Positions 1 to 64,000 of a DNA stretch of 64,000 nt are shown in pieces (the first letter of the stretch is position 1; every line of letters starts with the position of its first letter). The DNA is from Pseudomonadota bacterium (GTDB lineage Bacteria; Bdellovibrionota; Bdellovibrionia; Bdellovibrionales; Bdellovibrionaceae). Made by a program: the position numbers and the translations under genes. The notes beneath the pieces were generated by a model. That model was not told the DNA's origin. It made no database searches and saw only the letters and a list, made by a program, of their open reading frames with translations. The stretch lies in contig JBEGVH010000020.1 in the NCBI GenBank assembly GCA_041178425.1, positions 32,001 through 96,000 on the forward strand. The letters run 5' to 3'.

Positions 1-521
1 AGCCTAGTTTCAAAGCGAACCCTGAGGTTCAGTTGATTGCCCAAGGCTCAAGCTACGTTTACGAATTTGAGAGTTACTTACCATCGCCGATCGGCACTTT
101 GGTCACCTATCTTTCAGAAGAAACCGTAAGGCTCCCAGGCAATCCCAAACTACTGTGCCGTAAACTGAGCAAATCGAATCAACACCAGAGCTGTAAGATT
201 GAGTGGAAAATTCCTTGTTCATTGCAACCTGGCGATCAAGCACTCAAGGTCGTTGCGGCTGCCGAATACCAAGGCCAAAACACCTCTGGGGAACTTGTAA
301 AAAAAGTATCCATCGTGGAGGGCAAAAAATGTGCCTCTACGAAACCAAAAATCAATAGCAATCCAGAAGTTCTACCCGCCCCTGCGTCTGAAGTTACAAC
401 TCCCGAGAACAAAGGCGCTTCTGATCAGTCCCTTTTTAACCAACCCCTTAAGAAAAAACCAAAGGCTATTAAAAAACCTAAAAAACAAAGGGTTAGATCG
501 AGTAACGGAGGTGTTCAATGA
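1..521 (+). CDS. Hypothetical protein, 5'-partial (C-terminal Lys-rich tail)
   Basis: Frame is open from the window edge (position 3) to the stop at 519-521, which overlaps the next start (ATGA). Confidence 0.65.
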   Translation, partial: PSFKANPEVQLIAQGSSYVYEFESYLPSPIGTLVTYLSEETVRLPGNPKLLCRKLSKSNQHQSCKIEWKIPCSLQPGDQALKVVAAAEYQGQNTSGELVKKVSIVEGKKCASTKPKINSNPEVLPAPASEVTTPENKGASDQSLFNQPLKKKPKAIKKPKKQRVRSSNGGVQ

Positions 522-1228
522 AAACGCGTTCTTTTTTTCTCGTCATTGCCTGTCTGATTGGTTGTTTATTCACGCAAGTTCTGTTTGCTGCCGATTGGGA
601 TTCATTAGGGTCTAGTAAAGCCCTCCTGAACAAAGCAAAGGCTCTCGATCCCGACAACAAAGTTCGAGTCGTACAAAAGCGAGCGGTCGACCGCGATCTG
701 CGTTTTGAACTCAGTGGTCATTATGGCCTTCTAAACGGAGGAGACTCTTATGTTAAGACTCAAACCGGCGGAGCCCAGGTAGAGTTTCATATTAATCCCC
801 GCTGGTCGGTCGGGTATCGCTACGACAACTACTTTAATGCTCTCACCACCGAAGGAGAGGCTATCTATAAGCAAACGGCGAATGCGATTGCCAATGGCAA
901 TCAAGCCAGTTTGCCAGAAATCAATTTTCCATTGAGTTCACACTTAGCCACCATCAGTTGGTACCCCATCTATGGTAAATTGAACTTATTTGATAAAGCA
1001 ATCACCCAATTCGACCTGTATTTAGTCGCGGGTGCGGGTTCGATCTTTTTGGATTCTGGTGAACGTTCTGCCCTAACTTCTTACGGCGGGGGCGCCGGCT
1101 TGTGGTTTACTCAACACTTTATGGCTCGCATGGAAATGCGCTACCAAGGTTACAAAGATTCTCTTTATACTAGCGCACCCCAAGTGAATAACATGGCGAT
1201 GCACCTTAGTTTGGGATTCCTTTTATGA
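518..1228 (+). CDS. Outer-membrane beta-barrel protein (myxobacterial/Bdellovibrio GltA/GltB/GltH-like)
   Basis: Signal peptide, VRVVQKR motif, YPIYGKLNL...FDLYLVAGAG strands, C-terminal LSLGFLL; SD GGAGG. Confidence 0.75.
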   Translation: MKTRSFFLVIACLIGCLFTQVLFAADWDSLGSSKALLNKAKALDPDNKVRVVQKRAVDRDLRFELSGHYGLLNGGDSYVKTQTGGAQVEFHINPRWSVGYRYDNYFNALTTEGEAIYKQTANAIANGNQASLPEINFPLSSHLATISWYPIYGKLNLFDKAITQFDLYLVAGAGSIFLDSGERSALTSYGGGAGLWFTQHFMARMEMRYQGYKDSLYTSAPQVNNMAMHLSLGFLL

Positions 1229-2103
1229 AAAAAACTCTTTTAAAAAAAATAGGTCTCTGGGTTGGAGCCATCGTACTTTCGAGCGAAGCATCGTTCGCAG
1301 TGATCTCGTCAGAAAAGAAAATAATGGATGAGGCTCGTCAGGCTTACTCCAGTGCAAAATATGAGAAAGCTATTTCACTCTACAATCAGATTCCACAAAC
1401 GTCTGATTACTGGACATTAGCAATTGAGGAGAAAGCCTGGGCTTACCTTCAAAAAGGCGAAAATAATAAGGCTTTGTCACAAATCACCACTCTAACAAGT
1501 GATTTTCTGGCACCTCAAATTGGACCGGAGCCTTATTTTTTGAAAGGCCTCATCGATTATCGTTTGTGCAACATCAAAGGAATTTTTCAGGATTTTGAAA
1601 TGTTCCGCAAACGATTTAAAAATCGAAGCGAGCAACTTGAAAAATTAAAAGACACGACAGAAAATATAGCCTCGGCCAAAGCCATTGAAACTCTCAAAGC
1701 AAAGAGAGCTCAACTCAATGACCTCAAGGCTGATGATTTCGGTCAAAATATCCAGTTTCTTCCGCGCTTTTTTTATCGAGACTCTACGATTAAAGCCGCC
1801 GTTGAAACCCAAAGTGATCGACGAATTTCAATGCGCTTAGCTCAACTCGCAGAAAGAGAAAGTAAGGAGATTGAAGCGGTCCTTCAAAAAATGCATCTTC
1901 TCGAATCTCAAGTGGTTCAGCAGGTTTTTGCCTATAACAAGGAAATGCAGAAAAAGAGCGAGGCTCAATTTAGTAATGAAGATAAAAATAGTTTAGTTTT
2001 TCCATACAGGGGCCAAAATGATATTTGGCTTGATGAAATCGACAGTTTCGAGGCAGCGACGTCTGATTGTCCTGTTGACCCTCTGAAAGGAGCAACATTA
2101 TGA
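1225..2103 (+). CDS. Secreted TPR-like protein (GltC-like)
   Basis: Signal peptide, helical repeats (KYEKAISLYNQIP, EEKAWAYLQ), C-terminal FPY...WLDEI motif. Confidence 0.6.
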   Translation: MKKTLLKKIGLWVGAIVLSSEASFAVISSEKKIMDEARQAYSSAKYEKAISLYNQIPQTSDYWTLAIEEKAWAYLQKGENNKALSQITTLTSDFLAPQIGPEPYFLKGLIDYRLCNIKGIFQDFEMFRKRFKNRSEQLEKLKDTTENIASAKAIETLKAKRAQLNDLKADDFGQNIQFLPRFFYRDSTIKAAVETQSDRRISMRLAQLAERESKEIEAVLQKMHLLESQVVQQVFAYNKEMQKKSEAQFSNEDKNSLVFPYRGQNDIWLDEIDSFEAATSDCPVDPLKGATL

Positions 2104-3224
2104 ATCTTGCCCCTCTAAAAACTTTAGGCTTTTTAGCACTAATGATATTTTCTATTAGCTGCGATCGAGCCAATAATCGCAGAATGACTCCACCTGAGAC
2201 TTATTCTCCCGTAGAGATTAAGAATGAAATCGCCGTTTTAAAAAATTCTAATGCGGTGGATATTTTGTTTGTCGTTGATAACTCCGAAACCATGGCTGTT
2301 CACCAGGCTAATCTTTCGGCGAATATCGACCATTTTGTGAAGTCTTTTGATTCTAACAAGAGTATTGACTATCACATTGGGATCGTTCCCATTTTTGATT
2401 CTGTTAGATATGGCTCAATCATCAAGACGTACAATCCTAATGGTTATCTATTACCGTTGAATGGCGAGACTGGAAAACTACCCAAATTCTATTACACCCG
2501 TGAGCATAATAATTTAAAGCTCTTGGCTAATAGTATACGCATAGGTGTTTTGCCACTGAAAGATAAAGCTGGAAATTATCAAGGCCCTGAGTTTGAGGAG
2601 ATTCTTTCTCCCATTTACGCTGCCTTCAACGAACCAGCCCTCTCCTCAATCAATAACAAAGGATTCTATCGGCCTGAAGCCCGATTGGCGATCATCATGA
2701 TTACCGATGCCGACGATGCAAGCCCTGGAATTTCGGGGAGCGATCTGGATTACTTTTTGAAAAATTTAAAGCAAGATCCACGCGGCGAAAAGATTTCTAC
2801 TTTTGGCGTTTTGGCGAGTCGAACAGATTGTGAAAAAGTCGATTATGGAATGATTGATAATGCGCAAAAGGTTATCGATTTTCTAGATGCTAGCCGTGGC
2901 GAAGCCCTATCCCTTTGCAAAGAAAACTTTGCGAATATGCTGACATCGATCGGAAAGCAGATTCAAAATAAGGTTCAACATCAAGACTTTTTGCTGCAAG
3001 GCGTACCTGAAATCGGCACCCTGACGGTGACGGTGGGCGGGCAAATTCTTAAACCAGGACCGCAAACGTGGTCTTATGACCCTAGCACCAACGTGATCAG
3101 CATTAGCTTTGTTCCTAAGAGCAGCAAAGCTGAGGATCGAACGGTAAGCATTAAGTACACACGCGTTAACATGCAGAATATTAAAAATGGTCGCGCCAAA
3201 CGGATTGGGCAAATTCGACAATAA
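2100..3224 (+). CDS. vWA-domain lipoprotein (CglB-like)
   Basis: Lipobox SISC; MIDAS-like DILFVVDNSETM; ITDADD motif. Confidence 0.75.
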   Translation: MNLAPLKTLGFLALMIFSISCDRANNRRMTPPETYSPVEIKNEIAVLKNSNAVDILFVVDNSETMAVHQANLSANIDHFVKSFDSNKSIDYHIGIVPIFDSVRYGSIIKTYNPNGYLLPLNGETGKLPKFYYTREHNNLKLLANSIRIGVLPLKDKAGNYQGPEFEEILSPIYAAFNEPALSSINNKGFYRPEARLAIIMITDADDASPGISGSDLDYFLKNLKQDPRGEKISTFGVLASRTDCEKVDYGMIDNAQKVIDFLDASRGEALSLCKENFANMLTSIGKQIQNKVQHQDFLLQGVPEIGTLTVTVGGQILKPGPQTWSYDPSTNVISISFVPKSSKAEDRTVSIKYTRVNMQNIKNGRAKRIGQIRQ

Positions 3225-3288
3225 CTGGGGTCACGAGGCCCTCAGGAAGCGTCTTTTCGGGCACTAAATCATTTTGCAATCTTTTAAG

Positions 3289-3319
3289 AAACCGACTATC
3301 GATGATAGTCGGTTTTTTT
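3289..3319 (+). terminator. Intrinsic terminator
   Basis: AAACCGACTATC-GAT-GATAGTCGGTTT followed by a T-run. Confidence 0.85.
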
Positions 3320-3358
3320 GTTTCTATTTTTAATTAGACACACCAAAAGGGGCAACGG

Positions 3359-4900
3359 ATGGCAGTCACAACCGCACAACCAATTAACTCAAAGGGTGAG
3401 CTCTTTGGACACCCTAAAGGCTTATTCATTTTGTTCTTCACTGAAATGTGGGAGCGAATGTCATACTATGGAATGCGAGCCCTCTTGGTGCTCTACATGG
3501 CAAAGTATCTTCTTGTGGATCCAGAACGTGCGGCGCGAGTGACTGGTTTTAATTCCCTCAAAGGACTTCTCGAAACAGGCTTTGGCCCTCTCGATATTCA
3601 ACCCTTGTCTTCAGAACTCTATGGCCTCTACTCAGGCTTTGTTTACCTCTCGCCTTTTTTTGGAGGTATTCTCGCTGACCGCGTTTGGGGAAAACGCCGA
3701 TCCGTTTATATCGGCGGAGCTTTGATGGCGATCGGTCACTTTTTGATGGCTTTCGAGAGTCAGTTTTTATGGGCCCTGTTCTTTTTGATTTTAGGCAATG
3801 GTGCGTTCAAACCAAATATCTCTTCGCAAGTCGGAAATCTCTACGCTGACGATGACCCCCGTCGCGATGGCGCCTTCACTATTTTTTATATGGGTATTAA
3901 CCTTGGCGCCTTTTTCTCACCGTTTCTCTGCGATAACCTCGCCCAATGGATTTGCGGTAAGCTTGGTATGACAGATCCTGGCGCCGTTTGGCATATGGGA
4001 TTTAGTTTTGCGGGCGTGGGGATGTTACTGGGCATGCTTTTCTATCACTTCGGCCGCCACCACCTAGCACCCGAAAACGATATAAACTTAGCTCCAGTCG
4101 AAGAACGCACCAAGAACCTAGTTCTAACAACTCTTGGTTTTTTGGGTGCGATGGGTGGATTCTTTGGTTTATTGATGTTGCCGAACGGCCTTAAGATCGT
4201 CATGATTGCACTGATTGCGGCTGGCATCGTTTATAGTATCCGAAAGTTGCAAGACCCCATTGAGCGTTCAAGGGTGGCAGCATTAATCGTGCTGTGTATT
4301 GGGACGATTGCTTTTTGGGCTATCTTCGAACAACAAGGAAACACGCTCCAGTTGTGGGCCGATGAAAAAGCCGATTGGGCAACTCTTGGATTGCGCTCAA
4401 CCAACTATCAATCTTTGAACCCCTTAATGATCTTTATTTTTGCCCCCCTTCTTAGTGGTTGGTGGGAATCTCAAGCGCGCAAAGGCAAACAAAAAATGGG
4501 TTCGATCAAAAAAATGGCTATTGGCTGTTTCTTAGCGGGCGGTGCTTTTTTGGTGTTGTCGTTGGCAACGAAGGTGATCACCACCGATAAATCCATCGTT
4601 AACTTACTCTGGCTTGTTCTCACCACTTGGATCTTTACAATGGGTGAACTCTACCTTTCACCCATTGGTTTATCCCTGGTAACTAAAGTCTCACCTCCTC
4701 GATTACTTTCGATGATGATGGGCATGTGGTTTTTGTCTTCCTTTATTGGAAACTACTTAGCCGGACGCTTAGGAAGTTTGTATTCACAAATGTCGAACGA
4801 ATCGTTCTTCTTGTTGTTTGCTGTGCTCGGTATGATCGTGGGTGTGTTCTTCTTACTTTCGAACCAACGCCTGCAAAAGATCATCGGCACGGATATCTAG
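3359..4900 (+). CDS. dtpT: POT/PTR family proton-dependent oligopeptide transporter
   Basis: GHPKGL...EMWERMSYYGMR signature; FTIFYMGINLGAF; many TM helices. Confidence 0.92.
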   Translation: MAVTTAQPINSKGELFGHPKGLFILFFTEMWERMSYYGMRALLVLYMAKYLLVDPERAARVTGFNSLKGLLETGFGPLDIQPLSSELYGLYSGFVYLSPFFGGILADRVWGKRRSVYIGGALMAIGHFLMAFESQFLWALFFLILGNGAFKPNISSQVGNLYADDDPRRDGAFTIFYMGINLGAFFSPFLCDNLAQWICGKLGMTDPGAVWHMGFSFAGVGMLLGMLFYHFGRHHLAPENDINLAPVEERTKNLVLTTLGFLGAMGGFFGLLMLPNGLKIVMIALIAAGIVYSIRKLQDPIERSRVAALIVLCIGTIAFWAIFEQQGNTLQLWADEKADWATLGLRSTNYQSLNPLMIFIFAPLLSGWWESQARKGKQKMGSIKKMAIGCFLAGGAFLVLSLATKVITTDKSIVNLLWLVLTTWIFTMGELYLSPIGLSLVTKVSPPRLLSMMMGMWFLSSFIGNYLAGRLGSLYSQMSNESFFLLFAVLGMIVGVFFLLSNQRLQKIIGTDI

Positions 4901-5001
4901 GCAATCTAACCGTTTGTGTTAAAATCTCTCCATACTTTCTTGAATCTCCCTTCACATATCTGCTCTAGGGTGAGCTGGTCTTAATGAGGGAGGGGTTCAT
5001 C

Positions 5002-5199
5002 ATGGACGACACAAAATGGTTTTCACCAATAGTACGACAGCGGCTCACGTTAGCGCTTTTTCTTTCACTGTTTCTATTAGTTTATCTTAAGCTGAGGGCT
5101 GCACCGATCTTGCAAACCTCGGTTCCGATCAACGACTCCATAGATTTTATGGTGTACGCTCAAGAGTCTGAGGTAATTGATCTCGATTTTACAAATTAA
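5002..5199 (+). CDS. Small membrane-anchored hypothetical protein
   Basis: SD GGAGG upstream of ATG 5002; one hydrophobic segment. Confidence 0.45.
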   Translation: MDDTKWFSPIVRQRLTLALFLSLFLLVYLKLRAAPILQTSVPINDSIDFMVYAQESEVIDLDFTN

Positions 5200-5255
5200 G
5201 TTCCGATTTTCGTTCTTCGAATAAATAAGCAGCGCATGGGCACCGGGGGGAACTC

Positions 5256-5651
5256 ATGAATCTGGAAAAAAAGCGCGTGAACGTATTAACCGTGCTTAAT
5301 GTGTTCGCGCAGCAGACATCAGAAAAAGCCATGAGAGAATTGGTTACTTTATTTCTCTCACGCACGCCTCCCAAATTAGAACAACTGAACAAAGCGATCG
5401 ATGATTTGGATTTTTTGTTGATCGAGCAAGTGTGCCATCACCTAAAATCGAATTGTGGTTTCCTAGGTCTGCAATCACTGCAAGACCTTTTGGTTCAACT
5501 CGAGGCTCTCGCAATAAAACGCGACGCCACTTTGTTTCATCAAATAAAAAGAGATCTTCAGTTGCAGTTCGACGACTACGCTCTGATCCTCAACGATGTA
5601 TTACAAATAAGAAAGGAGTCCTCTCAACATGAATCAAATCCTAGCTATTGA
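5256..5651 (+). CDS. Hpt phosphotransfer domain protein
   Basis: CHHLKSNCGFLG matches the Hpt H-x-L-K-S/G motif. Confidence 0.8.
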   Translation: MNLEKKRVNVLTVLNVFAQQTSEKAMRELVTLFLSRTPPKLEQLNKAIDDLDFLLIEQVCHHLKSNCGFLGLQSLQDLLVQLEALAIKRDATLFHQIKRDLQLQFDDYALILNDVLQIRKESSQHESNPSY

Positions 5652-6369
5652 CGATTCAGAAGAAGTATTACTCGCCATTGAGCATTCTTTGGGTTTTCAG
5701 TTCAATGTAACGAAAGCTCGAAGTATCCATGAGGCCAAAGACGCTCTCGCGAAGAAGCCATTTGACCTAATTATTCTGGATCTTGGGCTGCCGGATGGTG
5801 ACGGACTCACACTCTGTGCTTCACTCAAGAATGATCCCGAAACGAAAAAAGTGCCGCTGATCATGCTCACCGGAAAGCATCAAATCGAAGACAAAGTGCT
5901 AGGTTTTACCGCCGGTGCTGATGACTATGTGGTGAAGCCTTTTCACCCGCAAGAGCTTAAACATCGCATAGAGGCCAGGCTACGAGAGGTTCAGCATAAA
6001 AAAAGAGAGAGTGAAATCTTTAAAGTTGGTGATTTAACCTTTGATGTAGCTAAACAAAGAGTGATTATCGACAAAAAAGATGGCTCAGAAACGGTATCGC
6101 TCACCACCCTGGAGTTCCGCATCTTGCTCTTCTTTGCCCGTCGCCGTGAGCAAGTGCTATCGCGCTCTCAATTGCTGGATTCTGTGTGGGGCGGCGATAT
6201 CAATGTGTACGATCGCACCATCGACACGCACATAAGCCATATTCGCAAAAAGATTGGCAATAGTGAGTGGAAGATCGAGTCGGTGCATGGTGCTGGCTAT
6301 CGCTTGGTGCGCAATCCAGTGAAAGTGGTCACACCCATTACTCTTTCGGCATCGATGCCATTGCTGTAG
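5629..6369 (+). CDS. OmpR/PhoB-family response regulator
   Basis: Receiver (IDD, LDLGLPDGDG, KPF) plus wHTH (RTIDTHISHIRKK, VHGAGY). Confidence 0.93.
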   Translation: MNQILAIDDSEEVLLAIEHSLGFQFNVTKARSIHEAKDALAKKPFDLIILDLGLPDGDGLTLCASLKNDPETKKVPLIMLTGKHQIEDKVLGFTAGADDYVVKPFHPQELKHRIEARLREVQHKKRESEIFKVGDLTFDVAKQRVIIDKKDGSETVSLTTLEFRILLFFARRREQVLSRSQLLDSVWGGDINVYDRTIDTHISHIRKKIGNSEWKIESVHGAGYRLVRNPVKVVTPITLSASMPLL

Positions 6370-6380
6370 GTTTTAGTTCT

Positions 6381-7028
6381 TCAGCCAAATTGCCCGCGGG
6401 GGTTATGAACATAAGTCGCTGATTCTAGGTCGCAGCCGCGGGTATTGTAATCAGAATAGTCTTCGGCGGTGCCGTCATCAACGGTGATGCTAACACTCGA
6501 CGCGGTTGATTGACCAAATTTTAGAACTACCGTCGATTGAATCGTTGAGTCGCTCGCAGAGTCATGACGTTCGCAAGTGATGGTGCCCGATATGGGTAGG
6601 CACTTCGATGTATTCGAAACCCCAAAATCAAAAACCACATTAGCAAAACTGCATGCATTCAAGGTGCCATCGTCCTCGGTTACCTTAACAACACCTGAGT
6701 TGATTGTTTTAGAGACCAAAGCGCCACTCGAGGCATTTCGAAGAACCGTTACATTGAGGGGGCTCCCACTCTCCACAACAACCGTTGAGGTGGTTGTGGC
6801 TGTATTGCCATTGCTTCGAGTAAATGTTTTTTGTCGAGTCACCGAGCTTACGATTGTTTTCACAATCGATTTGTTCGAACTCACGGTGGTTGGTGCGGCA
6901 AAAGTGACCGTTCTCGACCCAGATACAAGAACATCATCGGTCACGCTTCGAGTAACCGTTCCAGAAGCCCGAGCGACCTGAATGGTTTTAGTTCTATTGA
7001 TCGTACGATCAAGGGTGACCCCGAGGCT
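6381..7028 (-). pseudogene. 5'-truncated Ser/Thr-rich beta-strand protein (headless ORF)
   Basis: Frame stays open 28 codons upstream of GTG 6944 with similar composition up to an in-frame TAA (7029-7031); no SD, start or signal peptide there. Confidence 0.5.
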
Positions 7029-7094
7029 TTACTTAATTATTTGATCGAATTAATTCCATGAAAAGGCTAAAGCTAACTTCTAGACCTCAAAACG

Positions 7095-7508
7095 TTATTT
7101 AGATAATTTTGAAATTTCAGAATCATGACATTTTGATTTCATTTGGGCCCTTAGAACCTCGATAGTCTTAAAATTCGCCATCTGCTTTTCAGCTAAACCC
7201 AACTTTTCACCTTGAAGAAGAGTTGTTTGATTCTGAACCATTCCAATCTGCACAGCCATTTGCTGGCAGTTATTTTTTTTCTGGCAAGCGGTTGTTATTT
7301 CAGCTAAATACTTTTGGTTACCTTCAAGTTGCTTTGTAAGCTCTTTGATTCGACCCTCAAGTGCTAAACCATCATTTGATTCAATATTAATTCGTTTTTC
7401 CATGGCTACACATTCTGCATTTTTGGTTAGATCTTTATTTTTCGATACTCCCATTAGCGTAAAATGAATTACGAATAACATAAGTAGACTCGTTTTGTTT
7501 TTTTTCAT
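7095..7508 (-). CDS. Secreted coiled-coil hypothetical protein
   Basis: Basic N-terminus plus hydrophobic stretch; heptad-like helices, 4 Cys; AAAGG upstream of ATG 7508. Confidence 0.55.
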   Translation of the reverse strand: MKKNKTSLLMLFVIHFTLMGVSKNKDLTKNAECVAMEKRINIESNDGLALEGRIKELTKQLEGNQKYLAEITTACQKKNNCQQMAVQIGMVQNQTTLLQGEKLGLAEKQMANFKTIEVLRAQMKSKCHDSEISKLSK

Positions 7509-7526
7509 AAACATTAAACCTTTCAT

Positions 7527-7562
7527 AAATAAAGAGGGCCAGTAAACTGGCCCTCTTTATTT
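7527..7562 (-). terminator. Intrinsic terminator after the Cys-rich lipoprotein gene
   Basis: Perfect inverted repeat AAATAAAGAGGGCCAGT / ACTGGCCCTCTTTATTT. Confidence 0.85.
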
Positions 7563-7591
7563 TAACTTAGCTAATTTATAAGTGAAGAAAA

Positions 7592-9580
7592 TTAAGGGTT
7601 TTTATCCGCGTAAAAAATTAAATTCATTGGACTTAGCTGATCCCTTAGATTTCCAGCACCCTGAACATCTTTACCGTCTTTGGCCTCTTTGGCTACGCTA
7701 AGGCATGCAGCATCGGTGCTATTCATCTGACCAGATTGTTTTAAATCTACAAGAAGGCGACTATCAGAGATTTTTTTGAAGGTTAAGATTGTACGTCTTG
7801 ATACTTCACAAAAAGTGCTGCTGCTAGCTCCAGTATTAACTGTAAACTTTTGCATCTCTTCGTCTTCAAGAGTGGCCATCTGGCCATCCGGAGTATACTT
7901 AAGGATGTTAGTCAGGAAGGCGTTCTTAGGCTTTCCACGCTGATCATCTCGTGCAAATTTATCCGGAGTTGTTGCTGACCAATCGAAATTGTATTCCCGC
8001 ATACAACCAGTCGCTTGGGCCTGGCTAACATTTTGCCAATAGGCTTCAGCAAAACAACGGTAACCAGCTAAAATTTTTGCATTATTCGAACCCGCTCCAC
8101 CGTCCTGGGAGAAGTCGCATTTACGACCGTTCGCAAGTATCGCCGCCGGTTCCGCTACCCACTGTCCGTTGTTGTGAGTATAGGGAGTGGCTAAGTTGGG
8201 CTCACCGCTACCATCACTAACAAATTGGCCGCCGATATTCTTACAAGTAACACTTATATCTGCTGTAGTGTTGTCACCGTCGTGATTAACATTCGCAAAA
8301 GCACAACTGTTAGACCAAAAACCTGCACCATATCTTGCTGAAGCGTCTTGCCCAGAACATGTACCCTGACCCAAGGCATTCCAATTTGTAACGTTAACTG
8401 GCTTACCAGTTGCTGTGTTAAAGCAACCGCCCCCTTGAATTCCGATATTCCAGGCGCTTGCGCCGCTAACAATTCCATTATTATCTTTTACAACGGCCTT
8501 ACATGCCCATGCATCATACTGAGAATTTACTTTCATAGGCCGGCAATCTTGTATTTCTCTGCTGGAAGTAGCATTTCTATACATCCAGTCTTTATTGAAA
8601 GGCGAAGTGCAAGCCGCACCTCCATCACCACAAAAACCTGTTGGCATAGAGTAACCATAGTGAGCTAAAGTAATTGCATGACCATCAACAGTTGGCCCCG
8701 CTGATATATTTATGCGAGCATGGTAACGGGCTTCATCACCTGTAAATCCAGATTTATAACCACACGCACCAACACCTTGAGCAGCATCTCCTCCCCATAT
8801 CGACAATGCATAGCGATCATTCCCATCGGTTCCCGCATTCGCAGCACAGGCAGTCTCACTTGTGCAACTACCACTTGGTGTAAAATCCTTGCCAGCAAAG
8901 CGCATTAAAGTAAGGGGCATACCTACGCAAGGGCCATCGTGACCTTGGCCACAAGCACCAGGTGTCATGTAACCAGTTGGAACTGTAGCATCAAATGCTT
9001 TCATGTACCAAACACCTGTAGGATCAAACGCAGTGCCAACAGCGACCGATTCATTAGAGCCTACGACAGTTTGAACTTGGGAAACAGGAATCTTTACTTT
9101 CCCGTCAGTTCCTAAACTAATGCTCCCTAACTGAACGCTGTCATTCAAAACGATTGAAGACGACTCACTCGAGTTTCCATTTAGATCTTTTTTATCTGAG
9201 TCTACAAATACGACAGTTCCAACTTGGCTCTGATCAGTTTTATCTCTAAAAATCGCAGTTACCGTTGAACCTTTGGCGCCAGGCAGTGTGACACTGAAGC
9301 TACCATCCGGATTTAGATTAGCAGAAGCAATTGCTGGGGGAACAGTAAAGGCAATGGCATATATTTCCAAATCATTCGCGCTAGTAGCTGCAAATGAATC
9401 CACGTCTCCCAGATTACCAATTTTTAGTGGAACACCCATTGTCGACTGGGCAACGCTTAACGTCCCCGAGATTGTCATATCTGACGAAGCACCGCCAGAA
9501 CTAGAACTATTCTTCGAGCAACCCACCACCAGCGAAACGGCGGCAATCGTCGCGACAAGAACCTTTAAATAAATTTTCAT
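7592..9580 (-). CDS. Large Cys-rich lipoprotein of unknown function
   Basis: Lipobox VVGC, Ser/Gly linker, 18 further Cys; SD AAGGAGG. Confidence 0.8.
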   Translation of the reverse strand: MKIYLKVLVATIAAVSLVVGCSKNSSSSGGASSDMTISGTLSVAQSTMGVPLKIGNLGDVDSFAATSANDLEIYAIAFTVPPAIASANLNPDGSFSVTLPGAKGSTVTAIFRDKTDQSQVGTVVFVDSDKKDLNGNSSESSSIVLNDSVQLGSISLGTDGKVKIPVSQVQTVVGSNESVAVGTAFDPTGVWYMKAFDATVPTGYMTPGACGQGHDGPCVGMPLTLMRFAGKDFTPSGSCTSETACAANAGTDGNDRYALSIWGGDAAQGVGACGYKSGFTGDEARYHARINISAGPTVDGHAITLAHYGYSMPTGFCGDGGAACTSPFNKDWMYRNATSSREIQDCRPMKVNSQYDAWACKAVVKDNNGIVSGASAWNIGIQGGGCFNTATGKPVNVTNWNALGQGTCSGQDASARYGAGFWSNSCAFANVNHDGDNTTADISVTCKNIGGQFVSDGSGEPNLATPYTHNNGQWVAEPAAILANGRKCDFSQDGGAGSNNAKILAGYRCFAEAYWQNVSQAQATGCMREYNFDWSATTPDKFARDDQRGKPKNAFLTNILKYTPDGQMATLEDEEMQKFTVNTGASSSTFCEVSRRTILTFKKISDSRLLVDLKQSGQMNSTDAACLSVAKEAKDGKDVQGAGNLRDQLSPMNLIFYADKNP

Positions 9581-9666
9581 CGTTAATCCTCCTTGAGTGA
9601 ATTTAGTTTTTCCTTAAACTAATTATTTTTTGTTTAACTTTTAGTCGGTTTTTAAAACCAAGGTAT

Positions 9667-9694
9667 AGTTCGGATTTTTCTCTCCAAAACTTGA
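9667..9694 (-). promoter_or_regulatory. Putative sigma-28 (FliA-type) promoter
   Basis: TCAA-N16-TCCGAACT on the minus strand upstream of the 9580 gene. Confidence 0.5.
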
Positions 9695-10001
9695 GTGTCT
9701 GAATAAAACTTTTTTGCACCGTTGCAAAACGTCCCTTTTCAAACACTTAAGTCAAAACCATCCGTGGTCTTCGAGTCTTATCGAACTAAAAAGAGGCACC
9801 AGCTTCCATTGCGAATTTTTCTGCATCCCTTTTCAGTACAAATTATAAAAACTCTTAGATCCCCTTAATTGTGTATCAAAAAGATTTATGGGGGTAATAA
9901 ATATAGGTTAAGATTTCTCCTTGGTCGCGGCCGGAAAAGGTCTAAGCATAACCAAGGTCGAGCCTTTTCGATGGGCAAAAAAAATCGAAGTCACAAAGCG
10001 C

Positions 10002-10805
10002 TCAGCTACTCACAGACGTGTACTTGCGGAGCAAAGTGTGCCAAAAGATCGAAGCCATGGTGAAAAACAGCACAGAGATCGAGAGTGCGATCAACACCCA
10101 GTAATCTGGGCGAATCCCCAACACCACATGGGCTGGCACGCTGGCAATAAAACCGAGTGGCAACAAGAACAACAACACATAGCGAAGCCACGGCGGATAA
10201 ACAAAATCAGGTCGCAATGACATTCTAAAAAGTGAGTACCAAATCTGTGCAAGATTCTCTGCTCGTCCGAGCACAATTGCTGAAGTTGCTACCATAAAGC
10301 GCAATGAGTACATCACCACGTTCGAACAAAGAATCATGATGAGTATTTTAAAAATAACCCCAATACTCACCGCCCCCATCTCGAGGTGAAGACTATGCAG
10401 AAGCCACGCAAAACAAAAAATAAAATTGAGCAAATAAGAAGGATGCAGACGAAAGAAACTCATCATAAATTGTGAGTTCACCGGCTTGGCCAGTACGAGA
10501 TCGAGCTCTCCTTTGCGAATGCGCTCGGAGAGTTGCTCGAGATTTTCATGGTAGAACATCATATTAATTGTATCGGCGAGAAACAAACAGCCCAAAAAGA
10601 CTCGAATTTTACCGAGCCCCCAGCCCGAGATCTGCGAGGTATGCAGATACAGCACTTCAAAAACGGATACCTGAACAAAGTACCAAATAAAATCATTAAA
10701 AATTTTCATCGCAATATTAGCCCGAAACTCCAGCTCGGCAATAAAGCTCGTCTTAATGAGGGTTTTTAAAATGCGCCAGTATTGAGGCCTGTTGTTCGCT
10801 TGCAC
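10002..10805 (-). CDS. ABC-2 family permease (DUF990 type)
   Basis: ELEFRAN, IRKGELDLVLAKPVNSQF, LPLGFIASVPA motifs. Confidence 0.85.
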   Translation of the reverse strand: MQANNRPQYWRILKTLIKTSFIAELEFRANIAMKIFNDFIWYFVQVSVFEVLYLHTSQISGWGLGKIRVFLGCLFLADTINMMFYHENLEQLSERIRKGELDLVLAKPVNSQFMMSFFRLHPSYLLNFIFCFAWLLHSLHLEMGAVSIGVIFKILIMILCSNVVMYSLRFMVATSAIVLGRAENLAQIWYSLFRMSLRPDFVYPPWLRYVLLFLLPLGFIASVPAHVVLGIRPDYWVLIALSISVLFFTMASIFWHTLLRKYTSVSS

Positions 10806-11624
10806 TTAGGCCCCCGTTCCGGTGTATTCGCGAAGACCTCTACGCCATAGAATCATCGCCAGCCCCCCCACAATACAGCTCCAAAGAAGGGTCACAGTAA
10901 AGCCTCGCGCCATTTCTTCCCAACCTAAACGATGAGTCAAAAAACCTACCGGCAGGTAACAAGCCGAGGCAAAAGGCAGATACATCGAAAGAGTCTTAAG
11001 ACTGGTCGGCAATAAATCGAGAGGGAACAATTCCCCCGACGCCAGCCAAATAAAAAAGTTCTTGGTCACAGTAAAAGAGCTCACCTTTGTGAGTCGAAAG
11101 GCAAAACTCACCACACAAAAGGTAAGATTGTAGGTAAAAACGAGATAAACAAAAACTAACAGCACAGACACAGGCAATCGCGCGAGATCCGTAGTTCCGC
11201 CCATAACCATAGAAATGACGGCCGGTAACCAAAGCGAAAAAACCGCCGTGAAAAACTTGTAACCTAAAAACTGACCTAAATAAAATTCATAGAAACTCAC
11301 GGGCCGAGCAAGGATGGCATTGATACTCCCCGACTCCACCTCTTGCATCATACGAAACTCGTACATCCAATTGGCGGAGATCCGCGAGAAAAATAAGGCC
11401 CAAGTAGCATAGGAGAGGTAATACTCGCGCGTATAGCCCCCTAGAGTGGCAACCCCCATGGCCTGAAACATCGTCCACCACATAGCAAGTTCGACCACCG
11501 TTGAGATCAGGGGGTTCAAACACCAATCTGCAAAGGCATTAAAGCGATACTCTAATTGAGTTCGCAGCGCCAAATCAGCGTAGGCTCGCATCCTTTTCCA
11601 AAAATCGACGAATGACTTCTTCAA
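10806..11624 (-). CDS. ABC-2 family permease (DUF990 type); start possibly ATG 11591
   Basis: QLEYRFN, VESGSINAILARPVSF, SGELFPLDLLP motifs. Confidence 0.85.
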   Translation of the reverse strand: MKKSFVDFWKRMRAYADLALRTQLEYRFNAFADWCLNPLISTVVELAMWWTMFQAMGVATLGGYTREYYLSYATWALFFSRISANWMYEFRMMQEVESGSINAILARPVSFYEFYLGQFLGYKFFTAVFSLWLPAVISMVMGGTTDLARLPVSVLLVFVYLVFTYNLTFCVVSFAFRLTKVSSFTVTKNFFIWLASGELFPLDLLPTSLKTLSMYLPFASACYLPVGFLTHRLGWEEMARGFTVTLLWSCIVGGLAMILWRRGLREYTGTGA

Positions 11625-12582
11625 AATCAGTTTCCTCTACTCTAATTTGATCGATAGTTCCTACTTGCATTAGCTCGCTTAAAAATTCCGACATTTTACT
11701 AGGCATGAGTTCTGTTTGTACGACCTCTTGCCCGGCACTCACCGTCACCCCAGAGTTCAGCTGTCGACCCGCGCGAAGCGGTTGACTAAAGGTGCAAGTC
11801 ACTTTCTGAATTTGTGAACTCGCGCTCATAAACTCATTCACCGTACCGTCGTATTTGATTTCTCCTTGCTTCATAAGAAGCAAGCGATTGGCCAACTTGG
11901 CAATATCATCCATGTAGTGACTCGTGAGAATAATCGTTGGCTTTTCTTCTTTTACATAATTGTCGAGAAAGTGACGAATCGTATTCTGAGCCACCACATC
12001 GAGCCCAATGGTTGGCTCATCCAAAAATAACACTTTAGGCTGATGCAAAAGGGCACCGATGATTTCCATTTTCATGCGCTCACCAAGCGAAAGCCGACGC
12101 AACTGAATCGAAAGCTGCCCCACACAATCGAGCATCTCTGCCAAGGCATAGACTCGTTTAACGGCCGCTTGAGGATCCAAACCATAAATCGAAGCCAATA
12201 AACTAAAACTATCTAAAGGCGGAATATCCCACCACAGCTGATTTTTCTGACCGAGAAGTATACTTATTTGCCGCAAAAACTCTGGCGCGCGCTCACTCGG
12301 GTTGTATCCCAAAACTTTTACGGAACCAGCCGTTGGGTGAATTAACCCCGAAAGAAGTTTCAACAGGGTTGTCTTACCGGCTCCATTCGAACCGACTAAT
12401 CCAACAATAATCCCTTCGTCGACCGTTAAATCGAGAGGTCGCAGCGCCTGTTTTTCAATATATTGGCGTTTAAAGAGGCCTCTAAAAGAGTTAATAAGGC
12501 CATCTTCTTTTTTGTAGGTAATAAAGTTTCTTTCGAGCTTTCGACAATCAATCACTGTTGGCATCGGCAATAGAACTCCCAA
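11575..12582 (-). CDS. ABC transporter ATP-binding protein (start uncertain, 12564-12582)
   Basis: Walker A GSNGAGKT, LSLGERMK signature, LFLDEPT. Confidence 0.92.
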   Translation of the reverse strand: MGVLLPMPTVIDCRKLERNFITYKKEDGLINSFRGLFKRQYIEKQALRPLDLTVDEGIIVGLVGSNGAGKTTLLKLLSGLIHPTAGSVKVLGYNPSERAPEFLRQISILLGQKNQLWWDIPPLDSFSLLASIYGLDPQAAVKRVYALAEMLDCVGQLSIQLRRLSLGERMKMEIIGALLHQPKVLFLDEPTIGLDVVAQNTIRHFLDNYVKEEKPTIILTSHYMDDIAKLANRLLLMKQGEIKYDGTVNEFMSASSQIQKVTCTFSQPLRAGRQLNSGVTVSAGQEVVQTELMPSKMSEFLSELMQVGTIDQIRVEETDFEEVIRRFLEKDASLR

Positions 12583-12663
12583 AGGTTCCCCCTACTCCAA
12601 CAAAGTGCTCATCGAGGGTCAATAAAGATTTGATGGGACGAAACCGTTAAAGGAAGGGGAAAA

Positions 12664-12725
12664 TTGTAGATAGGCCTTCGTAAAATTGTAGCTGTATCTA
12701 CAAAAATTTGTAGCTGAATCTACAA
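12664..12725. promoter_or_regulatory. Tandem palindromic operator-like array, 22-bp period
   Basis: TTGTAG-N6-CTACAA at 12686 and 12708, with a degenerate copy at 12664. Confidence 0.55.
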
Positions 12726-12771
12726 AAAATCTACCTCAGGCTGTATTAACGCCCCAAAACGAGCTGAAAGC

Positions 12772-14079
12772 CTAACCTTCGCCGCGGTCGATATAAACTT
12801 CTTTATTATCGTCATTATAACCGAAAAGCTCCCCATAACGACCCCATTGTATCAGGGTATCAAAGACATCCTCTGGGTTCTCATTGGGCAACCATTCGTG
12901 AATCGTTTGAATGGCCTCTTCGCGACCCATCGCTCCCCCCTCACTATTTGAGAGTCGCTGGTAGAACTGCTGAGTGAGCTTTAACTGCATAAGCCCCTCG
13001 TGAATCATACGTTTACGTTGATTCACGTCGGCTTTAACAAAGGCCCTTCCCAAATCGGTTAGAACGATTTGGTTTTTGGGAGTATCAACGAAGTCGAGTA
13101 ATTCGGCAGCTTTTGCCATTAAAAGAATGTTCAATGAGTCTTTGGTTAACTTGTGAGCCAGAGTGAAGGCATCAGCACGACCGCCGTCTTCCATAACCAC
13201 TTCAAGAAATCCCACCACTTCGGTCATGTTTACATTCGGCGGAGCTTCAAAACCGGTTCCCTGCAGAGCTGGTGGAACCCATTCTGGTGCATCGGGAATG
13301 ATTGACTCAGTGAGTACGTCGCGAATGATTTCAACCAAAGACTTCACCGATGCGGTTTTTTCATCGCGAGGATAAGGGAGTTCGTTACGAATCGTGTAAC
13401 GAATCTGCCCCGGGTTAGAACCCATAACTAAAATTCGGCTACCCATAGAAACCGCCTCGGCAATATTATGGGTGATGAGCACAATCGATTTAATCGCTGT
13501 TTTACGAGTGAGCCATAAATTGAGAATTTCCTTGCGAAGAGTTTCGGCCGTTAAAACATCGAGCGCACTGAAGGGCTCATCGAGACATAAAATCGGTCGC
13601 TCCATAACCAACGCCCGAGCAAATCCTACTCTCTGCTTCATTCCACCCGAAAGCTCTTTAGGATAGGCTTCTTCAAAGCCCTCAAGACCAACAAGGTCGA
13701 TAGCTTTTTTTACCCTTTGCTCAACTTCGTCTTGAGCAAGACCCAAAGGTTTTAATCCCAGCGCGACGTTATCGGCCACATTCAACCAAGGCAAAAGAGC
13801 AAAGCTTTGAAAAACTAATGAAACATCGTCGTTCACTTCTTCAATGGGTTCGTTATGAGAATAAACTTTTCCGTGTGTCGGATTAAGAAGGCCAGCCATT
13901 AAACGCAGGCAGGTTGATTTACCAGAACCCGAGGGACCAAGAAGTACCAAAACCTCATTTTCGAAGAGCGACAAGTTAACGTTATCGAGAACCTTCAAAT
14001 TACGACCAGACTCCAAACGAAAACTTTGGTAGACGTTTCTTAACTCAATCATGGGTACTAAAGGATTCGACATAAGCAT
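12772..14079 (-). CDS. NitT/TauT-family ABC ATP-binding protein with C-terminal AAA-associated domain
   Basis: GPSGSGKST, LSGGMKQRVGFARAL, DEPFSALD; C-terminal WGRYGELFGY. Confidence 0.9.
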   Translation of the reverse strand: MLMSNPLVPMIELRNVYQSFRLESGRNLKVLDNVNLSLFENEVLVLLGPSGSGKSTCLRLMAGLLNPTHGKVYSHNEPIEEVNDDVSLVFQSFALLPWLNVADNVALGLKPLGLAQDEVEQRVKKAIDLVGLEGFEEAYPKELSGGMKQRVGFARALVMERPILCLDEPFSALDVLTAETLRKEILNLWLTRKTAIKSIVLITHNIAEAVSMGSRILVMGSNPGQIRYTIRNELPYPRDEKTASVKSLVEIIRDVLTESIIPDAPEWVPPALQGTGFEAPPNVNMTEVVGFLEVVMEDGGRADAFTLAHKLTKDSLNILLMAKAAELLDFVDTPKNQIVLTDLGRAFVKADVNQRKRMIHEGLMQLKLTQQFYQRLSNSEGGAMGREEAIQTIHEWLPNENPEDVFDTLIQWGRYGELFGYNDDNKEVYIDRGEG

Positions 14080-14084
14080 TACCC

Positions 14085-15839
14085 TTACCTTTCAAATCTA
14101 AAACGACGATCAACCCAGTCGTAAACACGATGCCAAACCAAACGATTGACTCCCACAACTACGATCACCATTGCCAGCAATGAACCCGCAAGAAGAGAAT
14201 AATTTCCCCGAGCGGTGGCTTCACTGATTAGGGCGCCAAGCCCCATAGTGCTCTGAACTTCATTTTTGTAGTGAAGATACTCGGCAACAATACTCGCGTT
14301 CCAAGCGCCACCCGCCGCCGTTACTAGCCCGGTTACTAGGTTTGGTAAAATCGAGGGAATATAAAGATTCTTCCAGGTGTCTGTTTTTGAGAGCCCTACT
14401 AGTAAAAAAGTTTCTCGCAATTCTCTAGAGATCATTGTGGCACCCGCGAGCACGTTAAACAAAACGTACCACTGAACTCCCAACAACATTAAAACACCGC
14501 TGCCAACACCGAGGCCAATCCCTAAAAAGTGCAAGGCCATTAAAACGAGCGGATAAAGCATCGGAGCCGGGAACGACGCCCCCAACTGAATGATTGGCTG
14601 AAAAAACCGAGTTCGCGCCGGTGATAAACCCACCCATAAACCAAAAGGAACAGTCCAAAGCGTAGAAACAATCAAACAGGCAATAACCCTTAGTAAGGTC
14701 AATAAGGTTGATTTAGTAATCAGAATGGCTTCAGACGCCGAAATACCTTCGAGAAAATTAAAAATTTTGCTCGAACCCCACAAAACCAGAACTAAGGCCG
14801 TTAAGCTAAAAAGTCGTCCAAAAACCTGAAAATGATCAAGCCACTCGATACTCTGCACTTTTTCTCGAATGGGTTGATACATCCGAAAGGTAAGGCTTTG
14901 CTTTCTCTTTTTTCGCGGCCCATGAAAGGTGGGAGCCCAAATAATTCGAAAGAGTTGTTCAACCCAGCGAACAATATTGGATTCTTGCAACAAGAGCTGC
15001 ATAAACGGAATCTCTTGGTAGTCTTCGGGTGCTTCATCTAAACGAAATCGTCGGGTCCAAGCGATGATCGGACGCCAAACCACAAAGTCCATTCCCAAAA
15101 TCAAAACTATAACTGCAACAAAACCACCAAACATTGCCTGAATATTTCCTTGCTCGATAGCAACGGCCATATAAGAACCTAACCCGGGCAGGCGATACTG
15201 TTTACCCCCAAGGGTAAAGGCCTCACAGATGGTAAGAAAAAACCATCCCCCTGCCATCGACATCAAGCTGTTCCAGGCGAGCCCACTGGCCGAGAAGGGA
15301 AGCTCGACGAGGATAAACTTTTGCCACCAAGAGAGACTCACGTTATCACTCATTTCGTGAAAGCTTTTAGGAACGCCCTTCATAGAAGAGTAAAAACTAA
15401 ACGTTAAATTCCAAACCTGACCCGTAAAGATCATTAGGATGCACGCCAGTTCCAGGCCCAAATTGTGTTCCGTGAAGAGACTCATTAAACCAAGAACTAA
15501 TCCTGGCAAAAAACCAATAACTGGAATTGACTGACCGATATCAATAAACGGTAAGATGATTTGTTCTGCCCTTTTGTGTCGAGCGGCCAAATAGCCAAAA
15601 ACAAGACTGAAGAGTAATGAAAGCAAATACGCCAAGCTCGCACGAAAAAGCGAGTAGATTCCATAAAGAGGTAAGGCTGAAAAACTAAGATCGATGGTAA
15701 ATTCAGGCTGCAACTCACCCGACCACCTCTGAGCGGTTACAACCGAACCATAAATTAAAAATGTAAGAAGACCGACGACGATCAAATCGACGAAGTGGAA
15801 GTTTCTGAAATTTGGTCGTTTGACTGATGTTGAAATCAC
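14085..15839 (-). CDS. NitT/TauT-family ABC permease with two permease domains
   Basis: QSIPVIGFLP, WNSLMSMAGGWFF, AAGGAWNASIVAEY motifs. Confidence 0.88.
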   Translation of the reverse strand: MISTSVKRPNFRNFHFVDLIVVGLLTFLIYGSVVTAQRWSGELQPEFTIDLSFSALPLYGIYSLFRASLAYLLSLLFSLVFGYLAARHKRAEQIILPFIDIGQSIPVIGFLPGLVLGLMSLFTEHNLGLELACILMIFTGQVWNLTFSFYSSMKGVPKSFHEMSDNVSLSWWQKFILVELPFSASGLAWNSLMSMAGGWFFLTICEAFTLGGKQYRLPGLGSYMAVAIEQGNIQAMFGGFVAVIVLILGMDFVVWRPIIAWTRRFRLDEAPEDYQEIPFMQLLLQESNIVRWVEQLFRIIWAPTFHGPRKKRKQSLTFRMYQPIREKVQSIEWLDHFQVFGRLFSLTALVLVLWGSSKIFNFLEGISASEAILITKSTLLTLLRVIACLIVSTLWTVPFGLWVGLSPARTRFFQPIIQLGASFPAPMLYPLVLMALHFLGIGLGVGSGVLMLLGVQWYVLFNVLAGATMISRELRETFLLVGLSKTDTWKNLYIPSILPNLVTGLVTAAGGAWNASIVAEYLHYKNEVQSTMGLGALISEATARGNYSLLAGSLLAMVIVVVGVNRLVWHRVYDWVDRRFRFER

Positions 15840-15902
15840 TTTTGCAAACTATCAAAATTTATCGATACTGTACACCGCAAAGCAATGTTTTTGGGAGACA
15901 AT

Positions 15903-16547
15903 TTAGGCGATCTGCTTGAAGATCTTATCATTAGTTTCTGGGTCAGCCTCAGGGCGCCCCCATAAAGGCTGGGCCTGCAGAAAGATTTTTACTAGTTGCT
16001 CATCAAACTGAGTACCAGCAAATTTCTGAAGCTCTGCATAGACAGCTTCCACAGGAAGCCCTTGGCGATAGCTTCGATTTTGAGTCATGGCATCGTAGGT
16101 GTCGACAATCAAGATAACTCGCGAAACAAGAGGAATTTGATCTCCAGACAAACCATCTGGATACCCTCGTCCATCGAGCCGCTCATGGTGCCCACGAATA
16201 GGATCTAGCAGGTCTTTAAAAAAAGGATTATCTGCAACCGCATGAACAATTTGCTCGCTCATTTCGGGGTGTTTTTTCATCATCGCAATTTCTTCGAGAT
16301 CCAGTTTAGCGGGCTTATGAATCACGCTCTGTGGAACACCAATTTTACCAACATCATGAAAGAGACCCGAAAACTCAGCCACCTTTTGCAGGTAAGGATC
16401 AAGACCTGCGTCTCGCGCCAGCAGGCGGGAGTACTCGCCCACTCGACAGCAATGGTAAAACGTCAACGGGTCAACAACTCGCAAGGATTGCATCAATGCT
16501 TTCGCAATATCATAGGTTGACGACGGTACGTTGCTATTCCCCGACAA
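15903..16547 (-). CDS. HD-GYP cyclic dinucleotide phosphodiesterase
   Basis: HDVGKIG, HHERLDGRGYP, GTQFD motifs; SD GGGAG before TTG. Confidence 0.9.
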   Translation of the reverse strand: MSGNSNVPSSTYDIAKALMQSLRVVDPLTFYHCCRVGEYSRLLARDAGLDPYLQKVAEFSGLFHDVGKIGVPQSVIHKPAKLDLEEIAMMKKHPEMSEQIVHAVADNPFFKDLLDPIRGHHERLDGRGYPDGLSGDQIPLVSRVILIVDTYDAMTQNRSYRQGLPVEAVYAELQKFAGTQFDEQLVKIFLQAQPLWGRPEADPETNDKIFKQIA

Positions 16548-16574
16548 AAATGGCTCCCTTTTGTTCTACCCTAC

Positions 16575-16601
16575 TCTTCGGTCGATTAGCCGAATCCTTT
16601 A
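16575..16601 (-). promoter_or_regulatory. Putative sigma-28 promoter
   Basis: TAAA-N15-ACCGAAGA upstream of the HD-GYP gene. Confidence 0.5.
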
Positions 16602-16892
16602 TGAAATATTAACCGACCTTGCTAAAAGTCGGTAATTTCATTAGGAATGCATCTCATCTTGAGGCTCAAAAAACATAAAATCTAGGTTCGAAACAAGGCC
16701 TCCACCTCCTATTGCCTAAATCTGAGACTAACCTTTGGGGTTTCCTTTATTTTGGGCCTTCCTTTATTTGCGCCGTAATTAATGCAGTTTCAACTTGGCC
16801 ATGAACCCCAATCTATTGTAGAGATTGAGGCATTGTATCTAACGTGGTGGTTCAGCGAACCCAAACGTTTTTGAGAGGAAGGTTTAGTATTT

Positions 16893-17678
16893 ATGAGTAA
16901 CCCCTTTGACCAACAAAAAGCGATCCCTGGAGTTCAGAAAATTATCGCCGTTAGCTCGGGCAAAGGAGGGGTTGGCAAGAGCACTGTAGCCACCAATCTC
17001 GCCCTCGCCCTCGGCCAAAAATTTAAAGTCGGCCTTCTCGACGCCGATATCTATGGCCCGAGTCTTCCACGAATGATGGGAACCCTAAATCAAAAACCGA
17101 CCATCAGTGCCGAGGGAAAAATTGAGCCCATCATTAGGCATGGAATCAAGCTCATGAGCATTGGTTATCTTGTCGAAGAATCGGCGGCTGTCGTCTGGCG
17201 AGGCCCCATGCTCTTTAAAGCCATCGACCAATTTCTGCGTGATGTTCAATGGAGTCCCCTTGATATTCTCGTGATCGACCTGCCACCCGGAACTGGTGAC
17301 ATTCAACTGAGTCTGGCTCAAAAGGTTCCATTGAATGGTGTCGTTGTTGTTTCAACACCGCAAAACATTGCCTTCATCGACGCAAAAAAATCTATCGACA
17401 TGTTTGAACGAGTTCAGGTTCCCAATCTCGGTCTCATCGAAAACATGGCCTATATGATCAACCCAGCCAACGGCGAGCGCATGCAGATTTTTCCTAAAGG
17501 AGAAATCGACGGCTATCTTAAGAGCAAAAAAATTGAAAAACTCGGTGAAATTCCTATGAATCCATCGGTGAGCCTAGCCTGCGAGGCAGGAATTCCGATT
17601 GTGGAAGCGAGCCCCGATGGCGCTGAGGCAAAAGCTTTTTGTGACATTGCTGAAAAAATAGCGGCTAAACTTTTTTAG
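16893..17678 (+). CDS. apbC: Mrp/ApbC Fe-S cluster carrier ATPase
   Basis: SGKGGVGKST, DADIYGPS, VWRGPM, DLPPGTGD. Confidence 0.9.
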   Translation: MSNPFDQQKAIPGVQKIIAVSSGKGGVGKSTVATNLALALGQKFKVGLLDADIYGPSLPRMMGTLNQKPTISAEGKIEPIIRHGIKLMSIGYLVEESAAVVWRGPMLFKAIDQFLRDVQWSPLDILVIDLPPGTGDIQLSLAQKVPLNGVVVVSTPQNIAFIDAKKSIDMFERVQVPNLGLIENMAYMINPANGERMQIFPKGEIDGYLKSKKIEKLGEIPMNPSVSLACEAGIPIVEASPDGAEAKAFCDIAEKIAAKLF

Positions 17679-18432
17679 GCTGCGAATGATTTTGCTCCCA
17701 GAACTTGGCGTATTTCAAAAATATGGAATACGCCGCTCCCACCGCAATGATGAATCCCGCTCTTCCATCGAGAAACCCTCGTTTAAAAATATAGAGCTCG
17801 ATAAATTTAACGGGTGGCTTACTGAGAAGTTGCCATAATCCAGCTTGTTTACCCGACTTTCGTAGAGCCTCGGCTCCCAAAGTGGAATAACGATTATTAG
17901 TCGCTATTTGATCGGCCAAATTATCAAATGGGAAATGAAGCAGGTCATTCTTAAGAACCTCTATATTTTCACCGCGAACCGATTCATGCAAATCATCCGC
18001 TGACCACTGTAATTGGCGGCGATTAAATAAGCGAGTTTGATAATCGGGATACCACCCTCCGTGCAGAAGCCATCGACCTAAATGCCAACTTTTCCGCGGA
18101 ATTTTATAACCGGCACGCGCAGGAAACCCATTTTTAAGTAATTGAACTATCTCTTTCTGCAGCTCTGCCCCTAAGGCCTCGTCGGCATCCAAACAAAGAA
18201 CCCAATCATATTGGGCTAGTTCAACCGAGCGGCGCTTTTGAGAACCAAAACCCCTCCACTCTTCATCAAAAACTCTTGCCCCTAGACCTTCGGCCAAGGT
18301 TCGGGTTTCGTCGCTGCTTCCGCTATCTAAAACAACAATATCTGAAGCAAAAGGAACCGACTGAAGACAGCGTTGAATATTGGTCGCTTCATTCAAAGTA
18401 ATTACGCACAAGGAGACTGGGAGTTTTTCCAT
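17665..18432 (-). CDS. GT2 glycosyltransferase (WaaE/KdtX-like)
   Basis: ITLNEA, DSGSSD, LDADE, GWYPDYQTRLF, GFLDGRAG. Confidence 0.88.
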   Translation of the reverse strand: MEKLPVSLCVITLNEATNIQRCLQSVPFASDIVVLDSGSSDETRTLAEGLGARVFDEEWRGFGSQKRRSVELAQYDWVLCLDADEALGAELQKEIVQLLKNGFPARAGYKIPRKSWHLGRWLLHGGWYPDYQTRLFNRRQLQWSADDLHESVRGENIEVLKNDLLHFPFDNLADQIATNNRYSTLGAEALRKSGKQAGLWQLLSKPPVKFIELYIFKRGFLDGRAGFIIAVGAAYSIFLKYAKFWEQNHSQPKKV

Positions 18433-18630
18433 ACTTTGAGATTTAATAACAAAACCCCCACCCATCAACCCTTTTTATCAAGCACGCTAGGGGAACTGTC
18501 TTTGCTGAAATTCAGAGCCTCCCCTTTAGAACCACGCGTGTCACAAAAAATCTTCTCTTCGCTTTGCTTGTCAAGGGTCGTAGAACTTTGCAAAATGAAA
18601 GCTGATCGTTGCTTTAGGAACAGGAACTCA

Positions 18631-19251
18631 ATGCCGTATTTTAAATCTCTTTTTGTTTATTCAGCTCTCCTATTGGTGCCCGCAATGGCTAGCGCCTACC
18701 TTACCAATGCTGATTCAGGAGAACTGGTTCCTATTGATCAATACCGACTTGTCATCGAACCCCAAGTCTCTCACTTCAACCTAACCGCGCACTTTGATAC
18801 TGGTATTTCAGATTCTTCGCAAATGAGAGTTTCCCTGGGGTCCGGTGAAGACGGCACTCACCTAGACTTCTTTTATAAAAATATTCCCGTTCCGGATTAT
18901 GGCAATCAGCCTGCTATTGGCTACAAGGTGGGAACCATTTTTGCCAGCGATCGAGGAACGAACATCTTTACCGTGCGCTTTATGCCCTTGATTAGCAAAT
19001 CGTACGAGATTAATCAAAATCGCTGGACACCCTACCTTAGCTTACCACTCAGTGTAAGCACCGTGAAAAGCACATCTACAACACCGATCCATGCTGTGAT
19101 TGGCACCGAAGTCACCCTGGAGTCAGCTCCAGATATGCAGTTAGGCTGCGAAATTGGCGCTAACATCAAAGACAGCTTTTCCTACGGATCGGTCTTTATT
19201 AGTTTTTATTTTGAACCACCAGAGAATGTAACTGAAACACGTAATCATTGA
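18631..19251 (+). CDS. Secreted/outer-membrane beta-rich hypothetical protein
   Basis: SD AGGA before ATG 18631, signal peptide ending ASA, amphipathic strands. Confidence 0.6.
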   Translation: MPYFKSLFVYSALLLVPAMASAYLTNADSGELVPIDQYRLVIEPQVSHFNLTAHFDTGISDSSQMRVSLGSGEDGTHLDFFYKNIPVPDYGNQPAIGYKVGTIFASDRGTNIFTVRFMPLISKSYEINQNRWTPYLSLPLSVSTVKSTSTTPIHAVIGTEVTLESAPDMQLGCEIGANIKDSFSYGSVFISFYFEPPENVTETRNH

Positions 19252-19273
19252 CGGATTAATGGAGTAACCAACG

Positions 19274-20353
19274 ATGGTCTTATCACTTTTCATGGGCAAC
19301 AGCAAATCAGACATCTACGTCGACCTCGGAACGGTCAACACCAAGCTTGTCGTACGCGATCGAGGTCTAATTATTAATGAACCGTCAGTCATCGCTTATA
19401 CCACCGGTCGACACGGCAAAAAAAACATTGTTGCCGTAGGCAACGATGCGATTGCTCAGGTTAACAAAACCCCAGGGAATTTATTTCTTGGCCGCCCACT
19501 CAAAGAAGGCGTTATTGCCGACGTAGAAACGACAGAGTCAATGCTACGCTATTTTATTTCTCGCCCCGGTATAAGCCGATGGCTGTCGCGACCAAGAATC
19601 ATCGTTTCGATTCCTCATGGCATTAAAAAAATTGAAAAAGAAGCCGTCGTGCATGCGGGTCGCGCTGCTGGAGCGCGCGATGTGGTTCTGGTTGAAGAGC
19701 CTATGGTGGCGGCTATTGGCGCCAATCTTCCTATTCAAGAACCAAAAGGGCAAATGTTAATTGATATCGGCGGAGGCACCTCTGAGGTTGCCATCATTGC
19801 TCTATCTGCGATTGTTTACTGCCAAACTCTTCGTGTTGGCGGCCAACAACTCAATGATGCAATTGTTCTATGGGTTAAAAAGAATAAGAACGCTATCATT
19901 TCTGAAACCGCTGCAGAAGAGCTCAAAATCGAAATCGGTTCTGCCACATTAAAGGAAAGTATCTTATCAAAAAAGATCCAAGCCCGCGATGGTACTTCAG
20001 GTTTATCCATGGATCTCGAGATTACCACAAAAGATATTCATGCAGCCATTAAAGATTGTCTCAGCGACCTGATATTTGGCATAAAGCGCGCCCTTGAGAA
20101 TACCCCTCCAGAGCTTCTCTCTGATATCATCGAAAATGGAATTGTCATTACCGGTGGTGGCAGTCTTTTAAAAGGTATTGATCAAAGAATTCAAGAAGAA
20201 GTTAAAATTAAAGTGAAGCGAACTCCCGATCCACTCACAACAATTGCAAAAGGTGGAGAGAGACTTTTAGGTACACCTGAGCTACTTGAAAATATCGAAC
20301 TCGCGATTGAAGAAGAACACGAGTCTGTCGCGAGGCGCTCGAGCTTTTACTAA
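19274..20353 (+). CDS. mreB: MreB/Mbl-family actin homologue (stand-alone paralogue)
   Basis: DLGTVNT, NEPSVIA, EEPMVAAIG, DIGGGTSEVA, TGGGSLL. Confidence 0.88.
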   Translation: MVLSLFMGNSKSDIYVDLGTVNTKLVVRDRGLIINEPSVIAYTTGRHGKKNIVAVGNDAIAQVNKTPGNLFLGRPLKEGVIADVETTESMLRYFISRPGISRWLSRPRIIVSIPHGIKKIEKEAVVHAGRAAGARDVVLVEEPMVAAIGANLPIQEPKGQMLIDIGGGTSEVAIIALSAIVYCQTLRVGGQQLNDAIVLWVKKNKNAIISETAAEELKIEIGSATLKESILSKKIQARDGTSGLSMDLEITTKDIHAAIKDCLSDLIFGIKRALENTPPELLSDIIENGIVITGGGSLLKGIDQRIQEEVKIKVKRTPDPLTTIAKGGERLLGTPELLENIELAIEEEHESVARRSSFY

Positions 20354-20356
20354 GAG

Positions 20357-20743
20357 CTAATTATACTCCATAGGCAGGCTCTGAATTTTTTTGATAAACT
20401 CTTCTGCTTGGAAGGGTTTTAGTTGGTACCCCAAAACGCCATCGCTATAATAGTGGCGCAACTCATTTTCAACAAGATCACCGGTAAGAAAGAAGAAAGG
20501 GGTTTTAAACCCCCGACTTCTTAAATCTTTTAGCAAACTAATTCCAGACCCACCGGGCATATTCAGATCTGAAATGATAAGATCAATCACCTGCCCCAGA
20601 TCTTTTTGGCTTGAAACTGTCGCTAGCGCCTCAGCCGCTGAGTGAGCGGCGAAACATTCAAATCCCTCGTCTGAAAGCAAATCAACCATAATTTCGCACA
20701 AATCAGGCTCATCATCGACAATCAAAAGAGTTCTTTTTTTCAT
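20357..20743 (-). CDS. Single-domain response regulator
   Basis: VDDE, SDLNMPGGSG, KPF. Confidence 0.88.
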   Translation of the reverse strand: MKKRTLLIVDDEPDLCEIMVDLLSDEGFECFAAHSAAEALATVSSQKDLGQVIDLIISDLNMPGGSGISLLKDLRSRGFKTPFFFLTGDLVENELRHYYSDGVLGYQLKPFQAEEFIKKIQSLPMEYN

Positions 20744-20762
20744 AGCGCCATCCTCCGCTCAA

Positions 20763-21365
20763 TTATTTTACCTTGTTAGCCTCGCCTTCGATCGTTACAT
20801 CAACCTCTTCGCCAACAACAACACCAGCCGCTTTTGCCATTGGCTTATTCCAGGTGATGTTAAAGTCTTTACGATTGATCTTCGTAGTTGCAGAAAAAAT
20901 AACTTTTTCGTTGCCCCAAGGATCTACGGCTGCTCCCTTGTAGTCTACATTGAGAACCACCGGCTTTGTGATACCATTGAGCGTAAGATCGCCTACTAGC
21001 TTATCGATCGCCTTCTTTTTCATTTTTACTTCTTTCATGACAAACGTCATGTAACGCTTAGCTTCGACAAGTTCGCCCTTAGCATCGCGAACACCAAAAA
21101 AATCAGGATTCTTAAGGTGCTCGTCACGCTTAGGATCGTTTGTGTTTACGGAATCAAGATCAATTTTTACATCAACCTTTGAAAGAGAATTGGCTTTTTC
21201 ATCAAAATCAATATCTCCTTCAAATTTATCAAAACGCCCATTCACAGTCGCAATAACTAAGTGTTTCACTTTAAAAGTAACACCAGTATGTGAGGCATCT
21301 AATTTGTAGGGGGCCGCAAATAATTTTGTACCCAACAGCAGGGAAGCAATAACAAGAATACGCAT
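20763..21365 (-). CDS. yceI: YceI-family periplasmic protein
   Basis: LDASHTGVTFKVKHL, RDEHLKNPDFF, GDLTLNGITKPV, DPWG. Confidence 0.9.
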   Translation of the reverse strand: MRILVIASLLLGTKLFAAPYKLDASHTGVTFKVKHLVIATVNGRFDKFEGDIDFDEKANSLSKVDVKIDLDSVNTNDPKRDEHLKNPDFFGVRDAKGELVEAKRYMTFVMKEVKMKKKAIDKLVGDLTLNGITKPVVLNVDYKGAAVDPWGNEKVIFSATTKINRKDFNITWNKPMAKAAGVVVGEEVDVTIEGEANKVK

Positions 21366-21467
21366 TTTTTCTCCTTTAATTGATGTTTATACCAAACAGA
21401 ATTAGTCTATTATCAGTGTAAAATCAGATTCAATCTCTAACGCGCAAAATGCACTGCCTAAGAAAAC

Positions 21468-21496
21468 AAAAAGCCCGAAGGATGTCCTAAGGGCTT
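21468..21496 (-). terminator. Intrinsic terminator after the small lipoprotein gene
   Basis: Minus strand AAGCCC...GGGCTTTTT. Confidence 0.6.
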
Positions 21497-21536
21497 AAAA
21501 AAGTACTAAACTTGATGACTTTAGATAAAAATTCGT

Positions 21537-21818
21537 TTAATCGGCGACCGAACTCATCTTTAACGAGTGGTAAACGGTGTAGTTTTGGGCCGTACGCGAA
21601 ACCACCTGTCCGAAGGGATGCCCAATCTGCGAGTCAACAATATAGCCACCCGATGTGGTTTGACGATTAGATCCCGCCGTCATCTCGGCTCCGGCTGGCT
21701 TTTTTGTTGAAACCTTAGACTCCTGCTCCTGGGAAACACTCACATCCATGCTACACCCAGAAATAAGGTATGAAAAAGCACTAGCAATCATCAATGTTCT
21801 GAATGTCTGACTTCTCAT
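21537..21818 (-). CDS. Small lipoprotein
   Basis: SD GAGG, ATG 21818, lipobox ISGC. Confidence 0.7.
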   Translation of the reverse strand: MRSQTFRTLMIASAFSYLISGCSMDVSVSQEQESKVSTKKPAGAEMTAGSNRQTTSGGYIVDSQIGHPFGQVVSRTAQNYTVYHSLKMSSVAD

Positions 21819-21838
21819 AAAAACCTCGTCTCTAGTAT

Positions 21839-21866
21839 TTATCGGCACAAAAACCCAAACACTTTA
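21839..21866 (-). promoter_or_regulatory. Sigma-28 promoter
   Basis: TAAA-N16-GCCGATAA (consensus -35 and -10 elements). Confidence 0.75.
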
Positions 21867-22009
21867 GTCGACCCTACAACATCAGAACTGTCTCATAATG
21901 AGTCATTCCAAAATTCAACTTAAATGGAGAATAAGGTTAAGTTTATTTAACTTCCCAGCCTCATTTCGTTATGAAAAATTAACACTAGCAGAAATTTGCT
22001 TTTCTATAA

Positions 22010-22708
22010 GTGGGGAAAAAAGCAATGAGTTCCGAAGACTTTGAAGAACACTCTAACTCGAATCTTTTTGATTTACTGTCTCAAATTGAGGGTGTTGTAA
22101 CTGATTCACCAGCCCATGAATTGACAGAATTGCCAGCAAGCTCGCATAGCTTTGCTATTTACCCGCTCAAAAGCCCCTACTACCGCAAGCTTTGTGTTTT
22201 TAAATTTGATTCGATCGAAGCTTTTAAAGAATTAAATTTTAATCGTGAACAACACAATCTGGCACGCTGTCTTTTTATCTTCGACAAACTCAACTCCAAC
22301 ATAGCTCTGCAATTATTAGAACAAGGGGCTTTTGCTATTTTTCATTCCCAATCTCTTTTTGAGGACGTTCGGAATAAAATTTATTGGTTCTTCTCCCCTG
22401 ACGTACAGATTAGCCTTTTGAAAAATTTTTTCTTAAAAAACATCACGCTTACTAAAATTGAGTCAACTCTTCTTGATGCTTTACTCAGGCAAGGCGCTAA
22501 TGGCCTTACGAGAGCTGATTTAGTAGAGCATTGCTGGCAGGGAGTCAGTGTTCACCACAAGACCCTCGATGTGCACCTTTTTCACCTTAGAAAAAAACTC
22601 GAAAGAAAAAACATATCGATAGACTTTAAGAAAAACCGCTGGGCATTAAAATTTAATCTCCCTACAGATTCTCCATTTTCTGAAGATCAAAATGAGACTC
22701 AAAATTAA
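22010..22708 (+). CDS. OmpR-type winged-helix regulator with degenerate N-terminal domain
   Basis: LTKIESTLL...W...KTLDVHLFHLRKKL; no recognisable receiver Asp motifs. Confidence 0.7.
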   Translation: MGKKAMSSEDFEEHSNSNLFDLLSQIEGVVTDSPAHELTELPASSHSFAIYPLKSPYYRKLCVFKFDSIEAFKELNFNREQHNLARCLFIFDKLNSNIALQLLEQGAFAIFHSQSLFEDVRNKIYWFFSPDVQISLLKNFFLKNITLTKIESTLLDALLRQGANGLTRADLVEHCWQGVSVHHKTLDVHLFHLRKKLERKNISIDFKKNRWALKFNLPTDSPFSEDQNETQN

Positions 22709-22718
22709 AGCTCACTAA

Positions 22719-23912
22719 TCATTTGTAGGCACGCTCAAGGAGCTCATCCACTCTTTCAATGCTGATACTGCTGTTCCAACTTTTTCGATACAAAAGATCT
22801 CGCGGTGGCGGAATAACCAAAAAGTCCGGATGGTCATGGCGCGAGTCCACACCATTTTTAGATTTCACCCAATAACCGTAAGTCACGACCAGATCACCAT
22901 TTGCATCTCTATCTCCCTCCAGGACATAATCGTATTCTCGAACGATTTCTTTAGTGCCAATAAACTTTTTATCAAAACTTTTCAAAGAGTCCGCTAGGTA
23001 TATCCACATTCTAACAAAAACAGCATTTGGCTTATCTGGGATGGCCTCCATTTGATAATTGGCTTTATAAACAGGAAAATTCCAGACTTCCACGCCTGGA
23101 TCGATATCGACAATAAAAGGCTGCTTGCGCTCAAAGAGCTGCACTTCGATCAACCGATGAAACTGCTCCGGAAACACATCCGGATAAATCCATGCATTCT
23201 CCTGCCCAGTAAACTTTTGGCCATAATATTTAAATCCATTTTCATCGGCTGCTTCAATTGTTTTTAGAAGTAGTCCTTTTAACTCACCCACCGTAAACGA
23301 AACGGTATCATGGTGGGAGCTACCCAGAGAGACGGTCACTGGGTGAAGAGGCTCTGGAAAGGTTATGGCTGCAATTGCCCAGGCATCACATAAGCCTTCC
23401 CAAGTGAGCGATTCATCACTAAATTTTTTTCTCTCTTCTGCGGCAGCAGAGGGTGAATTCACTTCTTTGGCCCGCTGATAAAGATCTAACTTAGCTAAGA
23501 TCGATAGGTTTTTATAATCATATCGATTGGCTGCTCTTGAATTATCAAAAAACGTTGCCTCTCTCTTTGGAAACCACCAAGAAGACCAAGGTATAACCAC
23601 TGATTGAGCCATTGGTGACCGGTGAGGAAATTCCCTTTGTTTGATGGTCGTTAATCCAAATTCCCGAGTGACCGCAGTAAGAGAAGGATCATTCAACTCT
23701 TCGATAATTCCCCTCTCTCTTCCGCGAAGATAATCACCTAAATCTTTATACTGATCCTTTTCGGGAGGCCTCGTATCAGAAGGGTCGATTGGATTATAAA
23801 AGGGTCGAGAGACTGACTTCTCGCCTTGCCCACAGGAGACCAAGAAGACACTAACCATTAGGCTAGCTAGAGCTCTCTTTACTTCAATCGGCCAATAAAG
23901 TCTGAAAGTCAC
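22719..23912 (-). CDS. Transglutaminase-elicitor-like lipoprotein
   Basis: Lipobox LVSC; PWSSWWFP, WEGLCDAWAIAA, EVWNFPV, HPDF motifs. Confidence 0.65.
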   Translation of the reverse strand: MTFRLYWPIEVKRALASLMVSVFLVSCGQGEKSVSRPFYNPIDPSDTRPPEKDQYKDLGDYLRGRERGIIEELNDPSLTAVTREFGLTTIKQREFPHRSPMAQSVVIPWSSWWFPKREATFFDNSRAANRYDYKNLSILAKLDLYQRAKEVNSPSAAAEERKKFSDESLTWEGLCDAWAIAAITFPEPLHPVTVSLGSSHHDTVSFTVGELKGLLLKTIEAADENGFKYYGQKFTGQENAWIYPDVFPEQFHRLIEVQLFERKQPFIVDIDPGVEVWNFPVYKANYQMEAIPDKPNAVFVRMWIYLADSLKSFDKKFIGTKEIVREYDYVLEGDRDANGDLVVTYGYWVKSKNGVDSRHDHPDFLVIPPPRDLLYRKSWNSSISIERVDELLERAYK

Positions 23913-23937
23913 AAATCCCCCTCAAAACTAAGCAACA

Positions 23938-23970
23938 TCCACGGGACTAACGGAACGTCAGTCCCGTGGA
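23938..23970 (-). other. Intergenic stem-loop without U-tract
   Basis: TCCACGGGACT / AGTCCCGTGGA inverted repeat, extendable with a G-U pair. Confidence 0.7.
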
Positions 23971-23988
23971 CAGGTCTTTAACTCTTTA

Positions 23989-24516
23989 CTAATCCTGCAT
24001 TTTCACATTACAGAAACCGGCTTTTTTTCCGGTCTCCTCTTGTCTCACCGACTGAGGATTTGCAACTTTCAGTGACTCGATATGACCAGCACAAAACTCA
24101 TCGGCAGTGCCTTGATGAGCCATAATTTGCTCACACGTCGTCGACTGCACAGTCTCTAGCGTTTCAATAACTTGTTTGTATTGATCACATCCCGCAGCCT
24201 GAGGCTCCGAAGCCAATTCCGCTGTAACTGGATTCACCTTGTATTTATTTGAAGATACCGACGTCACAACCACCCGTCGTGTTGGCAAAGCCACGCTACT
24301 CTGAGGATCGGCAACCCACTTTGTCTTCAATTCGGTACAAGAAACCTGGATGTTCGACGGGGCCACTTGGTTTTGAAATCGCGCCGGATTGGCGCAGGCT
24401 TCACGAAGCTCTTCAAATTGTAAAATACGTGAATCTGACGGAGCCTGCTCAGAAGCCATAGCATTCATTTGACATAAACCAAGGGTTGCAACACAGATTA
24501 ATAATTGAGTTTTCAT
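23989..24516 (-). CDS. Secreted Cys-containing hypothetical protein
   Basis: SD AGGAG, signal peptide ending AMA, 6 Cys in the mature part. Confidence 0.75.
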   Translation of the reverse strand: MKTQLLICVATLGLCQMNAMASEQAPSDSRILQFEELREACANPARFQNQVAPSNIQVSCTELKTKWVADPQSSVALPTRRVVVTSVSSNKYKVNPVTAELASEPQAAGCDQYKQVIETLETVQSTTCEQIMAHQGTADEFCAGHIESLKVANPQSVRQEETGKKAGFCNVKMQD

Positions 24517-24816
24517 TTTATACTCCTAATTTAAAATAGTTTATTTTTATTACGGTCTGTCCGAGCTTTTGAAACCAGGTGCTCCTTTCTCTACACCGGA
24601 CTAAATCTCAAACCAGACATCGTCTCAACAAGGTCGAGCGTTAACATCGCACCCAGGGGTAGGCTCTCTTTTTGGGGGAGTATCTGCATATCTTTATAGT
24701 TGCGGGCCATTAGAACCCAAATCGGTGAGACCAAATTATAATTATTTATACATTGGACTCGATTTGATCACTTCTTGATGATATCCTCTTAAGCTGTAGT
24801 CGCTGAGGAGGCTTTT

Positions 24817-25440
24817 ATTTATCATGGAGAACGTCTCAATAGCATTACTCATCTTGTAGGCGCCGCCGCAGCGATTGCCGGTGCCGCCGTTCTTATAACA
24901 AAGGCCAGTCTGCTGGGTGATATTTGGAAGATCGTTGGTAGTTGTGTTTATGGCATCGCAATGGTTCTGTTGTATACAGTGTCGACCCTCTATCATTCCC
25001 TGCAAGGGCGAGCAAAAAAGATTTTTAAAAAGTTAGATCACATTGCCATCTATTTGCTGATCGCCGGCACCTACACCCCTTTTTGTTTGATTGCGCTAAA
25101 AGGAGCCTTAGGCTGGGGACTGCTAATCACCAACTGGGGACTCGCTCTTTTAGGAATTACCTACGAGCTGACTTTAGCAAAGCACACCCGAATACCATCG
25201 ATGATTATTTATGTGGTCATGGGATGGATGATTGTACTTGCACTAAAACCGCTAGCCTTGGCTCTCTCACTGGCTGGAATGGCTTGGTTAACTATTGGTG
25301 GATTGCTCTATACCGGTGGAATTTTCTTTTTCTTATTTGATGATAAGATCAAACACTTTCATGGCATTTGGCACTTGTTTGTTCTTGGTGGGTCAACCTG
25401 CCAATACCTGTGCATTGCTCTTTATCTACTGCCTCTTTGA
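24817..25440 (+). CDS. Hemolysin III (PAQR/YqfA) family membrane protein, apparent ATT start
   Basis: STLYHS, KLDHIAIYLLIAGTYTPF, HGIWHLFVLGG; family N-terminus YHGERLNSITHLVGA is in frame from 24820. Confidence 0.85.
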   Translation: MYHGERLNSITHLVGAAAAIAGAAVLITKASLLGDIWKIVGSCVYGIAMVLLYTVSTLYHSLQGRAKKIFKKLDHIAIYLLIAGTYTPFCLIALKGALGWGLLITNWGLALLGITYELTLAKHTRIPSMIIYVVMGWMIVLALKPLALALSLAGMAWLTIGGLLYTGGIFFFLFDDKIKHFHGIWHLFVLGGSTCQYLCIALYLLPL

Positions 25441-26339
25441 AAGTTTGCCATGAGTGTTTCCAGGGTGGTGTCTTGATCAAAAAACAAAACATAAGCACTC
25501 ACCATAACGCCGGCAAAAGACCATATACCCATGGTCACGGCGATTCCTAAGTGAAAGAAAAACCCAAAAAATAAAAGCCACGGTCGAACTTTAGGTTTCC
25601 AAACAAGGACCGGAAAGTACACTTCAAAGAATAATGTCATAAACACAAAAACTGCAATCATGAGAGGCCATTGCGACGTCCAGGCCATATCGACTACAGT
25701 GAATTGTCGATTACCCCAAACAGTCCAGAGAGAAGTTCCATCCCACCAACTCGTTCCCTTGAGCTTTTGAAGGCCTGTGTATCCATAGATCACACACAAA
25801 TGTAATTGCACCATGCGGGCACCAGCACTACTAAGAAAATCACATTTGATATTGCTCATTCGCTCACGATCAAAATAGTTCAGCACGCTAAAATAAGCGT
25901 TATGGCGAGTCCACGAGAGATAAAACAACCACATGGCCCCAATCAGATCAGCGCCGTAAGCGACAAAATAATTTCTTTGAACAAACCCCAAACAGAGAAG
26001 CCACGTGATCAACGTCCATAGCCGGCCTCCGATTCCGAGAACTAATCCAAAAAGTAATACTACAAGAATCGCGTGAATATAAGGAACCCATGAGTCGGGC
26101 CAAACGAAAACGCTAAAGAGGGGGCGATAAAATTCTGGCATCAAGTTGAGCGCCTGCTGTTTTAAAACCATACCCTGAGAGTTAGTGTAATAAAAACTGA
26201 CCTCTAGTTGTCGCCAACAGTACAAGCCAAACAGGGCTGAAGCCACGATTAATCTCATCAGGCCTAAATGATAAAGCGATCGAGGTGCGAAGAAGAAGTT
26301 TTGCACCGAATCCCAAACAGCAGTAATTCTCTTGATCAT
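25422..26339 (-). CDS. HTTM-domain membrane protein (SdpB-like)
   Basis: QRN...YGAD, QLHLCVIYGYTGLQKLKGTSWWDGT, FHLGI motifs. Confidence 0.8.
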   Translation of the reverse strand: MIKRITAVWDSVQNFFFAPRSLYHLGLMRLIVASALFGLYCWRQLEVSFYYTNSQGMVLKQQALNLMPEFYRPLFSVFVWPDSWVPYIHAILVVLLFGLVLGIGGRLWTLITWLLCLGFVQRNYFVAYGADLIGAMWLFYLSWTRHNAYFSVLNYFDRERMSNIKCDFLSSAGARMVQLHLCVIYGYTGLQKLKGTSWWDGTSLWTVWGNRQFTVVDMAWTSQWPLMIAVFVFMTLFFEVYFPVLVWKPKVRPWLLFFGFFFHLGIAVTMGIWSFAGVMVSAYVLFFDQDTTLETLMANFQRGSR

Positions 26340-26893
26340 GTGTTCACCTCACTGCAGTTGGCCTCAACGGGATAGGCTTCCATTCGATTGTGTTCGAGCG
26401 ACCAGTCAATCATTCGAGCCTTTTCAAGTGGCGGGACCAACTCTGTTACCTGTCGAACTCTCACTCGATTGGCCTCTGGGTATTGTCGACAAAGGTAACC
26501 AATAAAGGCTTGCTCGACGCTGGTTCGAGTGAGCGCAAAAAAACGAACCGCATTCTTTAATCGAATTTTATTTGGGTGAAGTGTTCTTTCTGTGCGCCAT
26601 TCCGGAAAAAAACCTTCAACCGGAGCCCGCTTCTCCTCCCCATCTTCGGTTTCAAAATACACGGAATAATCAAAGTAAAAGGCTTGAGGTGGATCGGGTG
26701 AAAAAAACTCCCAAGTGGCATTCATCCCCAAGGTATTCGCGTAGGGAGCAATCAAATCTCCCCAACGGCGACCCAGAATAGAACCCGAATTGGGCATCAA
26801 AACAATAACAGCAAGGTGGTACAGCAAAAAGAGAGTAAAAAGGTTGATCGCCCATTTTTTCATAGAATCCATCCTTGTCGAAGGCTCTAACAT
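26336..26893 (-). CDS. HTTM partner protein (SdpA/DUF5819-like)
   Basis: N-terminal TM helix and WEFFSPDP motif; overlaps the HTTM gene start. Confidence 0.6.
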   Translation of the reverse strand: MLEPSTRMDSMKKWAINLFTLFLLYHLAVIVLMPNSGSILGRRWGDLIAPYANTLGMNATWEFFSPDPPQAFYFDYSVYFETEDGEEKRAPVEGFFPEWRTERTLHPNKIRLKNAVRFFALTRTSVEQAFIGYLCRQYPEANRVRVRQVTELVPPLEKARMIDWSLEHNRMEAYPVEANCSEVNT

Positions 26894-26975
26894 CCGGTCA
26901 GAGCTTTTACGTCACTATCAAATGTCCCTTCTATAAGTCAGAACTTCATTTAGAAGGGATCACTTACTCGAACCT

Positions 26976-28379
26976 CTAAACAATCTCCTCGTCGATATCA
27001 GCGATATCATTATCTTCGAGACGTTGAGCAAAGTCTAAGTCGTCTTGAGCAGATTCAGCATCCCAAGCTTGCAGTGCCGCTTCGAGTTCTGCTGATTCAT
27101 CAAGGGCTCCAGTTGGGGCCGCGGCAACTTCGGTTGCCGGTACGTCTACGTCTCCCTCTGGAGCGGCAACCACTTGTGCTAGCTGCTCATCATATTTTTT
27201 TAGCCAGTTCACATCGCGAGTCGAAACAGTTTCACCCACCGCGAGTGCTTCTCGCAGATTACGAGCTTTTTCTTCGTCGCGCGCTAGCTTTTGACGGATT
27301 TTTTCTTTTTCAAAAAACTCTGAAGAGGTCTCAATCTTTTCAAGCTGATCAGTAATCCGAGTGAGTTCTTCTTCTCCCTCAGAGTAACTTGAACCGATTT
27401 TTTCAGAAAGACCATCTGTGATATCGGCTAACTTTGGCTTTTGCTCTTCATCACCAATACCCTCAGGCAAGAGCTCATCAATTTGCGATAAAGTCGGCAA
27501 CTCTTTCAAATTACGAAGACCAAAAATCTCCAAGAACTTTCTCGTTGTCGCATATTGCATGGGTTTACCGGGTAGATCGCTCTTACCAGCAAAAAGAACC
27601 AAGTTTTTTTCCATCAGAGCACGGAGTAAATGCCCAGACTCCACACCGCGAATTTCGTCGATTTCAGCCTTAACGACAGGTTGCTTATAAGCAACGATAG
27701 CTAAAACTTCGAGAGCCGGACCCGATACCTTAAAGGCTTTAGCCTTAAACGATCGGCGCATAAATTCCATATTATCGATCTTCGTGCGAAGTTGATAACC
27801 ACTACCAACCTCTTCAAGCGTAACACCTCGTCTTCCACCAGCATATTCAACTTGAAGCGATTCGATCGCTCTTTTAAGGCGAGCATTGGAAACATTAGTT
27901 CCTTTAAAAATCTGTTTGAGCGTTGCTAGCGATACCGGACGATCGGTCGCAAAAAGAACACTTTCGATAATTGATTCCAACTGACTCTCTTCAACAAATT
28001 CCAATTCCTCGATCGACGCTGAATCAAAGCCCTCAAGCTCGGTGCCCTCTAATTCAGAGCTCACATCTTTGGTTTCGAGAGAATCAATGGTTTCTCCGTC
28101 GAGAGACGCAAAAAGATTTTCCTCGTCAAACGAAATATCTTCACCAACGACTATGTTTTCGATCTCCTGAAGATCTTCTTCAGTCAAAAGGGCCATTGAA
28201 GTTTGAATCTCTTCTACTTCATCGCTTTCAAAAACTTTGGCTTTTTCCGCGCCCACAGGGGATTCGTCAGTTTCAGAGTCGAATTCAAACAAACTCGATT
28301 TTGCCGCATCGATGAGGTTTGATAAATCTGCATTCACCGCCGCGTCTTCAGCTATTTTTGGAGTTTTCTTTTTTGCCAT
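26976..28379 (-). CDS. scpB: SMC-Scp complex subunit ScpB with acidic extensions
   Basis: IESVLFA, GYQLRT, ALEVLAIVAYKQPV, IRGVES, FLEIFGLRNLKELP. Confidence 0.93.
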   Translation of the reverse strand: MAKKKTPKIAEDAAVNADLSNLIDAAKSSLFEFDSETDESPVGAEKAKVFESDEVEEIQTSMALLTEEDLQEIENIVVGEDISFDEENLFASLDGETIDSLETKDVSSELEGTELEGFDSASIEELEFVEESQLESIIESVLFATDRPVSLATLKQIFKGTNVSNARLKRAIESLQVEYAGGRRGVTLEEVGSGYQLRTKIDNMEFMRRSFKAKAFKVSGPALEVLAIVAYKQPVVKAEIDEIRGVESGHLLRALMEKNLVLFAGKSDLPGKPMQYATTRKFLEIFGLRNLKELPTLSQIDELLPEGIGDEEQKPKLADITDGLSEKIGSSYSEGEEELTRITDQLEKIETSSEFFEKEKIRQKLARDEEKARNLREALAVGETVSTRDVNWLKKYDEQLAQVVAAPEGDVDVPATEVAAAPTGALDESAELEAALQAWDAESAQDDLDFAQRLEDNDIADIDEEIV

Positions 28380-28381
28380 AA

Positions 28382-29401
28382 TTAAACTTGCCCCTCTTCG
28401 CCCTGATCAAGGGATTCAACGATCACAGGAGTTTCCTTTAGTATTTCGTTTTCAAACGCTGCCAATTCTGATTCGGCCGCAAGAATCTCTTCGTCAGAAG
28501 CCATTTCTTCTGCCCCCAGCGACAAATCATCGCCTCCGAGATTAGCCAGTTCTGTTTCTTCGGCCAAAGGCAGCTCCAATTGAGCATCGGCCTCGGCTTG
28601 TTGAAACATACGCTCTGCCGCCTCTTCCGATTTGAGACCGTCAAATTCCTCTACTCGAGAGATCACGTCGCTCGCGATGTCTTTTTTAGTATCAACATAA
28701 ACATCACCGTATGTTTCTGCTTGATAGAGTGTCACAAAACCCATTTTTCCTAATTCAAGCAGAGATAAAAAGGTAATCAAAACCTGACGGGTTTTATCGT
28801 CTGTAATTGATAGCAACTCTCTCAAAGTGATTCGTTGCCCTGGAATCAAACGGTCTTTGATTTCAAGAATCCGCTGAGCAATAGACTGAGCTTTATGGGC
28901 GACACGATGGATCTTCTTTTGAAAAGACCTAAGTGCCCGACGATAACTGGCAATCAATGAAAAGAGGGCGTTTTCTTCGAGGAGAATTTCGTCGTCTTGA
29001 GGCTTGATGGTCTCTTTAGAACCACGCAACCAAATATCACGACCCACCATTGGACGTTCGTTAAGATTTTTGGCAGCCTCTTGGAATTTTTGATACTCAA
29101 GCAGGCGTTGAACGAGCTCTTTACGAGGATCTACGTTCTCGATAACCTCACCTTGGTCATTGTATTGAGGTAACAGCATACGGCTCTTAATATGAATGAG
29201 CGTAGAGGCCATAGAAATAAACTCTCCCGCCACCTCTAAATCGAGTTCACGCATTCTCTTGATATACTCAAGGTACTGATGGGTGATTTCGTGGATCTTG
29301 ATATCAAAAATATCCATTTCCTCTTTACGAATAAGGTACAAGAGGAGATCCAACGGACCTTCAAATTTAGGCAATGTCACCGTTAACTGATTCAAAACCA
29401 A
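28382..29401 (-). CDS. scpA: Segregation/condensation protein ScpA
   Basis: FEGPLDLLLYLI, IKSRMLLP, DPRKELVQRLLEY, TFLSLLEL. Confidence 0.93.
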   Translation of the reverse strand: MVLNQLTVTLPKFEGPLDLLLYLIRKEEMDIFDIKIHEITHQYLEYIKRMRELDLEVAGEFISMASTLIHIKSRMLLPQYNDQGEVIENVDPRKELVQRLLEYQKFQEAAKNLNERPMVGRDIWLRGSKETIKPQDDEILLEENALFSLIASYRRALRSFQKKIHRVAHKAQSIAQRILEIKDRLIPGQRITLRELLSITDDKTRQVLITFLSLLELGKMGFVTLYQAETYGDVYVDTKKDIASDVISRVEEFDGLKSEEAAERMFQQAEADAQLELPLAEETELANLGGDDLSLGAEEMASDEEILAAESELAAFENEILKETPVIVESLDQGEEGQV

Positions 29402-30444
29402 AGTCCCCCAAGTGAATGAAACTTCATGCGGTCACGAACCTCTTTGAGAGTTTTCTGAGCTTCGCTTCGCGCCTGGGCGCATCCCGCGTTTATGATTGAA
29501 TCAAGCTGTTTTGGATTATTCAACAACTCTTTTCTTCTTTCTCGGGCAGGAGCGATCAAGTGATTGATATTCTCAAAAAGCTTTGCTTTGCAGTCCCCGC
29601 AGCCGATTCCGGCCGATCGACAACCCACCGTAACCCAGGCTCGATCTTCTTCGGTGGAAAATAATTTATGATAGTTAAAGAGGTTGCAGCGATCAGGTTC
29701 ACCTGGGTCTTCTCGGCGAATTCGCTGAGTGTCAGTAATCATTGCGTTCACTTTTTTCTTGAGGTCTTTTTCCTCTTCCGAAAGTAACACTGAGTTATTA
29801 TACGACTTCGACATCTTTCGACCATCAAGGCCGGGAACTAGAGGCGTTTCTGTGAGAAGCGGCTGCGGCTCGGGCAAACGAGCTTTATAGAGATGATTGA
29901 AACGGCGAATAATTTCGCGCGTCAATTCTAGGTGCGAAACTTGATCCGCCCCCACTGGCACCAGCGACGCACGATACATTGCCACGTCGGCCGCCTGCAA
30001 AACAGGATAAGCAAAACGACCGAGATTGTGCGTATCGGTTTGTTTGGCCTCTTCAATCGCGTCTTTCCAGGTGGGAACCCTCTCCAACCACCCCATCGGA
30101 GTGAGATTGGCAAAAATCATAAAAAGCTCTAAGTGCTCAGGCACCCGACTCTGAATAAAAATGACTGATTTTTCTGGATTCAATCCCCAAGCTATCCAAT
30201 CAGCCAGCATATCGCGCATCCAAGGATCAACCTCTTTTGTCGTTTTGTAGGCCGACGTCATTCCGTGCCAATCCATCATTCCAAAATAACAAGGATGCTC
30301 TTCTTGAAGTTTAAGCCAATTTTTTAACGCACCAAAATAATGGCCAATATGAAGAGTCCCCGTTACACGCATCCCGCTCATCACGCGGCGTGGGGGCTTC
30401 GGAGCCTCTGGGGCGGATTTGGAATTTTGATCTAAAGCATCCAT
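29392..30444 (-). CDS. trpS: Tryptophan--tRNA ligase
   Basis: HIGH and KMSKS motifs, YPVLQAAD, VPVGADQ. Confidence 0.96.
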   Translation of the reverse strand: MDALDQNSKSAPEAPKPPRRVMSGMRVTGTLHIGHYFGALKNWLKLQEEHPCYFGMMDWHGMTSAYKTTKEVDPWMRDMLADWIAWGLNPEKSVIFIQSRVPEHLELFMIFANLTPMGWLERVPTWKDAIEEAKQTDTHNLGRFAYPVLQAADVAMYRASLVPVGADQVSHLELTREIIRRFNHLYKARLPEPQPLLTETPLVPGLDGRKMSKSYNNSVLLSEEEKDLKKKVNAMITDTQRIRREDPGEPDRCNLFNYHKLFSTEEDRAWVTVGCRSAGIGCGDCKAKLFENINHLIAPARERRKELLNNPKQLDSIINAGCAQARSEAQKTLKEVRDRMKFHSLGGLWF

Positions 30445-31097
30445 AGGGCTCCCGATAAATCTAAGAGTAAGTTAAAGAGAAATTGAATTGGAGCTTGAAA
30501 AATAAAAGCCATTCGCGTCTGCAACATGATCATCAACATGATAAACAACATGAATTGATTCTCTTCTAGCCAACGATCCCAGGCGTCCGGAATAAAACGG
30601 GCTATTATTTTACCCCCATCGAGAGGGTGCAAAGGGAGTGCATTGAAAACGGCCAAGCTAAGGTTAGTAAAAATAAAAATTTGACCCAAATCGGAGAGTG
30701 TTTTTCTCATAGGGGAACCACCGAAGTACTTGGCAACAAACCCCAAGAGAATGGCCATTACAAATGCGAGCAAAATATTTGACGCAGGCCCTGCCAAAGC
30801 AATCCAAAAAAGATCTTTTTTAGGATTCTTCAGGTTGCGCTCGTTAATAGGAACGGGATTAGCCCAACCAAAAAAGAAGCCCGTGATAACTCCGATGATT
30901 GGAAAGATCACCGTGCCAAGCAAATCCCCATGAGCAAAGGGATTGAGAGTAATTCGACCTGCCAATTCGGCCGTCCGATCACCTTTCCATTTGGCCATTA
31001 ATCCATGCGCCAATTCATGAAAACAGATCGAGAAAAGAAAGATTGGAAAGAAAGCTGCCACTTTCGTAATCATAAACTGAAGATCCATACCCTGCAT
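30432..31097 (-). CDS. Site-2 protease (M50) family protein
   Basis: HELAH, AGPASN, FNALPLHPLDGGKI. Confidence 0.92.
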   Translation of the reverse strand: MQGMDLQFMITKVAAFFPIFLFSICFHELAHGLMAKWKGDRTAELAGRITLNPFAHGDLLGTVIFPIIGVITGFFFGWANPVPINERNLKNPKKDLFWIALAGPASNILLAFVMAILLGFVAKYFGGSPMRKTLSDLGQIFIFTNLSLAVFNALPLHPLDGGKIIARFIPDAWDRWLEENQFMLFIMLMIMLQTRMAFIFQAPIQFLFNLLLDLSGALWML

Positions 31098-31269
31098 GAA
31101 CAGTCCCCTCTTCGTCTCGCAGTCACTTCTTCAAACGGTATTTTGTTGAATCAGTGCAAACCTTATTTTAGAAAAAATGTGTGTTTAAACCTTTTTCGAC
31201 CTAAATTTAATCGAAAAGCACGAAAGAGGCCTTAAAAACTTAATAACAACCTTATAATAAGGAGAAACT

Positions 31270-32424
31270 ATGGAGCACCGCCCCGCTTTAACAATGTTGA
31301 GTGAAGATGAAGTGGCTTTTAAAGAAGCAGTTCGTTCTTTTGCCGAAGCCGAAATCAAACCTTTGGTTTCTAAAATGGACGAAGAAGCTGCGATGAGCCC
31401 TGATGTTGTAAAAAAGCTTTTTGAAATGGGCCTTATGGGAATCGAAACTCCCGAAGCTTACGGCGGTGCAGGAAGTACCTTCACAATGGCCTGTTTGGCC
31501 GTTGAAGAGATTGGCCGTATCGATGGTTCTGTGAGCGTTCTTCTTGATGTGCAAAACACCTTGGTTACCAACGCCTTTTTAAAATGGGGTAACGAAGATC
31601 AAAAGAAAAAGTATTTACCAAAAATGGCAACGGAATGGGTTGGCGCCTATGCTCTTTCTGAAAGCTCGAGCGGTTCTGATGCTTTTGCCCTTAAACTAAA
31701 GGCCGAACTGAAAGGCGACAAATACGTTTTAAATGGCAACAAGCTTTGGATCACCAATGGTAAAGAAGCCAATATTTTTATCGTTTTTGCTAATGTTGAT
31801 TTTGGCAAAGGCTACAAAGGAATCACAGCGTTTCTCGTAGAGAAATCATTCCCTGGTTTCAAAGTCGGTAAAAAAGAAGACAAACTCGGTATCCGCGCAA
31901 GCTCAACTTGCGAATTACTTTTTGAAAACTGCGAAGTGCCAGTTGCTAATGTTCTTGGCGAAGTAGGCAAAGGCTACAAAATTGCCATCGAAACTCTTAA
32001 CGAAGGCCGTATTGGTATTGGCGCGCAAATGGTGGGAATCGCTCAAGGCGCTTACGAAGCCGCTCTTGGTTACGTAAAATCTCGCGAACAGTTTGGCAAA
32101 CCCATCGCCCACTTCCAAGGAATCCAATTTCAGTTAGCCGAAATGCGTACGCAACTTGAAGCCGCTCGCTTGATGGTTTACAACGCCGCACGCCTCAAAG
32201 ACGCTGGCCAAGATTTTATCGAATCAGCAGCGATGGCAAAACTATTCTCTTCAAAAGCCGCAGAGAAAATCACATCAATGGCCATCGACTTGTTTGGTGG
32301 TAATGGTTTCACTCGTGAATACCCAGTCGAGAAGTTCTGGAGAGATGCAAAGATTGGTCAGATCTACGAAGGTACCACTAATATGCAAATGCAAACCATT
32401 GCTAAAATGGAATTGGGATCGTAG
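31270..32424 (+). CDS. Short/branched-chain acyl-CoA dehydrogenase
   Basis: ALSESSSGSDA, KLWITNG, KLGIRASST, REQFGKPI, IYEGT. Confidence 0.94.
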   Translation: MEHRPALTMLSEDEVAFKEAVRSFAEAEIKPLVSKMDEEAAMSPDVVKKLFEMGLMGIETPEAYGGAGSTFTMACLAVEEIGRIDGSVSVLLDVQNTLVTNAFLKWGNEDQKKKYLPKMATEWVGAYALSESSSGSDAFALKLKAELKGDKYVLNGNKLWITNGKEANIFIVFANVDFGKGYKGITAFLVEKSFPGFKVGKKEDKLGIRASSTCELLFENCEVPVANVLGEVGKGYKIAIETLNEGRIGIGAQMVGIAQGAYEAALGYVKSREQFGKPIAHFQGIQFQLAEMRTQLEAARLMVYNAARLKDAGQDFIESAAMAKLFSSKAAEKITSMAIDLFGGNGFTREYPVEKFWRDAKIGQIYEGTTNMQMQTIAKMELGS

Positions 32425-32459
32425 GCGCGATAAAGCAAACCTGGGTGCTCGATCGGAAG

Positions 32460-32589
32460 GGCGCCGAAGGGATTGGCCCGAAGGGATTCGTAAACGTTCA
32501 GACAAGCGGTGCTCGCTTTTAGGCAAAGCCAAAAAGCTCCGCTCCGAACTCACTTTTCCGAATCCCTTCGGGCCAACCCCTTCGGCGCC
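32460..32589. repeat. Long palindromic element (31-bp arms, nested hairpin); REP/MITE-like, may also terminate transcription
   Basis: Arms 32460-32490 and 32559-32589 are complementary with 1 mismatch, followed by a T-run. Confidence 0.7.
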
Positions 32590-32673
32590 TTTTTTGTTTT
32601 AAGCAGGAATTTTTAAAAATTAAAAAAGAGTTTTTTAGTTGTGTGGTAAGCGCGTTTGATCAATGCTTTTGGT

Positions 32674-33207
32674 ATGAATGCTTTGAGTTTAACGATGAAG
32701 GCTCTCGATTTTGCGGCAAGAAAACACCGTGATCAGCGGCGCAAAGATCATCATTCGTCACCCTATATTAATCATCCGATTGCTTTGGCCCAAATTCTTG
32801 TGAATGAAGCTAATATCGATGATGAGGTTGTTATTGCGGCGGCCATTCTCCACGATACCATCGAAGACACCGACACCTCCCCTGAAGAAATCGAAGTGCA
32901 CTTTGGGGCTCATATTCGATCGATCGTTGAAGAGGTCACTGACGATATGACCCTCCCAAAGATGGAACGCCGAGCCCTACAAGTCGAACATGCGGCTCAC
33001 CTTTCAAAAGAAGCGGCCCTCGTCAAACTCGCCGACAAAATCGCCAACCTACGCGATGTACGACACTCTCCCCCACTCCGCTGGACTCCCGATCGCAAAC
33101 AAGAGTATCGCGAGTGGGCCCAACGGGTGATCGAAAACATCATCAATCCGCATCCAAAATTGCTCGTGCTTTTTAGCGCCGAGATCAGCTCTTCCTCCAA
33201 CACCTGA
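32674..33207 (+). CDS. Stand-alone HD-domain (p)ppGpp hydrolase-like protein (Mesh1/SAH type)
   Basis: HRDQRRK...PYINHP, AAILHDTIEDT, VKLADKIANLRD. Confidence 0.88.
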   Translation: MNALSLTMKALDFAARKHRDQRRKDHHSSPYINHPIALAQILVNEANIDDEVVIAAAILHDTIEDTDTSPEEIEVHFGAHIRSIVEEVTDDMTLPKMERRALQVEHAAHLSKEAALVKLADKIANLRDVRHSPPLRWTPDRKQEYREWAQRVIENIINPHPKLLVLFSAEISSSSNT

Positions 33208-33217
33208 GGAGACGAGC

Positions 33218-33302
33218 CTCTCGCCGGGGCAAGACCAAGGCACCAAGAAATTCGGGACGGCCAATCCTTGGCCTCCGCCGACGTGGCCAGCCCCGGCGAG
33301 AG
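33218..33302. repeat. GC-rich palindromic element
   Basis: Perfect 13-bp arms CTCTCGCCGGGGC / GCCCCGGCGAGAG with inner CCAAGG/CCTTGG. Confidence 0.55.
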
Positions 33303-33517
33303 CATTAAATAAATTTTAGTTGTCGACGAAATGATCATTGCAAGTGGGTCTTCAGATGCTTGAAAAGTATGCACTTTGTCTGCAATTGAATAGTTCTTTT
33401 ACAGTGCCCGTCTCATACTGATAATTCTAAATACGTTTTAGAGGCTGTTCACTTTTTTTTAAAATTTGGCATTTCTTCATTTTGGTGTCTTCGTTAAACT
33501 GTCAGAGTGGGGGCATC

Positions 33518-35032
33518 ATGACGCTATTCAATCGCAATAAACAAATGGGATTTAGCCTTATTGAAATGCTCTTAGTCGTTGCGATTATGGGAATCGTTGC
33601 CGCCGGTTTTTCTCAAATCCTCTGGGATTCTAAAAAGTTTCAAAGTCATATAGAGCTCAAAGGTGAATCCGTTGATTTTAAAAACATGACGGCTCTGACT
33701 CTCAAGAGCTCTGAGACTTGTAAAAAAGCCCTGCATCTCGACGATGATATTGTAAAGTTTCCAAAAACAGCGATTCCTCATTACGATGGCGACACGTTAA
33801 AATGTCCGGCCGGCGATGACAAATGCGAAAAGGCTGTTGGGATTCGTTTAAAAAAACTCGAAATCATGGGCCGCGAAGAATATGATACCAGCTCTTTCTC
33901 TGGTGGTCGTGTGGCCTCTGGCGACGACACCGTTGGTGCTAGAGGAACTAAAATTAATCCACGCCTTTATCTCCACGACCTTCAAATCGAGTTCAAAAAA
34001 CCCCTTGGAGGCACCGGAGAGAATAAAACCACCTATATCACGAGTCTCATGATTCAAATGAACAAGGCTGCTGCGGATGCCTCTATTGGCTCACCAGAGC
34101 TCAGAACACGCCAGCCCGTTATTTTTAAATTAGCCGAAGATGGCAATGACTTTAAAGTGGCCGATTGCTTTCTTGATTCGGGTGATGATCCGCAAGGTCA
34201 ATGTCTTAAATTGGGGGGCCGCTGGCTCGCCAGCTCGAATAATGGTGGTAGTGGGGGAAGTGTATTGGGCATTACGAATGTGTCTTGTCCAAAAACCAAA
34301 CTCGATACGGGTGGCTCTTCTGGGAAGTGTATCTTCAGCAATAATTATCCGCTAGGCCCAAAGGAGCTTCCTGATGGGATCCCCTGCCATGGCAATCAAA
34401 ATGAGTTGAATGAGCGTCCCATAACCTGTTTTTTTAAAGATGGGGTAAAAATTAGTGAAAAAATTTGTCCCGCTCGTGATTCCGCTGATACTCCTGGAAA
34501 AAAGAAGTGCGTCTTCGTCAATGGAGAATGGCAATTTGTCAAACAAACCGGTGGCACCTACAAAAAGCTAAGAGCTTGCGATGAGGGTGTAGAAGTAACT
34601 AAAGCTCCATCAGGCCTTAAAGTTTATGATTGGAACGATAATGGCACTAATCCATTGAATCCCAACGCACTCCCAGATGAGCCCACAATACTCACCGGAG
34701 CTGCCCGCTGCCTGGTAGACATCGAAAGAAATATTTATAAAGAATGCACCAATGCAGACCAAGACGAAGGCGAAGCGGCCAAGATGGAAAAAAAGGCTTG
34801 TTGGTGGATTAATGGAACTGCAAACAACGGAAAGTTAAGCAGTGCTCAAGCAACTGAAGACCTCATTAAGAAACGAATTTCCTACTGTGAAAAAGTTAAC
34901 AAAAATGACCCAACAGAGTGCCCCCCCAAAAATAATTTGGGGAACTACAAGGGCTGGTACTACATCACCGGAAAAAATCAGAGTGGTAAGTATATTGGCA
35001 TCCCTTGCTTCGAAGTAGAGGTGGAACAATAG
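33518..35032 (+). CDS. Prepilin-type N-terminal cleavage protein with large Cys-rich body
   Basis: G|FSLIEMLLVVAIMGIVA class III signal; 18 Cys downstream. Confidence 0.82.
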   Translation: MTLFNRNKQMGFSLIEMLLVVAIMGIVAAGFSQILWDSKKFQSHIELKGESVDFKNMTALTLKSSETCKKALHLDDDIVKFPKTAIPHYDGDTLKCPAGDDKCEKAVGIRLKKLEIMGREEYDTSSFSGGRVASGDDTVGARGTKINPRLYLHDLQIEFKKPLGGTGENKTTYITSLMIQMNKAAADASIGSPELRTRQPVIFKLAEDGNDFKVADCFLDSGDDPQGQCLKLGGRWLASSNNGGSGGSVLGITNVSCPKTKLDTGGSSGKCIFSNNYPLGPKELPDGIPCHGNQNELNERPITCFFKDGVKISEKICPARDSADTPGKKKCVFVNGEWQFVKQTGGTYKKLRACDEGVEVTKAPSGLKVYDWNDNGTNPLNPNALPDEPTILTGAARCLVDIERNIYKECTNADQDEGEAAKMEKKACWWINGTANNGKLSSAQATEDLIKKRISYCEKVNKNDPTECPPKNNLGNYKGWYYITGKNQSGKYIGIPCFEVEVEQ

Positions 35033-35112
35033 ACTACCAAACTAATTAAAAAAAATTCAGGGTGACTTCTTCGTGCTTCCCTAGCTCATATGTGTTAGGG
35101 AATCTCGACAAT

Positions 35113-37317
35113 ATGAAAAGCTTTTCTCGCCCTCTGAACCTCTCAAACAAATCTCTCACCCATCGCATTTTGGTGGCGCTTGGCTTGGGACTATTCATGG
35201 GCGTGTTTCTGGGTGAAAAAGCAGCGACCTTTCAGATTTTAGGAACCATCTACATTGGCCTTATGCAAATGGCCGTACTACCCTACATCATTTTTTCACT
35301 TATTTTGGCCATCGGACGTTTAAATTTTCAGCAAATGAAAAAAATCATTCTGACCAGCGCCGTATTTTTTGTGGGATTTTATCTTGTAGCCGCTACGGTG
35401 GTGGTCATTATTTCTACAAGCTTTCCACCCACCATCACAAGCCACACCTTAGAACTGCCCCCCTTGGTTAACAACGGCCCTGGCGATCTTCTGAATTTAT
35501 TTATTCCTTCAAACCCCTTCAGAGCTCTCGCCGAAAATGCGGTGCCGGCGGTTGTGCTCTTCTCACTTCTATTTGGTTTTGCTGTTATTAACCTTCCCAA
35601 TAAAGACGACCTTCTCAAACCTTTGCAAGTGATTGTTGATGGCCTTAAACAAGTGAATGCCATGGTTCTTCTTCTCACCCCCCTGGGAATTTTTGGAATG
35701 GCGGCAAACCTGGCTGGCACTATGACTCTCGAAGAGCTTCACCGGCTGCAGGCTTATTATTTAACATTCGGGTTTGCGGTTTTACTGTTGAGCTTTGTGG
35801 TGCTTCCGGCTCTCGTCGCCTTATCAACCCCCTTTACCTATCGCGAAGTCATCGCTTCATCTCGAAATGCAATGTTAACTGCCTTTGTTACTGGAAGTGT
35901 GTTTCCCGTAATGCCTCTTCTTTCGGAGGGAACACGAACCCTTCTCGAAAAAATTCCACCCAAGTCAGACAACAATAATAATCCCACCAATATCAACGAT
36001 GTTCTCTTGCCATTAGCCTACCCGTTTCCGAGCAGTAATAATGTTGTTGATCTGCTTTTTATACCCTTTGCCGCTTGGTTTATTGGAAAGACACTTTCGC
36101 TCTTTGATGCCTTTACTATGGTGGGCTCGGGTTTTTTTCTCCTCTTTGGAAAGGTTTATTTAACCATTCCCTTTTTGCTTAATTATTTTCACCTGCCAGA
36201 AAATCTCTTTCAGGTGTTTCTGGGTGCGGGTGTCCTGGCGGCCCGAATGGGTGATTTCTTAGGCCCCATGCACTATTATGCTTTTGTTCTGATTACGGCA
36301 TCGTACCTTCGAGGTTATTTTGAAGTACGCTGGAGACTAGCGATTCCGGTGCTTGTGAGTGTTTTGATTCCAATTGTTATTGGCATTAGTGTTTTGAACT
36401 GGCAAATAAATCGAATCGACGAAAAGGCTACTCAAGCACAAAACATAAATCTCCTGCCCACGCCCACGCTCGAGATCACCGCACCCCTTCAAGAAGTTGA
36501 AGCCAGAGAGAATCCGACTCCGCTTTTGATGGGAGAATCGAGACTACAGAGAATTCTCAGACGTGGCATATTACGTGTCGGTTTTCGAGAGAACCAGCGC
36601 CCTTTCAGTTATAGAGATTCAACAGCACAACTCATCGGCATTGATATCGACTTAATTCATCGTTTAGCCGCCGAGCTGAATGTTTCGATTGAGGTTATAC
36701 CCTTCGAATTAGACCAACTCGCCGAACACTTCAAAAAAGATCACTTTGATGTGGCCATCGCTGGAATTCAAGACTCCATTCAAGTGTATTCGAGCCATAG
36801 AATGTCTGAACCCTATCTTAGCGCGCGAGTCGCCGTGATTACAAAGGACTATCAGCGAGAAAACATTGAAAACCTCGACGGAAACGCCACTCGTCCCGAG
36901 CAACGTTGGAGCGTCGATCAAAACGACATCTGGGCAAAGCGCCTCGCTAAGGTGTTTCCGCAAGCAACAATCATTCCGATGGAAACTATCATTCCCTTTT
37001 TTACCGATGCACGATTAGGCCTTGAGGGCCTCATCACCACTGATATAATTGCGCTCTCATGGATGAAGGTTTTGCCTGGATTTGCGATTCAGTACCCGGA
37101 AAAAATTCAGGAACACGTCACCTATGGTTTTGCTATTGCAGGCCGAGACTCCGATTTGACCGGTTTGATCAATGAATGGATCGAAATCAAAAAACAAGAT
37201 CGAACCATTGAAAAGCTACAATCGCGATGGGTTCGTGGCCAGGACCCAGAAAAGTCTAAGCCTCCGCGATGGTCTATCGCCAGCGATGTCTTGGGCTGGG
37301 ATATCCCCTTTTTATAA
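35113..37317 (+). CDS. Dicarboxylate/amino acid:cation symporter fused to a family-3 solute-binding domain
   Basis: FIPSNPFRALA, TPLGIFGM in the N-terminal TM region; RGILRVG, PFSY, GIDIDL in the C-terminal domain. Confidence 0.82.
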   Translation: MKSFSRPLNLSNKSLTHRILVALGLGLFMGVFLGEKAATFQILGTIYIGLMQMAVLPYIIFSLILAIGRLNFQQMKKIILTSAVFFVGFYLVAATVVVIISTSFPPTITSHTLELPPLVNNGPGDLLNLFIPSNPFRALAENAVPAVVLFSLLFGFAVINLPNKDDLLKPLQVIVDGLKQVNAMVLLLTPLGIFGMAANLAGTMTLEELHRLQAYYLTFGFAVLLLSFVVLPALVALSTPFTYREVIASSRNAMLTAFVTGSVFPVMPLLSEGTRTLLEKIPPKSDNNNNPTNINDVLLPLAYPFPSSNNVVDLLFIPFAAWFIGKTLSLFDAFTMVGSGFFLLFGKVYLTIPFLLNYFHLPENLFQVFLGAGVLAARMGDFLGPMHYYAFVLITASYLRGYFEVRWRLAIPVLVSVLIPIVIGISVLNWQINRIDEKATQAQNINLLPTPTLEITAPLQEVEARENPTPLLMGESRLQRILRRGILRVGFRENQRPFSYRDSTAQLIGIDIDLIHRLAAELNVSIEVIPFELDQLAEHFKKDHFDVAIAGIQDSIQVYSSHRMSEPYLSARVAVITKDYQRENIENLDGNATRPEQRWSVDQNDIWAKRLAKVFPQATIIPMETIIPFFTDARLGLEGLITTDIIALSWMKVLPGFAIQYPEKIQEHVTYGFAIAGRDSDLTGLINEWIEIKKQDRTIEKLQSRWVRGQDPEKSKPPRWSIASDVLGWDIPFL

Positions 37318-37776
37318 AGACCCAAGAACCTGCACCCGTCGGGTGCCATCCGGAAGGACTTGCCAATCAAGGCGTAAATAAAAAAAGTTTTGTGGAATCT
37401 GAGAGTCATCGATGCGATCAATCCACTCAACGGCCATGATCACTTGGTCTTCGTAGAACAGGTCCCAAAAACCGCTGCTCTCAATCTCTTCTTCGGTTTG
37501 CAATCGAAACAAATCTAAATGATGAAGAACCCAATGAGTACTTTCGTATTGCTGATGAATCGCATACGACGGTGAGTTCGCGTCTTGCGATGACATTCCC
37601 AACTCTTGCGCCAAGGCTTTTACAAAATGGGTTTTACCGCTACCCATGTCTCCCTGTAGGCCAATCAAATTACGACTGCTCTTGATGAGAGTTAAAATCT
37701 CTTTTGCCAGAGACTGAGTGTCTTCGAGAGATTTGAGATCTTTGGTAAATAGCATTTTAAGACGAGCGTTTGCCAT
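37312..37776 (-). CDS. tsaE: tRNA t6A biosynthesis ATPase TsaE
   Basis: GDMGSGKT, SPSY, HLDLFRL, VEW. Confidence 0.92.
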   Translation of the reverse strand: MANARLKMLFTKDLKSLEDTQSLAKEILTLIKSSRNLIGLQGDMGSGKTHFVKALAQELGMSSQDANSPSYAIHQQYESTHWVLHHLDLFRLQTEEEIESSGFWDLFYEDQVIMAVEWIDRIDDSQIPQNFFYLRLDWQVLPDGTRRVQVLGSL

Positions 37777-39304
37777 ACAGGCCTTTCAAAACACGGGGCA
37801 AAAGATCTGGCAAGTCCGAAGCCACAAGTGTGAAATCATTCTTCCATTTTTTAACATAAAGATCACCTGCTCGCCCATGGAGATAAACCGCAAAGCGAAG
37901 TGCCTGTTCGAAGGATTGCCCCCTCGCAAGGGCGCCTCCGATCATTCCTGCTAATACGTCACCGGTTCCTGCTTTGGCGAGAACAGGCCCCCCGGCACCA
38001 ATCACGGAGACCTCTCGTTGAGATTCGCAAATCATCGTGCGAAAGCCCTTCAAGATAGGACTTCCACCCAATTGTTCTTTAGCTCTCATGAGCATTTGGA
38101 ATCTATTCTCATTGATTGTATCAACTTTAACGTCGAGAAGTCGCGCCAACTCTCCCGCATGAGGGGTGAGAACCCATGACTTGGGAACCGGATAAAGATT
38201 TTTAATCTTTAGTAATTGAAGGGCATCGGCATCAATAACGACCGGGAGATGAGAAAACTTTTTTAACACATTTTTAATCAAACGTTCACTCTGCTCAGAG
38301 ACACCAAGGCCAGGTCCAATCACAACGGCTGTTGGAGCTTTAATCTTATTTAAAAAATATAACTCTGAATCAAGGATCGCTGACATAATGTGGGGTGGAA
38401 CCGAAACTTTATACCCAGAGGACTGTTGCCACCGCGCCCAAGTCACATATCCTGCCCCCATACGAGCACCTGCAAGAGCGGCGAGGGCTCCAGCCCCTTC
38501 CATTCCCTCAGAACCAGCAATCACCAACAGGTGACCTCGGTTTGACTTATGGTTATTCCAAGATGCTCTTTCGGGGAAATCATTGAGAACTTCTCGAACA
38601 CCTACAAATTTTATTTTGGGACTTAGTTGCCCTACCGCCTCATCTGAAAAACCAATGTTCAGAACTTTAATCCGACCACACACAGAAGGACCATCACCGA
38701 TGAGCATTCCAAGTTTGGCAAAACCCATAGTATAAGTTTGATTCGCAATTACCACTCCCTCGCAAGCGAGCCCCGTGGTGCCATGAAGTCCCGACGGAAT
38801 ATCAATAGCAATGGTTACAGAAGACCGTTGTTGTAAAAACCGTATTGAGCTTTGCCAATTTGAACTGAGAGGGCGCGACAAACCGACACCAAAGGCCGCA
38901 TCCACCATGATATCCCAGATCAATGGGGTTGGGCGGCTTGTGAGAAAATCCAAGCCCTTATCGCCCACCCAAATCACAAAAGGAAACTCTGACAGGAGCT
39001 CGTCCTTCTTTTTTAACCACAATGGTGACGCCCCCTCTTCGGGGCAAACCAAGGTTAACTGAATAGCCTTTGATTGGCGCCTCAGAAGTTCGCGCGCAAT
39101 CACCAAACCATCGCCGCCATTGTTACCGGGTCCGACCAAAACGACTATTTTTTTAAATTGGGGAAAATCTTTTAACAACTGGGAGGCAGCCTTCGAACCA
39201 GCCCTCTCCATCAGTGATTCAGCAGAAACATTTTGGATTGTTTGAGTGAGATGATCGAGCTGCTGCGCTTGTTCGGCGGTCACCAGTTTTCTCATCTCCA
39301 CCAC
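37757..39304 (-). CDS. nnr: Bifunctional NAD(P)HX epimerase/dehydratase
   Basis: GPGNNGGDG, DIPSG, GPGLG, DADAL, TPHAGE, AGTGDVLAG. Confidence 0.93.
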   Translation of the reverse strand: MVEMRKLVTAEQAQQLDHLTQTIQNVSAESLMERAGSKAASQLLKDFPQFKKIVVLVGPGNNGGDGLVIARELLRRQSKAIQLTLVCPEEGASPLWLKKKDELLSEFPFVIWVGDKGLDFLTSRPTPLIWDIMVDAAFGVGLSRPLSSNWQSSIRFLQQRSSVTIAIDIPSGLHGTTGLACEGVVIANQTYTMGFAKLGMLIGDGPSVCGRIKVLNIGFSDEAVGQLSPKIKFVGVREVLNDFPERASWNNHKSNRGHLLVIAGSEGMEGAGALAALAGARMGAGYVTWARWQQSSGYKVSVPPHIMSAILDSELYFLNKIKAPTAVVIGPGLGVSEQSERLIKNVLKKFSHLPVVIDADALQLLKIKNLYPVPKSWVLTPHAGELARLLDVKVDTINENRFQMLMRAKEQLGGSPILKGFRTMICESQREVSVIGAGGPVLAKAGTGDVLAGMIGGALARGQSFEQALRFAVYLHGRAGDLYVKKWKNDFTLVASDLPDLLPRVLKGLYGKRSS

Positions 39305-39316
39305 ACCTAATTAGAT

Positions 39317-40045
39317 TTATTTTAGTTGTTTGATTGTTTTTTTAATAGCCGCAGTCAAACCCATCTCGACAGAGTAACAAACGATTGAATGCCCAATATT
39401 AACTTCGCGCAGATGCGGAAGGGCCGTGATTTCTTTGGCTGTTTCAAAATCAAGGCCATGCCCAGCATGAACGCGAAGGCCGTTTTTATTGGCAAATTCA
39501 GCTGCCACATTGAGGGCGTGCCATTCCTGCCGTCGGACCTGCCCCTTGGCGTTGACCCAATGCCCGGTATGGAATTCAACCGCGTCAGCACCAAGCTCTG
39601 CTGCTTCGTTAACTTGATTGATCGATGGACCAATAAACAAAGAAACTTTAATGCCTTGTTTTTGAAGCTTTGGAATCAACTGAGAAAGCGCCTTTGAGGC
39701 TTTTACAACATCTAGGCCACCCTCGGTTGTTAATTCTTTACGTTTTTCAGGCACCAAGCAAACCCATTCCGGCTTGTACTTGATAGCAAGCTTCTCCATT
39801 TCGGGAGTGAGTGCCATTTCTAGATTTAACGGAATACCCTTGGTATTCGAAAGAGCATCAAGATCTTCTAGTTGGATATGGCGGCGATCTTCCCGAAGAT
39901 GAATGGTGATTTGATCAGCTCCCGCTTTCATCGCTAACTTAGCCATATCAACAAGATCAGGATAAGATGTTGTTCCGCCACGAACTTGTCGTAGTGTAGC
40001 GATATGATCGATATTAACACCTAAACTAATCTTGCGTTTCTTCAT
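39317..40045 (-). CDS. pdxJ: Pyridoxine 5'-phosphate synthase
   Basis: LGVNIDHIATLRQ, HLREDRRHI, TTEGGLD, AGHGL. Confidence 0.96.
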   Translation of the reverse strand: MKKRKISLGVNIDHIATLRQVRGGTTSYPDLVDMAKLAMKAGADQITIHLREDRRHIQLEDLDALSNTKGIPLNLEMALTPEMEKLAIKYKPEWVCLVPEKRKELTTEGGLDVVKASKALSQLIPKLQKQGIKVSLFIGPSINQVNEAAELGADAVEFHTGHWVNAKGQVRRQEWHALNVAAEFANKNGLRVHAGHGLDFETAKEITALPHLREVNIGHSIVCYSVEMGLTAAIKKTIKQLK

Positions 40046-41472
40046 TACATTAACTCTTTCTCTAAGAGAGCCGCAATGTCTTGGGCATGCTCATGAATTC
40101 TGTTTCGATCGGGTCCTTCTACCAATATTCTAATCACAGGTTCAGTTCCAGAGAAACGAATAAATAAACGCCCCTCCTCTCCTAGCTCTGTGGAGATTTT
40201 ACCAATCAGTTCGTTATACCCTTTAATGTCATCAAGGGAGGCTCGACGTTTGACCCGCACGTTGATCAAAATTTGCGGAACTTCTTCAATCCAACCCTGG
40301 AGTTCGCTGAGTCGCTTTTTACTCTCGCGCATAACAGCCAATACGTTAAGCGCTGCCACACAACCATCACCGGTTGTTGAGTGGTCGAGAAAAATAATAT
40401 GGCCCGACTGTTCTCCACCGAGATTACCCGATGAGCGACGAAGTTCTTCCACCACATACTTATCGCCGACATTCACTTTTGAAACCTGGATGCCGTGTTT
40501 TTTCATCACTTTTTCTAGGCCAAAGTTACTCATGTGAGTAACAACTAGCCGGTTGTTTTTCAGAGTGCCGTTCTTTTTCATGTGGATAGCGCAGATTCCG
40601 AGAATATGGTCGCCATTTAAAACCTGACCTTTTTCATCAACCATCATCACGCGATCGGCATCGCCGTCGAGGCTCACGCCCACATCGGCACGATAAAAAA
40701 GAACTGCATTGGCAACGGCCGTAGGATAGAGTGCTCCAGATTTATCATTAATATTAAGACCATTAGGCTCATCACCAATTTGAATCACTTCGGCACCGAG
40801 TTCTTCAAATACAGCCTTAGCTACTTTGTAAGAAGCGCCATTGGCCGTATCGAGAACAATGCGCAAACCATCGAGGGTAAAATCCATCGGAAAAGTGTTT
40901 TTTGCGTGAACAATATAGCGCCCCTGAGCATCGTCAATGCGGCGAGATCTCCCAAGCTGATTTGACTTTGCCAGATACTCGTCGAAATGATCTTCGTGAA
41001 TAAGGCGCTCTATCTCACGTTCCATCTCATCTGGAATTTTAAACCCATCTGCGGCAAAGATTTTAATGCCGTTATCTGAATAAGGATTGTGACTAGCAGA
41101 AATAACAATCCCGGCATCGGCTCTCATATTGCGTGTAATAAAACCGATTCCTGGTGTTGGTAGCGGGCCTACTAATTGAACATCGACACCCATGGAGTTC
41201 AAACCCGACGCCAATGCCATTTCTAACATATAACCCGAAAGGCGCGTATCTTTACCGATAACTACCTTGGGCGTTGGTGATTTACCCTCTACCCGTTTTT
41301 TTTGTAGTAACACGCCAATAGCTTGACCTACTTTAACAACCACGTTTGGAAGCATGGGAAACTGATTAGCCTGGCCGCGAATACCATCGGTTCCAAAAAG
41401 TTTTGCTGGCGCTTTTGATTTTTCGTTTTTCTTATTAACTTGTTTATCCACGTCTCTCACCTTTATACGCAT
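40045..41472 (-). CDS. glmM: Phosphoglucosamine mutase
   Basis: FGTDGIRG, ISASHNP, DGDADR, GGEQSGH. Confidence 0.96.
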   Translation of the reverse strand: MRIKVRDVDKQVNKKNEKSKAPAKLFGTDGIRGQANQFPMLPNVVVKVGQAIGVLLQKKRVEGKSPTPKVVIGKDTRLSGYMLEMALASGLNSMGVDVQLVGPLPTPGIGFITRNMRADAGIVISASHNPYSDNGIKIFAADGFKIPDEMEREIERLIHEDHFDEYLAKSNQLGRSRRIDDAQGRYIVHAKNTFPMDFTLDGLRIVLDTANGASYKVAKAVFEELGAEVIQIGDEPNGLNINDKSGALYPTAVANAVLFYRADVGVSLDGDADRVMMVDEKGQVLNGDHILGICAIHMKKNGTLKNNRLVVTHMSNFGLEKVMKKHGIQVSKVNVGDKYVVEELRRSSGNLGGEQSGHIIFLDHSTTGDGCVAALNVLAVMRESKKRLSELQGWIEEVPQILINVRVKRRASLDDIKGYNELIGKISTELGEEGRLFIRFSGTEPVIRILVEGPDRNRIHEHAQDIAALLEKELM

Positions 41473-41488
41473 CCATTAAAGTAAACCT

Positions 41489-41890
41489 TTATTTTACGGG
41501 CTCTACCTTTAATTTATTAATTTGCAATACCACTTCTCGTGGCTTGATAGAAAGCACTTTTATCGCCGATGGCAACTGAAGATCTGTTATGGGAATTTCA
41601 GCCGAATTCGGCCCGAGACTTGGTGTTCGAATCGGCACGATCAGCGTAGCTGGCCACGACTTCTCTAGAAATCTTTTCAAGATAGGACGGGGGCCCTCCA
41701 CCCGAACATTCACCTCGAACTCTCTTGGCCCAACAATTTCATAATCGTTAGGAACTACGAACTGCACCATCACATTTTGATTGGCAACCATCTCACGTTG
41801 ACTGACCACGGTAACCCACAAAATTAATGTGATCAAAAAGGCGATCACTTTGTAGCCAAAATGTTCTATCGAAAAACGCTTGGTTATCAT
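41489..41890 (-). CDS. cdaR: CdaR/YbbR-like regulator (single domain)
   Basis: KVIAFLITLILWVTV anchor; position between cdaA and glmM. Confidence 0.7.
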   Translation of the reverse strand: MITKRFSIEHFGYKVIAFLITLILWVTVVSQREMVANQNVMVQFVVPNDYEIVGPREFEVNVRVEGPRPILKRFLEKSWPATLIVPIRTPSLGPNSAEIPITDLQLPSAIKVLSIKPREVVLQINKLKVEPVK

Positions 41891-42693
41891 GCAACCACTC
41901 CCTTGTATTTTAATCCAAGGAATTCATAAATAGTTCGGCGAAGCTCCACGGCATCAACATTAGGTATTAAATGACCCGCCTGTACAATTCCAACGGATCG
42001 AGACTCTTCACTCACTACTAAAACAAGAGCATCCGTTTCTTCGGTGAGACCCAGAGCTGCCCTATGGCGAGTTCCCAGGTTGCGATCAAGAATAGGATTT
42101 TTACTCAGCGGTAAAAAACACCCTACGGAGAGAATACGACTATTCCGAATGACCATGGCCCCATCATGCACCGGACTGGTGGGGTGAAAAACGGATTCAA
42201 TAATTTCGGAAGACACACGACTATCCATTTCGGTGCCCGATTCGATGTGATAATCTACAGAAATATCTCTTTCAATCACAACAAGAGCGCCGAATCCTTT
42301 TTGAGCGGTCCCCATGATTCCCTTGACGATCTCTTCGATTACATGGGTTTCTTGAACAGTCGAAACACCATTAAGAAAAGACTGACTTCCTAGCTGGGCA
42401 AGAACACGACGAATTTCACTTTGAAACAGAATCACCACAATCAAAAAGAGATGAGCAAAAAACTTATCGAGTAACCAGTTAAATGTATATAAGCCAAAAT
42501 GAAGACTAAGAATGTAAAATATCGCTAATAGGCCCAAACCTGATAGAATTTGAACCGCCCCCGTTTTTCTAATAAGCAACAGGAGTCGGTAAACTAAAAA
42601 CCAAACGAGCAAAAGGTCAATTGCGTCTTGCCAACGAAATTGACCCCAAATAAATTGCCAGTTTTCAATGAACTGTCGAAACAAACTATCCAC
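41887..42693 (-). CDS. cdaA: Diadenylate cyclase CdaA
   Basis: Three TM helices, FQSEIRR, HDGA and GTRHRAA motifs. Confidence 0.93.
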   Translation of the reverse strand: MDSLFRQFIENWQFIWGQFRWQDAIDLLLVWFLVYRLLLLIRKTGAVQILSGLGLLAIFYILSLHFGLYTFNWLLDKFFAHLFLIVVILFQSEIRRVLAQLGSQSFLNGVSTVQETHVIEEIVKGIMGTAQKGFGALVVIERDISVDYHIESGTEMDSRVSSEIIESVFHPTSPVHDGAMVIRNSRILSVGCFLPLSKNPILDRNLGTRHRAALGLTEETDALVLVVSEESRSVGIVQAGHLIPNVDAVELRRTIYEFLGLKYKGVVA

Positions 42694-42719
42694 CCATCCT
42701 CCCTGATCGGTGAAAAATA

Positions 42720-44699
42720 TTAAACCGTAACAGGACCTCGCCCACCCACAGGATCATTGCCGCTATCACCTTTGGCTTTTTCAATGGCCTCAGCCGAGAT
42801 TTCAACTTTATCTCCGCCTTGCCCACCACCACCACTGTGTCGGTTAGCGTTCTCTCGCATTTTTTGAATTTCTTGAACGAGTCCGCCATTCACTAAAAAT
42901 TCAACTTCTTGACTATCAATAGTTTCATATTCGAGAAGGGCTTGAGTGAGTTTTTCGAGAGCTTCACGACCTTCTTCAAGAATCGTTTTAGCTTTTTTGT
43001 ATCCTTCGTCGATAATTCTGAACACTTCCGCATCAATCTCTTGAGCTTTAGAATCAGAATAATCTCTCGATGTTGAACCATACTGCATTCCTAAGAACAC
43101 TGGGCCTTCGCGTTTTTCGTATGAGAGAGGACCAAGCTTATCGCTCATGCCCCACTCACAAACCATGCGTCGTGCAATTTCAGTGGCTCTTTCGATGTCG
43201 TTACCCGCACCCGTCGTTACATCTTTGTAGATCAACTCTTCTGCTGCTCGACCACCAAACAAAAAGGCAATCATGTTTTCAGCTTTTGATTTTGACAGAT
43301 TCAAAGAGTCTTTTTCTGGAAGTGTTTGAGTAATACCAAGTGCCATTCCGCGGGGAATGATAGTGACTTTATGAATTGGATCCAAACCAGAAAGTTTCTT
43401 ACCAACAAGTGTATGACCAGCCTCGTGATAGGCTGTGATCTTTTTGTCTTCGTCGGAGATGACCATCGAACGACGCTCAGAACCCATCAATACTTTGTCT
43501 TTAGCCATTTCGAAATCGACCATGGTCAAAAACTTTTTTTCTCCACGAGCGGCAACAAGAGCTGCTTCGTTGACCAAGTTTTCAAGATCAGCACCAGAAA
43601 ATCCCGGAGTCCCGCGCGCAATTTTACTAAGGTCAACATCGGGCCCCAATGGGGTCTTACGAGTGTGAACTTGAAGAACGAAAAGGCGGCCGTTTAAATC
43701 AGGCTTATTAACGACAACTCGTCGATCAAAACGTCCAGGTCGCAACAAGGCGGGATCAAGAACATCGGGACGGTTGGTGGCCGCAATCAAAATAACTCCA
43801 TCATTACTCTCGAAACCATCCATTTCTACGAGAAGTTGGTTCAGCGTTTGCTCACGTTCGTCGTGTCCTCCGCCCATACCAGCTCCACGATGACGACCGA
43901 CAGCATCGATTTCATCGATAAAAATCAAACAGGGAGCTTGGCGTTTCCCTTGCTCGAAAAGATCACGAACACGGCTCGCACCAACACCCACAAACATTTC
44001 AACAAAGTCAGAACCAGAAATGGTAAAGAACGGAACGCCAGCTTCGCCCGCAATCGCACGAGCCAACAAAGTTTTACCTGTTCCCGGAGGGCCAACGAGC
44101 AATACGCCTTTTGGAATACGACCACCCAAACGAGTGTATTTTTTTGGGTCTTTTAAGAAATGAACAATCTCACTCAACTCTTCTTTGGCCTCATCAACCC
44201 CCGCGACGTCTTTGAAGGTGACTTTATTTTTATGCTCAGTCAAAAGTCGAGCACGGCTCTTACCAAAAGACATGGCCTTACCACCGCCCACCTGAACTTG
44301 GCGCATGATGAACAAGAACATGAGAACAATCAAAACCAGTGGCAACCAGTTTATGAGAAACGACTGAAACACGTTCGCATTTTCGCCACGTTCGTAATTG
44401 GGAACAATTCCCATGGCCTTGACCTCTTTGTAACCCTCGTCAGTAGTATTACCAATAATATTGAAGTACTTACCACTGTACTTGGTTTCAAACTCAGGCT
44501 TCACTTCACCGTAAATTTCGCTCGTGTCTTGTTTAAATGTAACCGAAGCAACTTCGTTATTTTTCAAAGCCTCTACGAAACGGGAGTAGTTGAACTCTTG
44601 AATCATTGTGGGATGACGATTTTCGTAGGAATGCCACAAGAAAATCCCCATCAAAAACAAGAAGAACCACAAAGCCAAGGTCTTTTGACTGTTACGCAT
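42720..44699 (-). CDS. ftsH: ATP-dependent zinc metalloprotease FtsH
   Basis: [11 protein letters not shown] region, HEAGH; SD AAAGGA before ATG 44699. Confidence 0.97.
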
Positions 44700-44788
44700 G
44701 AATATTCCTTTCAAAAAAACCACTCACTTCAACAGTGTTAGTTTATCTGTAGATAACCTTATAGATACAATGAAAGGTCGCCTCAAAT

Positions 44789-44813
44789 AAAAAAACTCGC
44801 CGAAAGGGTGAGT
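44789..44813 (-). terminator. Probable terminator after tilS
   Basis: Minus strand ACTCACC-CTTTC-GGCGAGT followed by a T-run. Confidence 0.5.
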
Positions 44814-45778
44814 CAGAGAAAATGTGAGATGATCTCCGCTCTTACCTGCCTCGCGTCAATCGCCCATAAGACAGATCTAAAAGTGAATGTGTGTACGATT
44901 TGTGAGTTGTCTAGTCGCTTGTGGATTTCTTCAATTTGCCCCTGCGAATAATCTCGAAGGCCAAGCTTTAATAAAACTGTGGCTAATAAGCGCCTTTGGT
45001 CGCTCTTAGAAAGCCCCAAATATCCCTGCCGAGCAAATGAGAGTCGACTCTGCCCCTCAATTGTCAGTTCAAGAGGCACCGGAATCTCCATGGCCTCGAC
45101 CAAGAGCTGAAGCGAGCGACCCAAGTTGGCCGTCAAACCCCTCTGACGGTTCTCAATAAAAGGAAGAAGTTGATGTCGAACCCAGTTCCTCTGAGGGTCG
45201 AGAGACGAATTCGATGGGTCTTCGAGGTTAGTTAAGTTATTTTTTTTAGCGTACTCCATGATCTCGGAGCGAGACACCTCGAGGAGGGGGCGCCAAAGAT
45301 CTCCCTCCAACGACGTCATTGAGCTCAACCCCGCAGGGCCAGTCCCTCGCAACAGTCGCAAGATTCGAGTTTCTAATAAATCGTCAAAATGATGGGCCGT
45401 GAGAATTAAATCGCATTCATGCTCGAGCTTTAGTCGATGAAGCTCGTGATAACGATACTCACGCAAGGATTCCTCGGAGAAAAGTGGTTGAGGGCTAGGT
45501 CCACCCTGAACAAAGGAAACACCTAATTTTGTAACACAGTAGTCGCGACACCACTCCAAGGCTTCATCACGCCAAGCCTGATTCTCAGCTTGGCCATGGT
45601 GAACATGAGCGGCAATAAACTCGAATTGGCCTGCCGATGACAATCGATGGATCACATTGAGCAAAACAACAGAATCCACGCCTCCGCTAAACGCCACCAA
45701 TAGCCGTTTAAACGGGGGCCACTCACGTTTGCTCTTCCAAATTTTATGATCTAAATCTGACCAAACCGTCTTTTTCAC
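44813..45778 (-). CDS. tilS: tRNA(Ile)-lysidine synthetase
   Basis: AFSGGVDS, TAHHFDD..ET, RGTG, RPLL, DPSN, RNWVRH. Confidence 0.93.
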   Translation of the reverse strand: MKKTVWSDLDHKIWKSKREWPPFKRLLVAFSGGVDSVVLLNVIHRLSSAGQFEFIAAHVHHGQAENQAWRDEALEWCRDYCVTKLGVSFVQGGPSPQPLFSEESLREYRYHELHRLKLEHECDLILTAHHFDDLLETRILRLLRGTGPAGLSSMTSLEGDLWRPLLEVSRSEIMEYAKKNNLTNLEDPSNSSLDPQRNWVRHQLLPFIENRQRGLTANLGRSLQLLVEAMEIPVPLELTIEGQSRLSFARQGYLGLSKSDQRRLLATVLLKLGLRDYSQGQIEEIHKRLDNSQIVHTFTFRSVLWAIDARQVRAEIISHFL

Positions 45779-45793
45779 AAGCTCTTCATGCGG

Positions 45794-47206
45794 CTAAATA
45801 TGATTTTTGGCAACGCCTATAGTTTTTAAATTTACGAATTCCAAGACCCCATGAGCACCTAACTCTCGTCCCCAACCCGAATCTTTGATTCCACCAAAAG
45901 GAACCCGGGGATCACTCTGAACCGTATCATTAATGGCAACAACACCTGCTTCAATTTCATCGGCCGCTATTTGCCATGCAAGCTCCGCATTTCGAGAAAA
46001 AATCGCCGCACCTAATCCGTAGGTGGTTTGATTGGCCCAGTGAATAGCCTCCTCATTTGATGCCACCGATAATAAAGGCATCACCGGTCCGAAACATTCC
46101 TCATTAAAAATAGGCATACCTGGATTAATGAGATCAACCACTGTGGGCTCTACAAAAAAACCTTTACCGTTAGATGGCGGTTCAGAAGAGCTTACACCGG
46201 CTATAACTTGGGCTCCCAATCGAACACTGTTATCTAATTGCTGTAATAACCCAGCACGCAATCGCTCTTCGGCCATCGGACCAATATCTGTAGTTTCTAA
46301 GGCAGGGTCTCCCATTTGGAGTTTGCTAACTTGGCTTAAAACCTCTCTTTTGAAGTCTTGATAAACATCTTGGTGAATAATAAATCTCTTGGCCGCGACA
46401 CAGCTTTGACCCGCATTGATAAAACGAGATTTAACGCACAACTGAGCTGCCAATTCGATATCCGCATCAGCCAAAATTAAATAAGGGTCACTCCCCCCCA
46501 ATTCAAGAACGCATTTTTTTAAATAACGACCGGCTGTAGAGGCGAGAAGTCTCCCCACGCGCGTACTGCCAGTAAAGCTCACCGCACGAACTCTTGAATC
46601 TCCAATAACTTGCTCAACGTGTTCATTCGTCATTGGCAATTGAGTTAACACTGAGGAGGAAAAAGCTTCTCGCACGAGATCTTGGATCCTGCGAGCGCAC
46701 CCCTGCACCGATGGCGCATGCTTTAATAGAACCACATTTCCCGTGAGCCACGCTGGAACTGCAAAGCGAATCACCTGCCAAAAGGGAAAATTCCACGGCA
46801 TCACGGCAAGCACGATTCCTAGCGGCTTTTTAACAACCCAAGTATGGCCATAATGAGCCGACACCTCTTCACTGGCCACAAACCTTTCGCCCATTTCTGC
46901 ATAGTAGTCACAAGTGAAGGCACACTTTTCTATTTCAGCTCGCCCCTGTTTGATAGGTTTTCCCATCTCCTGAGCCATGAGCTGCGCAAGAAGCTCTTTG
47001 TTCTTACGCAAAAGATGGCCGAGGCGAAGAATTCCTTCAGTTCGGTCATAAACTGGAAAACGACGAAAATTGAAAAATTCTTTTTCTAGTTCAGAAATCC
47101 CCGCATCGATTTCTTCTGGGGTTGAATAAAAATACTGGGAAAGTGGTTCTCCCGTGTTTGGATTTATCGTTGTCCAATGCCGACTGGGGTTTTCCGTAAT
47201 ACTCAT
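45794..47206 (-). CDS. NAD(P)-dependent succinate-semialdehyde dehydrogenase-like aldehyde dehydrogenase
   Basis: MPWNFPFWQ, FTGS, LELGGSDP, GQSCVA, EECFGPV. Confidence 0.92.
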   Translation of the reverse strand: MSITENPSRHWTTINPNTGEPLSQYFYSTPEEIDAGISELEKEFFNFRRFPVYDRTEGILRLGHLLRKNKELLAQLMAQEMGKPIKQGRAEIEKCAFTCDYYAEMGERFVASEEVSAHYGHTWVVKKPLGIVLAVMPWNFPFWQVIRFAVPAWLTGNVVLLKHAPSVQGCARRIQDLVREAFSSSVLTQLPMTNEHVEQVIGDSRVRAVSFTGSTRVGRLLASTAGRYLKKCVLELGGSDPYLILADADIELAAQLCVKSRFINAGQSCVAAKRFIIHQDVYQDFKREVLSQVSKLQMGDPALETTDIGPMAEERLRAGLLQQLDNSVRLGAQVIAGVSSSEPPSNGKGFFVEPTVVDLINPGMPIFNEECFGPVMPLLSVASNEEAIHWANQTTYGLGAAIFSRNAELAWQIAADEIEAGVVAINDTVQSDPRVPFGGIKDSGWGRELGAHGVLEFVNLKTIGVAKNHI

Positions 47207-47577
47207 GACTTCGATTGAGTTGAGTCTTTTTTAATAATTTCAATATCGGCTGTGATTCGAAAACGATGGGTTTCGGCGATTTTGGCAAACTCCTTCGCAA
47301 AATCCACCTTTTGAATAATTTGAATAATTTCTTTACCCACTCGCTGAATGAGCTCTTCTTTAGAACGACCGGCTTGTTGCAAAAGTACATTCAGAAACTC
47401 TTTAGGGAGCTTAAGTTCAGCCAAATAGGTGCGAATGTTCTCTTCCGTCATGAAAGCCGCACCTACACCCGCCGCAAAAACTTTTTTTAGTGCTTCACCA
47501 AAAAGACTCCGAGTTTCATCGGAGCCATCAATATCTTCATCGTCTTCGTGAGAATGATGACTCTTTTTGCCCGTCAT
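47203..47577 (-). CDS. Conserved hypothetical protein (phasin-like N-terminal motif)
   Basis: KKVFAAGVGAAFMTEE motif; SD GGAGGAG. Confidence 0.6.
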   Translation of the reverse strand: MTGKKSHHSHEDDEDIDGSDETRSLFGEALKKVFAAGVGAAFMTEENIRTYLAELKLPKEFLNVLLQQAGRSKEELIQRVGKEIIQIIQKVDFAKEFAKIAETHRFRITADIEIIKKDSTQSKS

Positions 47578-47588
47578 AGACTCCTCCT

Positions 47589-48020
47589 CTACTTACCGTA
47601 AAGTTCTTGGACTCGTTTATGATAGGAGCTCATCATCGCAGGCAGATTGACATTGACAAGAGCTTTGGCAATAGGACCAGGGACAAACATATTAAAAGTA
47701 GCGTCTAACTGATAACTCGCGCGGCATTTCCCGGCTTCGTCTTGAAGCTTCCAAGAGCCCACTGAAGTTTTGAACATGTCGCCCGACTCAAGCTGCCAAC
47801 TAATCTCGCTCGGAGCAATTTCGCTAAGCCATAGATTGTATTTGAACGACTTAATCACAGAAACTTCAAACTCAACGAGTTTTTTAACGCCATTGGCTTG
47901 AAGTACTTTCGTTTTTGATACCTCTTTAAGAAATTCTGGATATTTTTCGTAATCAGAAATAATTTTAAAAAACTGTTCTACACTACAGTTAAAAACTTCG
48001 GTTGTTTGAGCACTGGCCAC
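47589..48020 (-). CDS. SRPBCC/RatA (Coq10)-like protein
   Basis: ISDYEKYPEFL motif and START-fold pattern. Confidence 0.8.
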   Translation of the reverse strand: MASAQTTEVFNCSVEQFFKIISDYEKYPEFLKEVSKTKVLQANGVKKLVEFEVSVIKSFKYNLWLSEIAPSEISWQLESGDMFKTSVGSWKLQDEAGKCRASYQLDATFNMFVPGPIAKALVNVNLPAMMSSYHKRVQELYGK

Positions 48021-48147
48021 TGAGACCTCCTACTTTTTAGAAAGCTTATACGTCATTTCATGCCATCTTGATGACTTTGACAACATAGATCTTATTTTTG
48101 TCTTTGTCCAAGTTTTGTAAGACATCCCAATTATAGGAAGACGTCTA

Positions 48148-48447
48148 TTAACTCTTCTTACCGAAATTTTTAAAGAGGGCCTCTGCCTGCGCCCTGAGGT
48201 CCTCTTTTGATGGTCCCGCCACCGCTGACTTATCACCTATTTTAAAGTAATCGCAAAAATTAGAACGATCTTTTTCTCTAACCACATCGGCTTGCGGCTC
48301 TCGACATTCATTGTAGGCCGATCGGTCGTACCAGGTACAATTCTTACAAACATGAACATCTGCTCGGCATGAAGGGCACTCTTCTCGACGACCCACTTCA
48401 GCGCCGAGATTGAGGCTTTTACCACAAGAAAAGCAAGCACCCGCCAC
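48148..48447 (-). CDS. Small Cys-rich putative zinc-binding protein
   Basis: CFSCG, CPSC, CKNC, NFCDYF. Confidence 0.75.
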   Translation of the reverse strand: MAGACFSCGKSLNLGAEVGRREECPSCRADVHVCKNCTWYDRSAYNECREPQADVVREKDRSNFCDYFKIGDKSAVAGPSKEDLRAQAEALFKNFGKKS

Positions 48448-48449
48448 TT

Positions 48450-49412
48450 CTAAACCCCGGGCTTAATCGTCAAGTTGTGGTGAGCTTGAATGGTTCTGAC
48501 GGTTCCTGTTTTAGAACGCATAACTACCGAATGTGTTGTCGCCTGACGCCCAGGCAAAAGTTTAATACCTTTTAAAAGAGGCCCATCCGTAACACCAGTC
48601 GCACAAAACATAACCGAGCCAAAGGCAAGCTCATCTAACTTATAAGTCTTATTGAGATCAGCAACTCCCATTTTCGTAGCTCGGACTTTTTCTTCATCAT
48701 TGCGAAACTTTAATCGACCTTGAAAATCGCCTCCCATGCAGCGCATTGCCGCCGCAGAGATAACTCCCTCTGGAGCTCCACCGATACCGATGAGCATGTC
48801 GATCCCTGATTCAGGCCAAGCAGCTGCTACCGCCGCCGAAACATCACCATCGCCAATCAATTGAATTCGAGCACCCGTTTTTCTAACTTCCTGAATGAGA
48901 TCGTGGTGACGAGGTCGATCAAGAATTACAACCATCATGTCACCGACGGGTTTTCTAAGTGCTTCCGCCACGCGATGAACATTTTCGGTTGGGCTTAGAT
49001 CAAGATTAATAACACCCTTTGCTCCCGGTCCGCAGGCAATCTTGTCCATATAGGTGTCTGGAGCATGTAGGAAACCGCCTTTTTCTGCCACTGCGATCAC
49101 CGAAATGGCACCAACTCCACCCTTGGCACAAATCGTAGTTCCTTCGAGCGGATCAAGAGCAATATCAATTTTAGGAGCTTCATCGGATTTGCGACCAACC
49201 TTTTCACCAATATAGAGCATTGGAGCTTCATCGCGCTCGCCCTCTCCGATCACGACTGTTCCATCGATTCTTAACGTATCGAAGGCTCTGCGCATGGCAT
49301 CCACAGCTGCTTTATCGGCTGCATTTTCATCACCACGACCGATTAAATTGGCGCAAGCAAGCGCTGCTGCCTCGGTGATTCGAACAAACTCCAAAGCTAA
49401 GTTACGATCCAT
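48450..49412 (-). CDS. glpX: Class II fructose-1,6-bisphosphatase
   Basis: VVIGEGERDEAPMLYIGE, DPLEGT, GGAPEGV. Confidence 0.96.
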   Translation of the reverse strand: MDRNLALEFVRITEAAALACANLIGRGDENAADKAAVDAMRRAFDTLRIDGTVVIGEGERDEAPMLYIGEKVGRKSDEAPKIDIALDPLEGTTICAKGGVGAISVIAVAEKGGFLHAPDTYMDKIACGPGAKGVINLDLSPTENVHRVAEALRKPVGDMMVVILDRPRHHDLIQEVRKTGARIQLIGDGDVSAAVAAAWPESGIDMLIGIGGAPEGVISAAAMRCMGGDFQGRLKFRNDEEKVRATKMGVADLNKTYKLDELAFGSVMFCATGVTDGPLLKGIKLLPGRQATTHSVVMRSKTGTVRTIQAHHNLTIKPGV

Positions 49413-49833
49413 GATTGGTCTCCCCTATTTTTTCTGCCTCTCGAGCAAAAAATTTTTTTAGTTCCCCTGGAGGTTTAATTGGCTGCATTTTGTTATTAAC
49501 GCAAGCAAGAACCACAACTCCCTGCGAAACCACTGGGTGATCATGTTTTAGAGATCGAATTATTGCCTCAAATTGGAAGCGACTTCGTCTCTGCACAACC
49601 TGCAGTTCGACTTCAAACTCGTCTCCCCAACGCAGAGGAGCTTTGTAGCTGATATTGATATCAATCACTGCAAAAACGCAATCTTGTTCGACCCCATGAA
49701 GGTGAATTAAGTTTTCAGCTCTCAGCCATGCAAATCGAGCTTCTTCCATGTAACGAATATAGTTTGAATGATGCACAACGCCCATCAAGTCCGTCTCATA
49801 AAGATGAACGGGGCGAGAGTATTTGAAGGACAT
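49402..49833 (-). CDS. YbgC/4HBT-family acyl-CoA thioesterase
   Basis: ETDLMGVVHHSNYIRYMEEAR. Confidence 0.88.
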   Translation of the reverse strand: MSFKYSRPVHLYETDLMGVVHHSNYIRYMEEARFAWLRAENLIHLHGVEQDCVFAVIDINISYKAPLRWGDEFEVELQVVQRRSRFQFEAIIRSLKHDHPVVSQGVVVLACVNNKMQPIKPPGELKKFFAREAEKIGETNHGS

Positions 49834-49844
49834 TTGAAGTCTCC

Positions 49845-50576
49845 TTACAGACCCATCTTCTTTCTTTGTAAAAGATCGAAGATTGCTTGAGTATCATCGT
49901 TTCCTTTTGGAATCCGAATCAAGAGTCTTTGTAATCGGTCAATCCAACCGTGGCCAAGGGAGAGCTTTTGCTCCGAAAAGTTCTTTATCAGAAAGGGCGC
50001 GCCGTATCCAGCTGCCTCATCCGCTGTGCTCGCCGTTCTGGCCACACGAAAGTAGCCATTTTCGTAAACTAAAACCGTATTGTCGTATTCGATATAAGCC
50101 TTGGCGACACTAAATCCATCTTTCCAAATAAAGAAGTTTGTATCGAAGGGACCATGATACCAAGTATCGCAATCTAGATGCCCCTTCAAAAGCTCAGGCT
50201 GCATTTCACGAATATTTTCTGCCACAATATAATCTTTGATTGTTTGATCGATCTTGATTCGCCCCTCAGGACTGGTCGAATCAATTTTAAATCCGATGAC
50301 GGTCGCAGTCTTTCTTACCACTCGAAGAGCAACCTGCACCTGTTGCTGATCCTCCCCTGGCAAAAGAATATTACCCTCAACATAATCGCCTAGCTTGATG
50401 TTATCCATGAACCCGTGACCGTTAATGGCTAAACCTGAATAACTCAGATCGAGCACTGGAGACTTGCCCCCTTTGGGCCAAAGAAACTGGAGTCCACCCA
50501 TGAGATCAAAATGTCCATCAGGATGGGCTAGCAATAATCTAGGAAATTTTCGACGATCTATTAATTCGATACTCAC
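49845..50576 (-). CDS. PilZ-domain protein
   Basis: RRKFPR (RxxxR) and DLSYSG (DxSxxG). Confidence 0.75.
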   Translation of the reverse strand: MSIELIDRRKFPRLLLAHPDGHFDLMGGLQFLWPKGGKSPVLDLSYSGLAINGHGFMDNIKLGDYVEGNILLPGEDQQQVQVALRVVRKTATVIGFKIDSTSPEGRIKIDQTIKDYIVAENIREMQPELLKGHLDCDTWYHGPFDTNFFIWKDGFSVAKAYIEYDNTVLVYENGYFRVARTASTADEAAGYGAPFLIKNFSEQKLSLGHGWIDRLQRLLIRIPKGNDDTQAIFDLLQRKKMGL

Positions 50577-50655
50577 CAGCTCACCTCTTACGACAACAGG
50601 TTCTATTTACTATGATTGGAGAATTCGTAAGCGAAAGCAAGTGTTTGCTTAAAGC

Positions 50656-51285
50656 TCAATGCACCAGCGCCGCTCTTTTTTCTTCGATGATTCGCCTCAT
50701 CTCTTTAGCAACATAGCTCATCACAGCCTCACAACCGGGAATAAACAAAAACGAAGCTAAATTCACCTCCCCCGAATAATCCCCCTCAAAACCAATCTCG
50801 GTGGTCTCCTTTGAGTAAGAAGAAAAATTCAAATGCCCCCGTAAACCTTTAAAAAATCCCTGTTCAACGCGAAACGATAGCGATCTGATGGATGGCAACT
50901 CTTGCTGTTCCTTGATAACAACCAAAAGGTTGCGGGAAAATCCAAGAAATCGAATATCGAGAGCGAGTCTACTCGAAGGCTTATCAAAGCTGACTGTCCT
51001 AAAAAACCAATCGAGACGCGCCAATTGTTCATATTGACGAGCAACGTTCCAACTTGTTTGCAAATCGGCCTTCACGTGCCCACCACCACTGAAGCGCCAT
51101 TGATGGTTATCAGAGAGTCTTTTGACTGAAACAAAAATTTCTCGATTTTGAACCACTCTTTGATACAGATCAGGCTTGACCCTCCAAAAAGGAGACGGCC
51201 CTGCTCCGTCAACGCCCACGAGGGCAAAGACCGGCTGTAATAACCAAAAATAAGTGAGTAAAAAACCCCATCGCATCAACAACAA
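50656..51285 (-). CDS. Secreted SRPBCC/START-like hypothetical protein
   Basis: Signal-peptide-like N-terminus; W...YEQL and GFFKGLRG pattern. Confidence 0.55.
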   Translation of the reverse strand: MLLMRWGFLLTYFWLLQPVFALVGVDGAGPSPFWRVKPDLYQRVVQNREIFVSVKRLSDNHQWRFSGGGHVKADLQTSWNVARQYEQLARLDWFFRTVSFDKPSSRLALDIRFLGFSRNLLVVIKEQQELPSIRSLSFRVEQGFFKGLRGHLNFSSYSKETTEIGFEGDYSGEVNLASFLFIPGCEAVMSYVAKEMRRIIEEKRAALVH

Positions 51286-51356
51286 ATATTTTTCCTTGTT
51301 TCAATCCCTAAACAAATCCGATAGTGTGGGCATAGTTTTGCAAAAAAGGAGATGGC

Positions 51357-51920
51357 ATGTCCACGAATGATTGGCGAAAAAAACTACCAATGTGGTTTAC
51401 CTACAGCCGGATGTTACTCGCCATTCCCATTCTTGCGTTGATGACCATTGATAGCATTGCTGCTCGTTGGGCGGCCTGCGTCCTGTTTGGACTAGCCAGT
51501 GTCACCGACTATTACGATGGCTATTTTGCACGAAAATACGACGCTTCGACCAATATGGGAAAGTTCATGGATCCCGTGGCAGATAAAATTCTGGTCTCTG
51601 CTATTTTAGTGATGTTGGTGGTTCAAAACTTGATAGATCCCTACATGGTGGTTCTCATTATCACTCGCGACACGCTCATTGGAGGGCTTCGTTCGGTGGC
51701 TGCCGCCGATCAAATCGTTATTGCTGCTAAACCTGCAGGCAAATGGAAAACAGCCATGCAAATGCTTGCGATCCCTTTCCTAATTTTGGGCCCGAAGGTG
51801 TGGACTTTTTTCCCTCTCCATCAAGTGGGTTATGGTGCCCTCTGGCTGAGTACGGTTCTCAGTTTAACCAGCGGTTGGGAGTATTATCAAGGCTACCAAG
51901 AAGCCATTAAAAATAAGTAA
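51357..51920 (+). CDS. pgsA: CDP-diacylglycerol--glycerol-3-phosphate 3-phosphatidyltransferase
   Basis: TDYYDGYFARKY...GKFMDPVADK, GKWKT. Confidence 0.94.
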   Translation: MSTNDWRKKLPMWFTYSRMLLAIPILALMTIDSIAARWAACVLFGLASVTDYYDGYFARKYDASTNMGKFMDPVADKILVSAILVMLVVQNLIDPYMVVLIITRDTLIGGLRSVAAADQIVIAAKPAGKWKTAMQMLAIPFLILGPKVWTFFPLHQVGYGALWLSTVLSLTSGWEYYQGYQEAIKNK

Positions 51921-52125
51921 AAACAATTATTTGCGATAATTAACACTCGACCTGATAGCAATAAAAGAACGTGGGGTCTGTCCCCAAAAAAGACGAGCTC
52001 CGTCCCCAAAACTCATCAAGTTTTACAAAGATTAGTGAGGCTGACGCCCCAAGCCTTATTCTGTAAATCAAATCATTGACATAAATTAACGAGCTTATTA
52101 AACCATGGGTCTTCGTAACGATTTT

Positions 52126-52202
52126 GCGGGTGTAGCTCAGTTGGCTAGAGCGCAACCTTGCCAAGGTTGAGGTCGTGGGTTCGAGCCCCATCACCCGCTC
52201 CA
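52126..52202 (+). tRNA. tRNA-Gly (GCC)
   Basis: GCGGGTG acceptor stem, CAACC-TTGCCAA-GGTTG anticodon arm, GGTTCGAG T-arm, encoded CCA. Confidence 0.97.
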
Positions 52203-52253
52203 ATTATCTCTAATATCAAACGAGAGATTGGTTCTTCCGCAAAACAAATAAGA

Positions 52254-53441
52254 TTAAATAAATTCATAAACTGGTATCGATCGCTCCCTTAGCGTTTTGA
52301 CTATCGAAACTACCTTAGCCGCAACGTAATCCACTTCTTCTTCCGTGGTGTATCTACCCAATCCAAAACGTAAAGTAGAATGAGCAATCCCCCGACTCAA
52401 ACCAATCTGCCTCAACACATACGAAGGCTCATGACTTGCAGAGGAACAAGACGATCCGCTTGAAACAGCCACTTCTGGCATTTGTTTCATGATGGCCTCA
52501 CCAACAATTCCTGCAAAACTCACATTCAAATTATTCGCGAGCCGCTGAGTGGGATGTCCGTTTAAATAAACCTGATCTAATTGGGAATTTAAGGCACGCC
52601 AAAGGCGATCACGCAAACGAATAATACGTGCACATTCAGAGCCCCTTTCTTTCAATGCTAATTCGGCAGCTTTGCCAAAACCAATAATACCAGGAACATT
52701 ATGGGTCCCAGAACGTAGACCTTGCTCTTGTCCACCACCATGTATTTGCTCGGCAATAAGTGATTCAGAGTACCTCTTTGAAGCGTAGAGCGCCCCCACC
52801 CCTTTAGGACCATAGATTTTATGAGCCGAGAGCGAAAGCAGATCAACACCCAAAGCATCAACATTTATCGAGCAGAGGCCTGCCGCCTGAACGGCGTCGG
52901 TGTGTAAAAACACGCCCTCTTTGCGACAGAGGTGTCCAATGTCTTGAATAGGATTAATGGAGCCAATCTCGTTATTAGCCATCATTATTGAAACCAATAT
53001 CGTCGTGGGGCGAAGCGCTTTTTGTACCTGCTCCGCAGAGACTTGCCCATGTTGATTCACAGGCAAATAAGTGACTGAGTACCCTTGGCGCTCAAGATGA
53101 AGACAGGCCTCAAGCACCGACTTATGCTCTACCGATGTTGTTATGATATGATTGCCTCTGCTTTTAGCCTTAGAGGCCAAACCCAAAATTGCTAAGTTAT
53201 TACTTTCAGTAGCACCAGAAGTAAATAATATCTCTTTTTCTGAAGCTCCAAGCAAAGTCGCAATCGTCTTTCGAGCACATCCAATTGCGCGCTCGGCTTC
53301 GCGCCCAAACGAGTGATTACGGTTCGAGGGGTTGCCAAAATGCTCCGTAAAATACGGCACCATTAATTTAAAAACTTCGGGATCAACCATTGTGGTCGAA
53401 TGGTGATCTAAGTAAATCGGAAATTTTAAACCCATCGCCAC
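52254..53441 (-). CDS. iscS: Cysteine desulfurase (IscS type)
   Basis: FTSGATESNN, SAHKIYGPKG, RSGT, SSGSSCSS. Confidence 0.9.
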   Translation of the reverse strand: MAMGLKFPIYLDHHSTTMVDPEVFKLMVPYFTEHFGNPSNRNHSFGREAERAIGCARKTIATLLGASEKEILFTSGATESNNLAILGLASKAKSRGNHIITTSVEHKSVLEACLHLERQGYSVTYLPVNQHGQVSAEQVQKALRPTTILVSIMMANNEIGSINPIQDIGHLCRKEGVFLHTDAVQAAGLCSINVDALGVDLLSLSAHKIYGPKGVGALYASKRYSESLIAEQIHGGGQEQGLRSGTHNVPGIIGFGKAAELALKERGSECARIIRLRDRLWRALNSQLDQVYLNGHPTQRLANNLNVSFAGIVGEAIMKQMPEVAVSSGSSCSSASHEPSYVLRQIGLSRGIAHSTLRFGLGRYTTEEEVDYVAAKVVSIVKTLRERSIPVYEFI

Positions 53442-53631
53442 CGCCTTTTTGCACCAATCATGTTGAACTCTGCTATAATTCCAACAAAAACACCAGTCCC
53501 ACTATTAAACAGAAGCCATTTATATTTGTTTCCATTCTTGCCCCCCCTAGTACTAACGCAGAACAACAGCATTTAGAGCCATACAAATAAATCCCCTTGA
53601 CCCCATAGACCTATTGACTACTGTTTTGCCC

Positions 53632-54216
53632 ATGACCAATGCGATTACAGACTTTATCGGTGTTTTTAGCAATGCCTACTCCAGTGAATTTTGCGAGCAG
53701 GCCATCAACACATTCAAAATGGCTGAACAGTACGGCTTCACTGTCAACCGGCAGGAGCACGGCAACGCCAAAAAAACGGCTAAAGATACAAACTCTTTGT
53801 TCATCTCCGCCGAAACTAGCTTTGAATTATTGCATACAGCCCAACTCAGCAGCGAGTTTGGTCGCATTTTCTGGAGCGAAGTTTATCCTGCTTATGCCTC
53901 GAAATATTCTATTCTCGAGGATATGGATCCTCATCGCTATTACTGTTTAAAAATGCAGAATACAAAAATCGGAGGCGGCTATCATATTTGGCATCAAGAG
54001 AATAGTGTTATCAACCAAAGGCGGCTGATAAACTTTATGCTGTACCTCAACACAGTCGAAGACGGTGGAGAAACAGAGTTTCTCTATTACTCGCGACGAA
54101 TCAAGCCAGAAATGGGAAAAATTATTATCTACCCTGCGGGATACACTCACACCCATAGGGGTAACCCGCCCCTTTCGAATGAAAAGTTCGTGATCAACGG
54201 ATGGCTGGAGTTTTAA
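53632..54216 (+). CDS. 2OG-Fe(II) oxygenase (phage-type, prolyl-hydroxylase-like)
   Basis: YHIWHQE, LYLN..EDGGETEF, THTHRGNPP..EK motifs. Confidence 0.85.
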   Translation: MTNAITDFIGVFSNAYSSEFCEQAINTFKMAEQYGFTVNRQEHGNAKKTAKDTNSLFISAETSFELLHTAQLSSEFGRIFWSEVYPAYASKYSILEDMDPHRYYCLKMQNTKIGGGYHIWHQENSVINQRRLINFMLYLNTVEDGGETEFLYYSRRIKPEMGKIIIYPAGYTHTHRGNPPLSNEKFVINGWLEF

Positions 54217-54217
54217 C

Positions 54218-54562
54218 ATGACGACTATCGAAAACCTTCCTCTGATAGCAGAAAAAGATTATAAATATAGTTTTCCCTACGGTTACTGGGCCGAGCCTCA
54301 AATTCAAGTTTTAAATGGCACCTATGAAGGGCTTGTCTTCGACGTAATGAAATCAGGAGTGGGAAAATTTGCAAACGCCGATGATTATCAATTTACGTTT
54401 TCTTACCGAATTTTACGAATGTGGAAAGACGTACTCCCCGCTCAATTTGATGGCGCCAAAATCACTCTTCAAGATCATGATGTGACTTTTATAAGTAAAC
54501 TCATCTTGAGCTTCATCGAAGACTTTAACAAGAAGAAGAGTCATGGCACTACCCGGAACTAA
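54218..54562 (+). CDS. Phage-like hypothetical protein
   Basis: Tightly coupled in the operon; resembles, from memory, small proteins of T4-like phages. Confidence 0.55.
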   Translation: MTTIENLPLIAEKDYKYSFPYGYWAEPQIQVLNGTYEGLVFDVMKSGVGKFANADDYQFTFSYRILRMWKDVLPAQFDGAKITLQDHDVTFISKLILSFIEDFNKKKSHGTTRN

Positions 54563-55451
54563 TCAATCGATATCGCTTTCGCAGGTCAATACAGAGCTGG
54601 GAAAATCCTCTACGGCCACCATCTCACTTAATGATGCTGCCGTGCGAGCACTGTTCGGTAAAGCAACGGGAGCCATCTCCTTTGCTGATGGCTGGGGAAA
54701 AATCAACCCCTGGACAGGAGCCATTACCTCAAATCAAACGGTAGTGAACCTTAGAACTTGGGCCACCAGCGCTGGTTGGAATGGCACGGTTCCAGCCATC
54801 ATCACACTCAATGCCAATTGCTATATTTACTCAGGCAATACAGCATCGAACGCACTCACCATTGATGGCTCTTGGCCTAATGGCGTGACCTTCGTAAATA
54901 ATGGCTTTGTGCTCGGTATGGGGGGCGCTGGTGGGGCAGGGGGCACAGGTTCAACGTATCCCTATTACACAACAGCGCCGGCCGCATTCAATGGCTCAGC
55001 TGGTACCAACGGAGGGAACGCTATTTCTCTTGGCGTTAATTGCACGATCGCCAATAACGGAACCATCGCCGGAGGCGGAGGGGGCGGAGGCGGTGGCGCC
55101 ATCACGCAATACCTACCAATGTGGGGTACATTTATTATGGATGATGATTTTATAGTGGCCGAATTCAGTGGCGGAGGCATGGGTGGGGGCGGAAAAACCG
55201 GACTCACGAACAGTACCGGCGGAAACGCAGGAACCTCAACAAATCCCGGCGCGGGAGTCACTAATGGTGGGGGCGGAGGAGCCTGGGGAACAACCGGGGT
55301 AGCAGGTACAGCACCCGCTCTACCCGCCAATAAAACATTAACAAGCAAAGGCACCCCTGGTGCCGGAGGGGCCGCCGGAAAGTGCGTAGCCCTTAATGGC
55401 TTTACGGTCACTTGGGCCGCCACCGGAACCAGAGACGGCGCTATTTCGTAG
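54543..55451 (+). CDS. gp38-like receptor-recognising glycine-rich adhesin
   Basis: N-terminal ISLSQVNTELG..ISLND..VRAL..AISF motif, NNGFVLGMGG and NNGTIAGGGGGGG, multiple polyglycine motifs; no signal peptide. Confidence 0.75.
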   Translation: MALPGTNQSISLSQVNTELGKSSTATISLNDAAVRALFGKATGAISFADGWGKINPWTGAITSNQTVVNLRTWATSAGWNGTVPAIITLNANCYIYSGNTASNALTIDGSWPNGVTFVNNGFVLGMGGAGGAGGTGSTYPYYTTAPAAFNGSAGTNGGNAISLGVNCTIANNGTIAGGGGGGGGGAITQYLPMWGTFIMDDDFIVAEFSGGGMGGGGKTGLTNSTGGNAGTSTNPGAGVTNGGGGGAWGTTGVAGTAPALPANKTLTSKGTPGAGGAAGKCVALNGFTVTWAATGTRDGAIS

Positions 55452-55459
55452 GAGGCAGA

Positions 55460-55759
55460 ATGACGACAAAGTATGGAGTTTATAATCCTCAAAAAGGTGA
55501 ATACGATTTGTTTAAAACCAAAGAAGAAGCCCTTGAGGCTTTTTGGGAAAGAGTTATCGCAACAGCCAAAGAACATTACCACAACACCGCTTATACGACT
55601 ATTCATTACAACGAAGACGGAACAGAGACTTGGTTGAATGAGAGCGACCAAGAGATCACCAAAAAAAGAACTCTTAATGAGATCAAGGCGATTCTCAAAC
55701 ACGAACAAACAGAGATTCTCGCTAAAGCGCAACAAGTAAAAGTAGAGAGGTTCCCATGA
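55460..55759 (+). CDS. Small phage-like hypothetical protein
   Basis: SD GGAGG, ATG 55460; KYGVYNP..GEY and DGTETW motifs. Confidence 0.65.
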   Translation: MTTKYGVYNPQKGEYDLFKTKEEALEAFWERVIATAKEHYHNTAYTTIHYNEDGTETWLNESDQEITKKRTLNEIKAILKHEQTEILAKAQQVKVERFP

Positions 55760-56304
55760 GAAAAACCGCCAGTTTAGGGTATTTTGGCAACATTTGGGTA
55801 CGACAAAATCTGATAGAGAAAGCCGGCGATTCTTACCAAGGGCATACTCACCACTTTGACCACGTGTCTTTGTTAATAAGCGGCAAAGCCCTTGTTGAAG
55901 TCGAAGGGCACTCGCCAAAAGAATTCACGGCTCCCACTTTTATTGTTATTCGCAAAGAGGTTGAACACAAGTTCACCGCCCTCGAAGACAATACTGTGTG
56001 GTTTTGCATTTTTGCTTTGAGAGATATCGACGGCGAAGTCGTTGAAGACCTCTACGGACCACAGCATGACCCCTTACACGAATGGCGCAAACTCGAAGAA
56101 GACACGCGAGAGGAACTCCTCAAACAAAAAGAAAACGAGAGTGAAGAAGCCTACAGAAAACGAATGCTTGAACTCGATGAAAAAACAACTCAGATGATTC
56201 ATAACGCCGCAATCTGGAATGAAAATCGCAAAAAGAAAATGCAAGAGCTGCGAGATCAAAATACGACTCCCGATAATCTAGTGGCGACTCCAAACAACGC
56301 CTAA
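55756..56304 (+). CDS. Cupin-fold protein (phage-type)
   Basis: GHTHHFDHVSLL..G and EHKFTALEDNTVWFC. Confidence 0.75.
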   Translation: MRKTASLGYFGNIWVRQNLIEKAGDSYQGHTHHFDHVSLLISGKALVEVEGHSPKEFTAPTFIVIRKEVEHKFTALEDNTVWFCIFALRDIDGEVVEDLYGPQHDPLHEWRKLEEDTREELLKQKENESEEAYRKRMLELDEKTTQMIHNAAIWNENRKKKMQELRDQNTTPDNLVATPNNA

Positions 56305-56309
56305 ATACC

Positions 56310-56340
56310 AAAAAAAAAGGGGGGCCCAAGAGCCCCCTTT
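56310..56340. terminator. Bidirectional terminator between convergent genes
   Basis: A-run, GGGGGC-loop-GCCCCC, T-run. Confidence 0.8.
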
Positions 56341-56359
56341 AAATTTTCAAAAAGATAGA

Positions 56360-57082
56360 TCAATAATCCCGACGCTGTGATTCTAATTCTCCAACACGGG
56401 CCTGTAATTCTTTAATGCCCTCAATAAGCAAGGGAATGATCTTTTCATATTGCACTGTTAGGTAGTTTTCACCCGAAATCGATTGATATTGGTTGTTCTC
56501 ATTGAGTCGACTATCGAAGGGCGCCAGCTGAATCGCCTCTGGGAGAACTTTTTGAATTTCTTGCGCAATCACTCCCACCTGCTGAGAACCATCTTTAAAA
56601 CCGTGAGCCTGAGCACGCGAGTTCATATTAAAATAGCAACCTGAGATTTGATCTATTTTTGCAAGCGCGCTCTCGATGGGGCGAATATTTTCTTTTAAAC
56701 GATAATCCGAAAAATAGGCGGTGATGTTATTGGTGGCGCGAATTTCACCAGCACTGCCAGCCGTTGTTCCCACTCCAATCGAAGACACCTGATAGGTATT
56801 TGCAGTTACCAAGGCTGAAGCCGAACTGGCGGTTCCGGCATTACCTGAGACATTGATTGACCATGTTCCCGAAGCACCAGTGCCATTCGTAGAGGGAGCC
56901 CCACAATCAGAGGCCACGAGTGTCACCGCTCCGGTCTTTCCAGCCACACTCGTCACAGGGGCCGATCCCACTTTTTGCCATGTGGCTGCACGGGCTGGGC
57001 GAATAAAACCCAAAATCATTTGAGAGATCAAACCAAAAAAACCGGTAATAAATGCAAATCTAAAAAAGTTACGTCGTTTCAT
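56360..57082 (-). CDS. Tat-signal short tail-fibre tip with peptidase S74 intramolecular chaperone
   Basis: SD AGGAG; MKRRNFF + hydrophobic core + ARA; VTSVAGKTGAVTL; SDYRLKENI...GVIAQE...LIEGIKEL. Confidence 0.85.
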   Translation of the reverse strand: MKRRNFFRFAFITGFFGLISQMILGFIRPARAATWQKVGSAPVTSVAGKTGAVTLVASDCGAPSTNGTGASGTWSINVSGNAGTASSASALVTANTYQVSSIGVGTTAGSAGEIRATNNITAYFSDYRLKENIRPIESALAKIDQISGCYFNMNSRAQAHGFKDGSQQVGVIAQEIQKVLPEAIQLAPFDSRLNENNQYQSISGENYLTVQYEKIIPLLIEGIKELQARVGELESQRRDY

Positions 57083-57251
57083 TGTCACTCCTAAACAATA
57101 AAAAAATCGATGAGAATCCCGCGATCAAGCACGCTTCAAGTTGAGCCGACCTCTTCCTATTTTTGAGCCGAAGAGCATCTCACGTCAACGAGTTCGAAGA
57201 ATCATCAAAACCAAAACAAAAATAGTTTTTATTTATTGAAAGGAGCCAGAC

Positions 57252-58826
57252 TTATTTACAGACAAAGAGATCCCCGTTGGAATCAACGCCTAGACTTCCG
57301 GTGGGGGAACAATTAGAACCACTCGTCACGGTTCCCAACACCAAGTTAGTCACCCGAGCCGTACCATTAACATCGAGCTTGTAAGCCGGAGAACTCGTAC
57401 CGACACCAACGTTACCACTCGCATCGATTCGCAGAGAATTGCCACCATTGTTATATATATCAACCACGCCATCACTCGGTGAGAAAAACCCAGTATCCTG
57501 ACTAGCATCTTGAGTGAAAGCAAAACCACCGGCTGTACCCGCACCTTGGGAAGATAAAATTTTTGTGGAAGCGTTGATAATACCAGCTACATCTAGCTTG
57601 TAGGCAGGCACTGTGGTTCCGACCCCTACAATCCCCGTTGATTTCCAAATGCTGAGGCCAGGCAGATTAACATCTCCCGAAAACGTAGGGCTTGCTGTTT
57701 TAGCTGCATCAGTGATCCCGTATCCATCGATGGTGGTGGGCTTACCCGTGGTGATCTTATTCCAATCGAGCGAGGGTATATCCGCGGCCACTAAACTGCT
57801 ACCAGAGGTTACGCGACCTTTCGCATCTGTTGTCACTTTGGAATACGTGCCCGCCGTGCCCACCGACGCTAAAGTCGCAACGGCATTACCTGCACCTGAG
57901 CTCGTCACATCGCCGCTTAATACCGAAATACCATCGGTTATTCCGTAACCATTCAAGGTTGAGGGTCTGCCTGAAGTTATTATGCTCCAATCGAGTGAGG
58001 GTATATCTGCAGCCACTAAACTACTACCAGAGGTCACACGACCTTTCTCATCCGTCGTAACTTTGGAATACGTGCCCGCCGTGCCCACCGACGCTAAAGT
58101 TGCAACGGCACTACCAGTACCAGTAGTCGTAACATCACCACTCAGTGAGGTTATTCCACTCGTACTACCCGTTCCACCGCTGCTACCTCCACTACTGCCA
58201 CCACTGCCAGGCTGGGCGTATTTGTTCGATGTACCAGCAATCAATGCCAAAAGGTCGACGTAGTTTTGGTTTGTCAGAGGTGGTGCTGTAGCGCCTTCTA
58301 CTCTCAAAACGCCACTACTTGGAATTCCAGCAACGTTAAAAGTATCCAAGGAATGAGGGCTTGCCATTATTTCTACGGGGTCGACATTCTCAAAACCACC
58401 ACCAGGATCGAACGACATCACTAAATAAAGCTTGTCGCCCGGCACTCGTTCAAAGCCTCCAGCACACTGGGTTGAATTTAAAACTTTAAGATCTGGATTA
58501 AAGATTTTTCCAAAACTCAGTGGGTTCGTATCCGTTCGCTGACCCTCACCCAAAAATAACGAAAAGTACCCTGGCGATAAGCTCATGTCTTTTACGAATC
58601 TCTCAGAATAAAGAATACAAGTTTTGTTAGGAGCGGTGATAGAAACCATAAATTGCACATTGGTTCCAGCGACAGGCTGCCCGTTTCTATCAACGATACG
58701 ACCCTGATAATTCAGTCCCATTGACGATCGATCAGGGGTAGCAAAAGCCGCCGGAGCCGTTCCCAAAAAGTAAAGGCTAACTAAAATCAACAATGCTAAA
58801 TATCTTTGAATAACTAGATATTTCAT
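57252..58826 (-). CDS. Secreted trimeric adhesive fibre (MAT-like stalk with phage tail-fibre repeats), no S74 domain
   Basis: Sec signal ending AFA, LNYQGRI N-terminal domain, GTYSKVTTDxKGRVTSG repeats, GxVGVGT..PAYKLDV repeats. Confidence 0.8.
   Translation of the reverse strand: MKYLVIQRYLALLILVSLYFLGTAPAAFATPDRSSMGLNYQGRIVDRNGQPVAGTNVQFMVSITAPNKTCILYSERFVKDMSLSPGYFSLFLGEGQRTDTNPLSFGKIFNPDLKVLNSTQCAGGFERVPGDKLYLVMSFDPGGGFENVDPVEIMASPHSLDTFNVAGIPSSGVLRVEGATAPPLTNQNYVDLLALIAGTSNKYAQPGSGGSSGGSSGGTGSTSGITSLSGDVTTTGTGSAVATLASVGTAGTYSKVTTDEKGRVTSGSSLVAADIPSLDWSIITSGRPSTLNGYGITDGISVLSGDVTSSGAGNAVATLASVGTAGTYSKVTTDAKGRVTSGSSLVAADIPSLDWNKITTGKPTTIDGYGITDAAKTASPTFSGDVNLPGLSIWKSTGIVGVGTTVPAYKLDVAGIINASTKILSSQGAGTAGGFAFTQDASQDTGFFSPSDGVVDIYNNGGNSLRIDASGNVGVGTSSPAYKLDVNGTARVTNLVLGTVTSGSNCSPTGSLGVDSNGDLFVCK
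57708..58157 (-). repeat. Two tandem 225-bp (75-aa) fibre repeats
   Basis: Units 58157-57933 and 57932-57708; 41 identical bp at 57835-57875 and 58060-58100. Confidence 0.9.
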
Positions 58827-58834
58827 CTACTTTC

Positions 58835-58862
58835 TTATCGGCACTTTTGATCAGAAAATTTA
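58835..58862 (-). promoter_or_regulatory. Sigma-28 promoter of the fibre gene (near-leaderless)
   Basis: TAAA-N16-GCCGATAA, 8 nt before ATG 58826. Confidence 0.75.
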
Positions 58863-59335
58863 AGACTATTTTAAATGATCGATGAACCAATTTGAGATGG
58901 ATTTGCCTCAAAACACTAAAAACTCAACTACACAATGCTATCTCAATCTAAGACACTTCCCTTTGATGAATCTTTTTTTACATTCTAACTACATCGGCCA
59001 AAACTTGGGTCTTATCTGCATCTTCGAACTGTGAGCATGTTCCCCACTAGGAGGCCTAAATCAATATTCTAGAAATCTGTGAGAAGTTCCTAAACTCTCC
59101 CCTCAAAAGAAGGTAATAATTTAGTATTTTTATATATTTAGATAAGACACCAGCAACAAAAAAGCAGTCCAAACTCAGAACCACTAACCAAGAAAACATT
59201 TACTTAACGAAAAAAAAACTACCCAAAACCCCTATTTTAGTGGTTTAAAGGGCGCTCAAAGTCGTTCGAATGATTCCTTTAGATGTCCTATTGTGTTCTG
59301 CGAATGGCCCCCAACAGCTTTCTCAGGAGGCAATT

Positions 59336-59653
59336 ATGGGTAAAAAAATATACGTCGGTAACCTTTCATACAATGTTGATGATCAATCTTTGGGTGATCT
59401 TTTCGCTCAATTTGGTCAAGTTGATTCAGTTCGCGTAGTAACTGATCGCGAATCTGGTCGCAGCAAAGGTTTTGCATTTGTTGAAATGTCAACTGATGCT
59501 GAAGCATCTACTGCAATCGAAAAACTTAATGGTTCAGAATTTTCTGGCCGCGCTATGAACGTTAGCGAAGCTAAACCAATGGCTCCTCGTGAAAACAATC
59601 GCGGCGGTGGCGGCGGTCGTGGTGGTTTTGGAGGAGGACGTTCACGCTACTAA
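59336..59653 (+). CDS. RRM RNA-binding protein with Gly-rich tail
   Basis: RNP2 IYVGNL and RNP1 KGFAFVEM; SD AGGAGG. Confidence 0.93.
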   Translation: MGKKIYVGNLSYNVDDQSLGDLFAQFGQVDSVRVVTDRESGRSKGFAFVEMSTDAEASTAIEKLNGSEFSGRAMNVSEAKPMAPRENNRGGGGGRGGFGGGRSRY

Positions 59654-59685
59654 GAATTTCTTCCTTTCTCTGAAAGGAGAATTCT

Positions 59686-59907
59686 ATGGCTAAGGACGAT
59701 CTCGTCAAATTAGACGGTAAAATCACAAATCTTTCTGGCGGCGGTGTTTATTCTGTTATCTTAGATAACGGACATGAAGTTTCCGCCAGACTTTGTGGAA
59801 AAATGAAAAAGTTCAGCATTAAAGTAGTCGTTGGAGATCGTGTTAGTATTGGCATGTCTCCCTACGATCCTACGCATGGACTGATCCTTCATCGTTACAA
59901 GATCTAA
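59686..59907 (+). CDS. infA: Translation initiation factor IF-1
   Basis: MAKDD..., LDNGH, GKMKK..IKV..GDRV..MSPYD. Confidence 0.92.
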   Translation: MAKDDLVKLDGKITNLSGGGVYSVILDNGHEVSARLCGKMKKFSIKVVVGDRVSIGMSPYDPTHGLILHRYKI

Positions 59908-59914
59908 AATATTC

Positions 59915-59952
59915 GTTACTAGAGTGAGATTTCAAACACCCACTCTAGTAAC
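59915..59952. terminator. Stem-loop between convergent genes
   Basis: GTTACTAGAGTG / CACTCTAGTAAC 12-bp inverted repeat. Confidence 0.65.
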
Positions 59953-59986
59953 CAATTCTCTTCTTCTCTTTTAATAATTAAATTCA

Positions 59987-60403
59987 TTAATGTAAGAGCT
60001 GTTGTCGCTGTTGGTCTGAGGGCATTGGGCAAATTGTATTTTTCCCGAACCAACGATAGCGATTTTTAGCAACTAGATCATAAAGTCGATCCCAAAAAGA
60101 AGTCGGAAAAAGTCGCGCAAGCAGCAAAACATCAGGAGAATAACCTATTTTACGAAGAGCCGTTAATACGGCCTTAGACTTCACTTGAGGCGCTTCTTCA
60201 GTCCAAAGGACCACACTATCTAAATTGGTTCGTGTTTCGATAGGGAGCAGATTCGCTGCCGTATCACCCTGCAATGGTGCAAAAAACAAAACTTGTTTAC
60301 GGTCACGCTCCATACAAAACTGAACCCAAAAATTGCAGAGGGCACATTCTCCATCATAAAAAAGAATCGTTTTATTTTTGTGATCCACTTCCATATTTCT
60401 CAT
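59987..60403 (-). CDS. DCC-family (DUF393) thiol-disulfide oxidoreductase
   Basis: YDGECALC, FAPLQG, VAKNRYRWFG. Confidence 0.88.
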   Translation of the reverse strand: MRNMEVDHKNKTILFYDGECALCNFWVQFCMERDRKQVLFFAPLQGDTAANLLPIETRTNLDSVVLWTEEAPQVKSKAVLTALRKIGYSPDVLLLARLFPTSFWDRLYDLVAKNRYRWFGKNTICPMPSDQQRQQLLH

Positions 60404-60450
60404 TGTCTCAAAACTTTTGGAAGCTTCAAGAGTAGAGAATGTTCACGACT

Positions 60451-60984
60451 TTAGTCGCGGAATGGAACCTCCTGGCGAGCACCAAATCCTTTTTCCAGCA
60501 ACAAGAGCTGCTCTTTTATTGAATTCCCGCCTGAAAAACCTCCCAGGCTGCCATCAGCACGGATCACCCTATGACAGGGAATAAACAAACAAAGAGGGTT
60601 TTTACCAATCGCCGAACCAACAGCCCTGTTGGATCTAGGTGAGCCCATTCGCCTAGCCACTTCGGAGTAGGTGCAAACTTCACCAAATGGTATTTTAAGT
60701 AAGACTTCCCAAACCGTCACCTGAAAGTCTGTTCCTCTAATATCGAGTGGAAGCGTAAATTGCCTTCGGTCACCCTTTAAAAATTCATTAATCTGTGACT
60801 CAGCAACATTGAAGAGATAATCTATTCTAACAGGGTAATCATTACTCTGGGTGACTGAGGCACATGGCTCCCAAAAGCAATTTCTAATCCCTTCATTCGA
60901 AGCCACTAAGTAGAGTTCTCCAATGGAGGTGTTTATTTGTCTTTGGTAAAATTCCAACGTGTTCATCTCTCGATAGGGCCTCAC
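60451..60984 (-). CDS. ogt: Methylated-DNA--protein-cysteine methyltransferase
   Basis: GTDFQ..VW, RAVG, PCHRV active site. Confidence 0.92.
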   Translation of the reverse strand: MRPYREMNTLEFYQRQINTSIGELYLVASNEGIRNCFWEPCASVTQSNDYPVRIDYLFNVAESQINEFLKGDRRQFTLPLDIRGTDFQVTVWEVLLKIPFGEVCTYSEVARRMGSPRSNRAVGSAIGKNPLCLFIPCHRVIRADGSLGGFSGGNSIKEQLLLLEKGFGARQEVPFRD

Positions 60985-61090
60985 TCAAAAACAGCAACAC
61001 CGGGTAAAGATTAGACTAAGGCAACATTAATTCCACAGATTTTAATTTTACAATCACCCACAAGCCTAATTTATGTTATACAACGTCAGT

Positions 61091-61798
61091 ATGAAAATCC
61101 AAACTCCTAAAATCCCTAAAAAGTATCAACCCTATGGTTTTCAAATTATTCATGAAGACCTCGATATCATCGTGGGAAATAAATCACCCGGCGTACTCAC
61201 TGTTGCTGCTCTTTGGGAACGCGAAAAAACCGTTCATAACGCTTTAAATATTTATGTTCAAAAAGGGAATTCCCGATCAAAAAAACGCGTCTACGTCGTG
61301 CATCGCCTCGATCAGGCCACCTCTGGAGTTCTTGTTTTTGCTAAATCCGAAAAAGTGCAATTTTTCCTAAAAGATAACTGGTCTGAAACAGAAAAAATTT
61401 ATTACGCAATTGTACACGGCAAGCTGGAGCAAAAAAAAGGATTCATTGAAAGTTATCTTTCGGAAGATGATGATTATTTGATGCATTCAAGTTCGAACAG
61501 CAAGACTGGTAAATTCGCGAGAACTGAATATGAGGTCGTCAAAGAAAATGGACGCTACAGCCTCGTGAAAGTGAACTTAATCACCGGAAAGAAAAATCAA
61601 ATCCGAGTGCATTTGTCTGAGCTTGGAAATCCGATCGTGGGCGACCCCAAGTACGGAAAATCCGGCGATAAATGTAAAGACTTGATGCTGCATTCGTATT
61701 CGTTGGAAATCAATCACCCCTTCACAAAAGAACGGGTGTGTTTTGAGGCCCCTGTGCCTCATTACTTTCAAAAGCTCGTGGACTATAACTACGGATAA
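61091..61798 (+). CDS. RluA-family pseudouridine synthase
   Basis: VHRLDQATSG, TGKKNQIRVH, PIVGDPKYG. Confidence 0.92.
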   Translation: MKIQTPKIPKKYQPYGFQIIHEDLDIIVGNKSPGVLTVAALWEREKTVHNALNIYVQKGNSRSKKRVYVVHRLDQATSGVLVFAKSEKVQFFLKDNWSETEKIYYAIVHGKLEQKKGFIESYLSEDDDYLMHSSSNSKTGKFARTEYEVVKENGRYSLVKVNLITGKKNQIRVHLSELGNPIVGDPKYGKSGDKCKDLMLHSYSLEINHPFTKERVCFEAPVPHYFQKLVDYNYG

Positions 61799-61838
61799 TT
61801 AAGAGACCACCAAGACCCCATAAGTTGTAAAAGCGCAC

Positions 61839-63350
61839 TCAGGTGGCTCTTTTCATTTTTCCATCGGTAACGAAACCTCCCAGAAAAGCTTGTTGGCCAA
61901 GCCTAAAGAAATGATAGGAATTGAGCGTCAGGCATACCAGGGCCAAAATCATAAAGGTGTGCGAACGATTCCAAAGATCATCAAAAAGAGTCTCCTGAAG
62001 AAAAAACTGCAAGCTGCCAGGAGATGCCGTTAAAGAGATGCAGCAAGCTAGATACAGTAAATGTCTCCGAGGGCGTATCGCCGCCTGCCCTAAATAGATA
62101 TCTCCAGCATGAGCCCCCTCTCCTATCCAAATTTTGAGTGCAGGCCATAGCGCATATATAACACCACCCAAAAAAATGAACGAGGAAATTAAATAAGTCT
62201 CTTCTATTAGATCGATATAAAATAAATGAATCGAACTAAGAACTAGAACCTGAGAAAGAATCAAAAAAACAATCTGTTGTTTCATTTTTACCCTCGGCAC
62301 GGCAAATTCGTAAATTGCGAGGAGCGTACTCAAAAAGAGGATTAAATATTCCCAGTGAAAGGTTCCATGCCAGAGATGTTTGATAACAAAGAAAACAGAC
62401 GTGCCTCCAAAAAAAACCAAGCTTGCATTACGAATGAGAATAAATAATCGATCGAGGTAAAATCCATTGAACGCATGAAAATAAATGCTCGTTGGCAATC
62501 TTTTGAATAAAGACCCTAATAAATCACTACGGCCATGATGCTCTTCGCGAAAAAAGTCTTCAAAGAAGCTCGCAGAGCGCAGATAGTTCCAAGTTCTCAA
62601 TACATTGTGGCCAACAATATGCCACAAGGCAAAGCTATGCCAACCTAAAGCAATTTCCATAAATATCAGTCCCACTTGTGAGATCGAGGCAAACGCAAAG
62701 GAGGTTTTTACATCACTCCGGCTCGATCCGACCAATAGGCCATAAATCGCACTCGTAAAACCAATTAAGCCCAAAAAAATCCTCAAAGAGGGGACGGAGT
62801 CCCAAAGGGACGCATGTTGGATCAATAAAAAGGCTCCCAGATGCAAAGATAGGCCGCCGTAGAATACGGTGCTCGAAGGAGTTGGCCCCTCCAAGGCACG
62901 ATAAAGCCAAGAAGAAAATGGAAATTGAGCACTTTTTCCGAGGGTTGCAATAATCAAACTGAGCCCCGCTAACTCATGCTGTTTGGCCTCTTCAAAGAAG
63001 ATCGCTAATACAAAAAAGATATCGCACATTTTGTAATTGGCGAGTGCAATAAGAGAATTTTCTAAACTTCTCACATTCGTCTGATAAAAACCGATCAGAA
63101 AAAATGACGCCAATCCTACCATTTCCCAGCCAATAAAAAATGTCTCTAAGTTTCCGGCGACCGCACAAAGAATAATACCCAAAGAAAAAAGAGTAAAAAG
63201 CATCCAATAACGTAAAACTCCGCGCTCGTGATCAAGATAGTTTTTAGAAAATTTACCAACTACGGCCAGAGTAAATACACTCAGCGCTAAAAAAATAGGG
63301 CCAGCACCATGAAGAGCTAAACTGTATTTACTGAGTAAGTGCCATTGCAT
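61839..63350 (-). CDS. dabB: NuoL/ND5-like membrane subunit, DabB (inorganic carbon pump)
   Basis: GWEMVGLASFFLIGFY, KSAQFPFSSWL.RALEGPTPSS; adjacent to a DUF2309 gene. Confidence 0.75.
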   Translation of the reverse strand: MQWHLLSKYSLALHGAGPIFLALSVFTLAVVGKFSKNYLDHERGVLRYWMLFTLFSLGIILCAVAGNLETFFIGWEMVGLASFFLIGFYQTNVRSLENSLIALANYKMCDIFFVLAIFFEEAKQHELAGLSLIIATLGKSAQFPFSSWLYRALEGPTPSSTVFYGGLSLHLGAFLLIQHASLWDSVPSLRIFLGLIGFTSAIYGLLVGSSRSDVKTSFAFASISQVGLIFMEIALGWHSFALWHIVGHNVLRTWNYLRSASFFEDFFREEHHGRSDLLGSLFKRLPTSIYFHAFNGFYLDRLFILIRNASLVFFGGTSVFFVIKHLWHGTFHWEYLILFLSTLLAIYEFAVPRVKMKQQIVFLILSQVLVLSSIHLFYIDLIEETYLISSFIFLGGVIYALWPALKIWIGEGAHAGDIYLGQAAIRPRRHLLYLACCISLTASPGSLQFFLQETLFDDLWNRSHTFMILALVCLTLNSYHFFRLGQQAFLGGFVTDGKMKRAT

Positions 63351-64000
63351 TTTTTAACTCCTCAGTGATTACGTCAAAATCTAGTGTCTTAGGGTCGATA
63401 CGAACCAAGTGAATCCAATTGTTATTTATGAGGTTTTGCAAACGAGCAGATTTTTGAATTACTTTTTGAAGGTTATTGGCCTCACAAAAAACAAAAGCAA
63501 GAAGTCGTAAGGGTTCGTGCTGGTCTACCATTTGAGTGGCTAACCCAATCTGAAGATCTCCTTTTGATCCGTGCATTAATCCGATTCCCGATGCAATGTT
63601 GAGCGGTAACTTACTGCCAGCGCCAAAGACCTTCGGAAAAGCACTCGAAGTAAAATAATCTAGATTAATGTTCGCACAAACAGGAAGCGCACTCAAAATA
63701 TCATAGGCAAGATTTTCACCACCTGGATCATTTTCAGGTTCGTAAGAAATTAAGAAGGCTCTTCTCTTCAAGTCTAAATCTTGCGTCAACCACCGGGGTC
63801 CAAACACACTCAATGCCACTCCGGTATGACCGAATTCTGGTCGAGGCTGAGACCAATCAAGGGACCGAGAAGTGGAATCAGCTGACGACTTTATTCGAAA
63901 TTGCCTCCAGCGCTCCGATGCATTAATTTCAAGGGCCTTTTTCATATCGTTACCAAACTTAATAAAGATCTCTTGATAATCTGAAAGTCGCTGATCTGAA
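63328..64000 (-). CDS. dabA: DUF2309 inorganic carbon transporter subunit DabA, 5'-partial
   Basis: DWSQPRPEFG, RRAFLISY, INLDYFTS, GAGSKLPLN, HEPLRL; frame open to the window end. Confidence 0.85.
   Translation of the reverse strand, partial: SDQRLSDYQEIFIKFGNDMKKALEINASERWRQFRIKSSADSTSRSLDWSQPRPEFGHTGVALSVFGPRWLTQDLDLKRRAFLISYEPENDPGGENLAYDILSALPVCANINLDYFTSSAFPKVFGAGSKLPLNIASGIGLMHGSKGDLQIGLATQMVDQHEPLRLLAFVFCEANNLQKVIQKSARLQNLINNNWIHLVRIDPKTLDFDVITEELKNAMALTQ

Follow-up and report, generated by a model that had tools for sequence, protein, structure and literature searches.

Predatory bacteria reuse phage fibers for prey recognition, as described by Caulton et al. (2024) for the phage-like trimeric MAT fibers of Bdellovibrio, some of which use an S74 domain (available text of PMC10769870). 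In phages of the S16/T2/PP01 type, the fiber tip is capped by an adhesin with the gp38 fold (6F45, 9V85). The S16 gp37-gp38 tip has one adhesin on a trimeric fiber end, held by three equivalent N-terminal contacts, and this adhesin carries tryptophans on three helices (available part of PMC6851490). Other phage loci, such as those of vB_VpaP-MS02 and of a prophage-like region (L019), combine an S74 fiber with a downstream protein that starts with a short N-module. Finally, the twin-arginine (Tat) pathway can carry signal-less partners, as in E. coli PaoABC and one-signal heterodimers, where the RR signal is on one subunit and the partner is assembled with it in the cytoplasm (PMC4273604 and PMC10924467, as far as their available text goes).

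Here, we analyze a locus that bears on all of these. The reading we favor, to which we give roughly an even chance, is that a Bdellovibrio-like predator has retained a phage host-recognition cassette in its chromosome and adapted it for export. The locus shares with S16/T2/PP01-type tips the gp38 fold, a Pfam GP38 match, and long glycine runs, and a single adhesin with three equivalent contacts is predicted here as well, through three ISL-type strand motifs instead of tryptophans. Unlike those tips, it is encoded outside any phage, by convergent operons of a bacterial chromosome, and its tip fiber has 92 residues and a putative export signal at its start instead of joining gp36. With MAT fibers it has in common a predatory-type host, phage-like trimeric fibers, the use of S74, and the idea that phage receptor-binding parts are reused on prey; the neighboring gene encodes a true MAT. 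However, the N-terminal domain that defines MATs is missing from the tip, which bears an RR signal, and recognition would sit in a separate signal-less cap rather than in the fiber's own C terminus. The terms gp38, Tat, and twin-arginine are absent from the main text of PMC10769870 in the form available to us. Whereas the Tat hitchhikers in the available literature are cofactor enzymes, the cargo proposed here would be a fiber trimer with three signals plus an adhesin. The phage loci have the same fiber end, the same N-module and, in some, a cupin or oxygenase, but they are co-directional, with portal, capsid, and lysis genes as neighbors. Their fibers begin with an attachment domain and have no RR signal.

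A phage-type cassette in two convergent operons

The window, i.e. the whole stretch of DNA analyzed, comprises 64,000 nt of a Pseudomonadota bacterium (GCA_041178425.1 JBEGVH010000020.1:32001-96000). The seven ORFs reported by an earlier note are all present and intact. The features are as follows.

53614..54216, plus strand: 2OG-Fe(II) oxygenase, 200 aa, opening the phage-type operon on the plus strand; no signal peptide; PF13640 3.1e-11, phrog_61 1.1e-38
54218..54562, plus strand: 114-aa protein of no known family; Pfam, PHROG, and NCBIfam searches empty
54543..55451, plus strand: gp38-fold polyglycine adhesin, 302 aa; PF05268; no signal peptide
54543..54701, plus strand: N-terminal adaptor module of the adhesin (N-module), aa 1-53; three IS[LF] motifs, a short helix after each
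55460..55759, plus strand: 99-aa small protein (ATG at 55460; ORF opens at 55412); no family at a significant E-value in Pfam, PHROG, or NCBIfam
55756..56304, plus strand: cupin-type metal-site protein, 182 aa; core at ~aa 7-90, then a long C-terminal helical hairpin
56320..56337, between the convergent operons: terminator-like GC-rich hairpin and T-run, 7 pairs (6 GC), T9 tail on the minus strand, from a scan that overall did not exceed shuffles
56360..57082, minus strand: tip fiber gene, 240 aa; S74 domain; ATG preceded by AGGAG
56987..57082, minus strand: putative twin-arginine-type signal of the tip, aa 1-32; KRRNFFRF, uncharged h-region, RPARA
56711..56986, minus strand: predicted mature short fiber, aa 33-124 of the tip; NITAYF directly before the S74 cut
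56360..56710, minus strand: S74 chaperone/protease domain, aa 125-240 and stop codon; PF13884 2.6e-15
57252..58826, minus strand: MAT-family fiber, 524 aa (MAT524), with a Sec-type signal and no S74; NF053851 74.6 bits

Judging by their relatives, the tip and the genes on the plus strand together make up a cassette for phage host recognition, the parts of which are found co-directionally in phage-like contigs. Beyond four RR-type relatives, the close homologues of the tip (12 of 16 sequences read) are phage-type short fibers that lack a signal and have an N-terminal baseplate-attachment domain, which is absent from the tip. Its S74 region gives tblastn matches in 261 phage records, including fibers of T-even-type phages annotated as long tail fiber distal subunit. 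The N-module of the adhesin is 70% identical over 53 aa to the start of a hypothetical protein of Vibrio phage vB_VpaP-MS02, encoded directly downstream of an S74-ended tail fiber. More broadly, 39 of 156 tip-like loci contain an ORF matching the gp38 profile, which mostly begins at the fiber stop codon, and an N-module starts between -60 and +150 nt from that stop in 22/70 metagenome, 4/72 genome, and 0/77 distant viral loci.

Loci with fiber and N-module also share accessory genes with the cassette. In metagenome loci L107 and L115, an S74 fiber and a gp38-like gene flank an oxygenase homologue, and a cupin homologue is found in L019 and L021, in which residues H30, H32, D35, H36, and H71 are kept. 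L019, from Quisquiliibacterium transsilvanicum, has portal, major head, and amidase genes as well. The cupin-type protein itself matches Cupin_2 weakly (0.0026), phrog_34170, and phrog_12032 (short tail fiber protein), has a weak PDB match (9bwf, 0.0036), and its model has a pLDDT of only 65.6. As side observations, the Atlas clusters nearest to the 114-aa protein are viral hypotheticals (0.87, a lead only), and those nearest to the 99-aa protein, the Atlas entry of which begins at residue 17, are viral (scores of 0.84).

The adhesin has a gp38 fold and the tip is a short S74 fiber

The 302-aa protein is gp38-like and signal-less, as previously noted. It matches Pfam GP38 (33.4 bits, cut-off 25) over aa 70-300, covering profile positions 17-216 of 218, is the single GP38 match genome-wide, and has no hydrophobic N terminus. 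A PDB sequence search found no match, with ~22% identity to S16/T2/PP01-type gp38. Its AF2 model (pLDDT 90.2, pTM 0.81) displays the β-helix and polyglycine-sandwich fold of gp38 adhesins, with helices at residues 12-18, 32-38, and 47-50 of the N-module. As assessed by Foldseek (prob 1.00 for the gp38 fold), the three best structural matches are all gp38 chains, i.e. PP01 gp38 (9v85_C, 1.3e-12), 9v85_A (5.8e-11), and the S16 gp38 named in the earlier note (6f45_D, 1.4e-9, TMt 0.68), whereas the fourth is far weaker (E 1.7). Known gp38 adhesins belong to a phage long-tail-fiber module beside gp37, but this one is chromosomal in a bacterium, phage hallmark genes are absent, and it runs convergently to the tip gene with two genes intervening.

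The 240-aa tip carries the S74 domain ascribed to it, with a Peptidase_S74 match at aa 127-185 (2.6e-15, 56.9 bits vs. a cut-off of 22). The S74 catalytic motif SDxxxK (available text of PMC10769870) reads S125-D-Y-R-L-K130, suggesting that the tip autocleaves at S125. The resulting fiber end, NITAYF, is unique in the genome, where it is found in one of 11 S74 proteins. The tip has no match to NCBIfam Bdello_MAT_N, a family that bears a signal peptide (available text of PMC10769870), and is therefore not a MAT. Of the other 10 S74 proteins, four are within MAT_N proteins and three or four are pilin-like by eye. All 10 are without the RR N terminus of the tip, and S74 folding as such therefore needs no cytoplasm.

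Tip and adhesin are predicted to pair

Structure prediction with three copies of the tip and one of the adhesin yielded the interface that had been anticipated, with an ipSAE of 0.80 vs. 0.01 for the best control. Of 157 solved complexes, 116 attain the mark used, as do two of 215 mismatched pairs, these calibration pairs being single chains, unlike the 3 + 1 chains with their own alignments here. Contact agreement between runs was at least 98% and partner pLDDT at least 91, and the solved S16 gp37-gp38 structure could be partly behind the high score. In the predicted complex, residues 119-124 of all three tip copies contact residues 7-13, 23-30, and 42-48 of the adhesin, which places the three ISL-type motifs of its first 50 residues on the NITAYF of the three cleaved chains. 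One adhesin would thus cap a trimeric tip through its N-terminal domain.

Co-occurrence points the same way. An N-module ORF is found downstream in 35 of 76 loci with a fiber ending in N[IV]TA[YF][YF] and in two of 143 with other S74 ends, in a comparison for which the motif groups were set after the interface was seen, NITAY[FY]SD served as the seed for two of the three scans, and the loci are not independent. The predicted 3:1 complex, the phage synteny, and the lack of any other candidate partner in the genome for the adhesin, itself the only GP38 match, support in silico that tip and adhesin are a cognate pair, the binding of which we infer from prediction and co-occurrence.

The N terminus of the tip fits a twin-arginine signal

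Tat signals have the consensus S/T-R-R-x-F-L-K. Residues 2-8 of the tip (K-R-R-N-F-F-R) are of this type, and, by reading of the motif, the claim that it carries a Tat signal agrees with its MKRRNFFRF start, hydrophobic stretch, and RPARA, with cleavage expected after A32. The claim did not find backing in the curated profiles concerned, which we take to be Pfam TAT_signal and NCBIfam TIGR01409: the tip gave no match in Pfam at E≤0.1 or in NCBIfam at E≤1. This is weak evidence, because these profiles are short. In the tip family, which comprises this tip and four close relatives with 53-66% overall identity, K2, R3, R4, F6, F7, R8, F9, R28, P29, A30, and A32 are invariant in all five members, i.e. 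all of the consensus stretch except x. The N terminus thus fits a twin-arginine signal conserved in the sole close relatives. The genome encodes TatC (245.7 bits at G000:C31), and of 11 instances of the pattern RR-x-F-h-[KR] in 2,606 ORFs, six, including that of the tip, are within the first 40 aa vs. ~1.1 expected. Another of these six proteins is an FAD amine oxidase, which starts with MERRNFLK.

The RR N terminus could instead be an ordinary Sec signal or an uncleaved anchor, with the tip folding outside the cytoplasm like other S74 fibers and the signal-less adhesin never meeting it or leaving by another way. The silent Tat profiles would fit, as would the fairly long and hydrophobic h-region of the tip (mean Kyte-Doolittle of 1.54 vs. 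0.85 in the FAD oxidase signal) and the lack of this N terminus in the genome's other S74 fibers. Yet KRR-x-FFRF is invariant in 5/5 members, basic residues stand just ahead of the conserved AxA site, a cofactor enzyme of this genome carries the extended motif as well, and Sec export would put the adhesin's only genomic partner across the membrane from it. Taken together, we find this alternative rather unlikely, and Tat export with the adhesin as a passenger plausible from the sequences. The RR signal was not found in any phage-type tip homologue, and the linkage of RR-tip and adhesin is known from one lineage.

The cassette is lineage-restricted and sits at a fixed chromosomal site

The earlier note had called the module domesticated, which holds narrowly, since related metagenome populations have the same chromosomal junctions but the module is absent from the phylum and family genomes searched. 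A search across the phylum revealed no comparable gp38-like gene in the other genomes among 401, with three weak partial matches only, and there is no short RR-type tip in the phylum and family genomes searched. The module is lineage-restricted. Contigs from other studies' runs bridge both its iscS-oxygenase junction (X3, X6) and its junction between MAT and right flank (X3), and the populations sharing these junctions differ by up to ~10% in DNA.

The module might instead be inert, left behind by a decayed prophage and of no current use to the cell, which would be in keeping with the phage-type relatives of all seven genes, with the absence of the module from other genomes searched, and with its GC content (0.47-0.48), slightly above that of the flanks (0.41-0.45). 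We consider this improbable. All ORFs are intact, the tip has gained a signal that its phage homologues lack and that is conserved in four relatives at 53-66% overall identity, the junctions are the same across the above populations, no further phage hallmark gene is present in the window or genome, and no att-like repeats were found flanking the module.

The neighboring MAT is unlikely to be a stalk

MAT524 adjoins the tip gene upstream on the same strand. It is indeed a fiber with a Sec-type N terminus by eye (ending in AFA) and no S74 match. It matches Bdello_MAT_N (74.6 bits, cut-off 60) at aa 34-159, i.e. it has the conserved ~130-aa β-rich domain that follows the signal peptide in MATs, and it also matches PHROG tail-fiber families. 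It is the shortest of 11 MAT_N matches in the genome, contains an internal tandem repeat of 225 nt, and its aa 451-502, a β-helix capping-loop region, resemble the tips of Bd3182 and Bd2133.

It had been suggested that the tip completes this S74-less stalk, so that a Tat-exported tip-adhesin complex docks on the C terminus of the Sec-exported MAT524 to give one long modular fiber. The two genes are 163 nt apart on one strand, contigs from X3 and X4 bridge their junction, and T34, W35, and K37, invariant in 5/5 tip family members, hint at a function for the start of the mature tip. However, S74-less MATs are ordinary (7/11 in this genome, and 8/21 in B. bacteriovorus HD100 according to the available text of PMC10769870), and MAT524 has capping-loop β-helix repeats like solved MAT tips and its own last 40 aa, unique in the genome. 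In addition, a weak promoter-like site lies between the genes, and the phage relatives of the tip attach via a different N-terminal domain, missing here. We found no support for the tip completing the stalk, docking seems quite improbable, and a link of MAT524 to the cassette is unproven.

Although tail-fiber-type genes are present, it is highly improbable that they form part of a functional prophage, tailocin, or contractile injection system, be it encoded at this site or at another one in the genome. Among the 62 other ORFs of the window, Pfam (E≤1e-5) identified housekeeping families only, with none for a capsid, terminase, portal, baseplate, or integrase. Terminase_6N, TerL_ATPase, Phage_capsid (HK97), and Phage_sheath_1 are unmatched in the whole assembly, which is 100% complete by markers, and the tip is without the N-terminal domain by which its phage homologues attach.

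A model for export and its implications

In the model of a re-fitted cassette, the 240-aa tip would trimerize via its C-terminal S74 domain and then cut this domain off at S125. One gp38-fold adhesin would cap the three freed C-terminal strands (NITAYF), with one ISL-type motif per fiber chain, which is the same 3:1 capping principle as in the S16 gp37-gp38 tip. At the N terminus of the tip, a twin-arginine signal would have replaced the phage baseplate-attachment domain. Because neither the adhesin nor any other plus-strand product bears its own signal, a folded tip3-adhesin1 complex would most likely be assembled in the cytoplasm and then exported via Tat, with the adhesin as passenger. A counterpoint is that tip and adhesin are encoded in convergent operons, whereas their phage counterparts are adjacent. 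The outcome would be a further, exchangeable specificity by which the cell attaches to other bacteria. Our observations cover what the genes encode, the fold, the phage synteny, the conserved motifs, the narrow distribution, and the constant chromosomal site; we infer Tat use, co-export, any steps beyond the periplasm, and the target. That the predator exports an assembled, self-cleaved S74 trimer via Tat with a signal-less gp38-type adhesin as hitchhiker, and that, as a general plug-and-socket rule, fibers ending in NITAY[YF] accept any cap starting with a triple ISL-type module, is a joint proposal that we make tentatively, at well short of an even chance.

The rule linking the NITAYY end to a triple-ISL cap, found in dozens of phage contigs, could predict cap-fiber matches in phage genomes. 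To the reuse of phage fibers by predators, the locus would add a two-protein design in which specificity resides in an exchangeable cap adhesin, as in T2-/S16-type phages, and it would offer a possible exit for a signal-less protein, riding on a Tat-targeted fiber. If confirmed, this would extend the range of Tat cargo from cofactor enzymes to phage-type adhesin complexes. If true, a Tat route to arm the surface with phage adhesins would be new relative to the MAT work and the surveyed Tat literature.

Organization of the fibre locus

The locus comprises two minus-strand fibre genes and a set of five tightly packed plus-strand genes, the two groups converging on a common hairpin with a T-run. 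All the ORFs named in an earlier note were recovered where it had placed them.

Features of the fibre locus
57252-58826, minus strand: MAT524, a 524-aa fibre of the mosaic adhesive trimer (MAT) family, with a match to Bdello_MAT_N (NCBIfam) at aa 34-159 (74.6 bits, cut-off 60)
56360-57082, minus strand: tip, a short S74 fibre of 240 aa, downstream of MAT524 after a gap of 163 nt, ATG start with AGGAG ahead
54543-55451, plus strand: adhesin, a glycine-rich protein of 302 aa
Other members of the plus-strand set: ahead of the adhesin, a 2OG-Fe(II) oxygenase and an unknown protein of 114 aa; after it, a small unknown protein and a cupin-type protein (55756-56304)

In the tip, Peptidase_S74 covers aa 127-185 (2.6e-15), with the SDxxxK motif at S125..K130. 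An ORF opening at 55412 overlaps the end of the adhesin gene; the Atlas record begins at its residue 17 (ATG 55460), with which the overlap is gone. Promoter and terminator scans of the locus gave scores no higher than those of shuffled sequence. Searches of the 62 other ORFs of the window against Pfam returned housekeeping families only, in agreement with the earlier statement that phage hallmark genes are absent from the window, and att-like direct repeats are absent from the flanks of the module formed by the plus-strand genes and the tip. The host genome (3.06 Mb, 43 contigs, 100% complete by markers) contains 11 MAT_N matches, and we therefore regard the host as a Bdellovibrio-like organism. 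Elsewhere in the window, 33482-35032 encodes a large pilin-like protein of 516 aa with a prokaryotic N-terminal methylation motif (PF07963, 1.2e-6).

The adhesin is a gp38-like protein

The adhesin passes the Pfam GP38 profile (33.4 bits, cut-off 25) and is the sole match to it in the host genome. A structural model built from a 93-row alignment has a pLDDT of 90.2 and a pTM of 0.81. Its three best structure matches in the PDB are all gp38 chains, two from PP01 (9v85_C, 1.3e-12; 9v85_A, 5.8e-11) and one from S16 (6f45_D, 1.4e-9, TMt 0.68), and the next match has an E value of 1.7. At the sequence level, neither the adhesin nor its profile found anything in the PDB beyond chance matches to glycine runs. 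Profile and model together bear out the prediction that 54543-55451 encodes a gp38-like protein.

The tip is predicted to bind the adhesin

Three mature tip chains (aa 35-124, without signal and S74) were modelled with the adhesin as a single prediction. It scored ipSAE values of 0.80, 0.81 and 0.80, against 0.01 for the best control; in a calibration made on single-chain pairs, 116 of 157 solved complexes attain this ipSAE mark, as do 2 of 215 mismatched pairs. Runs of the model share at least 98% of contacts, with a partner pLDDT of at least 91. An interface is therefore predicted for the complex of three tips and gp38 that the earlier note had proposed, and the model supports binding of the tip to the adhesin, although memory of the solved S16 complex may have aided it.

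In the predicted interface, each tip chain contributes its six C-terminal residues (NITAYF), which are those laid bare by S74 cleavage, and these face residues 7-13, 23-30 and 42-48 of the adhesin. These segments, all within the first 53 residues of the adhesin (N-module), contain one IS[LF] motif apiece followed by a short helix. In phage S16, three gp38 helices are described as inserting into three equivalent gp37 pockets (PMC6851490). The principle is common to both interfaces, whereas the contact residues differ.

Two further observations are in line with this interface. An ORF starting with the N-module lies downstream of 35 of the 76 fibres that end in N[IV]TA[YF][YF] and of 2 of the 143 S74 fibres with other ends, in groups that were set after the interface had been seen, from loci that are not independent and with two scans seeded by the motif. 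In the host genome, one of 11 S74 proteins has this end, and the motif occurs once across all six frames. On the phage contigs (L013-L248), it is possible that succession of an S74 fibre ending in N[IV]TA[YF][YF] by a gene starting with a ∼55-aa triple ISL-type module is a general rule. The body behind this module varies on these contigs, being gp38-like in some and unrelated in others.

The tip and the plus-strand genes form a phage host-recognition cassette

A search of proteins similar in length to the tip recovered 1,342 homologues of it (E<=0.001). Of 16 homologous sequences that were read, 12 are phage-type short fibres without a signal, most with a start of the MAFP..NGQ type. The adhesin has 900 homologues, and PF05268 was found in 120 of 120 among the matches listed. 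Its N-module (53 residues) is 70% identical to the start of an ORF in Vibrio phage vB_VpaP-MS02 that overlaps the stop of a 1,251-aa tail fibre ending in S74. In 39 of the 156 loci retrieved by similarity to the tip, an ORF matches a gp38 profile, and it mostly begins at the fibre stop codon. When the profile of the N-module alone was used, a start between -60 and +150 nt from the fibre stop was found in 22 of 70 loci from metagenomes, 4 of 72 from genomes and none of 77 viral ones, the last being more distant. In two loci (L107 and L115), fibre and adhesin are separated by an oxygenase homologue, and a cupin homologue is present in two others, L019 and L021, the former of which also codes for portal, major head and amidase proteins. 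Because of these homologues, the phage synteny and the recurring oxygenase and cupin genes, we consider the plus-strand operon and the tip to be one phage host-recognition cassette. Relative to the phage order, the tip of the window is inverted and placed behind the MAT gene.

The cupin-type protein was modelled from a three-row alignment with a pLDDT of 65.6. Its best PDB sequence match is weak (9bwf, "cellulose oxidative enzyme", E 0.0036), and its His/Asp cluster is kept in the homologues from L019 and L021. It may serve the fibre module as an accessory that acts on glycans or binds metal. Atlas scores for both small unknown proteins were below 0.9 throughout. As a separate observation, two fetched loci (L131:3216-5012 and L132:5623-7419) contain a single ORF of 598 aa that matches both the S74 fibre and, at aa 300-597, positions 12-299 of a gp38 profile, which is either a fused form or an assembly/frameshift artefact.

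The tip has a conserved N terminus of the twin-arginine type

Four close relatives of the tip with an RR-type N terminus (P0002-P0005, 53-66% identity), all from metagenomes, share with it the invariant residues K2 R3 R4 F6 F7 R8 F9, R28 P29 A30 x A32 and T34 W35 x K37. In two of the four, only ∼40 residues separate the signal from the S74 site. No such N terminus was found in genome contigs, among the matches listed from metagenome and viral contigs (scans that used an alignment of the tip family and returned signal-less fibres only) or in a further 60 genomes of the family. Tip residues 1-45 as a query recovered only themselves, and across 1.84 billion representatives searched with a profile, no cluster but that of the window aligned from position 1, the next earliest starting at position 14.

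Among 2,606 ORFs of the host genome there are 11 instances of the pattern RR-x-F-h-[KR], six of them in the first 40 residues versus ∼1.1 expected. One of the six proteins is an FAD amine oxidase starting with MERRNFLK (G000:C37:14589-16292), and TatC is present. Of the earlier description of the tip as a short Tat-signal S74 fibre, the S74 domain and a conserved RR motif stand, whereas Tat-signal HMMs found no match to it. This result, together with a rather hydrophobic h-region, speaks for a Sec signal or membrane anchor at the RR N terminus, the strongest of the alternatives, which we nevertheless think unlikely.

The other S74 fibres of the host genome do not have an RR N terminus; they include four MAT_N proteins as well as three or four whose N termini look pilin-like by eye. 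The S74 fold alone therefore does not demand cytoplasmic folding. The tip stands apart from these fibres in having a predicted partner without a signal. Three tandem genes (G000:C9:255846-261789, fetched as L249:359-6290) and one more (G000:C26:35738-38257, L250) encode proteins of 617-833 aa ending in S74. By eye, two or three of these have a prepilin/pseudopilin-like leader, in which G-x-[ST]-L-I-E precedes a hydrophobic stretch; at E<=0.01, Pfam N_methyl matched none of them.

The most likely mechanism, to which we would give about an even chance, is a chain leading from tip trimerization and S74 cleavage through capping by the adhesin and possible modification to RR-led co-export. Tip trimers would form and cut off S74 in the cytoplasm, and their freed ends would then be capped by the adhesin. 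The oxygenase and the cupin may modify the tip or the adhesin, a guess from synteny only. The folded complex would finally cross the inner membrane via the RR signals, with the adhesin as a passenger, which is how Tat is described to carry signal-less enzyme subunits (PMC4273604, PMC10924467).

The module occupies a constant chromosomal site in a narrow lineage

When 401 genomes of the phylum were searched with the adhesin, there were four matches including the host. The other three are weak and partial (24-35 bits) and lie inside ORFs of 595-720 aa. Two genomes of the same genus contain neither a gp38-like gene nor a short RR-type tip, and the genes there that best match the flanking genes (44-61% identity) are on different contigs. 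The module does recur on contigs from metagenome runs of other studies. In one run (X3), 52146-54680 is bridged from tRNA-Gly/iscS through the oxygenase into the adhesin with 21 differences (of 2,536), 55321-56912 from the adhesin end through the small gene and the cupin to the S74 part of the tip with 85 differences of 1,591, and 57034-57864 from the tip start to the MAT gene with 1 difference (of 831); the MAT gene is also joined to the right flank. In another run (X6, ∼10% divergent), one bridge leads from iscS to the oxygenase and another from the latter to the 114-aa gene and the start of the adhesin. The module is therefore fixed at one site in a narrow freshwater/lagoon/estuary lineage and is not a phylum-wide trait. 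The view that it is an inert remnant there seems to us improbable.

The X3 contigs also show a 3-nt insertion at 55155, in the glycine region of the adhesin, and a 12-nt deletion at 58183, in a Gly/Ser linker of the MAT. Their divergence peak at 55321-56912, compared with the neighbouring pieces, could reflect local diversification or recombination. A joint in X6 that skips 55095-59601 was disregarded, one of its sides being only 22 letters long, and stretches lacking cover in two further runs (X4 and X7) were left out of the reading.

MAT524 lacks S74, as do most MATs of the host genome

MAT524 matches PHROG tail-fibre families, has a Sec-like N terminus by eye and contains no S74 domain, much as the earlier note had it. 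That note further took MAT524 as a stalk onto which the tip docks. S74 is absent from 7 of the 11 MAT_N proteins of the host genome and, as reported for HD100, from 8 of 21 MATs (PMC10769870). Since MATs without S74 are common, a tip acting in trans is not needed to account for the lack of S74 in MAT524. Docking of the tip complex onto MAT524 as a stalk is conceivable from the adjoining genes and the invariant first residues of the mature tip, but no result positively supports it. Against it stand the ordinariness of such MATs, the match of MAT524 residues 451-502 to the region of capping loops in the tips solved for Bd3182 and Bd2133, and its last 40 residues, which are unique in the host genome, and we rate docking as less probable still than a remnant. 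An active phage-like particle is very improbable, as neither of two terminase families, nor the HK97 capsid, nor a tail sheath found a match in the genome. The MAT gene also contains a 225-nt tandem duplication (57707-58142, 81% identity), corresponding to two 75-aa protein repeats.

Novelty and significance

The gp38 adhesin, the S74 fibre, the MAT and the Tat signal each belong to a known kind. Their combination was not found described in the literature, as judged largely by titles and abstracts, and at the same level nothing on topic pairs gp38 with twin-arginine or with Bdellovibrio. There was no Tat-exported fibre among the matches listed, in which "twin-arginine" and "tail fiber" co-occur in work on contractile injection systems. 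The main text of the MAT paper (PMC10769870) contains none of the terms gp38, Tat and twin-arginine.

The locus is of interest mainly for a proposed mechanism that is specific and could be tested at little cost, and the FAD amine oxidase, with its textbook RRNFLK leader, would serve well as a positive control for Tat export in the host. If the pilin-like leaders are real, the S74 fibres of this organism would be mounted on three kinds of N terminus: MAT, pilin-like and RR-type.

Follow-up and report, generated by a model that had tools for sequence, protein, structure and literature searches.

Among the clues to how predators recognize their many kinds of prey, MAT (mosaic adhesive trimer) fibres come first; proteins of this family leave the cytoplasm through Sec and then trimerize. 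In chaperone-usher pili, subunits are joined by donor-strand exchange, in which a secreted subunit contributes its N-terminal strand and thereby completes the fold of its neighbor. This exchange is also touched upon in PMC7616799. The MATs described in the accessible text of PMC10769870 are single chains whose tips have been swapped in the course of evolution, and a term search of its supplements (one scanned PDF was unreadable) returned no two-part MAT; the part of a 2026 review at hand (PMC13689555) likewise contains nothing on two-part forms. In plasmid R64, repeats serve as crossover sites that alter the C-terminus of PilV (PMC9045228; PMC11852207; both as far as accessible), and in the F-ENA/F-BclA endospore appendages a separate tip fibre docks trimer on trimer (3+3) through an N-terminal hook (PMC12357932, available sections). 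Neither a two-part MAT nor separately encoded PilV-type tips were found in the literature searched, which consisted mostly of papers outside subscription.

In the window, i.e., the whole stretch of 64,000 nucleotides analyzed here, two neighboring genes (Table 1) very probably encode stalk and tip of an adhesion fibre in two parts that join by strand complementation. The stalk matches the MAT family model NF053851 with 74.6 bits (cut-off 60) at residues 34-159, a domain whose anchor role is a postulate in the accessible text of PMC10769870, and it twice carries the capping-loop motif VGVGTxxPxxxL, as compared by eye with the consensus given there. Pfam detects in the stalk neither an S74 domain, which is found in the adjoining gene instead, nor N_methyl, i.e., no type IV pilin N-terminus but the MAT domain in its place. 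The reading frame terminates with ...GDLFVCK-TAA. The tip, in turn, starts with the leader MKRRNFFRF...RPARA and continues with ATWQKVG from codon 56986, the cleavage site being a by-eye reading of AxA. The initial annotation had seen in these two ends a fibre split in mid-motif, an observation which we confirm. The tip further matches PF13884 with 56.9 bits (cut-off 22) and has its SDxxxK motif at Ser125; by analogy with other S74 proteins, cleavage would leave a tip of 92 residues. Its leader gave no match to TIGR01409, a model that scored above cut-off in 4 of 13 other twin-arginine tips scanned. The twin arginine, identified by eye as KRRxFF, and a TatC encoded in the genome (245.7 bits) suggest that the tip is probably exported by Tat.

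Table 1. Features of the stalk-tip locus and the adjoining convergent cassette (positions in the window).
Feature	Position	Strand	Remarks
2OG-Fe(II) oxygenase	53614..54216	+	Convergent cassette; domain scan
Leaderless gp38-like glycine-rich adhesin, 302 aa	54543..55451	+	Pfam GP38 (PF05268), 33.4 bits, cut-off 25
Cupin-like ORF	55756..56304	+	Closes convergent cassette; match below cut-off
Terminator-like hairpin and T run	56320..56337	-	3' of tip gene, between convergent genes; consensus match only
Tip gene, 240 aa	56360..57082	-	Twin-arginine-type leader, donor strand, short phage-type trimeric fibre, S74 chaperone
Peptidase S74 chaperone and terminal coiled coil	56363..56710	-	From Ser125 (SDxxxK); Pfam PF13884
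Donor strand (plug), residues 33-39, Trp35	56966..56986	-	Sole modelled contact; W and K invariant in 13 aligned leaders
Tip leader, residues 1-32	56987..57082	-	KRRNFF, Gly-rich hydrophobic stretch, basic c-region, ARA; conserved in P0002-P0005
Spacer	57083..57251	.	169 bases, stops in all three frames, single-copy
Shine-Dalgarno-like AGGAG	57088..57092	-	5 nt before tip ATG (57082)
Stalk gene, 524 aa	57252..58826	-	Sec-type leader, MAT N-terminal domain, trimeric fibre repeats, open C-terminal connector
Acceptor (socket), residues ~499-524	57255..57332	-	Trp strand absent; Cys506, Cys523; PilV match, model interface
MAT N-terminal domain, residues 34-159	58350..58727	-	NCBIfam NF053851; presumed cell-proximal anchor

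The genome around the window (3.06 Mb in 43 contigs) holds about ten MAT-type fibre genes, and freshwater and lagoon metagenomes contain near-identical DNA. Insertion into an intact fibre gene, or an assembly artefact, might leave the same picture, as two halves rebuild one motif and as the copies in two related genomes (G151 and G072) are decayed or fragmented. The stop codons in every frame of the spacer rule out a simple frameshift, and the junction DNA has one copy in the genome. In a check that compared 4 of the 12 listed runs, none of which was from RNA (X2, possibly the source sample, was excluded), contigs from two further studies bridge the spacer and thereby exclude an assembly error: a single contig of X3 spans 57034-57864 with one difference and a single contig of X8 spans 57039-57287 with three differences and one gap. 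In addition, the tip gene has its own Shine-Dalgarno sequence and leader; four homologues with 53-66% identity retain this leader together with xTW[QK]K, while the linker behind it differs by about 50 residues, and the same breakpoint is shared by eight genera in three families. The recurring breakpoint in combination with the leader refutes a broken gene, whose probability we regard as practically nil, in agreement with the earlier view that the split is not accidental. A consensus search for terminators such as the one in Table 1 found 10 versus 7.4 in shuffled sequences, and promoter scans gave no signal above chance level. Further open-ended fibres or tips of the xWQKV type, for which the initial annotation had advised to scan the genome, did not emerge: the stalk is its sole fibre with an open end and the window tip its sole plug-bearing tip, the loose tip motif occurring in 10 of 2996 ORFs.

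What the stalk appears to lack is found in PilV. The stalk end aligns with residues 334-359 of R64 PilV (10 of 26 identical, pairwise E 2e-5), where PilV then continues with SGTWK; the connector quoted in the initial annotation is thus real. When the R64 shufflon region (NC_005014) was searched with a 12-base motif that we take to be the sfx repeat, the matches translated to C-Q-S-G-x-W in seven of seven cases; one cassette starts with CQSGTWRKVGS, and a Pseudomonas plasmid protein reads CQSGVWKKVGS. Since the crossover repeats of R64 encode C-Q-S-G-x-W, the protein split is located at the very step where R64 exchanges DNA. The proposal of a joint had been made to depend beforehand on a Trp strand in intact homologues, and this strand is indeed present in-chain, five residues past the Cys, in the PilV proteins of R64 and IncK, in the Pseudomonas plasmid protein and in two intact proteins from relatives (G159 and G661). 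Of these, G159 is retrieved by the stalk-end profile and has a connector that matches Shufflon_N at 284-323. Profile comparison gives little support for homology of intact connectors and the socket (hhalign probability 9%, E 0.004): an HMM of the intact motif scored no stalk significantly, and Pfam gives no Shufflon_N match in the stalk. The socket follows the pattern C-x(3-6)-G-x-hydrophobic-x-x-D-x-x-G-x-L-x-x-C, of which C, G, G and C are invariant across 14 aligned stalk ends. Sequence searches of solved structures brought up no match to the socket; a fold search with a model of the connector that had low confidence (mean pLDDT 44) yielded nothing above Z 3.5, with a weak match to an Mtd_N-type beta-prism (1yu0 residues 5-49, Z 2.1, rmsd 2.8, 40 aligned). 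The last stalk domain is probably a small Cys-bounded beta-connector of the PilV constant-region type; it ends directly behind the second Cys, without the final Trp strand, and Cys506 and Cys523 might form a bridge.

Structure prediction of three stalk ends (residues 445-524) with three tip starts (residues 33-78), the check proposed in the initial annotation, docked the first seven mature residues of the tip on the stalk end with an ipSAE of 0.84, against 0.01 for the best of three controls; of 157 solved pairs 116 attained the mark applied, as did 2 of 215 mismatched ones, although these numbers are only roughly valid for this case. The runs agreed in 100% of contacts, with a partner pLDDT of at least 94, and the stalk end was predicted with a confidence of 85-86 next to its true partner versus 66-76 next to unrelated ones. 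In the model only tip residues 33-39 make contact, lying on stalk residues 500-509, 513, 515 and 519-524, and Trp35 packs against Phe521, Cys506 and Cys523. The plug would accordingly pair with the last stalk strand and bury Trp35 in the open connector, three times per trimer. The score may partly stem from a learned resemblance to motifs that are intact within one chain. When the two parts of a split motif are modelled together they often pass for this reason, and the model hence demonstrates fit rather than binding. Sequence searches found no solved complex of like kind for either the socket or the PilV connector, although such a resemblance could still have contributed. The beta-strand-complementation joint is nevertheless supported from two sides, i.e., by the in-chain Trp strand of intact homologues and by the modelled complex, and none of the three refutations foreseen in the initial annotation has come about.

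The open end recurs in other genomes. A profile built from six stalk ends and run over 384 genomes of the order yielded 24 rows in 18 genomes; 19 rows are open ends, the others being one intact pilin-like protein (G159, ...LLSCQSSIWKN) and four cases of noise. Fourteen long fibres in 12 of the 384 genomes terminate 0-2 residues past the connector Cys, and in four of these fibres two open motifs are stacked. The open-end rows also include a stalk remnant of 67 codons in G072, directly before a tip. Of 12 open-ended fibres scanned, nine pass NF053851, one matches partially and two do not match, all three exceptions being truncated by contig ends. For 9 of the 14 open-ended stalks the adjacent gene encodes a leader and then xxW[KQRM][KR], and such a gene lies at most three genes away for 12; of the others, the contig of G068 ends 200 bases on, and the two tips of G111 are on contigs other than that of the stalk. 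This linkage exceeds chance (12 of 14 stalks, versus 10 of 2996 ORFs with the loose motif), in counts drawn from genomes that are kin rather than independent and are mostly fragmented assemblies. Among 386 genomes of the wider phylum eight match, the new ones being G427 from another family, the intact G661 and three NHL-repeat rows. The G427 fibre (1136 aa) is without a MAT domain, ends in ...LLTCQ-stop and is followed by three paralogous tips (ATWKS, ATWKK, ASWKK), and a metagenome contig (L027) encodes a third stalk type, ending in ...MLVCRN-stop, with a lytic transglycosylase gene nearby.

The exact DNA pattern of the stalk end occurs in 8 of 384 genomes (control: 1), in three of the eight outside fibre frames, and it failed to catch nine stalks that the profile later recovered. 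A homologue search returned 50 matches, 42 of them NHL-type or other repeats and eight of the fibre type, several of the latter being the same organisms as G000, G111 and G151. Seven of the eight terminate at Cys-Lys, while P0263 continues past this position into unrelated sequence. Stalk residues 370-524 as a query returned generic fibre repeats. In G151 the stalk is in two frames and the tip has just 143 aa. With the exception of the near-complete assembly of G427, the single-contig genomes listed for the two sets yielded no open end, which may explain why model strains did not reveal split fibres.

The tips themselves are diverse. A search with the tip start matched nine of the 384 genomes of the order, six of which have real tips (G000 one, G072 five, G111, G109 and G006 two each, G151 one), and in those other than G000 the tip bodies are RCC1 propellers, not S74 fibres. 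Many partners of profile-found stalks have a Sec-type leader and a glycine-rich body; Tat export is thus not essential to the joint. The plug alone is common to S74 fibres, RCC1 propellers, glycine-rich and other unrelated bodies. Of 26 tips tabulated, 17 have one plug, eight have two and one has three, with a constant spacing of 13 residues, so that nine tips carry tandem plugs at positions 1, 14 and 27, distant from the peptidase site (P0243, identical to G151, the unrelated P0248, P0253 and P0254, and P0251 and P0255 were dropped from 16 matches for this count). As a candidate role we considered that the plug closes the propeller as a strand; this was rejected, as the propeller of a two-plug tip modelled as a monomer closes without the plugs, its residues 1-27 being unstructured (pLDDT <50). 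In a further search, the four matches outside the family were other twin-arginine proteins or noise. A scan with the leader alignment gave one spurious locus and L027 among the listed matches on metagenome contigs, one weak match (L028) on genome contigs and nothing on viral contigs; the proteins of L027 have no whole-protein relative on plasmids.

These tips bear on whether the plug docks at all. The stalk end could be a self-sufficient cap, with xTWQK serving to direct the processing or sorting of secreted proteins that are co-regulated; the motif sits directly at the predicted cleavage site, the profile homology of the socket is weak, and in G072 (94% complete) no more than the stalk remnant was found alongside five tips. 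Yet the motif stands behind twin-arginine and Sec-type leaders alike, recurs downstream in 13-residue steps, corresponds to an in-chain strand of intact homologues and is placed on the socket by the model. A plug that is kept on varied bodies, repeated and unneeded for the propeller is neither mere peptidase context nor propeller closure, and we consider a signal without docking highly improbable.

Docking by strand complementation, our preferred reading, could still involve one fixed partner per stalk, with the split serving separate export or evolutionary modularity and no mixing within a cell. This would fit a genome with one stalk and one tip, the fact that in 9 of 14 cases a tip gene comes directly next to the stalk, and plug flanks that vary from locus to locus. 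On the other hand, stalks are accompanied by two tips in G069, three in G427, four in G065 (C194) and, among the genes listed, ten in L027, and G006 and G109 each have two tips for a single detected stalk end. The ten genes of L027 start with QTW and differ in their C-termini, and most of them add an intact copy of the connector. Fixed pairs are in our opinion rather doubtful. The part of the initial annotation that envisaged different tips on one stalk is supported by comparison with relatives that have several unlike tips per stalk, but not by the genome studied here, which has a single tip: exchange is suggested by the relatives, not by the window. Since the plug is the sole part that the tips share, one stalk may accept varied bodies.

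Taken together, the following assembly can be envisaged for the two-part fibre. The stalk would exit through Sec and trimerize, as is usual in its family, whereas the tip would be made and exported separately, removal of its leader baring an xTWQK N-terminus, and both parts would join after export. The window tip, as a phage-derived S74 fibre, most likely folds and cleaves itself in the cytoplasm before it would leave through Tat. By analogy with other MATs, the fibre likely functions in the recognition of prey or surfaces.

There might even be a third tier. In phages T2, T6 and S16, an S74-processed fibre (gp37) is combined with a separate glycine-rich adhesin (gp38), which caps the C-terminal fibre end and leaves an N-terminal stalk-tip joint unexplained; gp38 is encoded downstream there, whereas the gp38-like gene of the window is convergent (bioRxiv 10.64898/2026.05.12.724579, parts available to us). 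This pair is likely the model for the window tip and the gp38-like gene of Table 1. The N-terminal module of the gp38-like protein occurs in 11 of 49 phage loci with tip relatives (some duplicates), in nine of them as the next gene. It is plausible, if less well founded than the joint itself, that the gp38-like protein caps the S74-processed tip and is exported as its passenger. The oxygenase, the cupin and two small genes of the cassette have no match in any of the 49 phage loci, and the cassette thus lacks support as a phage block. Features that accompany twin-arginine tips hint at finishing in the cytoplasm: the S74 chaperone of the tip in this genome, sulfotransferase and glycosyltransferase-like genes in the vicinity of several RCC1 tips, and leaderless adhesin-like genes that adjoin tips in G133, G090 and this genome.

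It is therefore tempting to speculate, and we put this forward tentatively as a possibility somewhat short of even, that the system represents a shufflon at the protein level. In at least three stalk types that are not related to each other, the connector would have opened to form a socket. A cell would produce one stalk along with a set of tips, each exported on its own, and display them mixed, three to a trimer or six where sockets are stacked; with tandem plugs, a single propeller monomer could cap a whole trimer. Tips with twin arginines would be finished in the cytoplasm and carry leaderless phage adhesins along as passengers, in this case the gp38-like protein, so that stalk, adaptor and adhesin make up one fibre. 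If this is true, a plug of seven residues would hold unrelated heads on one stalk and permit variation of the prey range without recombination; small phage-derived adhesin genes would become functional once they gained a leader and a plug, and a predator that expresses or acquires other small tip genes could thereby alter the range of its prey.

How does this fibre compare with described systems? From chaperone-usher pili, which polymerize Ig-like monomers with the help of a chaperone and an usher, it differs in that the connector is trimeric and only one joint has been observed; among 12 local proteins scanned there was no Ig-like pilin, chaperone or usher. It resembles F-ENA/F-BclA in that a short N-terminal peptide would dock trimer on trimer (3+3) and that the tip is separately encoded. 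Those appendages, as characterized in the available sections of PMC12357932, have a DUF4183 fold, belong to spores of Bacillota and consist of a polymeric shaft, a hook in an interprotomer cleft and one conserved tip, whereas the fibre of the window would have a strand-deficient PilV-type socket, a stalk of one long chain and diverse tips; DUF4183 had no Pfam match in stalk or tip at E <= 0.1. With the Bdellovibrio MAT fibres it shares the leader, the NF053851 domain, trimeric beta-fibre repeats and S74 or variable tips, but its tip comes from a gene of its own, complete with leader, and its stalk ends open (compared with the accessible text of PMC10769870). The stalk is thus a MAT by its N-terminal domain, yet not by the single-chain tip feature. 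Surveys of single chains overlook such tips, as open-ended MATs appear tip-less and the tips are without a MAT domain.

The likeness to the R64 shufflon lies in a probably shared connector motif and in the boundary between constant and variable parts, which falls at the same Cys-to-Trp step. R64, as described in the accessible parts of PMC9045228 and PMC11852207, inverts DNA and makes one fused chain, whereas the junction in the window is without repeats, the stalk is without a pilin N-terminus, and stalk and tip are made as two polypeptides. The system would function in the manner of a shufflon without being one, and a single structural joint would connect MAT fibres and the R64 shufflon, two systems that have been studied separately.

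In four stalks from relatives of the same order (L161, L162, L165 and L167), the end consists of two open connectors stacked without an intervening Trp; the tips of these stalks carry one plug each, a pairing which suggests that these fibres would bear up to six heads apiece. A stalk end is also found at L063 as a remnant without a start codon, lying directly 5' of an intact tip in G072, a relative with five tips. The six bases 3' of the stalk stop are the same in the window and in its relative G006 and would, if read in frame, encode Val-Trp; they are not conserved in G109, G111 or G151. They may be a vestige of the in-chain strand that was lost, or else a product of chance.

The window's tip gene is convergent with a cassette encoding, in order, a 2OG-Fe(II) oxygenase, a 114-aa ORF, a leaderless gp38-like adhesin, a 99-aa ORF and a cupin-like ORF. 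A cysteine desulfurase gene adjoins it and a tRNA-Gly lies 1.4 kb away. In contigs from other samples aligned to the window, the gp38-like gene shows indels and coverage gaps. At L160 and L166, leaderless genes also adjoin twin-arginine tips whose C-termini close with a KWxGGTxP-type domain, and these genes are candidate passenger adhesins.

Coordinates of the features discussed
Feature	Location	Strand
Five-gene cassette	window 53614-56304	+
tRNA-Gly	window 52126-52202	
Six post-stop bases	window 57246-57251; L040:1361-1366 (G006)	
Stalk-end remnant	L063 (G072:C18:1882-1977)	
Leaderless glycine-rich or DUF7483 genes	L160:2660-3550; L166:8244-10274; L166:14994-16775	
Fibre genes with pilin-like N-termini	G000:C9:255846-266994; C26:35741-38257	
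Short leader and S74 fibres	L024:5299-6573; L025:5374-6447	
Ten listed secreted tips, arrayed after a single beta-fibre and a gene for a lytic transglycosylase	L027:2617-9955	

RCC1-propeller tips (L066, G006:C35; L064, G109:C94; L068; L073) are surrounded by several kinds of gene (sulfotransferase, APS kinase, sulfate adenylyltransferase-like, glycosyltransferase-like, methyltransferase), and the Ser/Thr-rich repeats at these loci may be glycosylated or sulfated.

Beside the MATs, the window's own genome holds a second fibre class, several genes with pilin-like N-termini and C-termini of S74 or intact connector. Other short fibres in relatives (L024, L025), which have a leader and S74, start with a Cys-rich peptide rather than a Trp plug, perhaps a different joint.

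In the metagenomic array L027, most tips combine an N-terminal plug with an internal intact connector, and the ten listed include a near-identical pair; its lytic transglycosylase gene is a likeness to pil operons.
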